Notes under the pieces: model-generated
Told to the model about the DNA's origin: nothing
The model's input: the letters and a program-made list of their open reading frames with translations, nothing else
Databases searched by the model: none
Shown here: positions 1 through 43,113 of the stretch, piece after piece
Position numbering within the stretch: position 1 is the stretch's first letter
Layout: every line of letters begins with the position of its first letter
Program-made: the position numbers and the translations under genes
From: Pseudomonas phage HX1
Direction: 5' to 3' (one strand)
DNA length: 43,113 nt
Sequence record: MW406976.1

Positions 1-560
1 ATCCTGGCGGGAGTGTCAACCCTGCGGTGGCGTGGCTGCCCATCGGCTCATACTCAGCGCCCTGCGGTGGGCTACCAGCGCCAGCCTACGGTCTTCCCTG
101 GCTCTGGCCCTGGCCGCTGGGTACGGGCTGTGCTGCTCATCCTCTGCTGCCCACCTGGCTAGCTTCCTCTGCCATGCTGCGTCGCGCTGGTGCCAGGCTC
201 GCTCGGCTCTGTCCTGTCTGCTCAGCATCCTCTGTGCCTCCTGGGGCCTCTGCCCTCTGGTCTGGTGGTGGTGCGGGAGTGGCTGGCCTTGCCTCTACGC
301 TACGCCTTGCCTCTTGTGCTGGCATTGCCTCCTGGCTCTACCTGGCGTTGCCTGGGTGGTCCTGGCTTTGCCTGGCCACTCCCTCTAGGCCACGTACTCT
401 ACTCGCCTCTACCTGCCTTGTCTAGTCCTGCTCCCTGTCGCTTCCCGGCTCTACCTGTCGCTCCCTGGGGGTGCTGGTCTACCTCCCTGGCTCTGCCTGG
501 GGCGCTGCGCTGGTCCTGCGGTCTTGCCTCGCCACTCCCTCGCCTGCTCGGTCGCACCTG
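1..560. repeat. A-depleted, C/T/G-rich non-coding region with short direct repeats (CTCTACCTG x4, GCCTTGCCTC x2, CCACTCCCTC x2, many CCTGGC); the same composition continues across the window junction at 42980-43113. Likely terminal-repeat/packaging region, present once in this window
   Basis: A is about 5% of the + strand; no ORF with coding-like codon bias; motif repeats spaced at roughly 30-70 bp. Confidence 0.5.
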
Positions 561-574
561 CGGCGCTGATGGAC

Positions 575-602
575 GCCTATTTGTCCATTGTGTGTGACAT
601 AA
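575..602 (-). promoter_or_regulatory. Inverted copy of the phage-promoter-like motif (minus strand reads TTATGTCACACACAATGGACAA), pointing leftward into the A-depleted end region
   Basis: 19 of 21 positions match the + strand copies at 21239, 21458 and 35737. Confidence 0.45.
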
Positions 603-776
603 CCGCAGCCTTAGTGCCACGCGGGTTTCAGGGTGGTGGTCCTGGCTGGGTGGCTGCTCCCTGGGTGGTGGATTTGCGTTACCTGGGAACGATAATCCTG
701 GCTAGCCAGACTAAGCCTCGCACGCGTGGGTCTCTATACGCGTGGGAAGGCTCCAGGGAGCGCCCTGGCGCGGGTA

Positions 777-805
777 TTGACACGTGGGTAGTAGGTCTGT
801 AGAGT
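777..805 (+). promoter_or_regulatory. Host sigma-70 early promoter P1 (TTGACA, 17-nt spacer, TAGAGT)
   Basis: Perfect -35 hexamer, 17-nt spacer, -10 matches consensus at 4 of 6 positions; GGG upstream of -35. Confidence 0.6.
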
Positions 806-856
806 TCGCCCTGTCTTCACGCAACAACGCCCCTACAGGCAGCCTGGAGACAGGGG

Positions 857-885
857 TTGACACCCTGCCAGGGCATCGGTAGGAT
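857..885 (+). promoter_or_regulatory. Host sigma-70 early promoter P2 (TTGACA, 17-nt spacer, TAGGAT)
   Basis: Perfect -35 hexamer, 17-nt spacer, good -10. Confidence 0.65.
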
Positions 886-1010
886 GCGCAGCCAGAACGA
901 CGGGAGATTGCAACCTTCCAAGCGCGGCACAAGCCATAGGCGCAAGGGACACGGCAAACTCTTAGGGCAGGAACCGCAGTGTGTAAGACCGGCAGGCATC
1001 ACTGAGGGGA

Positions 1011-1038
1011 TTGACAAGGTAGTAAGATGCGGTAAGAT
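1011..1038 (+). promoter_or_regulatory. Host sigma-70 early promoter P3 (TTGACA, 16-nt spacer, TAAGAT)
   Basis: Perfect -35 hexamer; -10 TAAGAT with a 16-nt spacer. Confidence 0.6.
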
Positions 1039-1112
1039 GTGCGGCGTCAAGTGGTCCCGATGTACACACTGTGAAGGGATTACGGCGCGGTCAGACAGAT
1101 GACCGGCACCGC

Positions 1113-1141
1113 TTGACACTGCAAGGCTCAGTCGGTACGAT
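1113..1141 (+). promoter_or_regulatory. Host sigma-70 early promoter P4 (TTGACA, 17-nt spacer, TACGAT)
   Basis: Perfect -35 hexamer, 17-nt spacer. Confidence 0.6.
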
Positions 1142-1261
1142 GGGCACCCATAGCGGACGTGATGGTCCGGGGCGATGCGGATAGGACGCCTTGTTTATAA
1201 CCTGACCGCAAAGCTGTGACTCCAGCCGATAGGACTGACCCACCACGTAAATACAGACGGG

Positions 1262-1290
1262 TTGACACGACAAGGCCAAGTCGCTAACAT
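1262..1290 (+). promoter_or_regulatory. Host sigma-70 early promoter P5 (TTGACA, 17-nt spacer, TAACAT)
   Basis: Perfect -35 hexamer, 17-nt spacer. Confidence 0.6.
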
Positions 1291-1768
1291 GGCCGCCACA
1301 AAGGGAAGCGATAGCTTCCTGGCGGTAGAGGATCAAAGCTTCACCTGCGGAACATGGACAGGTGCGGTGGCGAACCGAAGCTGCAACTGGTTAGGCAGGG
1401 TTCCAGGGAATACCTGTCGGGTGCTGAAGACTCACCCAAAAGAGTCTGAGCGGGAAGCCTCCCCGTCCACGGTTAAGCAAAGGGCCTATGGTAGGTCCGG
1501 TGGGAACGAATAGAGTGTCGGTGGGATCGGGACTAGAATACCCGGTTAATCGCGACCGACAGTATGCTGGGTAGTATCGGTGGGCCGATTGAACAAGGCC
1601 ACGCAGATATCGCAAAGGGTAGCGGGGATGAGTGCTGACGATCCGCAAGAGTATGCGAAGGACAAGCGAGAACTGCTGATGCTACAGGGACTATGCCAAT
1701 GCCAAGGTTTGTCCCTTGAGGCCCTTCCACCGAGGGGATTCAAGAGACAGACCTAGTGAGGATTGCCG

Positions 1769-2053
1769 ATGGCACACTTCAAGGCTAAGGCTCCCAAGTC
1801 GCCCTTTGCTGCTCAGGTAGCGTACTGGCGAGACTGGGAAGCCAAACGTACTAAGCTCATCGCACAGGATAACGTCGAAGGGCGCAAAGAGCTTCGCAAG
1901 ATGCGTGACGTGCGCTATGCTACCGACCCGGAGCCAGCGCCAGGACGCTACCACAACCCTGAACAGAAGGCTTTCGTGAAGGGTAGCGAAGGCAAGGCGC
2001 GGAACATCCTGAAGGGATGGAACGCTAAGAAGTCGCAAGGGAAGGGTTTGTAA
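1769..2053 (+). CDS. Early hypothetical protein, basic, 94 aa
   Basis: ATG 1769 with GAGGA 6 nt upstream; high GC3; first ORF after the promoter array. Confidence 0.7.
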   Translation: MAHFKAKAPKSPFAAQVAYWRDWEAKRTKLIAQDNVEGRKELRKMRDVRYATDPEPAPGRYHNPEQKAFVKGSEGKARNILKGWNAKKSQGKGL

Positions 2054-2280
2054 TGCCACGTGTGAATGAACTGACGCCGCGTCAACGCAAAGCCGCCAAG
2101 GCTCGCCGCGACAAGGCACGCCGGATTGATCTAGCGCACAAGATGCCGAAAGGCGCCGACTGCCCGATCTTCCGCAAGGCTGAGCAGGCGCAAGCTAAGC
2201 AGCCCCGCGTCGATACCCTGACCACTCCACGTAGTGCCGGCTACCTGGCCGCCGCTGCTTACCTGAACAAATCCATCTGA
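2053..2280 (+). CDS. Early hypothetical protein, Arg/Lys-rich, 75 aa
   Basis: TAATG overlap with the previous gene; high GC3. Confidence 0.65.
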   Translation: MPRVNELTPRQRKAAKARRDKARRIDLAHKMPKGADCPIFRKAEQAQAKQPRVDTLTTPRSAGYLAAAAYLNKSI

Positions 2281-2290
2281 GGTACATACC

Positions 2291-2830
2291 ATGACCAACG
2301 CAATCTCCAAAACCGTAATCGCATTCCGTGGCACCGAAGAGATCAACCGCGCTATCGACGCCATCCGTGTCCGTGGTAAGGAACTCGACGAAGCCATTCA
2401 ACTGACCGGCCTGTCGATCATCCATCACATCGACCAGTGCGGCGACGTGACCGTAGTCAAGGCGCTGTATGAAGCCATGCCGAAGGGCAGCCGCCGCAAT
2501 GCGCTGGTCGAGTGGCTGGTGCTGCACGGCAAGGTACAGGTTAACACCGACAAGAAATCGAACAAGGACCTGCCCTTCCTGTACAACAAGTTCGGCAAGA
2601 CCGATCTCGTTGGCGCCACCGACAACCCGTGGTACAGCTTCAAGCCTGAGAAAGCGCTGGACCAGGAGTTTAACCTGGCCGCTGCCCTGGCCACGATCAA
2701 AAAGCAGGTGCTCCAGGCGCAGACCAAGGGTAAGGTGATCGTTGGCATGGAACTGCTGGGTGACCTGGAAGCGCTGGCCGCCAAGGCTGCACCCATCGCT
2801 GAGCAGAGCAAGCGTGCTGCCGCCCATTGA
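2291..2830 (+). CDS. Early hypothetical protein, 179 aa
   Basis: ATG with GAGGT upstream; coding-like codon bias. Confidence 0.7.
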   Translation: MTNAISKTVIAFRGTEEINRAIDAIRVRGKELDEAIQLTGLSIIHHIDQCGDVTVVKALYEAMPKGSRRNALVEWLVLHGKVQVNTDKKSNKDLPFLYNKFGKTDLVGATDNPWYSFKPEKALDQEFNLAAALATIKKQVLQAQTKGKVIVGMELLGDLEALAAKAAPIAEQSKRAAAH

Positions 2831-2838
2831 CTCAAGTC

Positions 2839-2861
2839 GAACGCCTGCTAAGCGGGCGTTC
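2839..2861 (+). terminator. Stem-loop after gene 2291..2830 (GAACGCC, loop, GGCGTTC)
   Basis: 7-bp perfect stem immediately 3' of the stop; no U-tract. Confidence 0.3.
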
Positions 2862-2892
2862 CGCTGGAATCAATGACAACTGGAGAAACACG

Positions 2893-2997
2893 ATGAGCTA
2901 CAAGCAACGCCTGCAACGTCAAATCGCCCTGGCACAGTACAGCCGCCCGGCTCAGTTCCCGTACGGCGAGCAGGCCGTCCAGGCGAAAGGGGAGTGA
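2893..2997 (+). CDS. Small ORF, 34 aa (MSYKQRLQRQIALAQYSRPAQFPYGEQAVQAKGE); below the ORF-track cutoff
   Basis: GGAGA 6 nt upstream; strong GC3 bias. Confidence 0.4.
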   Translation: MSYKQRLQRQIALAQYSRPAQFPYGEQAVQAKGE

Positions 2998-2999
2998 CC

Positions 3000-3119
3000 A
3001 TGGACTTCTGGATCGCCCTCCCCTTCCTCGAACTCGGCCTCAACCTCGGCGAGGATGAACTGCGCATGTTGTGGTTCAGCGGCCTGACGGTACTCTTCAT
3101 CCACCTCCTGAAGCGGTGA
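3000..3119 (+). CDS. Small hydrophobic peptide, 39 aa (MDFWIALPFLELGLNLGEDELRMLWFSGLTVLFIHLLKR)
   Basis: ATG overlaps the upstream stop (TGACCATG); very high GC3; two hydrophobic stretches. Confidence 0.4.
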   Translation: MDFWIALPFLELGLNLGEDELRMLWFSGLTVLFIHLLKR

Positions 3120-3141
3120 CTCAAGTCATGGCCCTGGCGGG

Positions 3142-3160
3142 CGACCCTCGCCTACTCCGG
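3142..3160 (+). other. phiKMV-type nick consensus CGACcctcgCCTACTCCGG
   Basis: Exact match to CGACNNNNNCCTACTCCGG; 38 nt upstream of the ATG at 3198. Confidence 0.7.
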
Positions 3161-3197
3161 GGCCATCGCTGGACTCATCACAAGCGAGAACTAAACC

Positions 3198-3566
3198 ATG
3201 CAAGCTTTGAATACTCTGTTGATCGCAATCCCCAAGGACCCGGCGGGCCGATTCAACGCAGCCGACAAGGTGCTATGCGCCCATGGCTTCCGTATGGGTG
3301 ACCTGAACCGCGCCCACGTCCTGACCCCCGGCGGGTTCATCGTGGTAGGCGCCGGCGTGACCGTCAACCGCTACGACGAAGCGTATCGCATGAGCCGCAA
3401 TCTCGACTCCGAAGGCTTCGACGTGCTGCTGGTCCAGGGCAGCCCGCTGTCCGGGCACGTCACCTGCCAGGCGTATGGCTGGATCAACGCTGAATACCGC
3501 AAGGGCTGCGCGAACGGGCGTCCGATCTTCGACATTGCAGGAACCTCGTACCATGTCCTCGCGTGA
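3198..3566 (+). CDS. Early hypothetical protein, 122 aa
   Basis: Codon bias; weak RBS. Confidence 0.65.
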   Translation: MQALNTLLIAIPKDPAGRFNAADKVLCAHGFRMGDLNRAHVLTPGGFIVVGAGVTVNRYDEAYRMSRNLDSEGFDVLLVQGSPLSGHVTCQAYGWINAEYRKGCANGRPIFDIAGTSYHVLA

Positions 3567-3780
3567 TCCCTACCGTATCGGCCACCGCGTGGGGCTGGTG
3601 AACTACAGCGACCGCTACCTGGGTGCCGACGCGGCAGGCACCAAGGGCACCATCGAAGCCATAACCCGACCGTCCCGCTGTATGACGATCTACCACGTAC
3701 GCTGCGAGCGGACCCTGCGCCTGATCGAGGCCGAGGCCCGTAACGTGCGGTTCATCAGACAGCTACCGACCCGCAAATGA
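3553..3780 (+). CDS. Early hypothetical protein, 75 aa
   Basis: Internal ATG of track ORF 3475..3780 that overlaps the upstream stop; GGA upstream. Confidence 0.55.
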   Translation: MSSRDPYRIGHRVGLVNYSDRYLGADAAGTKGTIEAITRPSRCMTIYHVRCERTLRLIEAEARNVRFIRQLPTRK

Positions 3781-3962
3781 CGTGGCTCATCATCGCTGTC
3801 AGCCCGTCGGGCGGTTGCGCCTTCGTGTGGAGTCGCAAGCGCCCGGTGCGTCCCTTGCGATTCTACTCACGCAAGGCAGCTAAACGCTGGCTTCGCAAGC
3901 ATCGCCGCACGGCCTTGCTTGGGAGCCGGTTCCTCATCGTGAACTGGAGCAAGCGCATATGA
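3777..3962 (+). CDS. Early hypothetical basic protein, 61 aa
   Basis: ATGA overlap coupling; Arg/Lys-rich C-terminus. Confidence 0.55.
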   Translation: MTWLIIAVSPSGGCAFVWSRKRPVRPLRFYSRKAAKRWLRKHRRTALLGSRFLIVNWSKRI

Positions 3963-4138
3963 AACCGAGCTATACCGTCCGACTGACCGACGGAACTACC
4001 CGCCAGGTGCAGGCCGATTACGTGGTCGCCAGTGATACCTTCGTAGAGCTGTGGCGGGACAGCCGGGCGGTGGCCCTCTACCCGGCCTTCGAAGTCCAGG
4101 AGGTCTTCCGTACCGATTGTGTACAGGAGGGCGAGTAA
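3959..4138 (+). CDS. Early hypothetical protein, 59 aa (MKPSYTVRLTDGTTRQ...)
   Basis: ATGA overlap with previous gene, TAATG overlap with next; below track cutoff. Confidence 0.5.
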   Translation: MKPSYTVRLTDGTTRQVQADYVVASDTFVELWRDSRAVALYPAFEVQEVFRTDCVQEGE

Positions 4139-4431
4139 TGGCCGTCAAGACCGTGTATGTCAAGCCTGAAGACCCGGCGCCACCAGTCTTGTCCGTAGGG
4201 CGCCTGTCCCCAGGTGAACTCTACAAGGTGGTGACGCCTAGCTCGGCAGAGGGCGCCGTTGTGCTGGCGACCAAGCAGACGCCTGCCCTCGCCCAGGCAG
4301 CCATCGTACTGCACAGCATGAACCCCGCGCAGTACGCGGTGGGCACGGCCATACTAAACACAGACTGGCGGTGCCGCCGCCTGGGTGCCGGCGAGTACAT
4401 CAAGCTCGTTCAAGGGGAGGCCGACCAATGA
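4138..4431 (+). CDS. Early protein, 97 aa; paralogue of 4682..4975 (shared GELYKVV / GELYRVV core)
   Basis: Internal ATG of track ORF 4051..4431; same length and weak but consistent similarity to the 4682 product. Confidence 0.65.
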   Translation: MAVKTVYVKPEDPAPPVLSVGRLSPGELYKVVTPSSAEGAVVLATKQTPALAQAAIVLHSMNPAQYAVGTAILNTDWRCRRLGAGEYIKLVQGEADQ

Positions 4432-4664
4432 TCGCTGCCCTGTTCGTACTCGGCCTGTACTGCTGCCTCGGCCTGCTGGCAGGTGCCTGCTACTGCATCG
4501 CAGTGGCGCCACCGTTCGAGAACCCGACGGAAGTGCAGTTCCAGGACGCATGCGTAATCGGGTGCGTCTGGCCACTCGTGATCATCGCCGGAATATTCCT
4601 GGCGCTGCGCGCCGTGTACCGGGGCCTCCTGGCCGGGCTGAAGCGCCACCTGAACATCAAGTAA
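4428..4664 (+). CDS. Small membrane protein, 78 aa, two predicted TM helices, Cys-rich
   Basis: ATGA overlap; hydrophobic segments LFVLGLYCCLGLLAGACYCIA and VWPLVIIAGIFLAL. Confidence 0.65.
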   Translation: MIAALFVLGLYCCLGLLAGACYCIAVAPPFENPTEVQFQDACVIGCVWPLVIIAGIFLALRAVYRGLLAGLKRHLNIK

Positions 4665-4681
4665 CTACAGGAGATGACGGA

Positions 4682-4975
4682 ATGATCCGTACCCATACCC
4701 ACAATGCCAACCTCGTACCGACCCGCCTGTACCGGCACACCGAATTGGAGGCAGGCGAGCTGTACCGTGTGGTGCAGCCCGAGTCCCGTCGAGGCACGCT
4801 GGTGCTCGGCGTGGGGAGCACGACCGACCGGGGCGTCCGCACGACGGTGCCTGTAGTCATCCACGATGAAGTCGAGGGCAACCTGTCCACCCCGAGTCCC
4901 ACTGTGCTGCGCAATGATACCTGGCGCATGGTACTCGTCGACAAGGGCACCCAAGTGACGATCACCGCCGAGTGA
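4682..4975 (+). CDS. Early protein, 97 aa; paralogue of 4138..4431
   Basis: GGAG RBS; internal ATG of track ORF 4385..4975. Confidence 0.65.
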   Translation: MIRTHTHNANLVPTRLYRHTELEAGELYRVVQPESRRGTLVLGVGSTTDRGVRTTVPVVIHDEVEGNLSTPSPTVLRNDTWRMVLVDKGTQVTITAE

Positions 4976-4983
4976 CCAAGGCG

Positions 4984-5003
4984 AAGGCTGGCGCGCCAGC
5001 CTT
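4984..5003 (+). other. Perfect 20-bp palindrome AAGGCTGGCGCGCCAGCCTT (tight hairpin or protein-binding/RNA-processing site)
   Basis: Exact dyad symmetry directly after the stop at 4975. Confidence 0.4.
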
Positions 5004-5053
5004 CCACCGTGGCCATTCCTTGCCGCGATCCAACTCAACTGAGGAGCTACAAC

Positions 5054-5470
5054 ATGACCAACGTCAACACCACCACCGAAACCACCACCGCTGCTGTCCT
5101 GGGTGCCAAGCTGATCAAGAAGCCGGCCACCGTCGAGGACTTCCGCAACAACGTGGTCTTCCACCATAGCGCCCTGACCAAGCTGACCGAGGTCTACAAC
5201 GAAGCGGTCGCCGCCCTGCAAACCGCCGAGCGCCTGTCCAGCCTCGTTGCCGGCGACGTGATTACCTTCGACCACGGCAAGGGCGAGAAAGCCGAAGTGC
5301 TGAGCGGCGAAGTCATCAGCGTAGTCGCCGGCGTCTATCAGGTGCTGGTCCGCTTCAGCGACAGCGCACCGGCCAAGCTGCTGGACGTGAAGGCCAGCGC
5401 CATCCGCGCCGTCCAGTCGTCGGCAGCTCAGGCTGCAACCCTCGACGAAGCCATCGCCGAAGGCGAGTAA
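5054..5470 (+). CDS. Early hypothetical protein, 138 aa, Thr-rich N-terminus
   Basis: GAGGAG RBS 7 nt upstream; codon bias. Confidence 0.7.
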   Translation: MTNVNTTTETTTAAVLGAKLIKKPATVEDFRNNVVFHHSALTKLTEVYNEAVAALQTAERLSSLVAGDVITFDHGKGEKAEVLSGEVISVVAGVYQVLVRFSDSAPAKLLDVKASAIRAVQSSAAQAATLDEAIAEGE

Positions 5471-5481
5471 GGCCCGCACGT

Positions 5482-5507
5482 AATAGGCCCGGCCCTCCGG
5501 GCCTATT
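5482..5507 (+). terminator. Strong hairpin (AATAGGCCCGG, CCCT, CCGGGCCTATT); candidate early-region terminator or processing site
   Basis: 11-bp perfect stem with 4-nt loop in the intergenic gap 5471-5538. Confidence 0.5.
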
Positions 5508-5538
5508 GCGAGCTAGCCATACCATAGGAGGAGTCACC

Positions 5539-5898
5539 ATGAGCAAGCGCAATCCCGAGCACATCAACGGCACCGTGCGTAGTGTCAGCGTCTCATCGCC
5601 AGCGGTCACCCAGGAACTGGAGGATCGTCTGGCGGCTGCCCTGGCCGTGTGCCAGCAGCGGGCAGAGGACATCGACCTGCTGAGCCGCCGTCTCCAGGCA
5701 GCCGAGCGCGCACGTCGCTGGGAGATCGACGAGATTCGCAACCACCAGGCGACCATCCGCCTGTTGCAGAACGACCTGAACGCTGCGCACGATGCCCATG
5801 AGGCACAAGAGCGCCGCGCTCGCAAGGCAACCATCATGGCTTGGGTATGCTTGCTGACCGCAGGTTTGGCCGTCACCCTGAAGCTGGCAGGAGTCTGA
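5539..5898 (+). CDS. Hypothetical coiled-coil protein with C-terminal TM anchor, 119 aa
   Basis: GGAGGAG RBS; C-terminal hydrophobic segment IMAWVCLLTAGLAVTL. Confidence 0.65.
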   Translation: MSKRNPEHINGTVRSVSVSSPAVTQELEDRLAAALAVCQQRAEDIDLLSRRLQAAERARRWEIDEIRNHQATIRLLQNDLNAAHDAHEAQERRARKATIMAWVCLLTAGLAVTLKLAGV

Positions 5899-5900
5899 TC

Positions 5901-6791
5901 ATGCAGTGCAAAGACCTTTACACGAACCTCGCATCGGACATGTTCAGCGTACCGTGCTCCCAGGTGACCCCGGAGATGCGCCGTGTGGCCAAGAGCCGGG
6001 CATTCGCCCACGCCTATATGCCCAAGAAACAGGCTTCGGGCGGGACTTACACCGCCCGTGTGAGCGGCGTCACCTGTGACGGCAAGGTGCGCGTGGACGC
6101 GGTGGTGGACCACGTGGAACCTCAGCGCAAAGTGTGCAAACATCGTGCGCTGGGTGTAGCCTTCGGCATGCCCGACATCGAGGTGACGCCCAACCCGAAT
6201 CCGGCCAACTTCACCAAGATCGAAGAGCACGTCCTGGCGATGTACAACACCGGCAAGGACGACAAGCAACGCGCCGACGAGTACGAAAAGCTGCTGCTGA
6301 AGGTATTCCCGCTGGTATCGAAGAAGGCCGGCCCGCTGTCCGCCAAGGACTTCGAGATACGCCTGCTCGACCTGCACACGACCAAGCTGGCGGTAAACCG
6401 TGCCCTACGCGATGCCGGAATAGAGATGGACGGACCGCTGCGCAGCCGGGTACGGAAGCTTGCGGACCGGAATAACGAGATGGGCGCTGAACTGTTCGGC
6501 CTCAAGCAGGGCTTGACCCGGCTGGTGGAGGTAGGTCAACGGGCCGGCCTGTATTGGGACGGCGCGGAGACTCAGCGATTGCTGACGGTGGCCCCGACCA
6601 AGGCCGTCTGTCAGCTCATCAGCAAGCTGACCGGCGTGCGGTATACCTTCCGCGCTTCCGTGGCGAAGGCTGAGGCCGAGGCTCGTGAGCAGGCGAAGGC
6701 GGCGGCTAAGGACACCTGGCAGGCAGCAACCTTCGCAGCCACCATCGCCGGCGGCGTCGTGGGCAGCGTGCTGACGTACCTGCTCGTCTAA
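5901..6791 (+). CDS. Hypothetical protein, 296 aa
   Basis: GGAG RBS; TGATCATG coupling; codon bias. Confidence 0.7.
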   Translation: MQCKDLYTNLASDMFSVPCSQVTPEMRRVAKSRAFAHAYMPKKQASGGTYTARVSGVTCDGKVRVDAVVDHVEPQRKVCKHRALGVAFGMPDIEVTPNPNPANFTKIEEHVLAMYNTGKDDKQRADEYEKLLLKVFPLVSKKAGPLSAKDFEIRLLDLHTTKLAVNRALRDAGIEMDGPLRSRVRKLADRNNEMGAELFGLKQGLTRLVEVGQRAGLYWDGAETQRLLTVAPTKAVCQLISKLTGVRYTFRASVAKAEAEAREQAKAAAKDTWQAATFAATIAGGVVGSVLTYLLV

Positions 6792-6792
6792 G

Positions 6793-6811
6793 CGACCAGG
6801 GCCTACTCCGG
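6793..6811 (+). other. phiKMV-type nick consensus CGACcagggCCTACTCCGG
   Basis: Exact consensus match; 2 nt after the stop at 6791 and 60 nt upstream of the ATG at 6871. Confidence 0.7.
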
Positions 6812-6821
6812 GGTCAAATCC

Positions 6822-6844
6822 GAGGGCGTTCCTAGAGCGCCCTC
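6822..6844 (+). terminator. Hairpin GAGGGCG, 9-nt loop, CGCCCTC
   Basis: 7-bp stem between the nick motif and the GGAGGA RBS. Confidence 0.3.
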
Positions 6845-6870
6845 TCGTGTGAGTCTGGAGGATCACGAAC

Positions 6871-7290
6871 ATGCAATACCACTTCACGCATTACAACGGA
6901 TACCGCTTCGGCGTCGAGCTGGAGGACGAAGCCGTCTTCCCGTGCATAGACGGCAAGCGGGCGACCTGGGACAAGGTGGCGGCGTGTGCCGGTAGCCTTG
7001 TGCATTACATGGCGCAGGACCTGATTGACTTCGGCCAGCGCAAGTTGAGGGATTTAGAAGATGAGCAAGACGAGCCTGTATCCGCTGAGCCTGCATCCCG
7101 GCCTGATTCAAATCAGGACGATCCACGTATTCAGCATCCAAGCCCCGAGCGACGCCGCGAACTGGTGGCAGTGGTTCCTCTGGCAACGGAAGTACCACCC
7201 GCTCCGGGAAAGCCTGAGTCCAGCCGGGGAGCTGAGTGCGAATATCGCCGAGTGTGTGCTCCACCTCCGCCGGAATGGCTGGCAAGATAA
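6871..7290 (+). CDS. Hypothetical protein. The 5' part (6871 to about 7060) has coding-like codon bias; the 3' part overlaps the GNAT gene out of frame with poor codon bias, so the true C-terminus is uncertain
   Basis: GGAGGA RBS; GC3 drops once the 7061 frame begins. Confidence 0.4.
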   Translation: MQYHFTHYNGYRFGVELEDEAVFPCIDGKRATWDKVAACAGSLVHYMAQDLIDFGQRKLRDLEDEQDEPVSAEPASRPDSNQDDPRIQHPSPERRRELVAVVPLATEVPPAPGKPESSRGAECEYRRVCAPPPPEWLAR

Positions 7291-7600
7291 CGACATCTGG
7301 CGCAAGAAGGGCGGCGTGCTGGCCCTCGGTGCTTTCGACCTTGCCGGCGAGCTGGTAGGTTCCTGCCTCGTAGTAGGCGGTGAGCTGAAGGCGCTGTGCG
7401 TTGACGACCGACACAGCGGCCAGGGTATCGGAGCTGAGCTGGTACGGGCCGCCGAGCTGGCGGGCGCTGAGTACCTGACGTGCTTCGAGTTCCTGGAGAA
7501 TTTCTACACGAAGCTCGGCTGGAGCGTCTCCCACCGGGAGGCGAACTGGACCGAAGGTGAACCAGACGTACTGCACATGCGGGCGCCTGGCCATGAATGA
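7061..7600 (+). CDS. GNAT-family N-acetyltransferase, 179 aa
   Basis: Acetyl-CoA-binding motif RHSGQGIGAELV followed by FLENFYTKLGW; high GC3. Confidence 0.7.
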   Translation: MSKTSLYPLSLHPGLIQIRTIHVFSIQAPSDAANWWQWFLWQRKYHPLRESLSPAGELSANIAECVLHLRRNGWQDNDIWRKKGGVLALGAFDLAGELVGSCLVVGGELKALCVDDRHSGQGIGAELVRAAELAGAEYLTCFEFLENFYTKLGWSVSHREANWTEGEPDVLHMRAPGHE

Positions 7601-7718
7601 GGTGATTGTATGGCTTATCGCGAACAAACCACTGGTCATCGGAGTCGCCTTCAGTCTGGTGGCCCTGGGCGTGCTGCTCACACAGAACAACGGCGGCCCG
7701 CCTACGGCGCCCGCATGA
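7593..7718 (+). CDS. Small single-pass membrane peptide, 41 aa (MNEVIVWLIANKPLVIGVAFSLVALGVLLTQNNGGPPTAPA); not in ORF track
   Basis: Very high GC3 in this frame only; overlaps the GNAT stop; lies before the primase start. Confidence 0.35.
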   Translation: MNEVIVWLIANKPLVIGVAFSLVALGVLLTQNNGGPPTAPA

Positions 7719-7785
7719 CCTGGCACCTCCAGGACATGTTCGAGGCACGAGGTGGGCTGCGGCCTTTGTGGGAGGAATGGTACCA

Positions 7786-8610
7786 ATGGCACTGCGCCGT
7801 GACTCCTGGCTAAAGCAAGCGCAATCCCTGGCGGTTGGGCAGGTAGGCCGGTTCCGACACGTCCTGGGATGCAAGAGCATGAGCCGGGGCGGGACCAACA
7901 TGACCTGCAAGAACCTGCCTGACCGCTGGGTGGCGTACTGCTACTCCTGTCAGGAGGGTGGCGTGGTCGAGAAAACGCATGTGCGGAGGGTACAATGCGC
8001 GGATCAAGAACGGTTCATGCCCTGGCCCGAGGATGCCTCGGACTGGACGCAGGCCGACTGCTATCAATCGCTCTATGGTTTGCTGCTGTCCAAGGGCATC
8101 GACTACAACGTGATGACGCCAGGGCTGCCGCTGCTGTACAGTGGAAGGCAGCATCGGCTTATCTTCCCTACCGACGCGGGCTGGATTGGGCGCGCTACTG
8201 CCGACCAAAATCCCAAGTGGGTGGGCTACGGGTATCCTGCCCCGGATTACCATGGATGGCCCCAGGAATTATCAATGGGCAGGCCATGGGTGCTGACGGA
8301 AGACTACTTGTCGGCGCTGAAGGTGCGGTGGGCCTGTCCCGAAGTCTTTGCTGTCGGTCTGAACGGTACAAGGCTGCGCGACAGGCTGGCGGCGATCATG
8401 TTGCAGCAGACCTGCAAGCGCGCCTTCATCTTCTTGGATGGCGACCCGGCAGGTGTCCGTGGTAGTGCAGGCGTGATGCGCCGGCTACGGTCCCTGCTTA
8501 TCGAAGGCCAAGTAATACCCACGCCGGACGGGTTCGACCCCAAGGACCTGACCCGCGAGCAGATAAGGAGCCTAGTAATTGGACGTATTGACGCTTCACG
8601 CACTGAGTGA
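7786..8610 (+). CDS. DNA primase (zinc ribbon plus TOPRIM); alternative TTG start at 7606
   Basis: GGAGGA 9 nt upstream of ATG 7786; Cys cluster CKSM...CKNL...CYSC; TOPRIM motifs VLTEDYLSA and FLDGDPAG. Confidence 0.8.
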   Translation: MALRRDSWLKQAQSLAVGQVGRFRHVLGCKSMSRGGTNMTCKNLPDRWVAYCYSCQEGGVVEKTHVRRVQCADQERFMPWPEDASDWTQADCYQSLYGLLLSKGIDYNVMTPGLPLLYSGRQHRLIFPTDAGWIGRATADQNPKWVGYGYPAPDYHGWPQELSMGRPWVLTEDYLSALKVRWACPEVFAVGLNGTRLRDRLAAIMLQQTCKRAFIFLDGDPAGVRGSAGVMRRLRSLLIEGQVIPTPDGFDPKDLTREQIRSLVIGRIDASRTE

Positions 8611-9847
8611 CCGGGACCGCTTCCGCACGTTGCGGAGTGTGGTGCCCGAAGGGATGATGGGGCCGGAGACGTGCTTCGTCATCGACTGGATCGAGCAGTA
8701 TTGGAAGGTCTACCCAGCGCATCAGAAGGTAGACCCGCAGGCGCTGCGAGAACTGATCAAGCTGCGAGGTGGCTACCAGCCGGAACAACTGGCAGTAGTC
8801 CTGAACCTCGTCAACCAACTGGACAAGCCGGTAGACCCGGACTCGCTACAGGGCGTCGTGTCCCAGCTCAACGAGCTGGATTTTTCAGGGCGGGTGGATG
8901 CCCTCCTGGCGCAGTACAACCAGGGCGAAGACATCGACCTGGCGTATGAGCTGCGACGCCTGAGCGACGAGGCCCTGCGCCGCGAAGGGGTCAGCACGCC
9001 GACCGACTACGTGACGGACGACGTGTTTGATATCCTGGCGGAAGAGCAGGGTGACCACGGCATCAAGCTGCCGGGGCTGGTGCTGCCCGCGTATATGAAG
9101 GGCCTCCACGCCGGGGCCTCGGTGCTGGTGGCTGCGCCACCGGATGCGGGCAAGACCTCGTTCATGGCCTGGATCGCCGTACACATTGCACCGCAGCTCA
9201 AGCGGTACTTCGACCCAGGCCGGCCCATCCTATGGCTGAATAACGAGGGCAAGGGGCGGCGGATCAAGCCGCGCCTGTACTCGGCGGCCTTGGGCATGAC
9301 CGTGGGAGAGATTCTTGCCATGGACCCGGAAGAGGTACGCAAGCAGTACGCCGACAAGATCGGCGGCGACTCCGAGCTGATTCGCATCAAGGACTTCCAC
9401 GGTGGGTCCCTGGCCCAGGCCGAGCAGGTCATTGACGCGATGAAGCCGGCGGTGGTGTTTTGGGACATGATGGCTCACGTCAAGGGTGGCCAGCGCAAGG
9501 ACCAGAACCGCACCGACGAGATGGAGTATAAGGTGGCCGAGGTCCGCGAGATGGCGGTGCGCCACGACTTCATCAGCTTTATGACGTGGCAGATCAGTAA
9601 CGATGGCCACGACCAGTTGTTCCCGCCGCAGTCCTGCCTCAAGGATTCGAAGACAGCGGTACAGGGCGCTGTGGATGTGCAAATCCACCTGGGCCGTCTC
9701 AACGGTGCGGATCAACAGGTCATGCGTGGCCTGTCCCTGCCGAAGAACAAGTTCCAGATGGACGGGAAGCCTTCGAACGTGGAGGCGATGATTAACTTCG
9801 ACGCCGCTCGGTGTCGTTTCTTTGAGAGTGTGGATCATGCAAGCTAA
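8579..9847 (+). CDS. DnaB-like replicative DNA helicase
   Basis: Walker A PPDAGKTS; TTG start with AAGGAG 9 nt upstream; overlaps the primase end. Confidence 0.8.
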   Translation: MDVLTLHALSDRDRFRTLRSVVPEGMMGPETCFVIDWIEQYWKVYPAHQKVDPQALRELIKLRGGYQPEQLAVVLNLVNQLDKPVDPDSLQGVVSQLNELDFSGRVDALLAQYNQGEDIDLAYELRRLSDEALRREGVSTPTDYVTDDVFDILAEEQGDHGIKLPGLVLPAYMKGLHAGASVLVAAPPDAGKTSFMAWIAVHIAPQLKRYFDPGRPILWLNNEGKGRRIKPRLYSAALGMTVGEILAMDPEEVRKQYADKIGGDSELIRIKDFHGGSLAQAEQVIDAMKPAVVFWDMMAHVKGGQRKDQNRTDEMEYKVAEVREMAVRHDFISFMTWQISNDGHDQLFPPQSCLKDSKTAVQGAVDVQIHLGRLNGADQQVMRGLSLPKNKFQMDGKPSNVEAMINFDAARCRFFESVDHAS

Positions 9848-10451
9848 GCACTGCGAACTCCTGAACGGTACCAAGGAGATTTCTCCCATCGAACTGCCCG
9901 GTCCGATGGAGCAGCTCCTCCTGCGCCTGTACTCCGATGTCACTCATCACGAGGGCGTGGCCCTGGTCGGTGGGTGTCTGCGAGACCTGATGCACGGTGC
10001 TGAGCCGAAGGATGTGGACGTGGCCCTGTACGGGATGTCCCAGCGCCGAGCAGAGCAGTTGGTGGCCGGCATGCTGGGCTTCCTGGACCCGCTCGTCTTC
10101 CGGGCTGGTGGCTGGTCCTCGCAGTACGCCGACTGCGGCGATAGCGGTATCTTCGTGGGCGTCCTGCAACTCGTCGGCTGCCGTGGCCTGAACGGCTACG
10201 ACGTGGACTTCAACTACTACAACGCCGGCAGCTTGGGACGGGTCCTGGAGTCCTTCGACTTCACCATCAACCAGGTCGCCACGGCCTACCACTGGCCGGA
10301 CCCCGAGGGCGGGCCGGAGCTGGGCACGTATCTGCACAAGGACGTTATCTGGGGCGTGAACAAGGAAGTCGGGTCAGGCTCGCGGCGTCCCGAGCGGCGT
10401 GAGAAAATGCTGGCCAAGGCCGCGAATTACGGATGGGAGAACGCACGATGA
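9837..10451 (+). CDS. Pol-beta superfamily nucleotidyltransferase, CCA-adding / poly(A)-polymerase head domain, 204 aa
   Basis: ALVGGCLRDLMHGAEPKDVDVAL matches the GG-x-VRD ... D-x-D signature of class II tRNA nucleotidyltransferases; internal ATG of track ORF 9822..10451. Confidence 0.6.
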   Translation: MQAKHCELLNGTKEISPIELPGPMEQLLLRLYSDVTHHEGVALVGGCLRDLMHGAEPKDVDVALYGMSQRRAEQLVAGMLGFLDPLVFRAGGWSSQYADCGDSGIFVGVLQLVGCRGLNGYDVDFNYYNAGSLGRVLESFDFTINQVATAYHWPDPEGGPELGTYLHKDVIWGVNKEVGSGSRRPERREKMLAKAANYGWENAR

Positions 10452-11395
10452 GCAAGCGCGACGTGGTACTGGCTATCGAGAAAGGCATCTGGCGCGGCGT
10501 AGACCAGAACGACAAGGCCGTCGAAGCCATCATCAAGAAGAACGGGTACGTGATCGTCGAGCCTAAGATCGACGGGTGCCGTGCCATCGTCGGTGCGCAT
10601 GGCGTGGTGTCCCGCAGCGGGCGCCGCTTCCCGGCCCTGGATGGCTTGGAAGACCGCATCATCGAGCGACTGGCCCGACCGGGGCTGGACTCCGGCCTGG
10701 TGCTGGACTGCGAGATGTACCTGGCCGGCATGCCCTTCAGCGAGGCGACTGGCCGCATGTCGAGTAAGACCCCGCTGACCGAGGAAGAGCTGGAGTGCCT
10801 GCACTTCGCGGTATTCGACGCCACCCATATCGACGTGCTCCGCAAGGCGCGCACCTCCCACCTGGTATACGAAGAGCGCCGAGCCATGGCCAGCAGCCTC
10901 CTGGCAGCCTGCCGCCTCAGCGATACCCCGACATTCTTCCAGGTTGGCTCGCAGACCGCCCGGTCGATGGAAGCAGTACGCCGCTGGTATGAATACAACC
11001 GTGCCATGGGATTCGAGGGGTCGATGGAGAAAGACCCCAGCATGGTCTACCGCAACGGCAAGGTCGCCGGCTGCTACAAGCGCAAGCCGGGCATCACCGT
11101 AGATGGCCGCATCGTCGGGTACGTGATGGGCAAGACTGGCAAGAACGTGGGCCGCGTCGTGGGCTATCGCGTGGAGCTGGAAGACGGCACAGGCGTCGTG
11201 TCTGCCGCCGGCCTCACCGAGGATCACATCCAGCTCCTCACCTGTGCGCACCTCAACGGCTGCCTAGACGAGGAGATGCCGAACTACGGGCGCATCGTCG
11301 AGGTCTCCGCGATGGAGCGCTCGGCCAACACCCTCCGCCATCCAAGCTTCAGTCGCTTCCGCGACCTGGCCAGTAACCCTGGAGTGAAGGTATGA
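10448..11395 (+). CDS. ATP-dependent DNA ligase
   Basis: Adenylation motif EPKIDGCRA (KxDG); ATGA overlap; GGGAGA RBS. Confidence 0.85.
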   Translation: MSKRDVVLAIEKGIWRGVDQNDKAVEAIIKKNGYVIVEPKIDGCRAIVGAHGVVSRSGRRFPALDGLEDRIIERLARPGLDSGLVLDCEMYLAGMPFSEATGRMSSKTPLTEEELECLHFAVFDATHIDVLRKARTSHLVYEERRAMASSLLAACRLSDTPTFFQVGSQTARSMEAVRRWYEYNRAMGFEGSMEKDPSMVYRNGKVAGCYKRKPGITVDGRIVGYVMGKTGKNVGRVVGYRVELEDGTGVVSAAGLTEDHIQLLTCAHLNGCLDEEMPNYGRIVEVSAMERSANTLRHPSFSRFRDLASNPGVKV

Positions 11396-11676
11396 AGATT
11401 CGAAAGTCCCATAACCGCAACTACCCGGAAGATATGGTATACCACGCCACCAACCGGGATTCGCTGCTGTATCCGAAGTACGTCATGGGTTCCGTGTTCA
11501 TCAGCCAGGACGGAACATTCCGCATCTGCGTCATGGCAGGGACTTGGGACCACGTTGGGTCCGAAGTTCGGCATCATGCGCGGGACATCCAATCCCTCGG
11601 CGCCGGTCGCCGTAAGTTGCACCGGGTCATGCGACGTCTGCGTCGCAATCTGCGACAGGTAGGAGTCAAAGTATGA
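11392..11676 (+). CDS. Hypothetical protein, 94 aa
   Basis: ATGA overlap coupling; lower GC than neighbouring genes. Confidence 0.55.
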   Translation: MKIRKSHNRNYPEDMVYHATNRDSLLYPKYVMGSVFISQDGTFRICVMAGTWDHVGSEVRHHARDIQSLGAGRRKLHRVMRRLRRNLRQVGVKV

Positions 11677-11993
11677 GAATGCCCACCGAGGAAGAACGCA
11701 TGATCCGCTGCTTGCTGGCGGATATCCACGAACCCCTGGACCTGCTGTTCCCCGGCCTCCGCACCAAGGCCCATATGGACCCTCAAGCGGAAGAGCTGTC
11801 GATTCGAATTGACTACGACCATGCGAAGCTGGGCCGTATGGGATTCTGCCACGCGGTCTCCCTGTACCAACTGACCATATGGGGACGTGAAGGAATGGTC
11901 CGCTACCTGATGCAGGAGATTCCCCGCCGTGTGCTGGAAGGTCTACTGGTCAAGGCGCAGCAGTACAGTCAAAGCAACTGGTACAGCAAATGA
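11673..11993 (+). CDS. Hypothetical protein, 106 aa
   Basis: ATGA overlap coupling. Confidence 0.55.
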   Translation: MRMPTEEERMIRCLLADIHEPLDLLFPGLRTKAHMDPQAEELSIRIDYDHAKLGRMGFCHAVSLYQLTIWGREGMVRYLMQEIPRRVLEGLLVKAQQYSQSNWYSK

Positions 11994-14413
11994 CGACTAT
12001 CCGAATCCTCGACCTCGAAACCGAGAGCTACGAGCACAAGGGGCGCAAGGCGTCGCCCTTTGACCCCCGCAACTACATCGTCATGGCCGGCTGGCGGGAC
12101 GATGTTGACGGCAAGGTCGGCCAGAAGGTGGAACATCGCTTCCGCAGCCGGGCCGAAGCCGAAGACCCGAACAACCGCTGGTTCAACCTCGACGGTGTGG
12201 ACGTGATCGTAGCTCACAATGCCATGTTCGAATCGAACTGGTTCTTCACCCGCTACCGGGACGAGTACCTGGCCTTCCTGCGACGCGGGGGCCGGGTCTG
12301 GTGTACCCAGCAGGCCGAGTATCTGCTGAGTCATCAGACGTGGCTGTACCCGGCACTCGACGAGCTGGCTCCGAAGTACGGCGGCACCCACAAGGTGGAC
12401 GGCATCAAGATGCTGTGGGACCAGGGTGTGCTCACCTCGGAGATGGACCAGGACCTGCTGAGCGAGTACCTGTCCGGCCCGTGCGGCGACATCGAGAATA
12501 CCGCCCTCGTGTTCTACGGCCAGTTGATGAAGCTTCAGGCCCGTGGCATGTGGGCTGGCTACCTGGAGCGCTGCGAGGCCCTGATCGGTTTCTCGGCGAT
12601 GGAGTGTGCCGGCCTGAAGGTGGACCTCGAAGTCGCCAAGGTGAACCACGCCAAGCAACTGGAAGAGGTGGCCGGGATCGAGGCCGAGCTGAAGAAGCTG
12701 ATGCCCGACTTCCCGGAATACTTCGAGTTCAAGTATACCAGCCTCTACCATATGAGCGCATGGCTCTACGGTGGCGAGGTGCGGTACAAGGGCCGGGTGC
12801 CGTACGAAGATGGCCGGATGGAGAAAGCCGACTTCGTGCGCTTCGGTACGGTCAAGCGGGGGACTCCAATCGAGAGTACCTCAGTGCGGGTCCCGATCCA
12901 CGAAGTGACCGACCAGGGTGAGTGGCACTGGCCCACCATCACCGAGCTGGCGACCAAGCACGGCCCGGTCATCACGTTCTCCGCTGGCAAGAACAAGGGC
13001 AGCGTCAAGGTGTTCCGGGAGGATACGGACATCCCGGCGACCAAGTGGGATGACGACCAGCGATTCCGGTTCCCCGGCCTGATCAACCTTAACAACCTGC
13101 CGGAAGTGGTGCGCGAGAAATTCCTGGGCAAGCGCCCGGAGTTCCAGTGCGCCCTCACCCTGGCGGATGGATCGCCCGTGTTCAGCACCAGCGGCGACGC
13201 CCTCAAGGCTCTGGAGAAACAGGGCTTCGAGGCGGCCAAGCTGCTGATGCGTCTGGCGGAACTGCACAAGGACAACTCCTCGTTCTACATCACCCACACC
13301 TACAACAAGGATGGGACGATTAAGGACACGAAGGGGATGCTCCAGTACGTCGATGACGACGGCATCATCCACCACTCGCTGAATACCACGGCCACGGCCA
13401 CGACTCGCTTGTCGTCCAGCCGGCCCAACCTCCAGCAGCTCCCGTCGAAGGACGAGGACGACCCAGAAGCCGGCAGCCGCGTGAAGGAGATGTTCGTGTC
13501 TCGCTTCGGCGCGGACGGGATGATCGGCGAGACCGACTATACCGCCCTGGAGGTGGTGATGTTGGCGGCCCTGTCGAAGGATCGGAACCTCCTGGCGAAG
13601 CTGATGGCTGGCACGGACATGCACTTGTACCGCCTGGCAGGGAAGCACAACAACTGGAACGGGTTCGACTACGACCAGCTCGTGGCTATCAAGAAGGACC
13701 CCAACCACCCGTGGCACGGTCGCATGATGCAGGCTCGAAAGAACATCAAGCCCAAGGCATTCTCGGCGCAGTATGGCGCGAGTGCGGCTGGTATCGCATT
13801 CAACACCGGCTGTACCGTGGAAGAGGCCCAGGAATTCCTGGACAACGAGGCGGCCCTGTTCCCCGAGTCCATCGCATTCCGGCAGATCGTCCGCGACAGT
13901 GCAGAGGCCACCAGCCTCGTCATGTACAAGGCCGAGGACCAGATGCCGGCAGGCGCCTTCAGCGAGATGGGGCCGGATGGCAACTGGCGCCAGTACCGCC
14001 GAGGATTCTGGCAAGCGCCGGGTGGCACCTGCTACAGCTTCCGCCAACAGGAGCGCTGGGACAAGGAACAGCGCAAGACGGTCATGGACTTCAAGGACAC
14101 GCAGATCGCCAACTACTGGAACCAGGGCGAGGCTGGGTTCATGATGACCGTGAGCGTGGGGCGCATCTTCCGCTGGATGCTGCACCGCCCAGGATTCATG
14201 GTCACCGAATTCCTGATCAACAACGTACACGATGCCGTGTACACCGACTGCCACAAGGACACCGCCGCCGAGGTCAACAAGGGCGTGCGCGACATCATGG
14301 CCGACGCTGCCCGCTACATGAGCGAGCGCCTGGGCTACGACATCGCAGACGTTCCGTTCCCGGCAGTGGCCGAGATGGGGCCGAACATGTTCAATATGGA
14401 GGTGATCCAGTGA
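11990..14413 (+). CDS. Family-A (T7-like) DNA polymerase with 3'-5' exonuclease domain, 807 aa
   Basis: Exo I motif ILDLETESY; length and position as in T7-like phages. Confidence 0.9.
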   Translation: MTTIRILDLETESYEHKGRKASPFDPRNYIVMAGWRDDVDGKVGQKVEHRFRSRAEAEDPNNRWFNLDGVDVIVAHNAMFESNWFFTRYRDEYLAFLRRGGRVWCTQQAEYLLSHQTWLYPALDELAPKYGGTHKVDGIKMLWDQGVLTSEMDQDLLSEYLSGPCGDIENTALVFYGQLMKLQARGMWAGYLERCEALIGFSAMECAGLKVDLEVAKVNHAKQLEEVAGIEAELKKLMPDFPEYFEFKYTSLYHMSAWLYGGEVRYKGRVPYEDGRMEKADFVRFGTVKRGTPIESTSVRVPIHEVTDQGEWHWPTITELATKHGPVITFSAGKNKGSVKVFREDTDIPATKWDDDQRFRFPGLINLNNLPEVVREKFLGKRPEFQCALTLADGSPVFSTSGDALKALEKQGFEAAKLLMRLAELHKDNSSFYITHTYNKDGTIKDTKGMLQYVDDDGIIHHSLNTTATATTRLSSSRPNLQQLPSKDEDDPEAGSRVKEMFVSRFGADGMIGETDYTALEVVMLAALSKDRNLLAKLMAGTDMHLYRLAGKHNNWNGFDYDQLVAIKKDPNHPWHGRMMQARKNIKPKAFSAQYGASAAGIAFNTGCTVEEAQEFLDNEAALFPESIAFRQIVRDSAEATSLVMYKAEDQMPAGAFSEMGPDGNWRQYRRGFWQAPGGTCYSFRQQERWDKEQRKTVMDFKDTQIANYWNQGEAGFMMTVSVGRIFRWMLHRPGFMVTEFLINNVHDAVYTDCHKDTAAEVNKGVRDIMADAARYMSERLGYDIADVPFPAVAEMGPNMFNMEVIQ

Positions 14414-14721
14414 AAGAACTGCACCCGCTGCACACGCCTGAGTTCGTCAAGACATTCCTGGACCAGACCGGGTGCCTGCCGGGAGTACGCCGTACGGGCC
14501 GCACCACCGGCATTGCTCTACAGGCCATTGGCATGGCGCTGTCCCATCCGAGGGAAACCCTGACGTTCGTGGACCACCCGGACGGCAGCGCGGCAGCACT
14601 GGTGGCCAGCATTGAAACCATACTGGCGACCTTGGGCTACAAGAACGTCCTCGTTCGACCCACAACCCGTGCGGATGGGCGCAGCGTGAACATCGTCTTC
14701 AAGACGCTACCGAACGCCTGA
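14410..14721 (+). CDS. Hypothetical protein, 103 aa (GTG start; RTGRTTG motif)
   Basis: GTG overlapping the DNAP stop; AGGTGA RBS; high GC3. Confidence 0.55.
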   Translation: MKELHPLHTPEFVKTFLDQTGCLPGVRRTGRTTGIALQAIGMALSHPRETLTFVDHPDGSAAALVASIETILATLGYKNVLVRPTTRADGRSVNIVFKTLPNA

Positions 14722-14740
14722 CGACCCTTCCCTACTCCGG
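14722..14740 (+). other. phiKMV-type nick consensus CGACccttcCCTACTCCGG, start of a ~50-bp leader shared with the capsid gene
   Basis: Exact consensus; followed by GCCTTAAATCTTCATCC...GAGAGAGA...ATG, closely similar to 24909-24962. Confidence 0.7.
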
Positions 14741-14775
14741 CCTTAAATCTTCATCCGACACGAGAGAGACCACGC

Positions 14776-15825
14776 ATGACTCAACAACTCAACGCTCTGC
14801 AAGCCGCCCTCGCCCTGGCCAACAAGGCTGCCGAGACCGCAACCATCGACATGTCCGAAACCTCCACCGGCGGTGGCGGCGGTCGAATCTTCCCGGCGGG
14901 CACCGCCATGGGCCGCTTCTGCATCTACATCGAGCTGGGTGACCACGCCAAGGAATTCCAGGGCAAGCTCAAGAATCCGGCGCCTCAAATCCGCCTGGGC
15001 TTCGCACTGTGGGGCGACGTGAACCCGCAGGCCGGTAACCCGCAGAGCCGCCCGGACGACCTGTTCCACACCTACGAGGCCGACGGCTCTATCAAGCCCG
15101 GCCTGTTCCGAACCTTCGAGATGACCCTCGGCAATAACGAGAAATCGAAGACCAAGCTCGCCTTCGACAAGATGAACTGGAGCGGGCAGCATACCCACTT
15201 CGCTCAGATGCTCGGCCAGGCGTTCATCATCCCGATCAAGCGCACCAAGATCACCAAGGGCAACAACGCCGGCAAGGAACGCAACGACATCGATTGGGGC
15301 GGCATCATGAAGCCCTACAACCCGGTCGATGGCAGCCCGTACAACGTGCCGGAACTGCCGATGGACCTGTTGCAGTATTTCTTCTTCGACGCGCCGACCA
15401 AGGAGACCTGGGACGCCCTGTATATCGAGGGCACCTCGGACAACGGCAAGTCCAAGAACTTCCTGCAAGAGACCATTCGCTCGGCCACCAACTTCCCCGG
15501 CTCGGCCCTGCACATCATGTTGGGCGGCGGCGACGATCTGATCATCAAGCCAACGAGCCAGGCCGCAGGCAGCAACCTGCCGGCAGTGCCCAACGTGGCC
15601 GCCGATGCAGGCGTAGCAGCAGCCCCTGCCGTCCCGGCAGTCCCGCAGGCAGTGGCTCAGACGGCCCCCAGCGTGCCCCAGGTGGCGAATGTGGCTGCCC
15701 CTGTGGTAGGTACTGCCGAGGCGCAGAACGTGCTGCCTGACGTGCCCCAGGTGGCTCAGACGGCGGCTCCGGCAGCGGTCGAAGTCCCGGCGGTCCCGGT
15801 AGTGCCGGCAGTACCGCAGGTCTAA
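14776..15825 (+). CDS. Hypothetical 349-aa protein with Pro/Ala/Val-rich repetitive C-terminal tail (possible DNA-binding/replication accessory protein)
   Basis: Purine-rich RBS; the C-terminal ~85 aa are degenerate VPAVPQVAQTA-type repeats. Confidence 0.7.
   Translation: MTQQLNALQAALALANKAAETATIDMSETSTGGGGGRIFPAGTAMGRFCIYIELGDHAKEFQGKLKNPAPQIRLGFALWGDVNPQAGNPQSRPDDLFHTYEADGSIKPGLFRTFEMTLGNNEKSKTKLAFDKMNWSGQHTHFAQMLGQAFIIPIKRTKITKGNNAGKERNDIDWGGIMKPYNPVDGSPYNVPELPMDLLQYFFFDAPTKETWDALYIEGTSDNGKSKNFLQETIRSATNFPGSALHIMLGGGDDLIIKPTSQAAGSNLPAVPNVAADAGVAAAPAVPAVPQAVAQTAPSVPQVANVAAPVVGTAEAQNVLPDVPQVAQTAAPAAVEVPAVPVVPAVPQV
15590..15825 (+). repeat. Degenerate in-frame tandem repeat encoding the Pro/Ala/Val-rich tail
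   Basis: GTGCCCCAGGTGGC and GCTCAGACGGC each occur twice about 73 bp apart. Confidence 0.5.
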
Positions 15826-16766
15826 TGCGCCTGCCATCGGAAGAGTTCCTGGCAGGACTATCCGCGCAGTTCGACCGCAGCATGGCAGGCGGGACGTTGG
15901 TGTGTGACGCCGACGGACCCGCCTACGTGGCTGCGGCCACTGCTAAGACCCTGGACACTGCACTCCGAAGATTCTGGAAGCTCATTTTGGAGCAGCAGTT
16001 CCTAGCGCACTGCACAGGGACACGGGTTCACCTCACGGCAGCAGGTGGGGCGAAGGCGTACCGCGACACGTATCCGACCATGAAACCGTACCAGGGCCAG
16101 CGCAAGGGCAAGGCAAAGCCCGCGCTGCTGGAGCCACTGCGGCGGGCCGTGGCGGACGTGCATGAGCGAGGAGGGGCGCCGGAGGGGATCGATGTCATCC
16201 TGCACACGTTCTTCGAGGCGGACGACGGCATGATGATGGACGCCTACGCCATGCAGGACAAGGCCATCATCCGGTCCGACGACAAAGACCTGCGGATGAC
16301 GATCTACCCGTATTGGGAGATCGATACGGCGTGTGTGAGCAGGATCGAAGGCGGCTTCGGCTACCTCAAGGAAGCGTACACGCCTTCCGGCCAGTTCAAG
16401 CTCAAGGGCCATGGACGGAAGTTCTTCTTGGCGCAGTGGCTCGGCGGCGACACCGCTGACAACATCCGAGGGATCGATCGATTCAACGGTAAGCTCTGCG
16501 GTATGAAGACGGCCTTCGACATCCTCCATCCGATCACGGATGAGGACGAGGCCATCGACATGATCCTGGAGGCGTACGCCAAGATCAAGCAAAACCCGCT
16601 GGCAGAGGCCGAGGTGCTGTGGATGCGCCGAACGCCTACCGACAACGCAGCGCAGTATCTGTTAAGCCGCGACCTTCGTCCGGCCTTCCGCCAGTGGATC
16701 ATCGAGCTGGACGCCTACCACGAGGCGCTGCTCCAGAAGCGGAGGGAGAGCGATTATGACGAGTGA
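15825..16766 (+). CDS. 5'-3' exonuclease (T7 gp6 / FEN family)
   Basis: Motifs FFEADDGMM and LGGDTADNIRGI; TAATG overlap. Confidence 0.85.
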   Translation: MRLPSEEFLAGLSAQFDRSMAGGTLVCDADGPAYVAAATAKTLDTALRRFWKLILEQQFLAHCTGTRVHLTAAGGAKAYRDTYPTMKPYQGQRKGKAKPALLEPLRRAVADVHERGGAPEGIDVILHTFFEADDGMMMDAYAMQDKAIIRSDDKDLRMTIYPYWEIDTACVSRIEGGFGYLKEAYTPSGQFKLKGHGRKFFLAQWLGGDTADNIRGIDRFNGKLCGMKTAFDILHPITDEDEAIDMILEAYAKIKQNPLAEAEVLWMRRTPTDNAAQYLLSRDLRPAFRQWIIELDAYHEALLQKRRESDYDE

Positions 16767-17196
16767 GCCGAAGGTCTACCAGATACCGCGCAGTCAACAG
16801 CGCACCTTCACCCTGAAGCTATGGGCCGAGCAGAACAAGCTGTGCCCGCTCTGCGGCAAGCCCATCGATATCAGCGTGAAGGGCGAAGCGGTGATGGACC
16901 ACGACCACGAAACGGGGCTGGTGCGGGGCGTCCTGCACCGGTCCTGTAACACCGCAGAAGGCAAGATAACGAATGCGGCAGGTTCCTGGGGATGCAAGTC
17001 GATGAAGTATTCCGACATCATCCCCTACCTTCGTGCCCTCCTGACGTATCTGGAGGGGCCGAAGCATCCGCTGATCTACCCCCTGCACAAGACCGACGAG
17101 GAGAAACACGAAGCGAAGCTGGCCAAGCGCCGGCAGGCAGCCGCCAAACGCAAGGCGGCGATGGCCGTCGCAAAGCACAACGCGAGGAACGTATGA
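16756..17196 (+). CDS. Endonuclease VII-type Holliday-junction resolvase (HNH-like)
   Basis: CPLCG...DHDHETG...HRSCN motif. Confidence 0.8.
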   Translation: MTSEPKVYQIPRSQQRTFTLKLWAEQNKLCPLCGKPIDISVKGEAVMDHDHETGLVRGVLHRSCNTAEGKITNAAGSWGCKSMKYSDIIPYLRALLTYLEGPKHPLIYPLHKTDEEKHEAKLAKRRQAAAKRKAAMAVAKHNARNV

Positions 17197-18239
17197 GCAA
17201 ACTCCGCAAGCAATTCACCAATGAGTACCTGCGAAACGTCTATGTCGAGCTGGGCCTCAAGAAGGGTGCCGAGCACCTGACCGAGCATTCGCGCTTCGGT
17301 GAGGTGAGCCGCCAGTGCTTCCGCAACTGGTGCATCAAGCTGGGCTTCCACGACAGCAGGACGCGCGGCATGTACGCCAAGAAGGGCGCGATGCACTGGC
17401 TGGGCCGCAAGGCTGCCGAGGTAGTGCGCAAGTTCCCTGGCGCCGTGGGCAACGTGGTAGGCCAGGGTCCGAAGGTGCTGAGCCTGGACATCGAGACCTC
17501 GCCTATCGAGGGCTGGGTCTGGTCGCTCTGGAAGCAGAACGTGGGCCTCAACCAGATCAAGCGGGACTGGACCATCCTGTCGTTCTGTGCGAAGTGGATG
17601 CACAGCGACGAGGTGATCTACATGGACTGCCAGGGTGATCCCTTGGACGACATGCACCTGCTGGTCGCGCTGCACAAGCTGTTGGACGAGGCCGACATCA
17701 TCATCGTCCAGAACGGCAAGCGCTTCGACGTGCCCAAGATCAACGCCCGGTTCTTCCTGAACAAGATGCCGCCGCCGCGACCGTTCAAGGTGATCGACAC
17801 CTTGATCATCGCCAAGCAGCAATTCGCGTTCACCAGCCGCAAGCTGGAGTACATGACCCACAAGGCATGCACCATCAAGAAGCGACTGCACGGCAAGTTC
17901 CCCGGATTCGACCTGTGGGCGGCCTGCCTCCAGGACAACCCGGAGGCGTGGGAAGAGATGCGCCTGTACAACATCGACGACGTACGGTCGATGGAAGAGC
18001 TGTACATCTTGATGCGACCGTGGTTCGTCGGCCATCCCAACGTGGCCGTGTACTTCAATGACGCCGAGCCGACCATCCGCTGTCCGAAGTGCGGCGACAC
18101 GGATGTCAAGCAAGAGGGCTGGGTGCATACGCAGACCGGCAAGTACGAGCACTATCACTGCGGCGGCTGTGGTGGCTGGAGCCGGGGGCGGTACACCCGC
18201 AACACCTCGGAACAGCGCAAAGCCCTGCTGAGCAACTAA
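17193..18239 (+). CDS. DnaQ-like DEDD 3'-5' DNA exonuclease with C-terminal zinc finger
   Basis: Exo I LSLDIETSP, Exo II QNGKRFDVP, Exo III YNIDDV; CPKCG...HCGGCGG. Confidence 0.8.
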   Translation: MSKLRKQFTNEYLRNVYVELGLKKGAEHLTEHSRFGEVSRQCFRNWCIKLGFHDSRTRGMYAKKGAMHWLGRKAAEVVRKFPGAVGNVVGQGPKVLSLDIETSPIEGWVWSLWKQNVGLNQIKRDWTILSFCAKWMHSDEVIYMDCQGDPLDDMHLLVALHKLLDEADIIIVQNGKRFDVPKINARFFLNKMPPPRPFKVIDTLIIAKQQFAFTSRKLEYMTHKACTIKKRLHGKFPGFDLWAACLQDNPEAWEEMRLYNIDDVRSMEELYILMRPWFVGHPNVAVYFNDAEPTIRCPKCGDTDVKQEGWVHTQTGKYEHYHCGGCGGWSRGRYTRNTSEQRKALLSN

Positions 18240-18248
18240 GGAGGTGGC

Positions 18249-18623
18249 ATGAGCCTAGCATTCCCGGACTCTTACGAGTCGACGATCCCGACTGAACCGT
18301 ACCGCAAAGGTGCGAGTCTGGAAGAACGTAAGGTCGGCAAACTTCCCATGCACCTGGTAGTCGAGGGGTTCCCGCTGCTGAAGCGGGAGCTTGCTCGCAT
18401 GATGCAATGGGCTGCCGAGGTCAAGGGGTATCTGCCGCACGACTGGAAGAAGATGACGGTGGGCGAGTTCAAGTCCGCCCAACACCGGCACGAGTCCAAG
18501 CGGCTGATCGACGGACCGCTGGATGACGAGTCCAACCTGATGCACCTGGTGCATGAGGCATTCAACGCAATGGCCGCCGCCGAGCGTGCCCTGATGGATC
18601 GGGAGAAAGGCAATGACCGCTAA
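18249..18623 (+). CDS. Hypothetical protein, 124 aa
   Basis: Strong RBS TAAGGAGGTG; codon bias. Confidence 0.65.
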   Translation: MSLAFPDSYESTIPTEPYRKGASLEERKVGKLPMHLVVEGFPLLKRELARMMQWAAEVKGYLPHDWKKMTVGEFKSAQHRHESKRLIDGPLDDESNLMHLVHEAFNAMAAAERALMDREKGNDR

Positions 18624-18777
18624 GAGTGAACTGCGCTGGTACAGGGCCGAGGTCCTGGGCCTAGGACGGGACGTGGAGTGGCGCGAGTACCGAGCCGCTA
18701 CCCTGGAGCAAGCGGCCACCCTGGCCGAGGAAGAGTTCGGTGCTGAGAACATCGGACGCGTGATCGAGAAACGATAG
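18613..18777 (+). CDS. Small hypothetical protein, 54 aa; below track cutoff
   Basis: GGGAGAAAGG RBS; high GC3; fills the gap before the RNAP gene. Confidence 0.5.
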   Translation: MTAKSELRWYRAEVLGLGRDVEWREYRAATLEQAATLAEEEFGAENIGRVIEKR

Positions 18778-18785
18778 GAGACGGA

Positions 18786-21233
18786 ATGGACCTGATACAG
18801 CAGCAGATCGCCCACGAAGAGGCCCTGGTCGGGGCGGCGCAGAACGACGCCCGCATTGCCTTGGAAAAGGCGATTGCCCAAGGGTCCATCGACCGCATCC
18901 CGAGGGCGCGCATCATGTTGATGCGCATGCTCCCCATCGTGACCGAAGCGATCTTCGCGCACCAGGAAGCGAAGGCGGCGGGGCCGGCAGCAAAGCTGCG
19001 GCACCTGCTGCGGATCATCGACGCCCAGGACCTCGCGGTCATGGCACTGCGGGCCGGGCTGTCGATGCTCATCAACTACCCAACGATCACCGCGACGAAG
19101 TATTACACCCACATGGGTAAGATGCTCTGTCGAGAGATCGAAGTGCGGTTGGCCTTCAAGGTCAACCAACCCTATTACGACCGGACGCTGGACTACCTCA
19201 AGACCAGCAGGACTCGCAGCGTCCGGCACATCCAGAAGACGATGGACGCTCTTCTGGACGCGGTACTGCCGGAAGAGGCACGTATCGACCTGCCGGATGG
19301 CGACTACCTGCGCCTCGGCAAGTTCATTGGTGATCCGCTGATACAGTGCGGCCTGTTCGAGCCGAACCGCTTCACAGGTCGGGGCGGTACGAGCGTCCAC
19401 CTGGAGCCGTCGCCGGAAGCCAAGGAGTTCCTGCAAGACCCTTCGGCGGCGATGACCTGGGGAGGCCCAGGCCGTAGCGTGATGCTGGCACCGCCGCGAC
19501 CATGGAACGACTGGTGTGATGGCGGTTACTACAGCGCTAAGGCGCAGAAGCACCATGTGCTAGTGCGCCGTACCAAGCACCAGACCAAGCGGGCGCGCCA
19601 GATGCAGCTACGCCACCTGGGCCGGGACAAGATGCCCAGGGTGTATGAGGCGGTCAACGCGCTGCAATCAGTGGCCTACGAGATCAACCGCGACGTGTAC
19701 GAGATCATCGAGCGCGTCTTCACCTCCGGCGGCGGCGTGCTGGGTATCCCCCAGCGCACCTACCCGGACAAACCTGAGTTCCCGCTCGGCGACGAGTGGG
19801 CCAAGGAGAACGCCAGTGAACAAGAGCTGGAAGCCTTCAACCGCTGGAAGCGATCCGTCCACCGATGGTACACCGGCGAGCGGGAGCATACCGCCAAGCT
19901 TCGCGAGTTTGCTGCACTCTACCGAGTTGTTCGAGAGCATCATGGCAAGGCAGTGTACTTCCCGATGCACGTTGACTCCCGTGGCCGCATGTACTATTGG
20001 GGCACACCGAATCCCCAGGGGTCCGACATCGCCAAGGCGTGTCTACGATTCCACGAAAAGCGTGCCCTCGGTAAGCGCGGCCTGTACTGGCTCAAGGTCC
20101 ACGTCGCCAACTCCCTCGGATGTGACAAGGTGTACTTCGACGACCGGGCAGCCTGGGTCGATGAGCGATGGGACGACTTCCAGCGAGCACTCGACGAAGG
20201 TCCGGAGAACTATCCGAGTCTCTTCCCGGAAGACGAGTCGCCCCTGTGCGCCATCGCAGGTCTGCTGGAGCTGCGGGCGGCCTACGCATCAGGCCAGCCG
20301 GAGGCTTACCGAAGTGGGTTCATCGTCCACATGGATGCAACCTGCTCCGGCCTCCAGCACTACTCAGCCATTCTCCGAGACGAGATCGGCGGAGCCTACG
20401 TCAACCTGCTGCCACCTGGACTTGCCAAAGCTGACATCTACTCCCGAGTTCTCGGTCTCGTTGCAGAGTCTCTGGCACGAGACAGAGAAAGTGCTGAAGG
20501 CGAGGCTCGGGGCTACGCTGTATTGTGGGATAAGGCTGGTCTATCCCGAAGCCTGACGAAGAAGCCCTGCATGACGCTGGTATACGGCACCACGTTCAAG
20601 GGCGTGGTAGACCACTGCCTGGACTACCTGGACGAGTCCGGCCTGGAGATTCCCGAGGGTATCCCGTCATACCGCCTGGGAAGCTACATGGCAACGCTCA
20701 TACTGGACGCAATTCGCGAGACAGTACCATCGGCAGTCTTCGCCATGGAATGGCTCCAGCGGCTCGCTAAGGCCCTTCCTGACGCATCCAAGGATTTGCA
20801 CTGGATCACGCCACTCGGCATGCAGGTGTTCCAGTCGTACCCGAAGACCGAGGAGGTGCGGGTGAGGCTGCGGGCCGAGGCTGTCGAGTACGTCACCCTG
20901 TACGAGGCCAAGGACGAGCTGGACCCGGTACGCAACGCCAACGGCATCGCTCCGAACTTCGTCCACGGGCTGGACAGCAGCCACCTGGGCCTGACGGCCC
21001 TGGCCTGTGCGGCAGAGGGTATCCCGATCCAGGCCATCCACGACAGCATGGGCACCTATGCGGCGGACGTGGATCGGATGCACGTCCACATCAGGGAGCA
21101 GTTCATCGCCATGTACAGCGGCCCCTGTGTGCTCGTAGAACTGGCAAAACAGCTCGGGATAGAGGCTACCCCGCCCCGGAGAGGATCGTTGAATCTGGAG
21201 GCTGTACGGGACTCCTGGGCGTTCTTCTGCTGA
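18786..21233 (+). CDS. T7-like single-subunit DNA-dependent RNA polymerase, 815 aa
   Basis: Size and position; AGGAGA RBS; located at the end of the replication module as in phiKMV-like phages. Confidence 0.9.
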   Translation: MDLIQQQIAHEEALVGAAQNDARIALEKAIAQGSIDRIPRARIMLMRMLPIVTEAIFAHQEAKAAGPAAKLRHLLRIIDAQDLAVMALRAGLSMLINYPTITATKYYTHMGKMLCREIEVRLAFKVNQPYYDRTLDYLKTSRTRSVRHIQKTMDALLDAVLPEEARIDLPDGDYLRLGKFIGDPLIQCGLFEPNRFTGRGGTSVHLEPSPEAKEFLQDPSAAMTWGGPGRSVMLAPPRPWNDWCDGGYYSAKAQKHHVLVRRTKHQTKRARQMQLRHLGRDKMPRVYEAVNALQSVAYEINRDVYEIIERVFTSGGGVLGIPQRTYPDKPEFPLGDEWAKENASEQELEAFNRWKRSVHRWYTGEREHTAKLREFAALYRVVREHHGKAVYFPMHVDSRGRMYYWGTPNPQGSDIAKACLRFHEKRALGKRGLYWLKVHVANSLGCDKVYFDDRAAWVDERWDDFQRALDEGPENYPSLFPEDESPLCAIAGLLELRAAYASGQPEAYRSGFIVHMDATCSGLQHYSAILRDEIGGAYVNLLPPGLAKADIYSRVLGLVAESLARDRESAEGEARGYAVLWDKAGLSRSLTKKPCMTLVYGTTFKGVVDHCLDYLDESGLEIPEGIPSYRLGSYMATLILDAIRETVPSAVFAMEWLQRLAKALPDASKDLHWITPLGMQVFQSYPKTEEVRVRLRAEAVEYVTLYEAKDELDPVRNANGIAPNFVHGLDSSHLGLTALACAAEGIPIQAIHDSMGTYAADVDRMHVHIREQFIAMYSGPCVLVELAKQLGIEATPPRRGSLNLEAVRDSWAFFC

Positions 21234-21238
21234 GGGGA

Positions 21239-21262
21239 TTATGTCACCCACATAGGAGCAAG
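21239..21262 (+). promoter_or_regulatory. Phage-promoter-like motif TTATGTCACCCACATAGGAGCA
   Basis: One of four copies of TTATGTCAC-M-Y-ACA-NN-GGA; resembles the -17 to +6 region of T7-family promoters; 6 bp after the RNAP stop. Confidence 0.5.
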
Positions 21263-21282
21263 TGCATCCGTCCAAGGCCCTC

Positions 21283-21426
21283 GTAGAGGGGAGCAGGAAG
21301 AGAGAGAGAGAGAGGTCAGGGAAGACCAGAGGGTAGAAGAAGAGTAGAGGTAGAGTAGAAGATGAGACTAGATGACTACGAAGGATTCTAGATAGAATAG
21401 ACTAACCAGCATAGGAGATATGATAG
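21283..21426 (+). repeat. Purine-rich (AG) low-GC segment, including a (GA)8 tract at about 21299-21315, lying between two promoter-like motifs
   Basis: Almost no C or T on the + strand over ~140 bp; GC well below the genome average. Confidence 0.6.
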
Positions 21427-21678
21427 ATGGCTACTATGAAGACCCACCGACCTACGGTTATGTCACCCACAGTGGAAGGATCGAGAACAGGCAAGGGTAC
21501 GGCCCGTCCTGTCACGTTCACCTCTCAGCAGATCGAGTGGTTAGAGCAGACCTTCCCCGAACATCAGATCGGTCCTGGAACCACGATGGAAGACATCCAG
21601 TTCCAGGCCGGTAGGCGAGACGTGGTGCGAGCAGTACGCCTGCGCCGACGCGATGCCATCGCAGTGGAGTTGAAGTGA
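21427..21678 (+). CDS. Small protein, 83 aa, with RHH-like segment (RPVTFTSQQIEWLEQ); translationally coupled to the downstream GNAT
   Basis: AGGAG 9 nt upstream; GTGATG overlap with the next gene. Confidence 0.55.
   Translation: MATMKTHRPTVMSPTVEGSRTGKGTARPVTFTSQQIEWLEQTFPEHQIGPGTTMEDIQFQAGRRDVVRAVRLRRRDAIAVELK
21458..21481 (+). promoter_or_regulatory. Phage-promoter-like motif TTATGTCACCCACAGTGGAAGG (second tandem copy)
   Basis: First 14 nt identical to the copy at 21239; 21 of 24 identical to the copy at 35735. Confidence 0.5.
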
Positions 21679-22151
21679 TGAACAAGTCCATCTGGCGAGT
21701 CCACGCAAAGGCCGGCACTCCCTCGGAACTCCAGGGGCTGTGCTGGCTGGCAATACAGGAGTTGGAAGAATTCACCCTCTTCCGCTCGAAAGACGACGCC
21801 CTGAATGCGATGCTGGACAGTATCGAGGGCAACGATCGAACCGAGCTGTTGGTATTCCGCGATGGCCAGTTGGCCGGCGGTGCCTGCATTGTGTTCGAGG
21901 ACGATCCCCACGTCGGCCCGTGCGTCACAGCACAGTGGCAGTACGTCCTACCGCGCTACCGCAATACAGGCGTGGTCCGGGAGTTCATCCGCGAACTCCA
22001 CCGTCAGGCCGGCTGGGGTCAAATCCCCCTCGTGTGCTGGAGCCATCGTGAAAGCGATAGCCGGTACACGATCCACTACCGGAGAGCCAAGCCTTATGGG
22101 CAAGAAAGTAAAGAAGGTGCTGGGCAAGACCATCATCGGCAAACTCGCTGA
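21678..22151 (+). CDS. GNAT-family N-acetyltransferase, 157 aa
   Basis: Motif A VLPRYRNTGVVREFI; the 3' end overlaps the next gene out of frame. Confidence 0.65.
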   Translation: MNKSIWRVHAKAGTPSELQGLCWLAIQELEEFTLFRSKDDALNAMLDSIEGNDRTELLVFRDGQLAGGACIVFEDDPHVGPCVTAQWQYVLPRYRNTGVVREFIRELHRQAGWGQIPLVCWSHRESDSRYTIHYRRAKPYGQESKEGAGQDHHRQTR

Positions 22152-22392
22152 TGGCCTGCTGGGCACCGACCTGAGCGGCGCACAATCCGATGCCCGCAAG
22201 ATGGAAGAGCAGAACCGCCTAATGCAACAGCAGGCGGACCAGCTCGCACGAAACCAGCAGGTTGACCTCACCGCCGAGAACGTGGCGCAGGTTGACCTAG
22301 GAGCGATGGCCGATGCCACTGGCACCGGCACGCGACGGCGCCGGAATCAGGCGGGCACAGGCGTATCGCAAACCCTCGGTATCAACTACTGA
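22096..22392 (+). CDS. Hypothetical protein, 98 aa, possibly a virion component
   Basis: Internal ATG of track ORF 21805..22392; GGAGAG RBS; high GC3 only from 22096 onward. Confidence 0.6.
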   Translation: MGKKVKKVLGKTIIGKLADGLLGTDLSGAQSDARKMEEQNRLMQQQADQLARNQQVDLTAENVAQVDLGAMADATGTGTRRRRNQAGTGVSQTLGINY

Positions 22393-22403
22393 CGAGGTAC
22401 GCC

Positions 22404-23936
22404 ATGAAAACCACCGCAGCTATGCTGTGGGAGAAACTTCGGGATGGGAGCGTGGAGAGTCGAGCCATCGAGTTCGCCAAGACCACGCTGCCATACCTGA
22501 TGGTCGATCCCATGTCCGGCAGCCGAGGAGTCGTAGAGCATGACTTCCAGTCCGCCGGTGCCCTCCTGGTGAACAACCTCGCCGCCAAGCTGGCGAGATC
22601 GCTGTTCCCCACGGGGATTCCGTTCTTCCGATCCGAACTCACTGATGCGATCCGCCGCGAGGCCGACAGCCGGGACACAGACATTACCGAAGTGACCGCT
22701 GCCTTGGCTCGGGTGGATCGCAAAGCAACACAGCGCCTGTTCCAGAACGCCTCCCTGGCGGTCCTGACGCAGGTGATCAAGCTACTGATCGTGACTGGCA
22801 ATGCTCTGCTGTACCGAGACAGCGCCGCTGCTACGGTGGTTGCATGGTCGCTCCGCTCTTACGCGGTGCGCCGAGATGCGACTGGCCGGTGGATGGATAT
22901 CGTCCTAAAGCAGCGCTACAAGTCCAAGGACCTGGACGAAGAGTACAAGCAGGACCTGATGCGTGCAGGCCGCAACCTGTCCGGTTCGGGCAGCGTGGAC
23001 TTGTACACCCACGTACAGCGTAAGAAGGGCACGGCGATGGAATACGCCGAGCTGTACCACGAGATCGACGGCGTGCGTGTGGGCAAGGAGGGCCGCTGGC
23101 CTATCCACCTGTGCCCGTACATCGTGCCGACCTGGAACCTCGCCCCTGGCGAGCACTACGGTCGAGGCCACGTCGAGGACTACATCGGCGACTTCGCCAA
23201 GCTGTCCCTGCTGAGTGAGAAACTCGGCCTGTACGAGCTGGAGTCGCTGGAGGTCCTGAACCTCGTGGACGAGGCCAAGGGTGCGGTAGTTGATGACTAC
23301 CAAGACGCCGAGATGGGCGATTACGTGCCAGGTGGTGCGGAAGCCGTCCGTGCGTACGAGCGTGGCGACTACAACAAGATGGCTGCTATCCAGCAGAGCT
23401 TGCAAGCCGTAGTCGTTCGCTTGAACCAGGCGTTCATGTATGGTGCCAACCAGCGCGACGCCGAGCGCGTCACTGCCGAGGAAGTACGCATCACTGCGGA
23501 AGAGGCAGAGAACACACTGGGCGGTACTTACTCGCTCCTGGCCGAGAACCTTCAGTCGCCCCTGGCCTACGTCTGCCTCTCCGAGGTGGATGATGCGCTA
23601 CTCCAAGGCTTGATCACCAAGCAGCACAAACCGGCTATCGAGACGGGCCTCCCGGCCCTGTCCCGCTCCGCCGCTGTGCAGAGCATGCTCAACGCTTCCC
23701 AGGTCATCGCTGGCCTGGCCCCGATTGCTCAGCTCGATCCCCGCATCTCGCTACCGAAGATGATGGACACGATTTGGGCAGCCTTCAGCGTAGACACGTC
23801 GCAGTTCTACAAGAGCGCCGACGAGCTACAGGCCGAGGCAGAGCAGCAGCGTCAGCAGGCCGCGCAGGCCCAGGCCGCGCAAGAGACCTTGCTGGAAGGC
23901 GCTTCCGACATGACCAACGCACTCGCAGGAGTCTGA
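22404..23936 (+). CDS. Portal (head-tail connector) protein, 510 aa
   Basis: Size and position at the start of the structural module. Confidence 0.8.
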   Translation: MKTTAAMLWEKLRDGSVESRAIEFAKTTLPYLMVDPMSGSRGVVEHDFQSAGALLVNNLAAKLARSLFPTGIPFFRSELTDAIRREADSRDTDITEVTAALARVDRKATQRLFQNASLAVLTQVIKLLIVTGNALLYRDSAAATVVAWSLRSYAVRRDATGRWMDIVLKQRYKSKDLDEEYKQDLMRAGRNLSGSGSVDLYTHVQRKKGTAMEYAELYHEIDGVRVGKEGRWPIHLCPYIVPTWNLAPGEHYGRGHVEDYIGDFAKLSLLSEKLGLYELESLEVLNLVDEAKGAVVDDYQDAEMGDYVPGGAEAVRAYERGDYNKMAAIQQSLQAVVVRLNQAFMYGANQRDAERVTAEEVRITAEEAENTLGGTYSLLAENLQSPLAYVCLSEVDDALLQGLITKQHKPAIETGLPALSRSAAVQSMLNASQVIAGLAPIAQLDPRISLPKMMDTIWAAFSVDTSQFYKSADELQAEAEQQRQQAAQAQAAQETLLEGASDMTNALAGV

Positions 23937-23939
23937 TAG

Positions 23940-24908
23940 ATGTCCCAACCGAACGAACAGCAACTGCCGCCGGGCCTCGCTAACCTGGTTGCCAACGTAC
24001 CGCCCGCCGCCGCGCCGACACCGAGTCATGTGCAGGTGATGCCGAACCCGGTGATCCAGCCGCAGGCTCCGGTCCAGCCCGGCCAGGTAGGTGCGCCGCA
24101 GCAACTGGCCATCCCGACCCAGCAGCCGCAACCCGTTCCGACCAGCGCCATGACGCCGCACTACCAGCCGGTAGCGGCACCTGCCGTGGGTCAACCCGTT
24201 GTTCCGCAAGCACCCGCCCAGCCGGCCCCGGTAGCTCCGCCGGCTGCGGGTGCAGTTCTTCCCGAGAACCTGGAAGTCCCGCCGCCGCCGGCCTTCACTC
24301 CCAACGGGGAGATCGTGGGCACCTTGGCAGGGAACCTCGAAGGCGACCCGCAGTTGGCGCCCTCCATCAGCTATCTGGAGGCGTTCTCTGACAAACTGGA
24401 TACCGTCCGAGCCTTCGGCAAGGCCGCCGAGAACCGCGATCCTCGGTTCATCGACGAGCACTATCTGAAGGAAGTTCTCGGCCCGGCCCAGGCGCAGCAC
24501 GTCATCAACGTGGCCAAGGGCGTCCTGACCTATGTTGATGCGCAGACCAAGGCCGTCCTGAGCCAGACCTATGCCGCCGTCGGCGGTGAGGCCATCCTGA
24601 AGCAGGCTGCCGGCGTCTTCAACCAACACGCTGACCCGGCCACCAAGGCCGCCATCGGTCGGCTGATGGACTCGGGCGATGCCCAGGCCATGCAGTACGC
24701 AGCGAAGCAAATTGTGGCCTTCGCACAAGGCTCGGGTGCCGTGGTACAGGCTACCGGCCAACCCCTGGGTGCTGCGGCACCTGCACTGGCAGCTCTGAGC
24801 GCTGAGCAGTACCGCTTGGAAGTATCTAAGCTGCCGCTGAACGCATCCGAAGCCGAGATGGCTGCGCTGCGCGAGCGTCGTAAGGCAGGCATGGCGCAGG
24901 GTATCTAA
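23940..24908 (+). CDS. Scaffolding protein, 322 aa, Pro/Ala/Gln-rich N-terminus
   Basis: Lies between portal and capsid genes; AGGAG RBS. Confidence 0.75.
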   Translation: MSQPNEQQLPPGLANLVANVPPAAAPTPSHVQVMPNPVIQPQAPVQPGQVGAPQQLAIPTQQPQPVPTSAMTPHYQPVAAPAVGQPVVPQAPAQPAPVAPPAAGAVLPENLEVPPPPAFTPNGEIVGTLAGNLEGDPQLAPSISYLEAFSDKLDTVRAFGKAAENRDPRFIDEHYLKEVLGPAQAQHVINVAKGVLTYVDAQTKAVLSQTYAAVGGEAILKQAAGVFNQHADPATKAAIGRLMDSGDAQAMQYAAKQIVAFAQGSGAVVQATGQPLGAAAPALAALSAEQYRLEVSKLPLNASEAEMAALRERRKAGMAQGI

Positions 24909-24927
24909 CGACCCTGCCCTACTCCGG
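24909..24927 (+). other. phiKMV-type nick consensus CGACcctgcCCTACTCCGG, start of the capsid-gene leader
   Basis: Exact consensus; downstream GCCTTAAACCCACATCC...GAGAGAGAGA...ATG parallels 14722-14775. Confidence 0.7.
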
Positions 24928-24962
24928 CCTTAAACCCACATCCAAAAGAGAGAGAGAATCGC

Positions 24963-25970
24963 ATGAGCTTTCTGAACGACCTGACTCGTCCGAACTACGC
25001 TGGCAAGAACGCGGACGTTGACATCCACCTGGAAGAGCACCTCGGCATCGTCGATAAGCACTTCGCTTACACCTCCAAGTTCGCACCGCTGATGAACATC
25101 CGCGACCTGCGTGGCTCGAACGTGGTCCGCCTGGATCGCCTGGGTAACGTCGAGGCCAAGGGTCGCCGCGCCGGTGAAGAGCTGGAGCGCAGCCGAGTCG
25201 TGAACGACAAGTGGAACCTGACCGTTGACACCCTGCTGTACCTCCGCCACCAGTTCGACCATCAGGACGAGTGGACCCAATCCTTCGACATGCGTAAGGA
25301 AGTCGCCGAGCTGGATGGCCAGGAACTGGCTCGCAAGTTCGACCAAGCCTGCCTGATCCAGGTGATCAAGGCTGCCGCGATGGACGCGCCGGTGGACCTG
25401 GAAGATGCGTTCTCGCCGGGCGTGCTGGAGAAACTGGACCTGACCGGCCTGACCGCCAAGCAGGCTGCCGACAAGATCGTCCGCATGCACCGCCGCGTAG
25501 TCGAGACCTTCATCGACCGCGACCTGGGCGATGCGGTCTACTCCGAGGGCCTGACCCCGATGTCGCCGCGTGTGTTCAGCCTGCTGCTGGAGCACGACAA
25601 GCTGATGAACGTCGAGTACCAGGCAACCGGCGCGACCAACGACTACGTGAAGTCCCGCGTGGCCATCCTCAACGGCGTCAAGGTGCTGGAGACTCCGCGC
25701 TTCGCCACCAAGGCAATCGCAGCCCACCCGCTGGGCCGTCACTTCAACGTGAGCGCCGAGGAGTCCGAGCGCCAGATCGCCCTGTTCCTCCCGAGCAAGA
25801 CCCTGATCACCGCCCAAGTGGCGCCGGTCCAGGCCAAGCTGTGGGAAGACAACGAGAAATTCTCGTGGGTCCTGGATACCTTCCAGATGTACAACATCGG
25901 TGCCCGTCGTCCGGACACCGCTGGTGCCATCGAACTGAAGGGTATCGGCGCCTTCGACATCACCGCGTGA
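24963..25970 (+). CDS. Major capsid protein, 335 aa
   Basis: Size, position, and tandem terminators downstream. Confidence 0.85.
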
Positions 25971-25977
25971 TGCCACG

Positions 25978-26007
25978 AAACCCCGCACTTCGGTGTGGGG
26001 TTTCTTC
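25978..26007 (+). terminator. Intrinsic terminator 1 after the capsid gene (AAACCCCGCAC, TTCG, GTGTGGGGTTT, then CTTC)
   Basis: 11-bp stem with one G.U pair and a T-rich tail. Confidence 0.6.
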
Positions 26008-26018
26008 AAAGCCCAACG

Positions 26019-26054
26019 ACCCGCGCAGATTCCCTGCGTGGGTTTTTGCGCTTT
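26019..26054 (+). terminator. Intrinsic terminator 2 (ACCCGCGCAG, ATTCC, CTGCGTGGGT, then TTTTGCGCTTT)
   Basis: 10-bp stem followed by a T-tract. Confidence 0.6.
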
Positions 26055-26066
26055 AGGAGAAACCCT

Positions 26067-26621
26067 ATGCTACTACTCGACGCAGTGAATGTCATCCTGC
26101 GCAAGATCGGCGAGCTGCCAATCCCGAGCATGGATGAGACGTATCCAACCATGGCCATCGCCCTCCCGGAGCTGGAAGATCAACGCATCCAGTTGCTGAC
26201 CCAAGGCTGGTGGTTCAACACCTGGTGGAAGCACAAGCTGACACCTGATCCCACGGGCCGCATCAACCTGCCCAAGGGCACCTTGGCATTCTACCCGGAT
26301 TCCCCGGACCTCCAGTGGGACGGCCTGGGAGTGCGAGATGCCAACACCGGCGACGACCGCATCGGTAAGTCGGTCGAGGGCCGATTGGTGCTGTCTCGGG
26401 AGTGGGACCGTATCCCGGAGATCGCACAGCGCGTCATTGCGCACCAGGCTGCGCTCGCGGTATACACCCACGAGATTGGACCGGACGAGACCGCCCAGGT
26501 CATCGCCCAGGAATTGCAGGCGTATCAGAACGAACTGTCCCGCATGCACACCCGATCACGTCCGCTGAACACCCAGGCCAAGCGTAGCTTCAGCCGGTGG
26601 CGGCGCAGCTTGAGGACCTGA
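26067..26621 (+). CDS. Tail tubular protein A (T7 gp11-like), 184 aa
   Basis: AGGAGA RBS 6 nt upstream; gene order. Confidence 0.75.
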   Translation: MLLLDAVNVILRKIGELPIPSMDETYPTMAIALPELEDQRIQLLTQGWWFNTWWKHKLTPDPTGRINLPKGTLAFYPDSPDLQWDGLGVRDANTGDDRIGKSVEGRLVLSREWDRIPEIAQRVIAHQAALAVYTHEIGPDETAQVIAQELQAYQNELSRMHTRSRPLNTQAKRSFSRWRRSLRT

Positions 26622-26623
26622 GC

Positions 26624-29104
26624 ATGAGCTACAAGCAATCCGCGTATCCCAATCTGCTGATGGGTGTGAGCCAGCAGGTGCCCTTCGAGCGCCTGCCGGG
26701 CCAGCTCAGTGAGCAGATCAACATGGTATCCGATCCCGTGTCAGGACTTCGGCGGCGCAGCGGTATCGAGCTGATGGCCCACCTGCTGCATACCGACCAG
26801 CCCTGGCCGAGGCCGTTCCTCTACCACACGAACCTCGGTGGCCGCAGCATTGCGATGCTGGTGGCGCAGCACCGTGGTGAGCTGTACCTGTTCGACGAGC
26901 GGGACGGTCGCCTGCTGATGGGTCAGCCCCTGGTGCATGACTACCTCAAGGCCGACGATTACAGGCAGCTACGGGCCGCTACGGTGGCTGACGACCTGTT
27001 CATCGCCAACCTGAGCGTGAAGCCTGAAGCCGACCGCACCGATGTCAAGGGTGTGGACCCCAACAAGACTGGCTGGCTGTACATCAAGGCAGGGCAGTAT
27101 TCGAAGGCATTCTCCCTGACCATCAAGGTCAAGGACAACGCCACGGGCACCACCTACAGTCACACGGCCACCTACGTGACACCGGACAACGCCAGCACGA
27201 ACCCCAACCTCGCTGAGGCACCGTTCCAAACGAGCGTGGGCTACATCGCTTGGCAGCTCTACGGCAAGTTCTTCGGGGCGCCGGAGTACACCCTGCCCAA
27301 CTCCACGAAGAAATACCCGAAGGTAGACCCGGACGCCAACGCGGCAACCATAGCCGGCTACCTCAACCAACGGGGCGTGCAGGACGGGTACATCGCATTC
27401 CGTGGCGACGCCGATATCCACGTTGAAGTGTCCACGGATATGGGCAACAACTACGGCATCGCGTCAGGTGGTATGAGCCTCAATGCTACGGCGGACCTGC
27501 CGGCCTTGCTGCCGGGAGTCGGCGCCCCTGGTGTGGGGGTGCAGTTCATGGACGGCGCTGTCATGGCCACCGGCTCTACCAAGGCCCCGGTATACTTCGA
27601 GTGGGATTCCGCTAACCGCCGCTGGGCAGAGCGGGCCGCCTACGGCACCGATTGGGTCCTGAAGAAGATGCCACTGGCCCTGCGCTGGGATGAGGCTACC
27701 GACACCTACAGCTTGAACGAGCTGGAGTATGATCGACGTGGCTCCGGCGACGAGGATACGAACCCCACGTTCAACTTCGTCACCCGAGGCATCACCGGCA
27801 TGACGACCTTCCAGGGTCGCCTCGTCCTCCTGTCGCAGGAGTACGTCTGCATGTCGGCCAGTAACAATCCGCACCGCTGGTTCAAGAAGTCGGCAGCCGC
27901 GCTGAACGACGACGATCCTATCGAGATCGCAGCCCAGGGGAGCCTGACTGAGCCGTACGAGCACGCGGTCACCTTCAACAAGGACTTGATCGTCTTCGCC
28001 AAGAAGTATCAGGCCGTGGTCCCCGGTGGCGGCATTGTAACTCCCCGGACGGCGGTTATCAGCATCACCACGCAGTACGACCTCGATACCAGGGCGGCAC
28101 CTGCCGTGACTGGCCGCAGTGTATACTTCGCTGCGGAGCGTGCCCTGGGTTTCATGGGCCTGCATGAGATGGCCCCGTCTCCGTCCACGGACAGCCACTA
28201 CGTCGCCGAAGACGTTACCAGCCACATCCCGAGCTACATGCCGGGGCCTGCTGAGTACATCCAGGCGGCGGCCTCCAGCGGCTACCTGGTGTTCGGCACC
28301 AGCACGGCGGACGAGATGATCTGCCACCAGTACCTCTGGCAGGGCAACGAGAAAGTGCAGAACGCGTTTCATCGCTGGACGTTGCGGCATCAGATCATCG
28401 GCGCCTACTTCACTGGCGACAACCTGATGGTTCTGATTCAGAAGGGCCAGGAGATCGCCCTGGGACGGATGCACCTGAACAGCCTGCCAGCCCGTGAGGG
28501 TCTGCAATATCCGAAGTACGATTACTGGCGGCGTATCGAGGCGACCGTCGATGGTGAGCTGGAACTGACCAAGCAGCATTGGGACCTGATCAAGGATGCC
28601 TCTGCCGTATACCAGCTCCAGCCCGTGGCCGGTGCCTACATGGAACGTACCCACCTCGGCGTGAAGCGCGAGACGAATACGAAGGTGTTCCTCGACGTGC
28701 CCGAGGCCGTAGTCGGTGCCGTGTACGTGGTCGGCTGTGAGTTCTGGTCCAAGGTGGAGTTCACTCCGCCGGTGCTACGGGACCACAACGGGCTGCCCAT
28801 GACCGCGACCCGCGCAGTGCTCCACCGGTACAGCGTGAACTTCGGATGGACTGGCGAGTTCCTGTGGCGCATCAGCGACACGGCCCGCCCTAACCAGCCG
28901 TGGTACGACACGACGCCCCTGCGGCTGTTCAGTCGGCAACTCAACGCCGGCGAGCCACTGGTGGATAGTGCCGTGGTGCCGCTGCCGGCCAGGGTGGACA
29001 TGGCCACGTCCAAGTTCGAGTTGAGCTGCCATAGTCCGTACGACATGAACGTCCGGGCTGTCGAGTACAACTTCAAGTCCAACCAAATCTACCGGAGGGT
29101 GTGA
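26624..29104 (+). CDS. Tail tubular protein B (T7 gp12-like), 826 aa
   Basis: Size and order; GAGGA RBS. Confidence 0.8.
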   Translation: MSYKQSAYPNLLMGVSQQVPFERLPGQLSEQINMVSDPVSGLRRRSGIELMAHLLHTDQPWPRPFLYHTNLGGRSIAMLVAQHRGELYLFDERDGRLLMGQPLVHDYLKADDYRQLRAATVADDLFIANLSVKPEADRTDVKGVDPNKTGWLYIKAGQYSKAFSLTIKVKDNATGTTYSHTATYVTPDNASTNPNLAEAPFQTSVGYIAWQLYGKFFGAPEYTLPNSTKKYPKVDPDANAATIAGYLNQRGVQDGYIAFRGDADIHVEVSTDMGNNYGIASGGMSLNATADLPALLPGVGAPGVGVQFMDGAVMATGSTKAPVYFEWDSANRRWAERAAYGTDWVLKKMPLALRWDEATDTYSLNELEYDRRGSGDEDTNPTFNFVTRGITGMTTFQGRLVLLSQEYVCMSASNNPHRWFKKSAAALNDDDPIEIAAQGSLTEPYEHAVTFNKDLIVFAKKYQAVVPGGGIVTPRTAVISITTQYDLDTRAAPAVTGRSVYFAAERALGFMGLHEMAPSPSTDSHYVAEDVTSHIPSYMPGPAEYIQAAASSGYLVFGTSTADEMICHQYLWQGNEKVQNAFHRWTLRHQIIGAYFTGDNLMVLIQKGQEIALGRMHLNSLPAREGLQYPKYDYWRRIEATVDGELELTKQHWDLIKDASAVYQLQPVAGAYMERTHLGVKRETNTKVFLDVPEAVVGAVYVVGCEFWSKVEFTPPVLRDHNGLPMTATRAVLHRYSVNFGWTGEFLWRISDTARPNQPWYDTTPLRLFSRQLNAGEPLVDSAVVPLPARVDMATSKFELSCHSPYDMNVRAVEYNFKSNQIYRRV

Positions 29105-29649
29105 TGGCTTTCTGGCTACCACTATTGGCCGCTGGCGGCATGTCAGCCCTTCAGCAGGGTATGGCCAACAAGGGAGAGCGCAAGAAGATCAAGGCTGAGA
29201 ACAAGGCTCGACTGAAGGCGGACCTCGACAACCTAGGCGCCGCTGCCCGCGACATCGCCAACCTGGGCGTCATGGCCGCTAGCTACCGCAAGCAGGCCGT
29301 GGCCTCGCAGGTGGAGGCCAAGCGCCAGGGGATGCTCGCCGGCGGCAGTGCCGAGGCTCAGGCCGGCGCGTTCGGCGTCAAGGGTGCATCCGTGGATGCG
29401 GTGGCCCTGGACATCGAGCGCGAGGTCGGGGAGGCCCTGATCCAGATTGACGACAACCTGGACAACCAGATGTGGAACCTCGCCGAGCAGGCGCACTCCA
29501 TCCAGGCTCAGGCGAAGGCCGGCCTGCTGGGGCAGAAGAGTACCACGGTGGGGCAACGGTCCCCGCTGGTGGCCGGCCTGATGTCGGCGGGTTCCCTGTA
29601 CGCAAGTCAATACTTCAAGTTCGGCGCCACGCCTAAAGGAGGCAACTGA
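29101..29649 (+). CDS. Internal virion protein A, 182 aa
   Basis: ATGA overlap; gene order. Confidence 0.7.
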   Translation: MMAFWLPLLAAGGMSALQQGMANKGERKKIKAENKARLKADLDNLGAAARDIANLGVMAASYRKQAVASQVEAKRQGMLAGGSAEAQAGAFGVKGASVDAVALDIEREVGEALIQIDDNLDNQMWNLAEQAHSIQAQAKAGLLGQKSTTVGQRSPLVAGLMSAGSLYASQYFKFGATPKGGN

Positions 29650-32345
29650 TGGCGGAATCGCAACGTGCTTCCCAAGAGCTTGGGATCAACGTCGGACAGA
29701 CGCAACTCCAGCCGGGCCAGAGTGCCCGGCGCGGGGTGCGCGACTCCGAAGTCAACTACAGCGGGCCGAGTGTAGGCTCGCAGATTCTCGACGGCATCTT
29801 GGGTGCAGGTCAGCAGATCGCTGGTAAGTGGTTCGAGCACAACGTGCAGCAGGAGGTGCTGCGCGGTGAGCGTGCCCGTATGGCGGGCGAGGCCGAGGAG
29901 GCCGTCGATAGCAACATCCTGGCCAAGCCCTTCGTGAAGGGCGGCTGGCGCAAGCAGGACTACCGCATCGCTCAGGCCGACTTCAGCCTCAAGATGCAGC
30001 GATTCATCGCCAACAAGGGCCGGGAGATGACTCCCGAGGAGTTCCGCAAGTACCTGTCCCAGGAGGCTACGCACGTCCTGGACTCGACCGAGGGCATGAA
30101 CCCCAACGATGCCTTACAGGCGCTGGCGCAGCAGCAGAAGGCCGAGGAACAGCTATTCGGCATGCAGGCTAAGGCGTACATGGACTGGTCCATCGACCAG
30201 GCCGCCCGTGGCTTCCGCACCCAGGGTAACAGCATCCTGGCCAAGGCTGTGCAGGCTCAGGCCACCGGCGACGAACTGTCCCGGCAGCTCAGCCTGGAAG
30301 AGGCCGGCCTGTTCTATACCAACATCATGACCTCCGAGGATATCCCGCTGGAGGTGCGCGACAAGGTAGGCATGCAGTTCCTGGCGGCCAGCCTGGACAT
30401 GAACCAGCGGGGCATCTATGAGGGCCTGCGCGATGCCGGGTTCCTGGACAGTATGTCCTTTGACGACCGGCGTGCGCTCAACGGCCTCTATGAAAAATCG
30501 AAGGCACAGACCCGTGCCAAGGAATCGATGGCTACCCTGCGGGCCGACGCGGACTTCCAGCAGCGGGTGGCCAACGGCGCCATCACAGACCTTGCCGAGG
30601 TTGAGGCGTACTCACGAGGCATGGTCGAGGAGGGCCGCTGGAGCGACGCTCAGGCCATCTCGTTCATGACCAAGGCCATGACCGGCCTGGGCAACGCTCA
30701 GCGCATGCAGGGCATCATGGCGGCCTTGGAAGCCGGAGACATCAACGCCCTCCACACGCTGGGTACCAACGTCACCGAGGCGCTGGAGCAGTGGGACAAG
30801 ATGCAGGCCGCCAACGGCTCAAGCCTGACTGACCGTCTCGTGCAGGGCACACAGCTCGGCCTGCGCCTGGGGACCTTCCCCAAGACCTACGGCGAGTCCG
30901 TAGGCAGCGCGGTGCGCATGATCCAGGCCGCCAAGGAAGGCGAGGCAAACCCGGAGCTGGTCAACACGCTGAACAGCATCTTCGAACAGGTGGCCTCGGC
31001 CCAGGAGATCAACCCATCCGCCGGCAACGTGATGCTATCCGGTATCCCGGAAGCCGAACAGGGCGCCGTGGCCTGGGCACTCAAGCAGATGAAGATGGGC
31101 ATCGCACCAGCTCAAGCTCTGCGCGAGTTTAGCGCCAACGCTGAAGTCGTGAAGCAGATGGACGAGTTCGAGAAAGGCCAGAACACCAAGGCATTCAAGG
31201 ACAACCTCGGTAAGCAGGTCAACGACAAGTTCGTGAACAACATCTTCGGTCGAGCCTGGAACATGCTGACCGGCGAGAGCGACCTGAGCAACAACGAGGC
31301 CGTCCTGAGCATGTATCGCCGGGCGACCATCGACGAGGCGAACTGGCTGGCCAGCGACCGCAAGCATGCGGGTCTGCTCACCAGCGACACGGGCCGCGAG
31401 GCCCTGCTGGAGATCGCCGCCGCCAACGTACGCAACCGCACCATCCAGGTGGGCGAGGGTCGCAACCTGAAGGAGGGGGACCTGTTCAGCCGACGCGATA
31501 GCGCGCCGCTGATCCTGCCTCGCGGCACCACCGCCGAGCAGCTATTCGGGACCAACGACACCGAGACCATCGGAACCGTCCTGGCCGAGCAGCACAAGCC
31601 GCATGTCGAAGGACTCCTCGGCTACAAGTCGGTAGTCGCCTTCGAGTACGACCGCACCAGTGGCAGCCTCCTCGCCGTCGAGTACGACGAGAACGGTGTG
31701 GCCCTGGACCGCACGCGGGTTGATCCCCAGGCAGTCGGCAACGAGGTGCTCAAGCGCAACGCGGATAAGCTGAATGCGATGCGGGGCGCCGAGTACGGTG
31801 CCAACGTCAAGGTCAGCGGCACGGACATTCGCATGAACGGGGGCAACAGTGCCGGCATGCTGAAGCAGGACGTGTTCAACTGGCGGAAGGAACTGGCTCA
31901 ATTCGAGGCTTACCGAGGGGAGGCGTATAAGGATGCCGATGGTTATAGTGTGGGCCTGGGGCATTACCTGGGCAGTGGCAATGCTGGGGCAGGTACTACA
32001 GTCACGCCTGAGCAAGCCGCGCAGTGGTTCGCCGAGGACACCGACCGCGCACTCGACCAGGGTGTGAGGTTGGCCGACGAGCTGGGCGTTACGAACAATG
32101 CCTCTATCCTGGGATTGGCCGGTATGGCCTTCCAGATGGGCGAAGGACGTGCCCGGCAGTTCCGTAACACCTTCCAGGCGATCAAGGATCGCAACAAGGA
32201 AGCCTTCGAGGCTGGTGTGCGAAACAGCAAGTGGTACACGCAGACGCCCAACCGGGCCGAGGCATTCATCAAGCGCATGGCGCCCCACTTCGATACACCG
32301 AGTCAAATCGGTGTCGATTGGTACAGCGCCGCAACAGCGGAGTAA
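29649..32345 (+). CDS. Internal virion protein B with C-terminal lysozyme-like peptidoglycan hydrolase domain, 898 aa
   Basis: Same length as the phiKMV gp36-type protein; lysozyme-like C-terminus YKDADGYSVGLGHY... Confidence 0.8.
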   Translation: MAESQRASQELGINVGQTQLQPGQSARRGVRDSEVNYSGPSVGSQILDGILGAGQQIAGKWFEHNVQQEVLRGERARMAGEAEEAVDSNILAKPFVKGGWRKQDYRIAQADFSLKMQRFIANKGREMTPEEFRKYLSQEATHVLDSTEGMNPNDALQALAQQQKAEEQLFGMQAKAYMDWSIDQAARGFRTQGNSILAKAVQAQATGDELSRQLSLEEAGLFYTNIMTSEDIPLEVRDKVGMQFLAASLDMNQRGIYEGLRDAGFLDSMSFDDRRALNGLYEKSKAQTRAKESMATLRADADFQQRVANGAITDLAEVEAYSRGMVEEGRWSDAQAISFMTKAMTGLGNAQRMQGIMAALEAGDINALHTLGTNVTEALEQWDKMQAANGSSLTDRLVQGTQLGLRLGTFPKTYGESVGSAVRMIQAAKEGEANPELVNTLNSIFEQVASAQEINPSAGNVMLSGIPEAEQGAVAWALKQMKMGIAPAQALREFSANAEVVKQMDEFEKGQNTKAFKDNLGKQVNDKFVNNIFGRAWNMLTGESDLSNNEAVLSMYRRATIDEANWLASDRKHAGLLTSDTGREALLEIAAANVRNRTIQVGEGRNLKEGDLFSRRDSAPLILPRGTTAEQLFGTNDTETIGTVLAEQHKPHVEGLLGYKSVVAFEYDRTSGSLLAVEYDENGVALDRTRVDPQAVGNEVLKRNADKLNAMRGAEYGANVKVSGTDIRMNGGNSAGMLKQDVFNWRKELAQFEAYRGEAYKDADGYSVGLGHYLGSGNAGAGTTVTPEQAAQWFAEDTDRALDQGVRLADELGVTNNASILGLAGMAFQMGEGRARQFRNTFQAIKDRNKEAFEAGVRNSKWYTQTPNRAEAFIKRMAPHFDTPSQIGVDWYSAATAE

Positions 32346-32348
32346 GAC

Positions 32349-35300
32349 ATGGCAAAGCAATTCAAGGGCCGCATGACGCCCAAGTATCCCCTTGACCAAG
32401 CACAGCTCGACGAGGCCCAAGTACAGGGCCAACTCGACACGGTGCCTACCGTGGGGTTCGACGCCCTGACGGGTGGCGAGATCGGAGAACGGAACGTGGC
32501 AGCGGGCCAACGAGCCAATGCGCGGGAACTGGAACGCATCGTAGCGGACCAGGAACTGCCGGCCCTTGACCGTGCTTCCGCACTCTGGAACCAGTCCACC
32601 CTCGTCGGACGCTGGGGCGATGCGCTCCAGCTCGACGCAGACCTTGCGGCGAGCAGTACAGGCGAGGTGGACCCTAACTTCGACGCTGGGACCTATGGGG
32701 TCCAGGCGCTCCAGGCGGCAGGTATCCAGCCGACTGACAACTATCTCCAGATCATGGCCCGTGCCGGCAATGCCGAGGACGCGGCCTACCTCCTGTCGAG
32801 GATTCAACGGTATGAGCAGGACGAGCAAATCGTGCGGGACAACCCGTACTGGAACTTCGCGGCTGGCATGCTGGACCCTGCCGCTCTGGCAGTTGATGCG
32901 GTTACTTTCGGCGCTGGCCGTGCTCTGCGGCTCGGTCGTGCTGGCATGGCTGCTGCTGGCGGCGCTGGGCAAGTCGGGTATGTTGCTGGGCTGGATGCCG
33001 CAGGGGCCGACGTGGATGCCGGAACCTACATCGTGGCGGGTGCTCTTGGCGCTGGCGTGGGTGCTCTGCTGGGGTCGGGTGCGGGACGTATTGCCGCAGA
33101 AGCCCCAACGCAGCCGCATGTGCCCGAAGTATCGGCGCCTACTGTCGGGCTGCCAGAAGTAGCCATGACCGCCGAGGAGGCCGCCGCACGCGGATTCAAG
33201 GCCGGTGACGTGGTAGACCTGCTGGACGAGGGTACCGTGCTGTCCCGTGTCAGCGCCAAGGTGGAACAGGCTGAGATACCGGCCATCCCGCGACGTGACA
33301 CGGCCTTCGGCGACGAGCTGCATAGCCTGTCGGGCCGGAAGCTGTCTGAGGTCCTGGATCACCTCAAGACCCACGCAGAGGTGCCCAAGCCGCTCCAGGG
33401 CATCGCCGCCAAGGTGGCTGATACCATCAGGACCCTGGAGGGCCTGGGGCAGCGTACCGCGTTCCGTGTGGTGCAGGGCGGTGACACTGCCAGCTCTGCC
33501 TTCCTCAAACCGGGTACGGCGGGGATTCACTCCACCCAGGGCCTCGACACCTTGGTCCAGGTACGCGGCAGCACCGCACCTGGCCGAGTTGGCACCAACC
33601 CGGTGACCGTGCTCCACGAGGCGGTTCACGCTGCCACCGTGGGCGTGATGAACGCCGCCTTGCGGAATCCTGGCGCGATGAGTCCGAAGGTGGCTCAGGC
33701 CATGCAGACCCTGGAGAACGTCCGGGGTAACGTGCTCAACGCCCTGAAGCAGGACCGCGCCGCCGGTCGGCAACTGTCCGAGTTCGAGGAGACGCTTCTG
33801 GCCGGCAACTCCAACACCCTGGCCAACGTCAAGGAACTGGTGGCTTGGGGCCTGACGGATACCCGCTTCCAACGGACCCTGAACCGCCTCCGATACAGCG
33901 ACGGCGGGCCGGGCCTGTGGTCCCGCTTCGTGGAGGGCATCCGCACCCTACTGGGTCTGCGGTCCGATGCTGACACGGCCCTGAGCCGCGTCCTGGCCGC
34001 CTCTGAGACGATTATGGAGGCCATGCCCGGCTACACTAAGGCGCAGGCCAAGTGGGCCAACAAGGGCGCTCCGGTAACCGAGGAGGCCAGCCTGGAGACC
34101 ATCGTACGGACCACCCGTGAACGTGCCCGTGAGGGTGCCGGCTTCGTGAACAGGTTCTTCAGCGAGGCGGACCTCCTGGCACAGCCTGGAGAGGGCGCAC
34201 GGCGACTTCTGAGCCGTCTTATCGACGACCCGGTACGTCGGGATGGGTTCAGCACGAACGACAACGCAGCGAGCTATCTCCGCCGCTATCGGAACGAGTT
34301 CGAGGGCTACGTGAAGTCCTACGACGAGATGATGGCCAAGGCAATGGCTGAGCAGGGTGTGGGCCTGACGGCACGTGCGCTGAACTCCCGCCGCGCCATG
34401 GCAGTCCGGGACCAGCTCAACGAGCAGGTCACCCGCGAGCTGCTGCGCCGGGACCGGGAGTGGACCGCCTATGGTAGCGTCCGTGTAGACCCGAACCTGC
34501 CGCCGACCATCAAGGCCCTGGCCGACCGCTCAGACGAGATTCACGGTCTGATGGGCCAGCGCGCCAGGGAAGCCGGTGTGCGTGGCTTCGAGGACTTCGC
34601 TCCCCGACCGGGGTACTTCCACCGTTCATGGAACTGGTCGAAGATGGCGCAGATGGACGAGGCCGCCCCTGGCCTGGCCCGCCGTGCCATCAGCGAGGCC
34701 GTGTTCCGTGGCATCCCTGGGCTGGAGCGCGCCGACGCCGATACCATCGCACAGGCCATTGTGCAGCGGGCGCGGGATCGGGCCACCGGAATCCGCTCCG
34801 AGTTCATGGGCGCGATGGGCGTGGCGGACACGGCATTCATCCGGCAGGCGCTGGAGGAGGCCAACGTGTCCCAGGCCAAGTTCGACAGCATCATGGCCAA
34901 GATCGAGCAGAAGCAGTCCGACCAAGGCACCGTCAAGTACGGCAAGGGCCGGCTGTCGCTGGACATGACCGCCGAGATCAACCACAACGGCACCGTGTAT
35001 CGGGTGCAGGACCTGATCGACCGAGACCTGGACCGGCTGATGGAGAACTACGCCGGCAGTATGTCGGGCCGCTCAGCATTGGCCCGCGCAGGCATGCCGG
35101 GGGACTCGGAGATCGAAGCCTTCATCCGGGAGTACCAGCGAGAGGCAGCCCACCTGGGCACCGATAAGGTGCAGGAGCTGACGGGGCAACTGCGGGGAGT
35201 CTTCGGGGACTTCACCGGCAACGTGCCGAGGGAGCATCAGCTCGGCCCGGTTGCTCAGCGGGCCAGCGGCCTGACCAGCGCCACCATGCTGGGATTCTCA

Positions 35301-36362
35301 GGCGTGTATCAGCTCGCCGAGCTGGCCACGATGGCGCACCGTCAAGGCGTCTTCAACGTCATGAAGGCCATGCTGAACTCCCGCCTGGGAGACTTCGTGG
35401 GCGCCATGCGTCGCGACCCGGACCTCGCTGACGAGATGCAGACCGTCCTCGGCCTGAACCTCGCCAACGATATCCGGATGAAGCCCTGGAAGCGGCAGTT
35501 CGACACCTTCCTGGCCAGCCAAGATACCTTCATGGATCGCTTCCTGCACGCAGGTAAGCAGGCTGTCCCAGTGCTCAACGGCATGAAGTTCATCCACAAC
35601 TGGCAATCCCGTATGAACGCCAACCTCACCTTGAACAAGGTGGCGCGGGCGGCTCAGGGGGACGAAGCAGCCCTTCGCGTGCTCCAGCAGTACGGGAAGG
35701 ATGTGGACTGGACGCCAGTCCTGGCGCGGGTTCGCGGTTATGTCACATACAGAGGAAGGAACGCCCAATCCATGAATTGGGGCGCCTGGAGCCAAGCAGA
35801 CGTGAACACCGTCATGAATACCGCACTGCGGATCATGGACGACTCACTGCTGTATGGTCGAGTCGGTCAGAACTCGGGCTTCGCCCGGTCGCCGGTCGGC
35901 CAAATCCTGGGCCAATTCCGCAGCTTCGTGGCCTTCGCGCACAACAAGCTCCTCCGGGGAACCTACGAGAACTCCGGCGTGCTTGGCGTGGCCTCGCTCC
36001 TCGCATTCCAGTATCCGCTCACAGCGCTGATGATGGGTGCCAAGGCAGCGATCAATGGCAAGTTCGACACCTCTGACGAAGGCATCCGCAAGATGGCCAT
36101 CGACGGCATCGGCTACACTGCCGGCCTGGGCTTCACCGCCGATATGTGGGGTGTGGTCACTGGCCACTCCCGAATGTCTGCTCCGGTCTTCGGACTGGCT
36201 GAACACTCCAACGAAGTGTTCCGAGGCGTTCGAGACCTCGTAACCGGCGACGACCCGGCAGCGGCCACTGGCGATATCGTCAACGGCGCGGCGGGCGCAC
36301 TGCCTTTCGTCAACGTGTTCCCGGCAACCAAGTTGCTGTTGGAATCCATCAAAGGGGAATAA
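32349..36362 (+). CDS. Internal virion / ejection protein C (T7 gp16-like), 1337 aa
   Basis: Size and order. Confidence 0.8.
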   Translation: MAKQFKGRMTPKYPLDQAQLDEAQVQGQLDTVPTVGFDALTGGEIGERNVAAGQRANARELERIVADQELPALDRASALWNQSTLVGRWGDALQLDADLAASSTGEVDPNFDAGTYGVQALQAAGIQPTDNYLQIMARAGNAEDAAYLLSRIQRYEQDEQIVRDNPYWNFAAGMLDPAALAVDAVTFGAGRALRLGRAGMAAAGGAGQVGYVAGLDAAGADVDAGTYIVAGALGAGVGALLGSGAGRIAAEAPTQPHVPEVSAPTVGLPEVAMTAEEAAARGFKAGDVVDLLDEGTVLSRVSAKVEQAEIPAIPRRDTAFGDELHSLSGRKLSEVLDHLKTHAEVPKPLQGIAAKVADTIRTLEGLGQRTAFRVVQGGDTASSAFLKPGTAGIHSTQGLDTLVQVRGSTAPGRVGTNPVTVLHEAVHAATVGVMNAALRNPGAMSPKVAQAMQTLENVRGNVLNALKQDRAAGRQLSEFEETLLAGNSNTLANVKELVAWGLTDTRFQRTLNRLRYSDGGPGLWSRFVEGIRTLLGLRSDADTALSRVLAASETIMEAMPGYTKAQAKWANKGAPVTEEASLETIVRTTRERAREGAGFVNRFFSEADLLAQPGEGARRLLSRLIDDPVRRDGFSTNDNAASYLRRYRNEFEGYVKSYDEMMAKAMAEQGVGLTARALNSRRAMAVRDQLNEQVTRELLRRDREWTAYGSVRVDPNLPPTIKALADRSDEIHGLMGQRAREAGVRGFEDFAPRPGYFHRSWNWSKMAQMDEAAPGLARRAISEAVFRGIPGLERADADTIAQAIVQRARDRATGIRSEFMGAMGVADTAFIRQALEEANVSQAKFDSIMAKIEQKQSDQGTVKYGKGRLSLDMTAEINHNGTVYRVQDLIDRDLDRLMENYAGSMSGRSALARAGMPGDSEIEAFIREYQREAAHLGTDKVQELTGQLRGVFGDFTGNVPREHQLGPVAQRASGLTSATMLGFSGVYQLAELATMAHRQGVFNVMKAMLNSRLGDFVGAMRRDPDLADEMQTVLGLNLANDIRMKPWKRQFDTFLASQDTFMDRFLHAGKQAVPVLNGMKFIHNWQSRMNANLTLNKVARAAQGDEAALRVLQQYGKDVDWTPVLARVRGYVTYRGRNAQSMNWGAWSQADVNTVMNTALRIMDDSLLYGRVGQNSGFARSPVGQILGQFRSFVAFAHNKLLRGTYENSGVLGVASLLAFQYPLTALMMGAKAAINGKFDTSDEGIRKMAIDGIGYTAGLGFTADMWGVVTGHSRMSAPVFGLAEHSNEVFRGVRDLVTGDDPAAATGDIVNGAAGALPFVNVFPATKLLLESIKGE
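35735..35759 (+). promoter_or_regulatory. Phage-promoter-like motif GGTTATGTCACATACAGAGGAAGGA inside the 3' end of the 1337-aa gene, ~600 bp upstream of the tail-fibre genes
   Basis: 21 of 24 identical to the copy at 21456-21479. Confidence 0.45.
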
Positions 36363-36363
36363 C

Positions 36364-37119
36364 GTGGCTCGGTTCAAGAATCCCGAGACCATCCACGTTG
36401 CGGATGGGGTCGAGGCTGTCTTCAGTCTCGACTTCCCGTTCCTGCGGCGTGAGGACGTGTTCGTCCAGGTCGATAAGATACTCGTCACCGACTATACGTG
36501 GGTAGACGACACCAACATTCAATTGGCCGTGGTGCCGAAGAAGGATCAAGAGGTCCGCATCTTCCGCGACACACCCGCCCAGGTCCCGGACACTCAGTTC
36601 AGCCAGGGCATCCCGTTCCTGCCTCGGTACATCGACGCGAACAACAAGCAGTTGCTGTACGCTGTGCAGGAGGGCATCAACACCGCAAACCTCGCCCTAG
36701 ACGGAGTTCTCGACGCGATCCGTATCGCCGAGGAAGCCCGTCGCCTCGCACAGGAAGCACTCGACGCCGCTAACGAAGCGCTGCGCCGCGCCCTGGGCTT
36801 CGCCGAGATTCGCACCGTTACGGAAGACTCGGACATCGACCCGAGCTGGCGTGGTTACTGGAACCGCTGCATCACCGCTGATAAGCCGCTGACCCTGACC
36901 ATGCAGATGGAAGACCCGGATGCACCCTGGATCGAGTTCAGCGAGGTTCACTTCGAACAGGCGGGTGTGCGCGACCTCAACATCGTGGCCGGCCCCGGCG
37001 TGACCATCAACCGGTTGCAGAACACCACCATGCAGCTCTACGGCGAGAATGGAGTGTGTACCCTCAAGCGTCTCGGGCCTAACCACTGGATCGTGTTCGG
37101 AGCCATGGAGGACGAATAA
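36364..37119 (+). CDS. Tail fibre protein with T7 gp17-like N-terminal adaptor, 251 aa
   Basis: GTG start with GGGGA RBS; position. Confidence 0.7.
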   Translation: MARFKNPETIHVADGVEAVFSLDFPFLRREDVFVQVDKILVTDYTWVDDTNIQLAVVPKKDQEVRIFRDTPAQVPDTQFSQGIPFLPRYIDANNKQLLYAVQEGINTANLALDGVLDAIRIAEEARRLAQEALDAANEALRRALGFAEIRTVTEDSDIDPSWRGYWNRCITADKPLTLTMQMEDPDAPWIEFSEVHFEQAGVRDLNIVAGPGVTINRLQNTTMQLYGENGVCTLKRLGPNHWIVFGAMEDE

Positions 37120-37577
37120 TGCGCGGCATTATCGCGGGCATCATGGCCTCTCAAATCCGACGGCCCAAGCCCATCCTGGCCACCTATCCGTACCCCATCC
37201 TAGCCACGGACGACACATGGTCCTGCCAGGCTAACATAGTGGCGGCTCTGACACGGGACACCCTGCACGAGGTTGTGAACCAACCTGGTGAGGACACCTA
37301 CCAGGCGTCTGCCGGCGTGGTCGAAGTGCTGCTGAGGTCGCTGACTCAGCTTGGGTATGGCGGCGGCGATGGGTTCTTGACTGGACCTGCCATCCACGCA
37401 GCACTGCTGCGCGACACGGTTAAGGGCTACAACGCGGAACCATACGCGTTCCTGTCACAGACCGCAGTGGTAGGTGCTGAGCTGAAGGTCGTCGTTGTAT
37501 ATTCCGAATACATCGTCGAGCCTTATGCCTTCGCCACCACTACAGCAATTAAACAGGCGGAACTGACCAATGTTTAA
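37119..37577 (+). CDS. Tail fibre / fibre-associated protein, 152 aa
   Basis: TAATG coupling. Confidence 0.6.
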   Translation: MRGIIAGIMASQIRRPKPILATYPYPILATDDTWSCQANIVAALTRDTLHEVVNQPGEDTYQASAGVVEVLLRSLTQLGYGGGDGFLTGPAIHAALLRDTVKGYNAEPYAFLSQTAVVGAELKVVVVYSEYIVEPYAFATTTAIKQAELTNV

Positions 37578-38478
37578 GACACGCGTTAAGGGTCGCTACA
37601 CCGTGACCCATCTGAAAGCCACGGGCGAGGTCCTGGCGCAGTACACCTTCGACAACCTCATCACTAACGCAGGTCTCGATTGGATTTGCGCCATGGACAC
37701 CTCAGACCTGTTCTCCCAGGCACTGGCCGTGAGCACCAGCACAGCGGACCCTAACCCCGCCGCGCCCTCCCTGCCGGAAGAAGTTCGGCGCACCACCTCG
37801 TATGCCCCTAACGGCGACGTGACCTCGGGCCTGGACGGGGAGTGGATTTACTGGCACAAGCGGTGGCGCTTCCCAATAGGCACCCTGGCCGGTCAGGTAC
37901 TGGCCACCGTGGGCATCGTAGCTCAATCCGAGGTGGGGTTTGAGAGTAACACCGGCGCGAAGATTCCGGCAGGTACTCCACTATCCTACACCCGGATCAA
38001 AGACGCCGGCGGCCAACCAACCACCCTGGTAGTTCAGGCTGACGAGATTCTCGACGTACAGTATGAGCTGCGCAGCAAGGCTGTGGCGATGGCCGAGGCC
38101 AAGTTCGTGATCTCCGGGGTTGAGCGTACCATCCGCCTCACCCCGCTGCCCTTCGCTAACCGGCGTAACCTCTACGGTGAGCGCTACATCTTCTACAACG
38201 AGAGGCCACGGATCGACGGCAAGAATGCGTCCGGTGCTGATGTCCAAGACGGTCAGTGGGTGAAGCTGTACCCGCGATATACTCGCGGCACCTACAAGGG
38301 TCAGCTTATGCTACGGGCCACCGTAGATAACGGCAACATGCCAGGGGGTATCACCGGCTGTAAGGACCTAAAGATTTACAATGGGCGGAACTACGCACTC
38401 ACCATCGACCCTCCAGTAGTCAAGAACAACACTCAGGAGTTCTCCATTACAATGGAGTTCTCGGTGGCGAGGGCATAA
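37570..38478 (+). CDS. Tail fibre protein, 302 aa
   Basis: Overlapping start; position. Confidence 0.65.
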   Translation: MFKTRVKGRYTVTHLKATGEVLAQYTFDNLITNAGLDWICAMDTSDLFSQALAVSTSTADPNPAAPSLPEEVRRTTSYAPNGDVTSGLDGEWIYWHKRWRFPIGTLAGQVLATVGIVAQSEVGFESNTGAKIPAGTPLSYTRIKDAGGQPTTLVVQADEILDVQYELRSKAVAMAEAKFVISGVERTIRLTPLPFANRRNLYGERYIFYNERPRIDGKNASGADVQDGQWVKLYPRYTRGTYKGQLMLRATVDNGNMPGGITGCKDLKIYNGRNYALTIDPPVVKNNTQEFSITMEFSVARA

Positions 38479-38481
38479 CCC

Positions 38482-39087
38482 ATGGCGCTGATCTATGACT
38501 TCAACGAAGACCTCGATCCCAAGGCCAAGTCGAAGTTTGTAGGTGCCAGGGCACGTCGTGACATCAGCGACGTGCTCGACTTCTGCGACGGAGGGGTCGC
38601 CATCCAGGACCCCTCCGAGGGGCTATTCGTCCGGGTATGGCGCACCATGCTGCGGAACGACGGCACCTACCTCGGCTGGGAGGACGGCACCAACGAAGTG
38701 CGCATTGGCGATGGCATCGACGCGGGTATCTCGACGATATCCTTGGACTTCGACAGTAATATGAACTACGTCTTTGTGTTCGTCCGCGCAGACAAGACCG
38801 GCGCCCTATCGTACTTCAACGTGCAGCAGGGCCGTCGTATCGTAGTTGAGCTGGGCCAAGTGGACTATGCCAAGGTAGCCCTCGACGACAAGCGCCCCGG
38901 CGCAACTGCGTGGGCACAGGTCATCGTACCCTACACCCGAGGCGGTAACATGTACGTTCGCACGCAGAACGAGAACTACACCCAGGAGCACCTGGAGGTG
39001 GACACCGGCAAGGTGTTCCGGCCTCTGGTCAAGTGCGGCATGGGAACCAACCTACGCTTCCAAGTCCAATTCAGAGGGCACATGTAA
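38482..39087 (+). CDS. Tail fibre / host-range protein, 201 aa
   Basis: Position. Confidence 0.6.
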   Translation: MALIYDFNEDLDPKAKSKFVGARARRDISDVLDFCDGGVAIQDPSEGLFVRVWRTMLRNDGTYLGWEDGTNEVRIGDGIDAGISTISLDFDSNMNYVFVFVRADKTGALSYFNVQQGRRIVVELGQVDYAKVALDDKRPGATAWAQVIVPYTRGGNMYVRTQNENYTQEHLEVDTGKVFRPLVKCGMGTNLRFQVQFRGHM

Positions 39088-39392
39088 TGAGCAAAAAGCA
39101 GACCGCGAGTGCTGAGCGGCTGGGCCTGCTTCACGAGCTGGTCTGCACCGCCATTGAGCGTAACTTCAAGTGGTACATGGACAACGACATCCCGATCCCC
39201 GCATCGGATATCGCTGCCGCCACCAAGTTCCTCAAGGACAACGAGATCACCTGCGATCCGTCAGACACCATCAACATCGACCGCCTCCGCGAGGAGATGC
39301 GGCAGGCGCAGGCGGAGAATCGCCGGATCGCGCTGGAAGGCTTCATCGCCGGCGAGACCGACGACGAGATGGAACGCCTGTACACCCACTAA
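39087..39392 (+). CDS. Terminase small subunit, 101 aa
   Basis: TAATG overlap; immediately upstream of large terminase; internal ATG of track ORF 39033..39392. Confidence 0.7.
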   Translation: MSKKQTASAERLGLLHELVCTAIERNFKWYMDNDIPIPASDIAAATKFLKDNEITCDPSDTINIDRLREEMRQAQAENRRIALEGFIAGETDDEMERLYTH

Positions 39393-39401
39393 GGAGGCAG
39401 C

Positions 39402-41207
39402 ATGACGCCGCAAGAACGATTCCAGATAGCCCACGAGGTGAGGGACATGTACCCGCGCTTCCGGGACTTCTGCCTGGACGCCATGCTGTTCCTCGGCTTC
39501 AAGATGACGTGGATGCAGCTCGACATCGCCGACTTCATGCAGGACTCACCCAATAAGGCGATGGTCGCTGCACAGCGTGGCGAAGCCAAGTCCACTATCG
39601 CCTGTATCTACGTGGTATGGTGCATCACACAGAACCCGGCTACCCGCGCCATGCTGGTATCCGGTTCCGGTGACAAGGCCGAGGAGAACGGCCAGTTGAT
39701 CACGAAGCTGATCATGCACTGGGACTTGCTGGCGTATCTGCGCCCCGAGGCCCGTATGGGTGACCGCACCTCGGCCACCAGCTTCGACGTGAACTGGGCA
39801 TTGAAGGGCGTCGAGAAATCGGCCTCCATCAACTGCATCGGGATCACCGCCGCCCTCCAGGGCTACCGGGCTGATATCCTGATTCCTGACGACATCGAGA
39901 CCACGAAGAACGGCCTCACCGCCACCGAGCGGGCCAAGCTGACGCGGCAGTCGCAGGAGTTCACCTCTATCTGTACCCACGGTAAGATTCTCTACCTGGG
40001 CACGCCGCAGAGTCGTGAATCGATCTACAACGGCCTACCCGCACGGGGATTCCTGATGCGCATCTGGCCGGGCCGGTTCCCGACCCTGGACGAGCAGGAG
40101 CGCTACGGCGACTGGCTCGCACCCTCTATCCTGGCGCGCATTGCCCGCCTGGAGGAAAAAGGCCACAACCCGCGCACCGGTAAGGGCCTGGATGGGACCC
40201 GTGGCTGGGCTGCCGATCCGCAGCGCTACAACGAAGAGGACCTGCTCGACAAGGAGCTTGACCAAGGCCCCGAAGGCTTCCAGCTTCAGTACATGCTGGA
40301 CACCAGCCTCGCCGACGAGCAGCGTATGCAGCTCAAGCTGCGCGACCTGCTGTTCATCGACGCCACGCACGAGAGCGTGCCTGAGCAGGTGGCCTGGGCT
40401 GCCGACGAGCGCTTCAAGCTCAAGTTCGATGCCCACCGGTTCCCCATCATCAAGCCCGAGCTGTACCTGCCGGCGCTGATGGCTGGCGGCTGGGCACCCC
40501 TCCAGCAAATGACGATGTTCGTCGATCCTGCCGGCGACGGCGGTGACGAGCTGTCGTATGCTGTGGGCGGGACTCTTGGCCCGTACATCCACGTCGTGAG
40601 CATCGGCGGCTGGAAGGGTGGCTTTGCCGAGGAGAACCTGGAGAAATGTATTGCCCTGGCTGCGCGTTATGGCGTCAAGGTGATCTATGTCGAGAAAAAC
40701 CTCGGCGCTGGTGCAGTTGGTCAGCTCTTCCGCAACCACATGCGATCCATCGACCCGGACACCAACAAGCCCCGCTATGAGGGGATCGGCGTAGAAGACC
40801 GCCAGAAGTCCGGACAGAAAGAGCGTCGTATCATCGACACCCTGCGGCCCATCATGCAGCGGCACCGTCTGATCTTCCACGTATCGGCGATGGATTCCGA
40901 CCACGTGGCCTGTCAGCAGTACCCAGCGGACAAGCGCAATGAGCGCTCCGTGTTCCACCAGATTCACAACATCACCACCGACCGAGGCTCACTGCCGAAG
41001 GACGACCGGATCGATGCCCTTGAGGGCCTTGTCCGCGAGCTAGCACCCACGCTCGTAAAGGACGACGAAGCCGCAACCCGCGCTCGTGAAGAGGCTGCCA
41101 AGAAGGAATGGCTGAACAACCCGATGGGTTACACTAAGTCTGTCCTTCGGTCTCTCGGCATGGGCCGGGAGCGTCGCAAGGGCCGCCCAAAAGGACGAAG
41201 ACTATGA
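39402..41207 (+). CDS. Terminase large subunit, 601 aa
   Basis: AAGGAGG RBS; size and position. Confidence 0.85.
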   Translation: MTPQERFQIAHEVRDMYPRFRDFCLDAMLFLGFKMTWMQLDIADFMQDSPNKAMVAAQRGEAKSTIACIYVVWCITQNPATRAMLVSGSGDKAEENGQLITKLIMHWDLLAYLRPEARMGDRTSATSFDVNWALKGVEKSASINCIGITAALQGYRADILIPDDIETTKNGLTATERAKLTRQSQEFTSICTHGKILYLGTPQSRESIYNGLPARGFLMRIWPGRFPTLDEQERYGDWLAPSILARIARLEEKGHNPRTGKGLDGTRGWAADPQRYNEEDLLDKELDQGPEGFQLQYMLDTSLADEQRMQLKLRDLLFIDATHESVPEQVAWAADERFKLKFDAHRFPIIKPELYLPALMAGGWAPLQQMTMFVDPAGDGGDELSYAVGGTLGPYIHVVSIGGWKGGFAEENLEKCIALAARYGVKVIYVEKNLGAGAVGQLFRNHMRSIDPDTNKPRYEGIGVEDRQKSGQKERRIIDTLRPIMQRHRLIFHVSAMDSDHVACQQYPADKRNERSVFHQIHNITTDRGSLPKDDRIDALEGLVRELAPTLVKDDEAATRAREEAAKKEWLNNPMGYTKSVLRSLGMGRERRKGRPKGRRL

Positions 41208-41404
41208 TGCTCGATACCGCCACCGAGGCGGGCAAAGGCACCCTCGCCGTCACCGGCGTGGGGATCGCCGTTTACTCGCCCTATGAGATCGCCAGCCTCT
41301 GTGCTGCGGTACTCACCGCGCTCTACGTGGGCGCCCAGCTCATCACCCTGCTCCCGAAGATGCTCGATAGCATCGCGGAGCTTCGCCGGAGGTTCAAGAA
41401 GTGA
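41204..41404 (+). CDS. Holin, pinholin-type, 66 aa, two TM helices
   Basis: ATGATG overlap with terminase; hydrophobic helices; directly upstream of the SAR endolysin. Confidence 0.75.
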   Translation: MMLDTATEAGKGTLAVTGVGIAVYSPYEIASLCAAVLTALYVGAQLITLLPKMLDSIAELRRRFKK

Positions 41405-41883
41405 ACAAGCCCCTGCGCGGCGCAGCCCTTGCGGCTGCCCTCGCCGGCCTTGTCGCCCTGGAAGGTAGCGAGACCACTGCCTACCGAGACATCGCCGGCG
41501 TACCCACCATCTGCTCTGGCACCACTGCCGGGGTCAAGATGGGCGACAAAGCCACACCGGAGCAGTGCTACCAGATGACGCTCAAGGACTATCAGCGCTT
41601 CGAGCGCATTGTCCTGGACGCCATCAAGGTGCCGCTGAACGTCAACGAGCAAACCGCCCTGACGTTCTTCTGCTACAACGTGGGTCCAGTCTGTACAACC
41701 AGCACAGCGTTCAAGCGCTTCAACCAAGGCCGCGCCACTGAGGGCTGCCAAGCCCTGGCCATGTGGAACAAGGTCACGATCAACGGCCAGAAGGTCGTAT
41801 CCAAGGGCCTCGTGAATCGCCGCAACGCGGAGATCAAACAATGCCTCGAACCATCGTCGCAATACTCGTCCTTGCTGTGGTAG
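41401..41883 (+). CDS. SAR (signal-arrest-release) endolysin, T4-lysozyme-like, 160 aa
   Basis: N-terminal weakly hydrophobic SAR segment AALAAALAGLVAL then E-x8-D-x5-T catalytic triad (EGSETTAYRDIAGVPT). Confidence 0.8.
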   Translation: MNKPLRGAALAAALAGLVALEGSETTAYRDIAGVPTICSGTTAGVKMGDKATPEQCYQMTLKDYQRFERIVLDAIKVPLNVNEQTALTFFCYNVGPVCTTSTAFKRFNQGRATEGCQALAMWNKVTINGQKVVSKGLVNRRNAEIKQCLEPSSQYSSLLW

Positions 41884-42170
41884 CCCTGGGAGCCTCGTAC
41901 GGCTTCGTCCAGAGCTACCGGGCCTTGGGTATCGCCCAGGAGGAGATCAAGCGGCAGACGGCCCGTGCGGAGGCCCTGGAGGTGCGATACGCCACCTTGC
42001 AGCGCCACGTCAAGGAGGTCGCTGCCAAGACCAACACCCAGCGCCAGGAGGTGGACCGTGCCCTGGACCAGAACCGCCCGTGGGCTGACCGGCCTGTGCC
42101 TGCTGCTGTCGTTGACAGCCTGTGCAACCGCCCCGGCGCCCGCTGTGCTGTGCGAACACCCACTAATTGA
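41841..42170 (+). CDS. Rz-like i-spanin, 109 aa
   Basis: N-terminal TM IVAILVLAVVALGASY then coiled-coil; starts inside the endolysin 3' end. Confidence 0.7.
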   Translation: MPRTIVAILVLAVVALGASYGFVQSYRALGIAQEEIKRQTARAEALEVRYATLQRHVKEVAAKTNTQRQEVDRALDQNRPWADRPVPAAVVDSLCNRPGARCAVRTPTN

Positions 42171-42258
42171 CCCTACCACCCAGGCTGGCCTAATCCGCGC
42201 TGTAGCGGCCTATCAGGACGCCCTGGACCTATGCAACGCCTTGAATCAAGGAGATTGA
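42058..42258 (+). CDS. Rz1-like o-spanin lipoprotein embedded in the +1 frame of Rz (start uncertain; GTG 42058 proposed)
   Basis: Lipobox LSLTAC followed by a Pro-rich stretch; extends 88 nt past the Rz stop. Confidence 0.6.
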   Translation: MPWTRTARGLTGLCLLLSLTACATAPAPAVLCEHPLIDPTTQAGLIRAVAAYQDALDLCNALNQGD

Positions 42259-42259
42259 C

Positions 42260-42574
42260 ATGGCGAACACCCGTGAGCAATACCTCGCTGGCCGTAACAC
42301 CGGCCTGACCTTCTACCAGGTCTGCCAGCCCGGCACCGACAACCGCATCGCCCTGCACGACATGGACGAGGCCGATGTCAAGGCCAAGGCCACCGCTGTG
42401 ATCGCAGCAGCCACCGCCCTGGGCGGCGAGGGTGGCGCTACTCCACCGGACCCGCTCACCGCCTACAAGGTGAAGAACGGTGACACCCTGCCCGTGGACG
42501 GCGGTGGTTCCGTGAAGGTGACCGTAGCCAACGGTGCTATCACCAAGGTCGTATACACCGCACCGGCGGGCTGA
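42260..42574 (+). CDS. Hypothetical protein, 104 aa
   Basis: AAGGAG RBS; codon bias. Confidence 0.65.
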   Translation: MANTREQYLAGRNTGLTFYQVCQPGTDNRIALHDMDEADVKAKATAVIAAATALGGEGGATPPDPLTAYKVKNGDTLPVDGGGSVKVTVANGAITKVVYTAPAG

Positions 42575-42623
42575 GCTACAGCCCGTCCAACCTGACTCCA
42601 TCCATAACACAAGGAACTGAACC

Positions 42624-42818
42624 ATGGCAACCTTCGCCGCTGCAACTCAGAAAGACCTCCGCGCCTTCGCCGGCACCATCGAGAACCTGATCCGTCCGCT
42701 GGAAGAAGCGGCCCTGGGTTCTGGCTACAACGAGACCAAGCTGCGCGCTGAACTGGTCGCGCATCTCGACGAGCTGATGGCTGCTGTCGAGACTGCCAAG
42801 GCCCTGGTCTACAAGTGA
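42624..42818 (+). CDS. Hypothetical protein, 64 aa
   Basis: AAGGAA RBS; codon bias. Confidence 0.6.
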   Translation: MATFAAATQKDLRAFAGTIENLIRPLEEAALGSGYNETKLRAELVAHLDELMAAVETAKALVYK

Positions 42819-42834
42819 TCGAGTAGCTCAAGCC

Positions 42835-42858
42835 GAGCACCTGCACAGTCGGGTGCTC
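42835..42858 (+). terminator. Hairpin GAGCACC, loop, GGTGCTC after the last gene, followed ~15 nt later by the AT-rich patch GGAATTTTTATTTGTGTGTGG
   Basis: 7-bp stem; T-rich sequence downstream. Confidence 0.35.
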
Positions 42859-43113
42859 CACTGGAACTACTGGAATTTTTATTTGTGTGTGGCTGGATTG
42901 GCTGGGCCTGGGCTGGGAGTAGTTACTCCGGGTCCAATTTTGATATCGTCGTGTGAGAACCCTCCCGACTCTGATCAGCCCACCCTTCCCCCGTAGGCCC
43001 TCCGCCTGGTGGGCCATCCCTCGCGTTGCCTGGGTGTTGCTGCCTAGCCTCCTGGGAGCTTCCGGCTTCGCCGGGTGGCGTGGGCTTCCCTGCCCTCGCT
43101 GCCCATTCTACGC

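Follow-up and report, generated by a model that had tools for sequence, protein, structure and literature searches.

All known promoters of bacteriophage T7 point rightward. Among them, phiOL, a secondary origin, lies between the terminal repeat and the host early promoters, and its transcription crosses the repeat; like phiOR, it is separated from the terminal repeat by a few hundred bp that include arrays of short repeats. In T7, the concatemer junction also contains, close to its right end, a class II pause signal, at which pausing is reportedly needed for maturation. In Klebsiella phage KP34, the strong phage-polymerase promoter S2 (475-490) is likewise end-proximal, the distance to the 216-bp terminal repeat being approximately 260 bp. 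It is on the plus strand, points rightward, and was shown to be active in vitro (Lu et al. 2019, PMC6834552).

The closest described system is that of LUZ19, whose primary 5' ends were mapped by ONT-cappable-seq (Putzeys et al. 2024, microLife, PMC10914365). Four LUZ19 promoters shared a common GgtTATGTCACacACAnnGG. Two of them follow the polymerase gene, a third is in the structural region, and the fourth, P001, is reversed in orientation. P001 starts at 732(-) and gives rise to TU001 (731->141, 3' end T001) and TU002 (731->457, 3' end T002); a further minus-strand 3' end, T018, was located at 43099, and the most distant 3' end of the leftward reads was at 42269 on the 'other side' (PMC10914365, supplement). 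The antisense transcripts from P001 reach the right genome end over gp47-49, TU001 was listed as gene-free, and the minus-strand 20-mer GGTTATGTCACACACAATGG was present in 15 of the 16 Phikmvvirus species screened, LUZ19 itself being one base off (PMC10914365, Table S6). The authors proposed that P001 prevents late transcription from entering the early genes when the DNA is circularised. A 2013 LUZ19 study had worked without strand information and found no promoter motif, and our search of the later literature returned nothing on P001 function.

The window analysed here is the whole stretch of 43,113 nt in the record of Pseudomonas phage HX1 (MW406976.1). The leftward promoter that an initial annotation of this window reported is already known, namely as LUZ19 P001 (Putzeys et al. 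2024), and as such it only confirms P001 in another Phikmvvirus genome. Relative to that study, which contains neither the open reading frame (ORF) described below, nor the A-poor tract, nor copies in other genera, the new elements are a leftward promoter predicted across genera, the coincidence of the tract with the transcribed interval, and a probable small gene in the repeat. These additions could matter to users of LUZ19 or phiKMV as model or therapeutic phages, as a gene hidden in a terminal repeat would be dropped or doubled when genome ends are handled in the customary way, and it is missing from most annotations.

Genome ends and the leftward motif

The first 3 kb of the window showed 89-96% identity to 97 Pseudomonas phage records of the genus Phikmvvirus. 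In tblastn searches, the RNA polymerase was 100% identical to that of vB_PaeP_PZH3, at least 95% identical across Phikmvvirus, and less than 60% identical to everything else. The window corresponds to a Phikmvvirus genome with a circular permutation of 154 nt and contains a single copy of the terminal repeat. The direct terminal repeat of LUZ19 is exact and 472 bp long; LUZ19 position 1, the physical left end, aligned to window position 42960, positions 177/178 aligned to 43113/1 (which are accordingly contiguous within the repeat), and the right repeat border at 472 aligned to 285. The left-end sequences of nine relatives also begin at the equivalent of 42960. The initial annotation had considered that the window might be permuted or reverse-complemented. 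Alignment to LUZ19, in whose collinear record all annotated genes are on the plus strand, bore out a permutation across the genome end and no inversion; thus, the motif still points left, away from the genes, as had been claimed (Table 1).

Table 1. Features of the HX1 window and motif copies in related phages
Genome	Feature	Position	Strand	Basis or remark
HX1	Terminal repeat, first part, and start of A-depleted tract	42960..43113		homology to LUZ19; left end ~42960
HX1	Invariant 20-bp element near left end, CCACCCTTCCCCCGTAGGCC	42980..42999		invariant in 10-genome alignment
HX1	Terminal repeat, second part	1..285		border 285 (LUZ19, phiKMV homology) or 369 if PT2-like
HX1	Small ORF, 70 aa + stop, MLSRQDRAERAWHQRDAAWQRK...	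16..228	-	ORF list; tblastn; PHROG
HX1	U-poor leader, ~357 nt, poorly conserved	229..584	-	many indels not multiples of 3
HX1	Near-invariant 20-bp element across LUZ19-type right repeat border	274..293		0.98 in 10-genome alignment
HX1	Conserved 80-bp island containing the promoter	556..635		column identity 0.94-0.99 in 10 genomes
HX1	Predicted promoter for phage single-subunit RNA polymerase, LUZ19 P001 homologue, GGTTATGTCACACACAATGG	585..604	-	motif; Table S6 identity; alignment
HX1	Rightward sigma-70-type early promoters, five	777..1290	+	scan: 6 sites vs 0.2 expected
HX1	Cognate single-subunit RNA polymerase gene, 815 aa	18786..21233	+	ORF list; tblastn
HX1	Predicted promoter copy directly after RNA polymerase stop codon, LUZ19 P007 homologue	21237..21257	+	motif
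HX1	Second predicted promoter copy near RNA polymerase gene, LUZ19 P008 homologue	21456..21476	+	motif
HX1	Predicted promoter copy within 1337-aa internal virion protein gene, LUZ19 P009 homologue	35736..35756	+	motif
LKA1	Motif copies	17845, 21823, 31507 (+); 478 (-)	both	minus copy identical over 22 nt to copy 17845
phi-2	Motif copies	21278, 25272, 34935 (+); eight (-)	both	minus copies one per 105-bp tandem repeat at record end
phiNV3	Motif copies	four (+); 1047 (-)	both	
MR5	Motif copies	three (+); 66 (-)	both	
RSB3	Motif copies	after polymerase gene and 35828 (+); ~520 (-)	both	

On the minus strand, positions 604-585 read GGTTATGTCACACACAATGG, the full published 20-mer. The promoter-like motif had originally been placed at 602-575; the minus strand at 602-576 is exactly TTATGTCACACACAATGGACAAATAGG, and the left limit was one base too far, as this string is 27 nt long. 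The pattern TTATGTCACNNACANNGGA had four exact matches in the window, at 584-602 (-), 21239 (+), 21458 (+), and 35738 (+), where 0.02 were expected by chance and no shuffle reached four. [quoted passage not shown] An agreement of 19/21 positions had been attributed to the polymerase-proximal copies in general; it holds for the copy at 21456-21476, whereas the copies at 21237 and 35736 matched the leftward copy at only 17/21 and at 18/21, respectively.

The predicted start site on the minus strand is G585 or G586, the LUZ19 start at 732(-) being aligned to 585. Position 585 is 739 nt from the mapped left end, and the promoter would lie approximately 300 bp to the right of the LUZ19-type repeat border, between the repeat and the early promoters, the first of which is at 777. 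The latter are homologues of LUZ19 P002-P005 and are divergent from the leftward promoter. The site contains GgtTATGTCACacACAnnGG, has the strand and distance of P001, and is accompanied by a cognate polymerase and three plus-strand copies, by which it would belong to the P001 class. LUZ19 P001 shares with it the motif, the strand, the place (~700-760 nt from the left end, upstream of the early promoters), and the accompanying set of three further copies, two behind the polymerase gene and one within the gene for the internal virion protein. Nothing material differs between the two, the start having been measured in LUZ19 and predicted by homology here. From this likeness, we infer that the leftward promoter is active in HX1.

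In an alignment of 10 genomes that covered the region between the physical left end and the first early promoter, the stretch at 556-635 was the best conserved of the left end, its flanks having identities of 0.3-0.7 and many indels. This 80-bp island was present in 93 phage records, with an identity of at least 99% in 52, 95-99% in 34, and 90-95% in 7, and no promoter was annotated in it among the 25 records listed. An exact-motif scan of IMG/VR matched only seven known reference phages.

The two 20-bp elements in Table 1 are located near the repeat borders. When transferred to the window, the LUZ19 3' end T018 falls at approximately 42982, the distal edge of the element at 42980-42999, and T002 falls at approximately 270, the distal edge of the element at 274-293. 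The element at 42980-42999 is G-quadruplex-like on the minus strand (GGGCCTACGGGGGAAGGGTGGG). The annotated repeat copies of PT2 are 488 and 482 bp long, with several indels between them, and its right repeat border corresponds to window position 369, compared with 285 for LUZ19; this reflects either repeats of variable length in the genus or sequencing errors at the ends of PT2. A GC-rich hairpin (GAGCACC...GGTGCTC) is present at 42838-42885, downstream of the last late gene. It is not a canonical terminator, because the T run begins approximately 20 nt further on, and the terminator scan made no call there.

The A-poor tract and the small reading frame within it

The A-depleted terminal region that the initial annotation had pointed out was confirmed. 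The tract consisting of 42960..43113 and 1..585 contains 6.6% A, compared with 20.9% genome-wide. This is the genome minimum; 500-nt windows had a mean of 0.209, with an sd of 0.028 and a minimum of 0.056. The limits of the tract coincide exactly with the physical left end and the start site, an observation that is new here. The interval from the left end to the start site contained 6.4-8.0% A in all 10 Phikmvvirus genomes despite sequence turnover, which indicates that its composition is constrained independently of its sequence. From 585 to the left end, there is no gene on the plus strand; overlap with the gp47-49 homologues would occur only past the junction, as in LUZ19. The antisense transcription across the end and junction that had been anticipated for the window has a direct precedent, since LUZ19 transcripts from the homologous base reach 42269, antisense to gp47-49.

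As the template region is A-poor, the RNA is predicted to be U-poor, with 26% A, 29% C, 38% G, and 6.6% U. It would be 64% purine, with no U run longer than two and 23 G runs of at least three, the non-template strand being G-rich. No intrinsic (hairpin + U) terminators were found on the path of the minus-strand transcript, and an Rfam scan of both strands of 1-1800 gave no match (best E 0.54). In the leader at 229..584, pN/pS was 0.67-1.28 in all six frames, and gap runs were 1, 2, 8, 11, 20, 23... nt long.

Further along this path, an ORF at 228->16 begins with ATG, has AGGAGG 8 nt upstream, and encodes a product that starts with MLSRQDR in each of the 10 genomes as well as in additional records. 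Conservation extends to AGGAG and the start codon, and tblastn found the ORF in 93 records. Open frames are expected in a T-poor strand, where a 70-codon open frame has a chance of approximately 0.3 per frame; the length of the ORF alone is therefore no evidence, and the conservation of the frames was tested instead. In nucleotide-only alignments of three clades, pN/pS in the ORF's own frame was 0.22, 0.38, and 0.39, compared with 0.8-2.1 in the other sense frames and 0.26, 0.57, and 0.65 in the antisense (plus) frame that shares its third codon positions. Variable columns were distributed over the codon positions as 35:23:52, the usual coding order (chi-square p = 0.003), and indels within the ORF were multiples of three only (3, 12, and 3 nt). 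In the flanking leader and trailer of the same genomes, by contrast, pN/pS was 0.61-1.28 in every frame, and indels were not multiples of three. Between clades, amino-acid identity was highest in the ORF's own frame (0.50 vs 0.37-0.45). Six divergent versions have the C-terminal motif [YW]R.xR[LVI]AxHxxA[LM]xx[SA]R in common, and for one conserved Ser-Arg pair, some versions use AGC-CGA and others TCC-AGG.

The plus-strand ORF at 32-388 was rejected as the coding frame: its pN/pS was higher in all three clades, the order of codon-position variability fits the minus frame, and the Ser/Arg switches are synonymous only in the latter. An origin of the A-poor tract as a by-product of coding was likewise rejected, as the ORF at 228->16 covers only 213 of the 739 nt.

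The predicted protein has a mass of 8.2 kDa and a pI of 11.6, and 13 of the 18 T's of the ORF fall in codons for hydrophobic residues. AlphaFold2 predicted a helical hairpin (helices 4-33 and 37-65, pLDDT 81.8), with the indels located at the turn. The ORF matched the phrog_31366 profile with an E of 2.9e-39 over residues 1-70 of 70, and four divergent versions matched it with E values from 3e-38 to 2e-8. In the sources consulted, this family, which includes the RLP gp32 'hypothetical protein', has neither an assigned function nor a link to P001. A Pfam search gave no match, Foldseek against the PDB gave none with an E below 3, and in protein libraries of 5.8 billion and 1.8 billion entries only Phikmvvirus proteins matched. 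The ORF itself was annotated by gene callers, on the opposite strand, in RLP, L5, PA69, QSZH, MYY9, and PJNP013. In phage 5401, an in-frame deletion shortens the ORF to 44 aa, and in the unverified record Pa-B it is without a start codon; thus, the small protein may be dispensable.

The LUZ19 copy of the ORF (413->192) is spanned by TU001, which ends 51 nt past the stop codon, and T002 precedes the ATG of this copy by 44 nt. Because the frame evolves in a coding-type manner, we regard the ORF with fair confidence as a real gene. The long U-poor, purine-rich RNA envisaged in the initial annotation fits the predicted composition, although its description as non-coding is doubtful, and the P001 transcript is probably not purely non-coding.

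Other elements were observed within the tract. Five CCTGG pentamers are spaced at exactly 10 bp (331, 341, 351, 361, and 371; window 331-375). The pentamer occurs 16 times in the 739 nt, corresponding to 21.7/kb, compared with 4.3/kb elsewhere and a Markov-1 expectation of 5.8. The array could be a phased protein-binding array or bent DNA, and the A-poor tract of LKA1 is likewise full of CCCTGG. A sigma-70-like candidate promoter, TAGACA-17 nt-TAGAGT, is located at 396-424 (-), facing leftward approximately 170 nt upstream of the small ORF. The two hexamers are unchanged across 10 genomes, in contrast to the spacer, whose sequence varies; the LUZ19 data report no start site at this element.

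Leftward copies in other genera

For phages outside the genus, the motif that follows each phage's own polymerase gene was searched for on both strands. Leftward copies were found in LKA1, phi-2, phiNV3, MR5, and RSB3, in each case in the non-coding terminal region (Table 1). The polymerases of these phages are only ~38-45% identical to one another and their promoter motifs differ, which indicates that the leftward copy was kept while promoter specificity changed. These putative promoters in five other genera are new here.

In LKA1, the leftward copy at 458-478 is AGAATTGTCGCACTAGCATGA, the motif that follows its own polymerase gene, and the 'phage-specific promoters' annotated in the record have a different motif. 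The tract at 1-474 of LKA1 contains 7.6% A, compared with 20.8%, and ends exactly at the leftward copy. The bias is milder in phiNV3 and phi-2 and weak in MR5. At 42376-43118 of phi-2, each annotated 105-bp unit carries a leftward TCTAATGTCACATATATAGGA, eight in a row.

KP34 S2 is comparable in being an end-proximal promoter of the phage polymerase with a related core, TNATGTYACA (PMC6834552), and differs in its rightward orientation; the region near S2 is only mildly A-poor (15.8% vs 24.4%). The T7 promoters phiOL and phiOR also point rightward, as the T7 genes do, whereas in the window the motif occupies the minus strand, opposite to the plus-strand genes. Given the same place and the opposite direction, P001 is an inverted positional counterpart of phiOL and KP34 S2.

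The small ORF had no significant homologue in LKA1, phiNV3, MR5, phi-2, RSB3, or KP34 when six-frame translations were searched with its profile. In phiNV3, a 61-aa ORF on the minus strand, ~376 nt downstream of the motif at 1047, begins with MLSKHDRAAQAY and has P-Y at 35-36; it resembles the small ORF in start, length, turn, and position. This ORF (MLSKHDRA...) is the best positional candidate, but its profile E among all frames was 2.2, which is not significant. A general rule that the leftward promoter always drives the small gene was rejected, as the candidate ORF in MR5/MR7/MR16 has many second-position changes and LKA1 is without an ATG-started ORF at that place. The lack of a detected homologue in the outgroups suggests that the leftward promoter is older than the small gene and that the gene is not its sole purpose; if so, transcribing the genome end is probably functional in itself. 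The retention of the leftward promoter across genera, while its sequence changed with the polymerase, points to the same conclusion, and concatemer processing in these phages thereby becomes a testable question.

Possible functions of leftward transcription

In the explanation that we propose, the motif would be a genus-wide leftward late promoter, corresponding to P001 of LUZ19, at which the single-subunit RNA polymerase encoded by the phage starts at 585/586 (-) and transcribes away from all annotated genes. The U-poor RNA would be unable to form hairpin-plus-U terminators; it would pass the 357-nt leader, enter the terminal repeat, and cover the 70-codon ORF for the small, very basic helical-hairpin protein. 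Part of the RNA would end ~50 nt after the ORF stop codon, near window position 43080, and on concatemeric DNA part of the transcription would cross the genome junction, antisense to the last late genes. The promoter would then define a late unit for an overlooked small gene in the repeat and also put the phage polymerase onto the concatemer junction, a reading that we favour on balance; that the ORF is translated, and that transcription across the junction has a role, are inferences. We are evenly divided on a broader version, in which P001 drives a late gene in the terminal repeat that has gone unrecognised, is oriented opposite to all other genes, and encodes a basic helical hairpin of 63-73 aa (phrog_31366), and in which the leftward promoter is ancestral to at least six phiKMV-like genera, an inverted phiOL/S2 counterpart whose U-poor transcript acts at the concatemer junction.

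The initial annotation suggested roles in replication priming, concatemer resolution, or packaging, which would be a reasonable analogy to T7. A tentative alternative, which can coexist with the small gene, is that the junction transcription itself serves DNA maturation and the RNA is irrelevant. The polymerase would be driven leftward through the concatemer repeat, pause at the repeat borders, and help the terminase to find or open the junction, by analogy a mirror image of T7 phiOR and its pause. The distribution of the promoter is in line with this possibility: leftward copies occur in at least six genera with diverged promoters and polymerases, including the eight tandem copies of phi-2, whereas the ORF is limited to one genus. 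So is the extent of the A-poor tract, which in LKA1, as in 10 Phikmvvirus genomes, spans exactly the interval between the left end and the start site. T002 and T018 lie 15 and 22 nt inside the repeat borders, edging the two conserved 20-bp elements, as might be expected of pausing there; however, the reference contains the repeat twice, so that 3' ends within it may be artefacts of mapping, and the repeat border of PT2 is elsewhere (369). [quoted passage not shown] KP34, moreover, manages with a rightward end-proximal promoter.

The insulator role proposed by Putzeys et al. appears unlikely to be the main explanation. Leftward late transcription would collide with rightward read-through across the junction of circular or concatemeric DNA and thereby shield the early genes, which accords with the location of the promoter, past the last late genes and before the early promoters, with the failure to find a canonical terminator after the last late gene or in the repeat, and with the LUZ19 reads extending into gp47-49. 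It leaves unexplained the A-poor composition, the conserved ORF, and the 3' ends at the repeat borders, and the harm that would come from late re-expression of the early genes is not obvious. Furthermore, T7-type polymerases can reportedly pass each other head-on.

An improbable alternative by analogy with the promoter-dependent origins of T7, of which phiOL is matched by the promoter in position, is that the purine-rich RNA, hybridised to its template, primes DNA synthesis or exposes a repeat strand for end-to-end annealing. The abundance of G and A over U, the G runs, and the G-rich non-template strand would favour such R-loops. Nevertheless, the promoter has no AT-rich unwinding region beside it (603-775 is 65% G+C), the GC skew is modest, and the A-poor bias is weak in phiNV3, phi-2, and MR5 even though the promoter is kept there. 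Finally, a chance or relic copy of the motif without activity is highly implausible in view of the 0.02 matches expected, the island kept in 93 records, the start site mapped in LUZ19, and the equivalent leftward copies in five other genera.

None of the four mapped promoters is annotated in the LUZ19 RefSeq record. The 'phage-specific promoter sequence' features that it does contain (3130, 6753, 14413, and 24765) carry the CCTACTCCGG motif, which the 2013 LUZ19 paper reported at 3132, 6755, 14415, and 24767 and attributed to single-strand nicks.

Follow-up and report, generated by a model that had tools for sequence, protein, structure and literature searches.

The window, i.e. the whole stretch of 43,113 nucleotides from Pseudomonas phage HX1 that was analysed (MW406976.1), constitutes an entire Phikmvvirus genome that shares 99.5% identity with known isolates and whose two ends meet inside the terminal repeat. 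The locus considered here begins with the gene for a single-subunit phage RNA polymerase (RNAP), annotated as RNA polymerase in relatives, whose C-terminal 399 amino acids are 100% identical to the RNAP of phage RLP and 94-100% identical to Phikmvvirus RNAPs, which marks it as the cognate phiKMV-type enzyme; beyond the genus, identity drops from at least 90% to at most 41%, with no intermediates. Since the RNAP gene is the last middle gene here, the promoter site behind it stands at the head of the late structural operon, not of the replication genes. This site consists of two tandem promoters, a leader, a purine tract and an AT-rich block between them, and the small ORF gp27 (Table 1).

Table 1. 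Features of the late promoter region and related motif copies in the window
Feature	Position	Strand	Remark
Single-subunit phage RNA polymerase gene, 815 aa	18786..21233	+	ORF; last middle gene
First late promoter, LUZ19 P007 equivalent, GATTATGTCACCCACATAGG	21237..21256	+	Start ~G21256, by alignment
Conserved 5' leader with small CCCTC-GTA-GAGGG hairpin	21257..21292	+	Mean pairwise identity 0.93
Hypervariable purine tract	21293..21372	+	Composition kept, sequence and length not
Conserved island GGTCAGGGAAGACC inside purine tract	21314..21327	+	Candidate pause/termination (3'-end-forming) signal
AT-rich conserved block	21373..21443	+	Stops in three frames, Shine-Dalgarno AGGAGA, gp27 ATG
gp27 ORF, 83 aa	21427..21678	+	PHROG phrog_6575, no Pfam domain
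Second late promoter, LUZ19 P008 equivalent, GGTTATGTCACCCACAGTGG	21456..21475	+	Start ~G21475, by alignment
GGTTAGAGCAGACC, island-related, inside gp27	21539..21552	+	LUZ19 T010 equivalent 21559, 84-nt RNA from P008
Third promoter copy, LUZ19 P009 equivalent	35736..35755	+	Inside 1337-aa internal virion protein ORF
Fourth promoter copy, LUZ19 P001 equivalent	585..604	-	Antisense, fires leftward through terminal repeat
CAGGGAAGACC copy on P001 transcript path, terminal repeat	90..100	-	Motif search
Second terminal-repeat copy, CAGGGAAGCCC	43082-43092	-	Motif search

The preliminary description had drawn attention to two tandem promoter-like 22-mers after the RNAP gene, and these are indeed present: TTATGTCACCCACATAGGAGCA (from 21239, 5 nt beyond the end of the RNAP ORF) and TTATGTCACCCACAGTGGAAGG (from 21458) agree in 14 bases, differ in the next two and then both continue with GGA. 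The common 14-mer occurs exactly twice in the window and has relatives at 35738(+), with two mismatches, and 589(-), with one; GGTTATGTCACnnACAnnGGA is common to all four copies. The corresponding promoter class is defined by the 20-bp motif 5'-GgtTATGTCACacACAnnGG-3' (LUZ19 P001 and P007-P009), which is matched at exactly four sites in each of LUZ19, phiKMV, LKD16 and the window, the positions being equivalent: a pair immediately behind the RNAP gene, a copy within the structural region and an antisense copy close to the left end. The first promoter is invariant in 11 genomes. The spacing of the pair ranges from 180 to 222 nt across the genus; the longer purine tract and (GA)n run of the window account for its 219 nt, compared with 197 nt in LUZ19.

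In LUZ19, the start sites of P007 and P008 were mapped by ONT-cappable-seq to 21134 and 21331 (Putzeys et al. 2024, Microlife 5:uqae002; preprint 10.1101/2023.10.13.562163), and Table S6 of the same study (Putzeys et al. 2024) gives the promoter motifs of 16 Phikmvvirus species; PAXYB1 and RLP, which are among them, are ~99% identical to the window over the 2-kb region around the element. Both 20-mers of the window are identical to the P007 and P008 sequences of LUZ19 in that table. This sequence identity makes the two 22-mers the known, already published phage-RNAP late promoter pair of phiKMV-like Pseudomonas phages. The call of promoters was thus correct, though not new, and the starts predicted at the outset (21260 and 21479) fall 4 nt downstream of the LUZ19-equivalent ones, as alignment columns place 21134 at 21256 and 21331 at 21475. 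LUZ19 shares with the window the 20-bp motifs, their four genomic positions and the anatomy of the leader; the differences are at strain level only, and the start sites and 3' ends given here are transferred from LUZ19.

In each of the four genomes examined, which are complete and span the genus, the segments with the most purine and the least GC both fall between the two promoters. In the window, the 80 nt at 21283-21362 contain 87.5% purine (genome mean 52%, sd 5.4, z = +6.5; the genome maximum), and the 80 nt at 21334-21413 contain 37.5% GC (mean 62%, sd 5, z = -4.9; the genome minimum), so that a GC content far below the genome mean, as first described, is borne out. By contrast, the '~140 bp of almost pure A/G' was an overstatement: 21290-21430 is 77% purine, and only ~80 nt reach at least 85%. 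The purine tract, which includes an (AG)8 run at 21299-21314, varies between 42 and 81 nt across all 11 genomes, with a mean identity of 0.51 and a purine fraction of 0.83-0.87. A comparison of phiKMV-like genomes, proposed as a check on conservation, thus finds the promoter motif kept; in the AG tract, sequence and length vary while the purine fraction is held. According to nearest-neighbour free energies (hybrid minus duplex), the tract favours RNA:DNA hybrids with z = -3.8 in the window and -4.5 in LUZ19, and the hybrid-over-duplex stability of the first-promoter RNA lies in the top 0.04% and 0.01% of the two genomes, respectively; the hybrid-prone stretch of LUZ19 (21152-21211) includes the mapped RNA 3' end T009 (21207) at its end.

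The AT-rich block, in turn, comprises 72 nt with zero indels and an identity of 0.95 among 11 genomes, overlaps the lowest-GC segment, and carries a Shine-Dalgarno sequence (21413-21418) at good spacing from the gp27 ATG, both conserved. Its non-coding part (39 nt upstream of the Shine-Dalgarno sequence) shows an identity of 0.915 versus 0.837 at third codon positions of gp27. No small ORF is conserved in the leader, where stops occur in all frames, and no intrinsic terminator is found on its + strand; the hairpin is predicted, but without covariation. A structured non-coding RNA or riboswitch in the leader was considered and rejected (Rfam matches did not exceed noise, the MFE z was -0.27, and covariation was absent). 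A search of IMG/VR for further diversity returned seven contigs, all of them the same sequenced isolates.

gp27 itself has an N-terminal extension of ~22 amino acids, which is genus-specific and contains the second promoter; its homologues in other genera measure 59-65 amino acids and are devoid of the extension. Transcripts from the second promoter are therefore unable to encode gp27, and LUZ19 transcription units from P008 contain gp28-gp30, not gp27 (Putzeys et al. 2024). In PHROGs, gp27 falls only into groups without assigned function. The idea that it is a ribbon-helix-helix protein binding TAGA repeats of the AT-rich block was dropped, given no Pfam domain and no significant PDB sequence match.

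How general is this arrangement? In KP34 (Drulisvirus) and phiAB1 (Friunavirus), promoters likewise lie at or just past the 3' end of the RNAP gene, one weak and one strong in KP34 and two annotated ones, 34 bp apart, in phiAB1; KP34 further resembles the window in having one promoter within the structural region and another close to the left end. The promoter sequences differ, however, and there is no long purine/AT-rich spacer, which is also absent outside the genus from six phages with phiKMV-type gene order; in the five sampled phages with an annotated first downstream gene, the intergenic regions measure 29-102 bp.

Within the otherwise drifting purine tract, the island GGTCAGGGAAGACC is identical in 10 of 11 genomes despite variable surroundings; it is missing from one unverified record (Pa-B). 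In LUZ19, T009 lies 9 nt past the island and ends a 73-nt RNA that starts at P007 (TU015), and a second short RNA of 84 nt runs from P008 to T010 (TU020); readthrough units extend from P007 into gp27-gp29 and from P008 into gp28-gp29 (Putzeys et al. 2024). For the window, the first short RNA is predicted to end at ~21336, judged by the distance from the island, or at 21351, judged by the alignment column, and to measure ~81 nt. The motif CAGGGAAG[A/C]CC is confined, in four genomes, to the P007 leader and the minus strand of the terminal repeat (shuffle expectation 0.05-0.09). In LUZ19, the latter site (the CAGGGAAGACC equivalent, at 144-154(-)) precedes the 3' end T001 by 3 nt, so that both unique sites lie shortly (3 and 9 nt) before mapped 3' ends, for which the chance expectation is 0.008. 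The exact match between the island and the left end of the genome at first resembled chance within a CCAGG-rich repeat family; it was taken as meaningful because of the LUZ19 3'-end data and the replication in four genomes. A short conserved sequence on the non-template strand with 3' ends a few nucleotides downstream is what a specific signal should look like, and these observations suggest that CAGGGAAG[A/C]CC is a polymerase-specific pause or termination signal, an idea built on three 3' ends of one phage and on a motif partly defined after the fact. As the other LUZ19 3' ends (T002, T011-T017) share no common motif, such a signal, if real, covers only T001, T009 and perhaps T010. The LUZ19 3' ends could also stem from RNA processing instead of termination.

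These features call to mind the class II signal of T7, ATCTGTT, likewise a short conserved sequence on the non-template strand with 3' ends slightly downstream (6-8 nt, compared with 3-9 nt here), and each of the two has one copy in the region of the terminal repeat or concatemer junction. The T7 core together with its U-rich stretch is, however, not found here: CAGGGAAG[A/C]CC is unrelated in sequence to ATCTGTT and has no U-run downstream, even if a weak 4-bp hairpin is possible. It is for these reasons an analogue for a different polymerase and not a member of the T7 class II family.

Taken together, the site is probably the start module of late (class III) Phikmvvirus transcription, and no replication role would be needed to account for it. 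The phage RNAP would recognise the tandem promoter pair that lies just behind its own gene and would initiate at ~G21256 and ~G21475, as demonstrated for LUZ19 and deduced for the window from identity of sequence. Some polymerases from the first promoter would stop ~9 nt past GGTCAGGGAAGACC and release the short RNA (73 nt in LUZ19, ~81 nt predicted here), and the remaining ones would read through into gp27-gp30 and beyond, as in LUZ19. Likewise, some polymerases from the second promoter would stop 84 nt downstream, which in LUZ19 is 7 nt past the island-related motif, and the others would transcribe gp28 onward but not gp27. The AT-rich block may mainly be the translation-initiation region of gp27, given its stops in all frames, AGGAGA and the ATG at 21427. 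The purine tract may be a compositionally constrained, unstructured leader with CAGGGAAG[A/C]CC as its polymerase-specific pause or termination signal, and the antisense P001 transcript may make use of the same signal once more, in the terminal repeat. In T7, too, ordinary late promoters that have no origin role, e.g. phi10, are followed by AT-rich leaders, and Friunavirus phiAB1 and KP34-type phages have late promoters in tandem or close to the RNAP gene with no purine/AT spacer. This reading nevertheless leaves three things unexplained: that the purine fraction stays within 83-87% despite drift in length and sequence, that the 39-nt non-coding AT block is more conserved (0.915) than synonymous sites (0.837), and that the extremes of low GC and of hybrid stability coincide at the end of the short RNA.

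Could the same module also serve as a replication origin, possibly the primary one, that depends on transcription? This is a plausible candidate, albeit one less likely than not. The purine-rich RNA of the first promoter would stay hybridised to its pyrimidine-rich template as an R-loop, the RNAP would pause or terminate just past CAGGGAAGACC, at the edge of the most easily melted block of the genome, and the phage DNA polymerase would extend the RNA 3' end, or else the displaced strand would load primase and helicase. Such a scheme joins the logic of T7 phi1.1A/B (promoter plus AT-rich region) with that of mitochondrial LSP-CSBII (premature termination plus R-loop). Each T7 origin needs a T7 promoter and plasmids with a T7 origin require the loss of RNase H (PMC8373140). 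Moreover, four of the five lowest-GC 80-nt segments of T7 begin at most 35 nt downstream of phiOL, phi6.5, phi1.1B and phiOR, of which phi1.1B, phi6.5 and phiOR are named as origins (PMC8373140). At the site itself, phage-RNAP promoters are directed into the region, and the single lowest-GC segment, the only AT-rich region beside any of the four phage promoters, begins 78 nt after the first start site. The promoter-proximal premature 3' end expected of an R-loop-primed origin of the mitochondrial LSP-CSBII or ColE1 type is provided by LUZ19 TU015 as mapped here, the published 73-nt RNA terminating at the boundary of the AT block. Hybrid-favouring sequence is present as well (quantile at most 0.0004), hybrid stability being extreme in both the window and LUZ19, where the stretch ends at T009, and both compositional extremes are kept throughout the four complete genomes. 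LUZ19 DNA replication, furthermore, sets in only once 14 min of a ~25-min cycle have passed, at the time when phage-RNAP transcripts come up, even though the replication genes belong to the middle class. The mitochondrial parallel is close in that a single-subunit RNAP (POLRMT, T7-like) also terminates prematurely ~70-120 nt downstream of its promoter, and in that the hybrid of this RNA with the template is unusually stable, which for the window is a computed property; CSBII, however, acts via a G-quadruplex, with R-loops and RNA-DNA transitions demonstrated (PMC6317783), whereas the window leader is known from its sequence and has no canonical G-quadruplex motif by eye. Against all this stands the fact that each feature fitting an origin also has an explanation in transcription or translation. 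The resemblance to T7 claimed at the outset holds in outline only, namely two tandem promoters just past the RNAP gene (phi1.1A and phi1.1B in T7) beside a very low-GC segment, in phages that have a T7-like replisome in common. The T7 promoters are 75 nt apart and are both followed by an 84-nt AT-rich region (29% GC); those of the window are 219 nt apart, with the lowest-GC segment between them and the second promoter inside the gp27 ORF. In addition, the T7 site heads replication genes and is a proven origin, whereas the window site heads structural genes and is a candidate. At the T7 origin, there is no bias towards purine or R-loops (R-loop z = 0 to -1.4), so that the T7 model does not predict a purine tract, and the tract tolerates indels of 40 nt, besides the unverified record devoid of the island. 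The similar short RNA of the second promoter ends in ordinary coding sequence, the six phages of other genera do without the spacer, and the priming of replication could instead come from four conserved nick sites or from transcripts of the host RNAP. The GC skew is the reverse of what was expected (cumulative maximum at 23.5 kb; left half +0.014, right half -0.015), but is uninformative as an origin test, since it also misses the mapped origin of T7. The searchable literature yielded no mapped origin or replication mapping for Phikmvvirus and no mention of an origin, purine tract or R-loop for phiKMV, although the 2003 and 2006 genome papers may hold an earlier suggestion. Rather unlikely is the more elaborate proposal that the leader is a pause-coupled, R-loop-primed origin whose signal, CAGGGAAG[A/C]CC, halts the phiKMV-type RNAP where the hybrid-prone purine tract ends, beside the most meltable block, so as to yield a primer, and that the copy of this signal in the terminal repeat, on the antisense P001 transcript, pauses the polymerase at the concatemer junction for genome maturation.

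The short RNAs of ~81 nt and 84 nt might themselves be trans-acting regulatory non-coding RNAs, and the LUZ19 study lists both as its only '5'UTR-derived ncRNA candidates' (Putzeys et al. 2024), with which the conserved 5' leader and the island would agree. However, they are listed there as candidates without validation; the folding of the leader is on a par with that of shuffled sequence, with neither an Rfam match nor covarying pairs; the hypervariable tract makes up the body of the first RNA, and gp27 coding sequence the second RNA, all of which makes such a role improbable. Harder still to credit is an intramolecular triplex (H-DNA) formed by a (GA)n mirror repeat, as raised in the preliminary description for the homopurine tract. 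The isolate analysed does have a 21-nt uninterrupted purine run that includes (AG)8. The longest purine runs of LUZ19, phiKMV and LKD16 are 14-15 nt with (GA)2-3, and the (GA)n length varies even among near-identical isolates in a manner resembling slippage. The run is thus lineage-specific, no homopurine mirror repeat is conserved, and H-DNA does not stand as a conserved property of the site.

What does the probable start module of late transcription mean for these phages? Members of the genus, LUZ19 and phiKMV among them, are isolated widely and are candidates for therapy as well as chassis for engineering; the promoter pair is textbook for the genus. A pause or termination signal of the phiKMV-type RNAP would, if real, be a second example of the T7 class II/concatemer-junction logic and a useful orthogonal part for synthetic biology. 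An origin at the head of the late operon, should it exist, would account for the start of replication only in the latter half of infection, and it would be relevant to genome engineering and the design of minimal genomes. And if the leader and the terminal repeat did act together as pause-coupled sites, late transcription, replication initiation and packaging would be linked by one promoter class and one pause motif.

The window is the complete 43,113-bp genome of a podovirus that infects Pseudomonas aeruginosa and belongs to the genus Phikmvvirus; it is opened within the terminal repeat, of which it has one copy (by alignment, phiKMV 128-900 corresponds to window 1-774 and phiKMV 54-127 to window 43040-43113). 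Over the 2 kb around the element, several sequenced isolates match it at 99.5% identity; all 93 phage records matching this stretch come from Pseudomonas. The two 22-mers behind the RNA polymerase (RNAP) gene are where the preliminary description had placed them and share 14 bases, followed by two that differ and then GGA; the 14-mer has exactly two occurrences in the window, with related copies at 35738(+) and 589(-), and the similarity among the four extends to a common GGTTATGTCACnnACAnnGGA. They were rightly read as phage promoters, as they match promoters mapped in phage LUZ19, whose primary transcript 5' ends were determined by ONT-cappable-seq and whose four promoter motifs recur in 15 further Phikmvvirus species (Putzeys et al., Microlife 2024, PMC10914365); the supplement of the preprint tabulates the motifs per genome, including PAXYB1 and RLP, both near-identical to the window. 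Searched with a regex for the motif, the window, LUZ19, phiKMV and LKD16 each have four sites and no more, all at equivalent positions. When the LUZ19 start sites of P007 and P008 are transferred by alignment, the predicted starts are G21256 and G21475, 4 nt upstream of the previously guessed 21260 and 21479. The promoter half of the interpretation is already known: the 22-mers are the established tandem late promoters of Phikmvvirus, here correctly rediscovered. KP34, from a different genus, has an equivalent promoter layout, with in vitro proof for its own enzyme in the KP34 polymerase paper. In the Acinetobacter phage phiAB1, two annotated tandem phage-promoter repeats (TTTGAAGTTACACTTATAGAAGG), 34 bp apart (2225-2285 of the sequence used), directly follow the RNAP gene and a terminator; RNAP-proximal tandem late promoters thus recur outside Phikmvvirus, there without a purine/AT spacer. 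Over its final 48 nt the RNAP gene hardly varies, even at third codon positions (0.98 vs 0.84 in gp27, over a sample of 16 codons only), which may reflect constraint from upstream promoter contacts.

Coordinates of the features discussed (window unless LUZ19 is named)
Feature	Position	Strand	Details
Single-subunit RNAP ORF	18786-21233		815 aa
RNAP gene 3' end	21183-21230		
First late promoter	21237-21256	+	equivalent of LUZ19 P007
Most purine-rich 80-nt window	21283-21362		87.5%, z = +6.5
(AG)8 run	21299-21314		
Conserved island	21314-21327	+	
Lowest-GC 80-nt window	21334-21413		37.5% vs 62%, z = -4.9
Imperfect direct repeat, first copy	21369-21385		TAGATGACTAC-GAAGGA
Imperfect direct repeat, second copy	21424-21443		TAGATGGCTACTATGAAGAC
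gp27 ORF	21427-21678	+	
Second late promoter	21456-21475	+	equivalent of LUZ19 P008
CAGGGAAG[A/C]CC	21317-21327	+	
CAGGGAAG[A/C]CC	90-100	-	
CAGGGAAG[A/C]CC	43082-43092	-	
CAGGGAAG[A/C]CC, LUZ19	21188-21198	+	
CAGGGAAG[A/C]CC, LUZ19	144-154	-	
P007 to T009, LUZ19	21134 to 21207		73 nt, no gene; preprint supplement of PMC10914365
P008 to T010, LUZ19	21331 to 21415		84 nt; preprint supplement of PMC10914365
Hybrid-prone 60-nt stretch, LUZ19	21152-21211		
P001-like antisense path	1-586 and 42960-43113	-	64-68% purine over 500 nt
Exact match to CGACNNNNNCCTACTCCGG	3142-3160	+	
Exact match to CGACNNNNNCCTACTCCGG	6793-6811	+	
Exact match to CGACNNNNNCCTACTCCGG	14722-14740	+	
Exact match to CGACNNNNNCCTACTCCGG	24909-24927	+	

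The repeats, the (GA)8 tract and the low GC content between the promoters were all confirmed, although '~140 bp of almost pure A/G' overstated a genuine purine richness: the span is 77% purine, and only ~80 nt reach at least 85%. Alignment of eleven genomes spanning the genus, mutually 74-99% identical here, splits the interval into four parts. One part, the first promoter with 36 nt of leader, varies very little (identity 0.93). The purine tract varies from 42 to 81 nt, is full of indels and (GA)n slippage and has a mean pairwise identity of only 0.51, and nonetheless no genome departs from a purine fraction of 0.83-0.87; inside it lies a 14-nt island, GGTCAGGGAAGACC, identical in ten of the eleven, the exception being a record marked 'unverified'. 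The AT-rich block is exactly 72 nt long in all eleven, without indels (identity 0.95), its 39 non-coding nt upstream of the Shine-Dalgarno sequence being 0.915 identical vs 0.837 at gp27 third codon positions, and it ends in AGGAGA followed by the gp27 ATG. The second promoter is invariant. The conservation looked for among relatives extends to the promoters and to purine composition, not to the sequence or length of the tract. Promoter spacing is 180-222 nt across 14 genomes, each of which keeps one 60-nt window of 82-90% purine and another of 33-37% GC, and in all four complete genomes the genome-wide extremes of both properties (80-nt windows) fall inside the interval. The spacer is genus-specific: in six phages of other genera that share the gene order, the intergenic regions are short or lack this composition. 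The AT block also contains several (A)TAGA repeats, and an imperfect direct repeat is present, with lower similarity of the first copy in phiKMV and LKD16.

The second promoter lies within the gp27 ORF, in a ~22-residue N-terminal extension that gp27 homologues of other genera (59-65 aa) lack. Its transcripts exclude the gp27 start codon and cannot encode gp27, as the sequence implies and the LUZ19 transcription-unit table confirms, the longer units being P007 to gp27-gp29 and P008 to gp28-gp29 (preprint supplement of PMC10914365). The overlap of the gp27 stop with the gp28 start (TGATG) suggests translational coupling, which would operate only on first-promoter transcripts. In LUZ19 each promoter also yields a short RNA, and these two are the only '5'UTR-derived ncRNA candidates' reported for that phage (PMC10914365 supplement). 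Neither 3' end, T009 or T010, is a predicted intrinsic terminator, and our own search likewise gave no terminator-like site; in the LUZ19 sequence T009 falls 9 nt after the island and T010 7 nt after the related GGTTAGAACAGACC. A structured regulatory RNA is unlikely, because the leader has no Rfam match, displays no covariation and is not more stably folded than shuffled sequence (z = -0.27).

A second occurrence of the island core CAGGGAAGACC, close to the left end and on the minus strand, had been noted independently of the 3'-end tables. In the window, LUZ19, phiKMV and LKD16, CAGGGAAG[A/C]CC is confined to the first-promoter leader and the terminal repeat, in the latter on the minus strand, i.e. 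along the path of the antisense P001 transcript, against a shuffle expectation of 0.05-0.09 per genome. In LUZ19, each of the two unique sites is followed within 3-9 nt by a mapped 3' end (T009 or T001), compared with 0.008 such coincidences expected by chance; the other LUZ19 3' ends inspected have no such motif. The evidence, comprising three 3' ends in one phage (LUZ19), makes the motif a candidate sequence-specific pause/termination signal of the phiKMV-type RNAP, with RNA processing instead of termination as a possible source of the same ends. Class II signals of T7 are sequence-specific elements that terminate transcription 6-8 nt downstream and have one copy at the concatemer junction (10.1101/2021.01.11.426313). 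The candidate signal similarly has 3' ends a few nt downstream and a copy in the terminal repeat; being unrelated to ATCTGTT and lacking a U-run, it would be an analogue of class II rather than a member. The P001-like antisense path is itself purine-rich and includes the windows that favour R-loops more than any others in the genome (z down to -5); exceptionally purine-rich transcripts thus arise from two of the four phage promoters.

Does the purine/AT interval also serve as a replication origin? Such a reading is reasonable and only loosely T7-like, and we regard this putative origin as tentative and rather unlikely. T7 promoters are part of every T7 origin, phiOR and phi6.5 being among the secondary ones, and T7-origin-driven plasmids require RNase H inactivation (PMC8373140). 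In a control scan of T7, four of the five lowest-GC 80-nt windows begin at most 35 nt downstream of phiOL, phi6.5, phi1.1B and phiOR, and the same scan of the window gives a single outlier, 78 nt past the first start site; however, AT-rich leaders also follow ordinary T7 late promoters such as phi10. By nearest-neighbour RNA:DNA hybrid vs DNA duplex stability, the first-promoter transcript belongs to the most hybrid-prone 0.04% of the window; in LUZ19 it belongs to the top 0.01%, and the hybrid-prone stretch there ends at the mapped 3' end, whereas T7's own origin has no hybrid bias (z = 0 to -1.4). A short, hybrid-prone, promoter-proximal RNA recalls primer formation at mitochondrial LSP-CSBII, where a T7-like polymerase stops after ~120 nt and leaves an R-loop (PMC6317783); yet the second promoter gives a similar short RNA with its 3' end in normal coding sequence.

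The layout, previously equated with that of T7, agrees only loosely: the T7 promoters are 75 nt apart with the AT block after them, whereas those of HX1 are 219 nt apart with the block between them and the second promoter in an ORF. The purine tract, moreover, tolerates large indels, and each feature of the interval can also be read as serving transcription or translation. GC skew runs opposite to origin expectation and carries no weight, because the same test also misses the T7 origin. No mapped origin, purine tract or R-loop is connected with phiKMV-like phages in the searchable literature, which does not include the original genome papers. Priming might also take another route, at four conserved nick-consensus sites, the exact matches to CGACNNNNNCCTACTCCGG, whose core CCTACTCCGG at equivalent LUZ19 positions is tied to localized single-strand nicks in the non-coding strand (PMC10914365, citing Kulakov et al.). 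GenBank records of LUZ19, phiKMV and LKD16 still label these sites 'phage-specific promoter'. Just past one of them is T006 (3156), a LUZ19 3' end whose position would fit RNAP run-off at a template-strand nick.

H-DNA formation by the homopurine tract, another earlier proposal, is rejected as a conserved property, since the (GA)8 run and a 21-nt purine run are confined to the HX1 lineage. The analysis adds that the interval has a conserved four-part anatomy, that the 3' end of an already published short RNA coincides with the conserved island and with genome-wide extremes in hybrid stability and GC depletion, and that leader and terminal repeat have in common a motif that is a candidate pause signal specific to the polymerase. 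Together, these make both the origin hypothesis and the class II-like signal directly testable.
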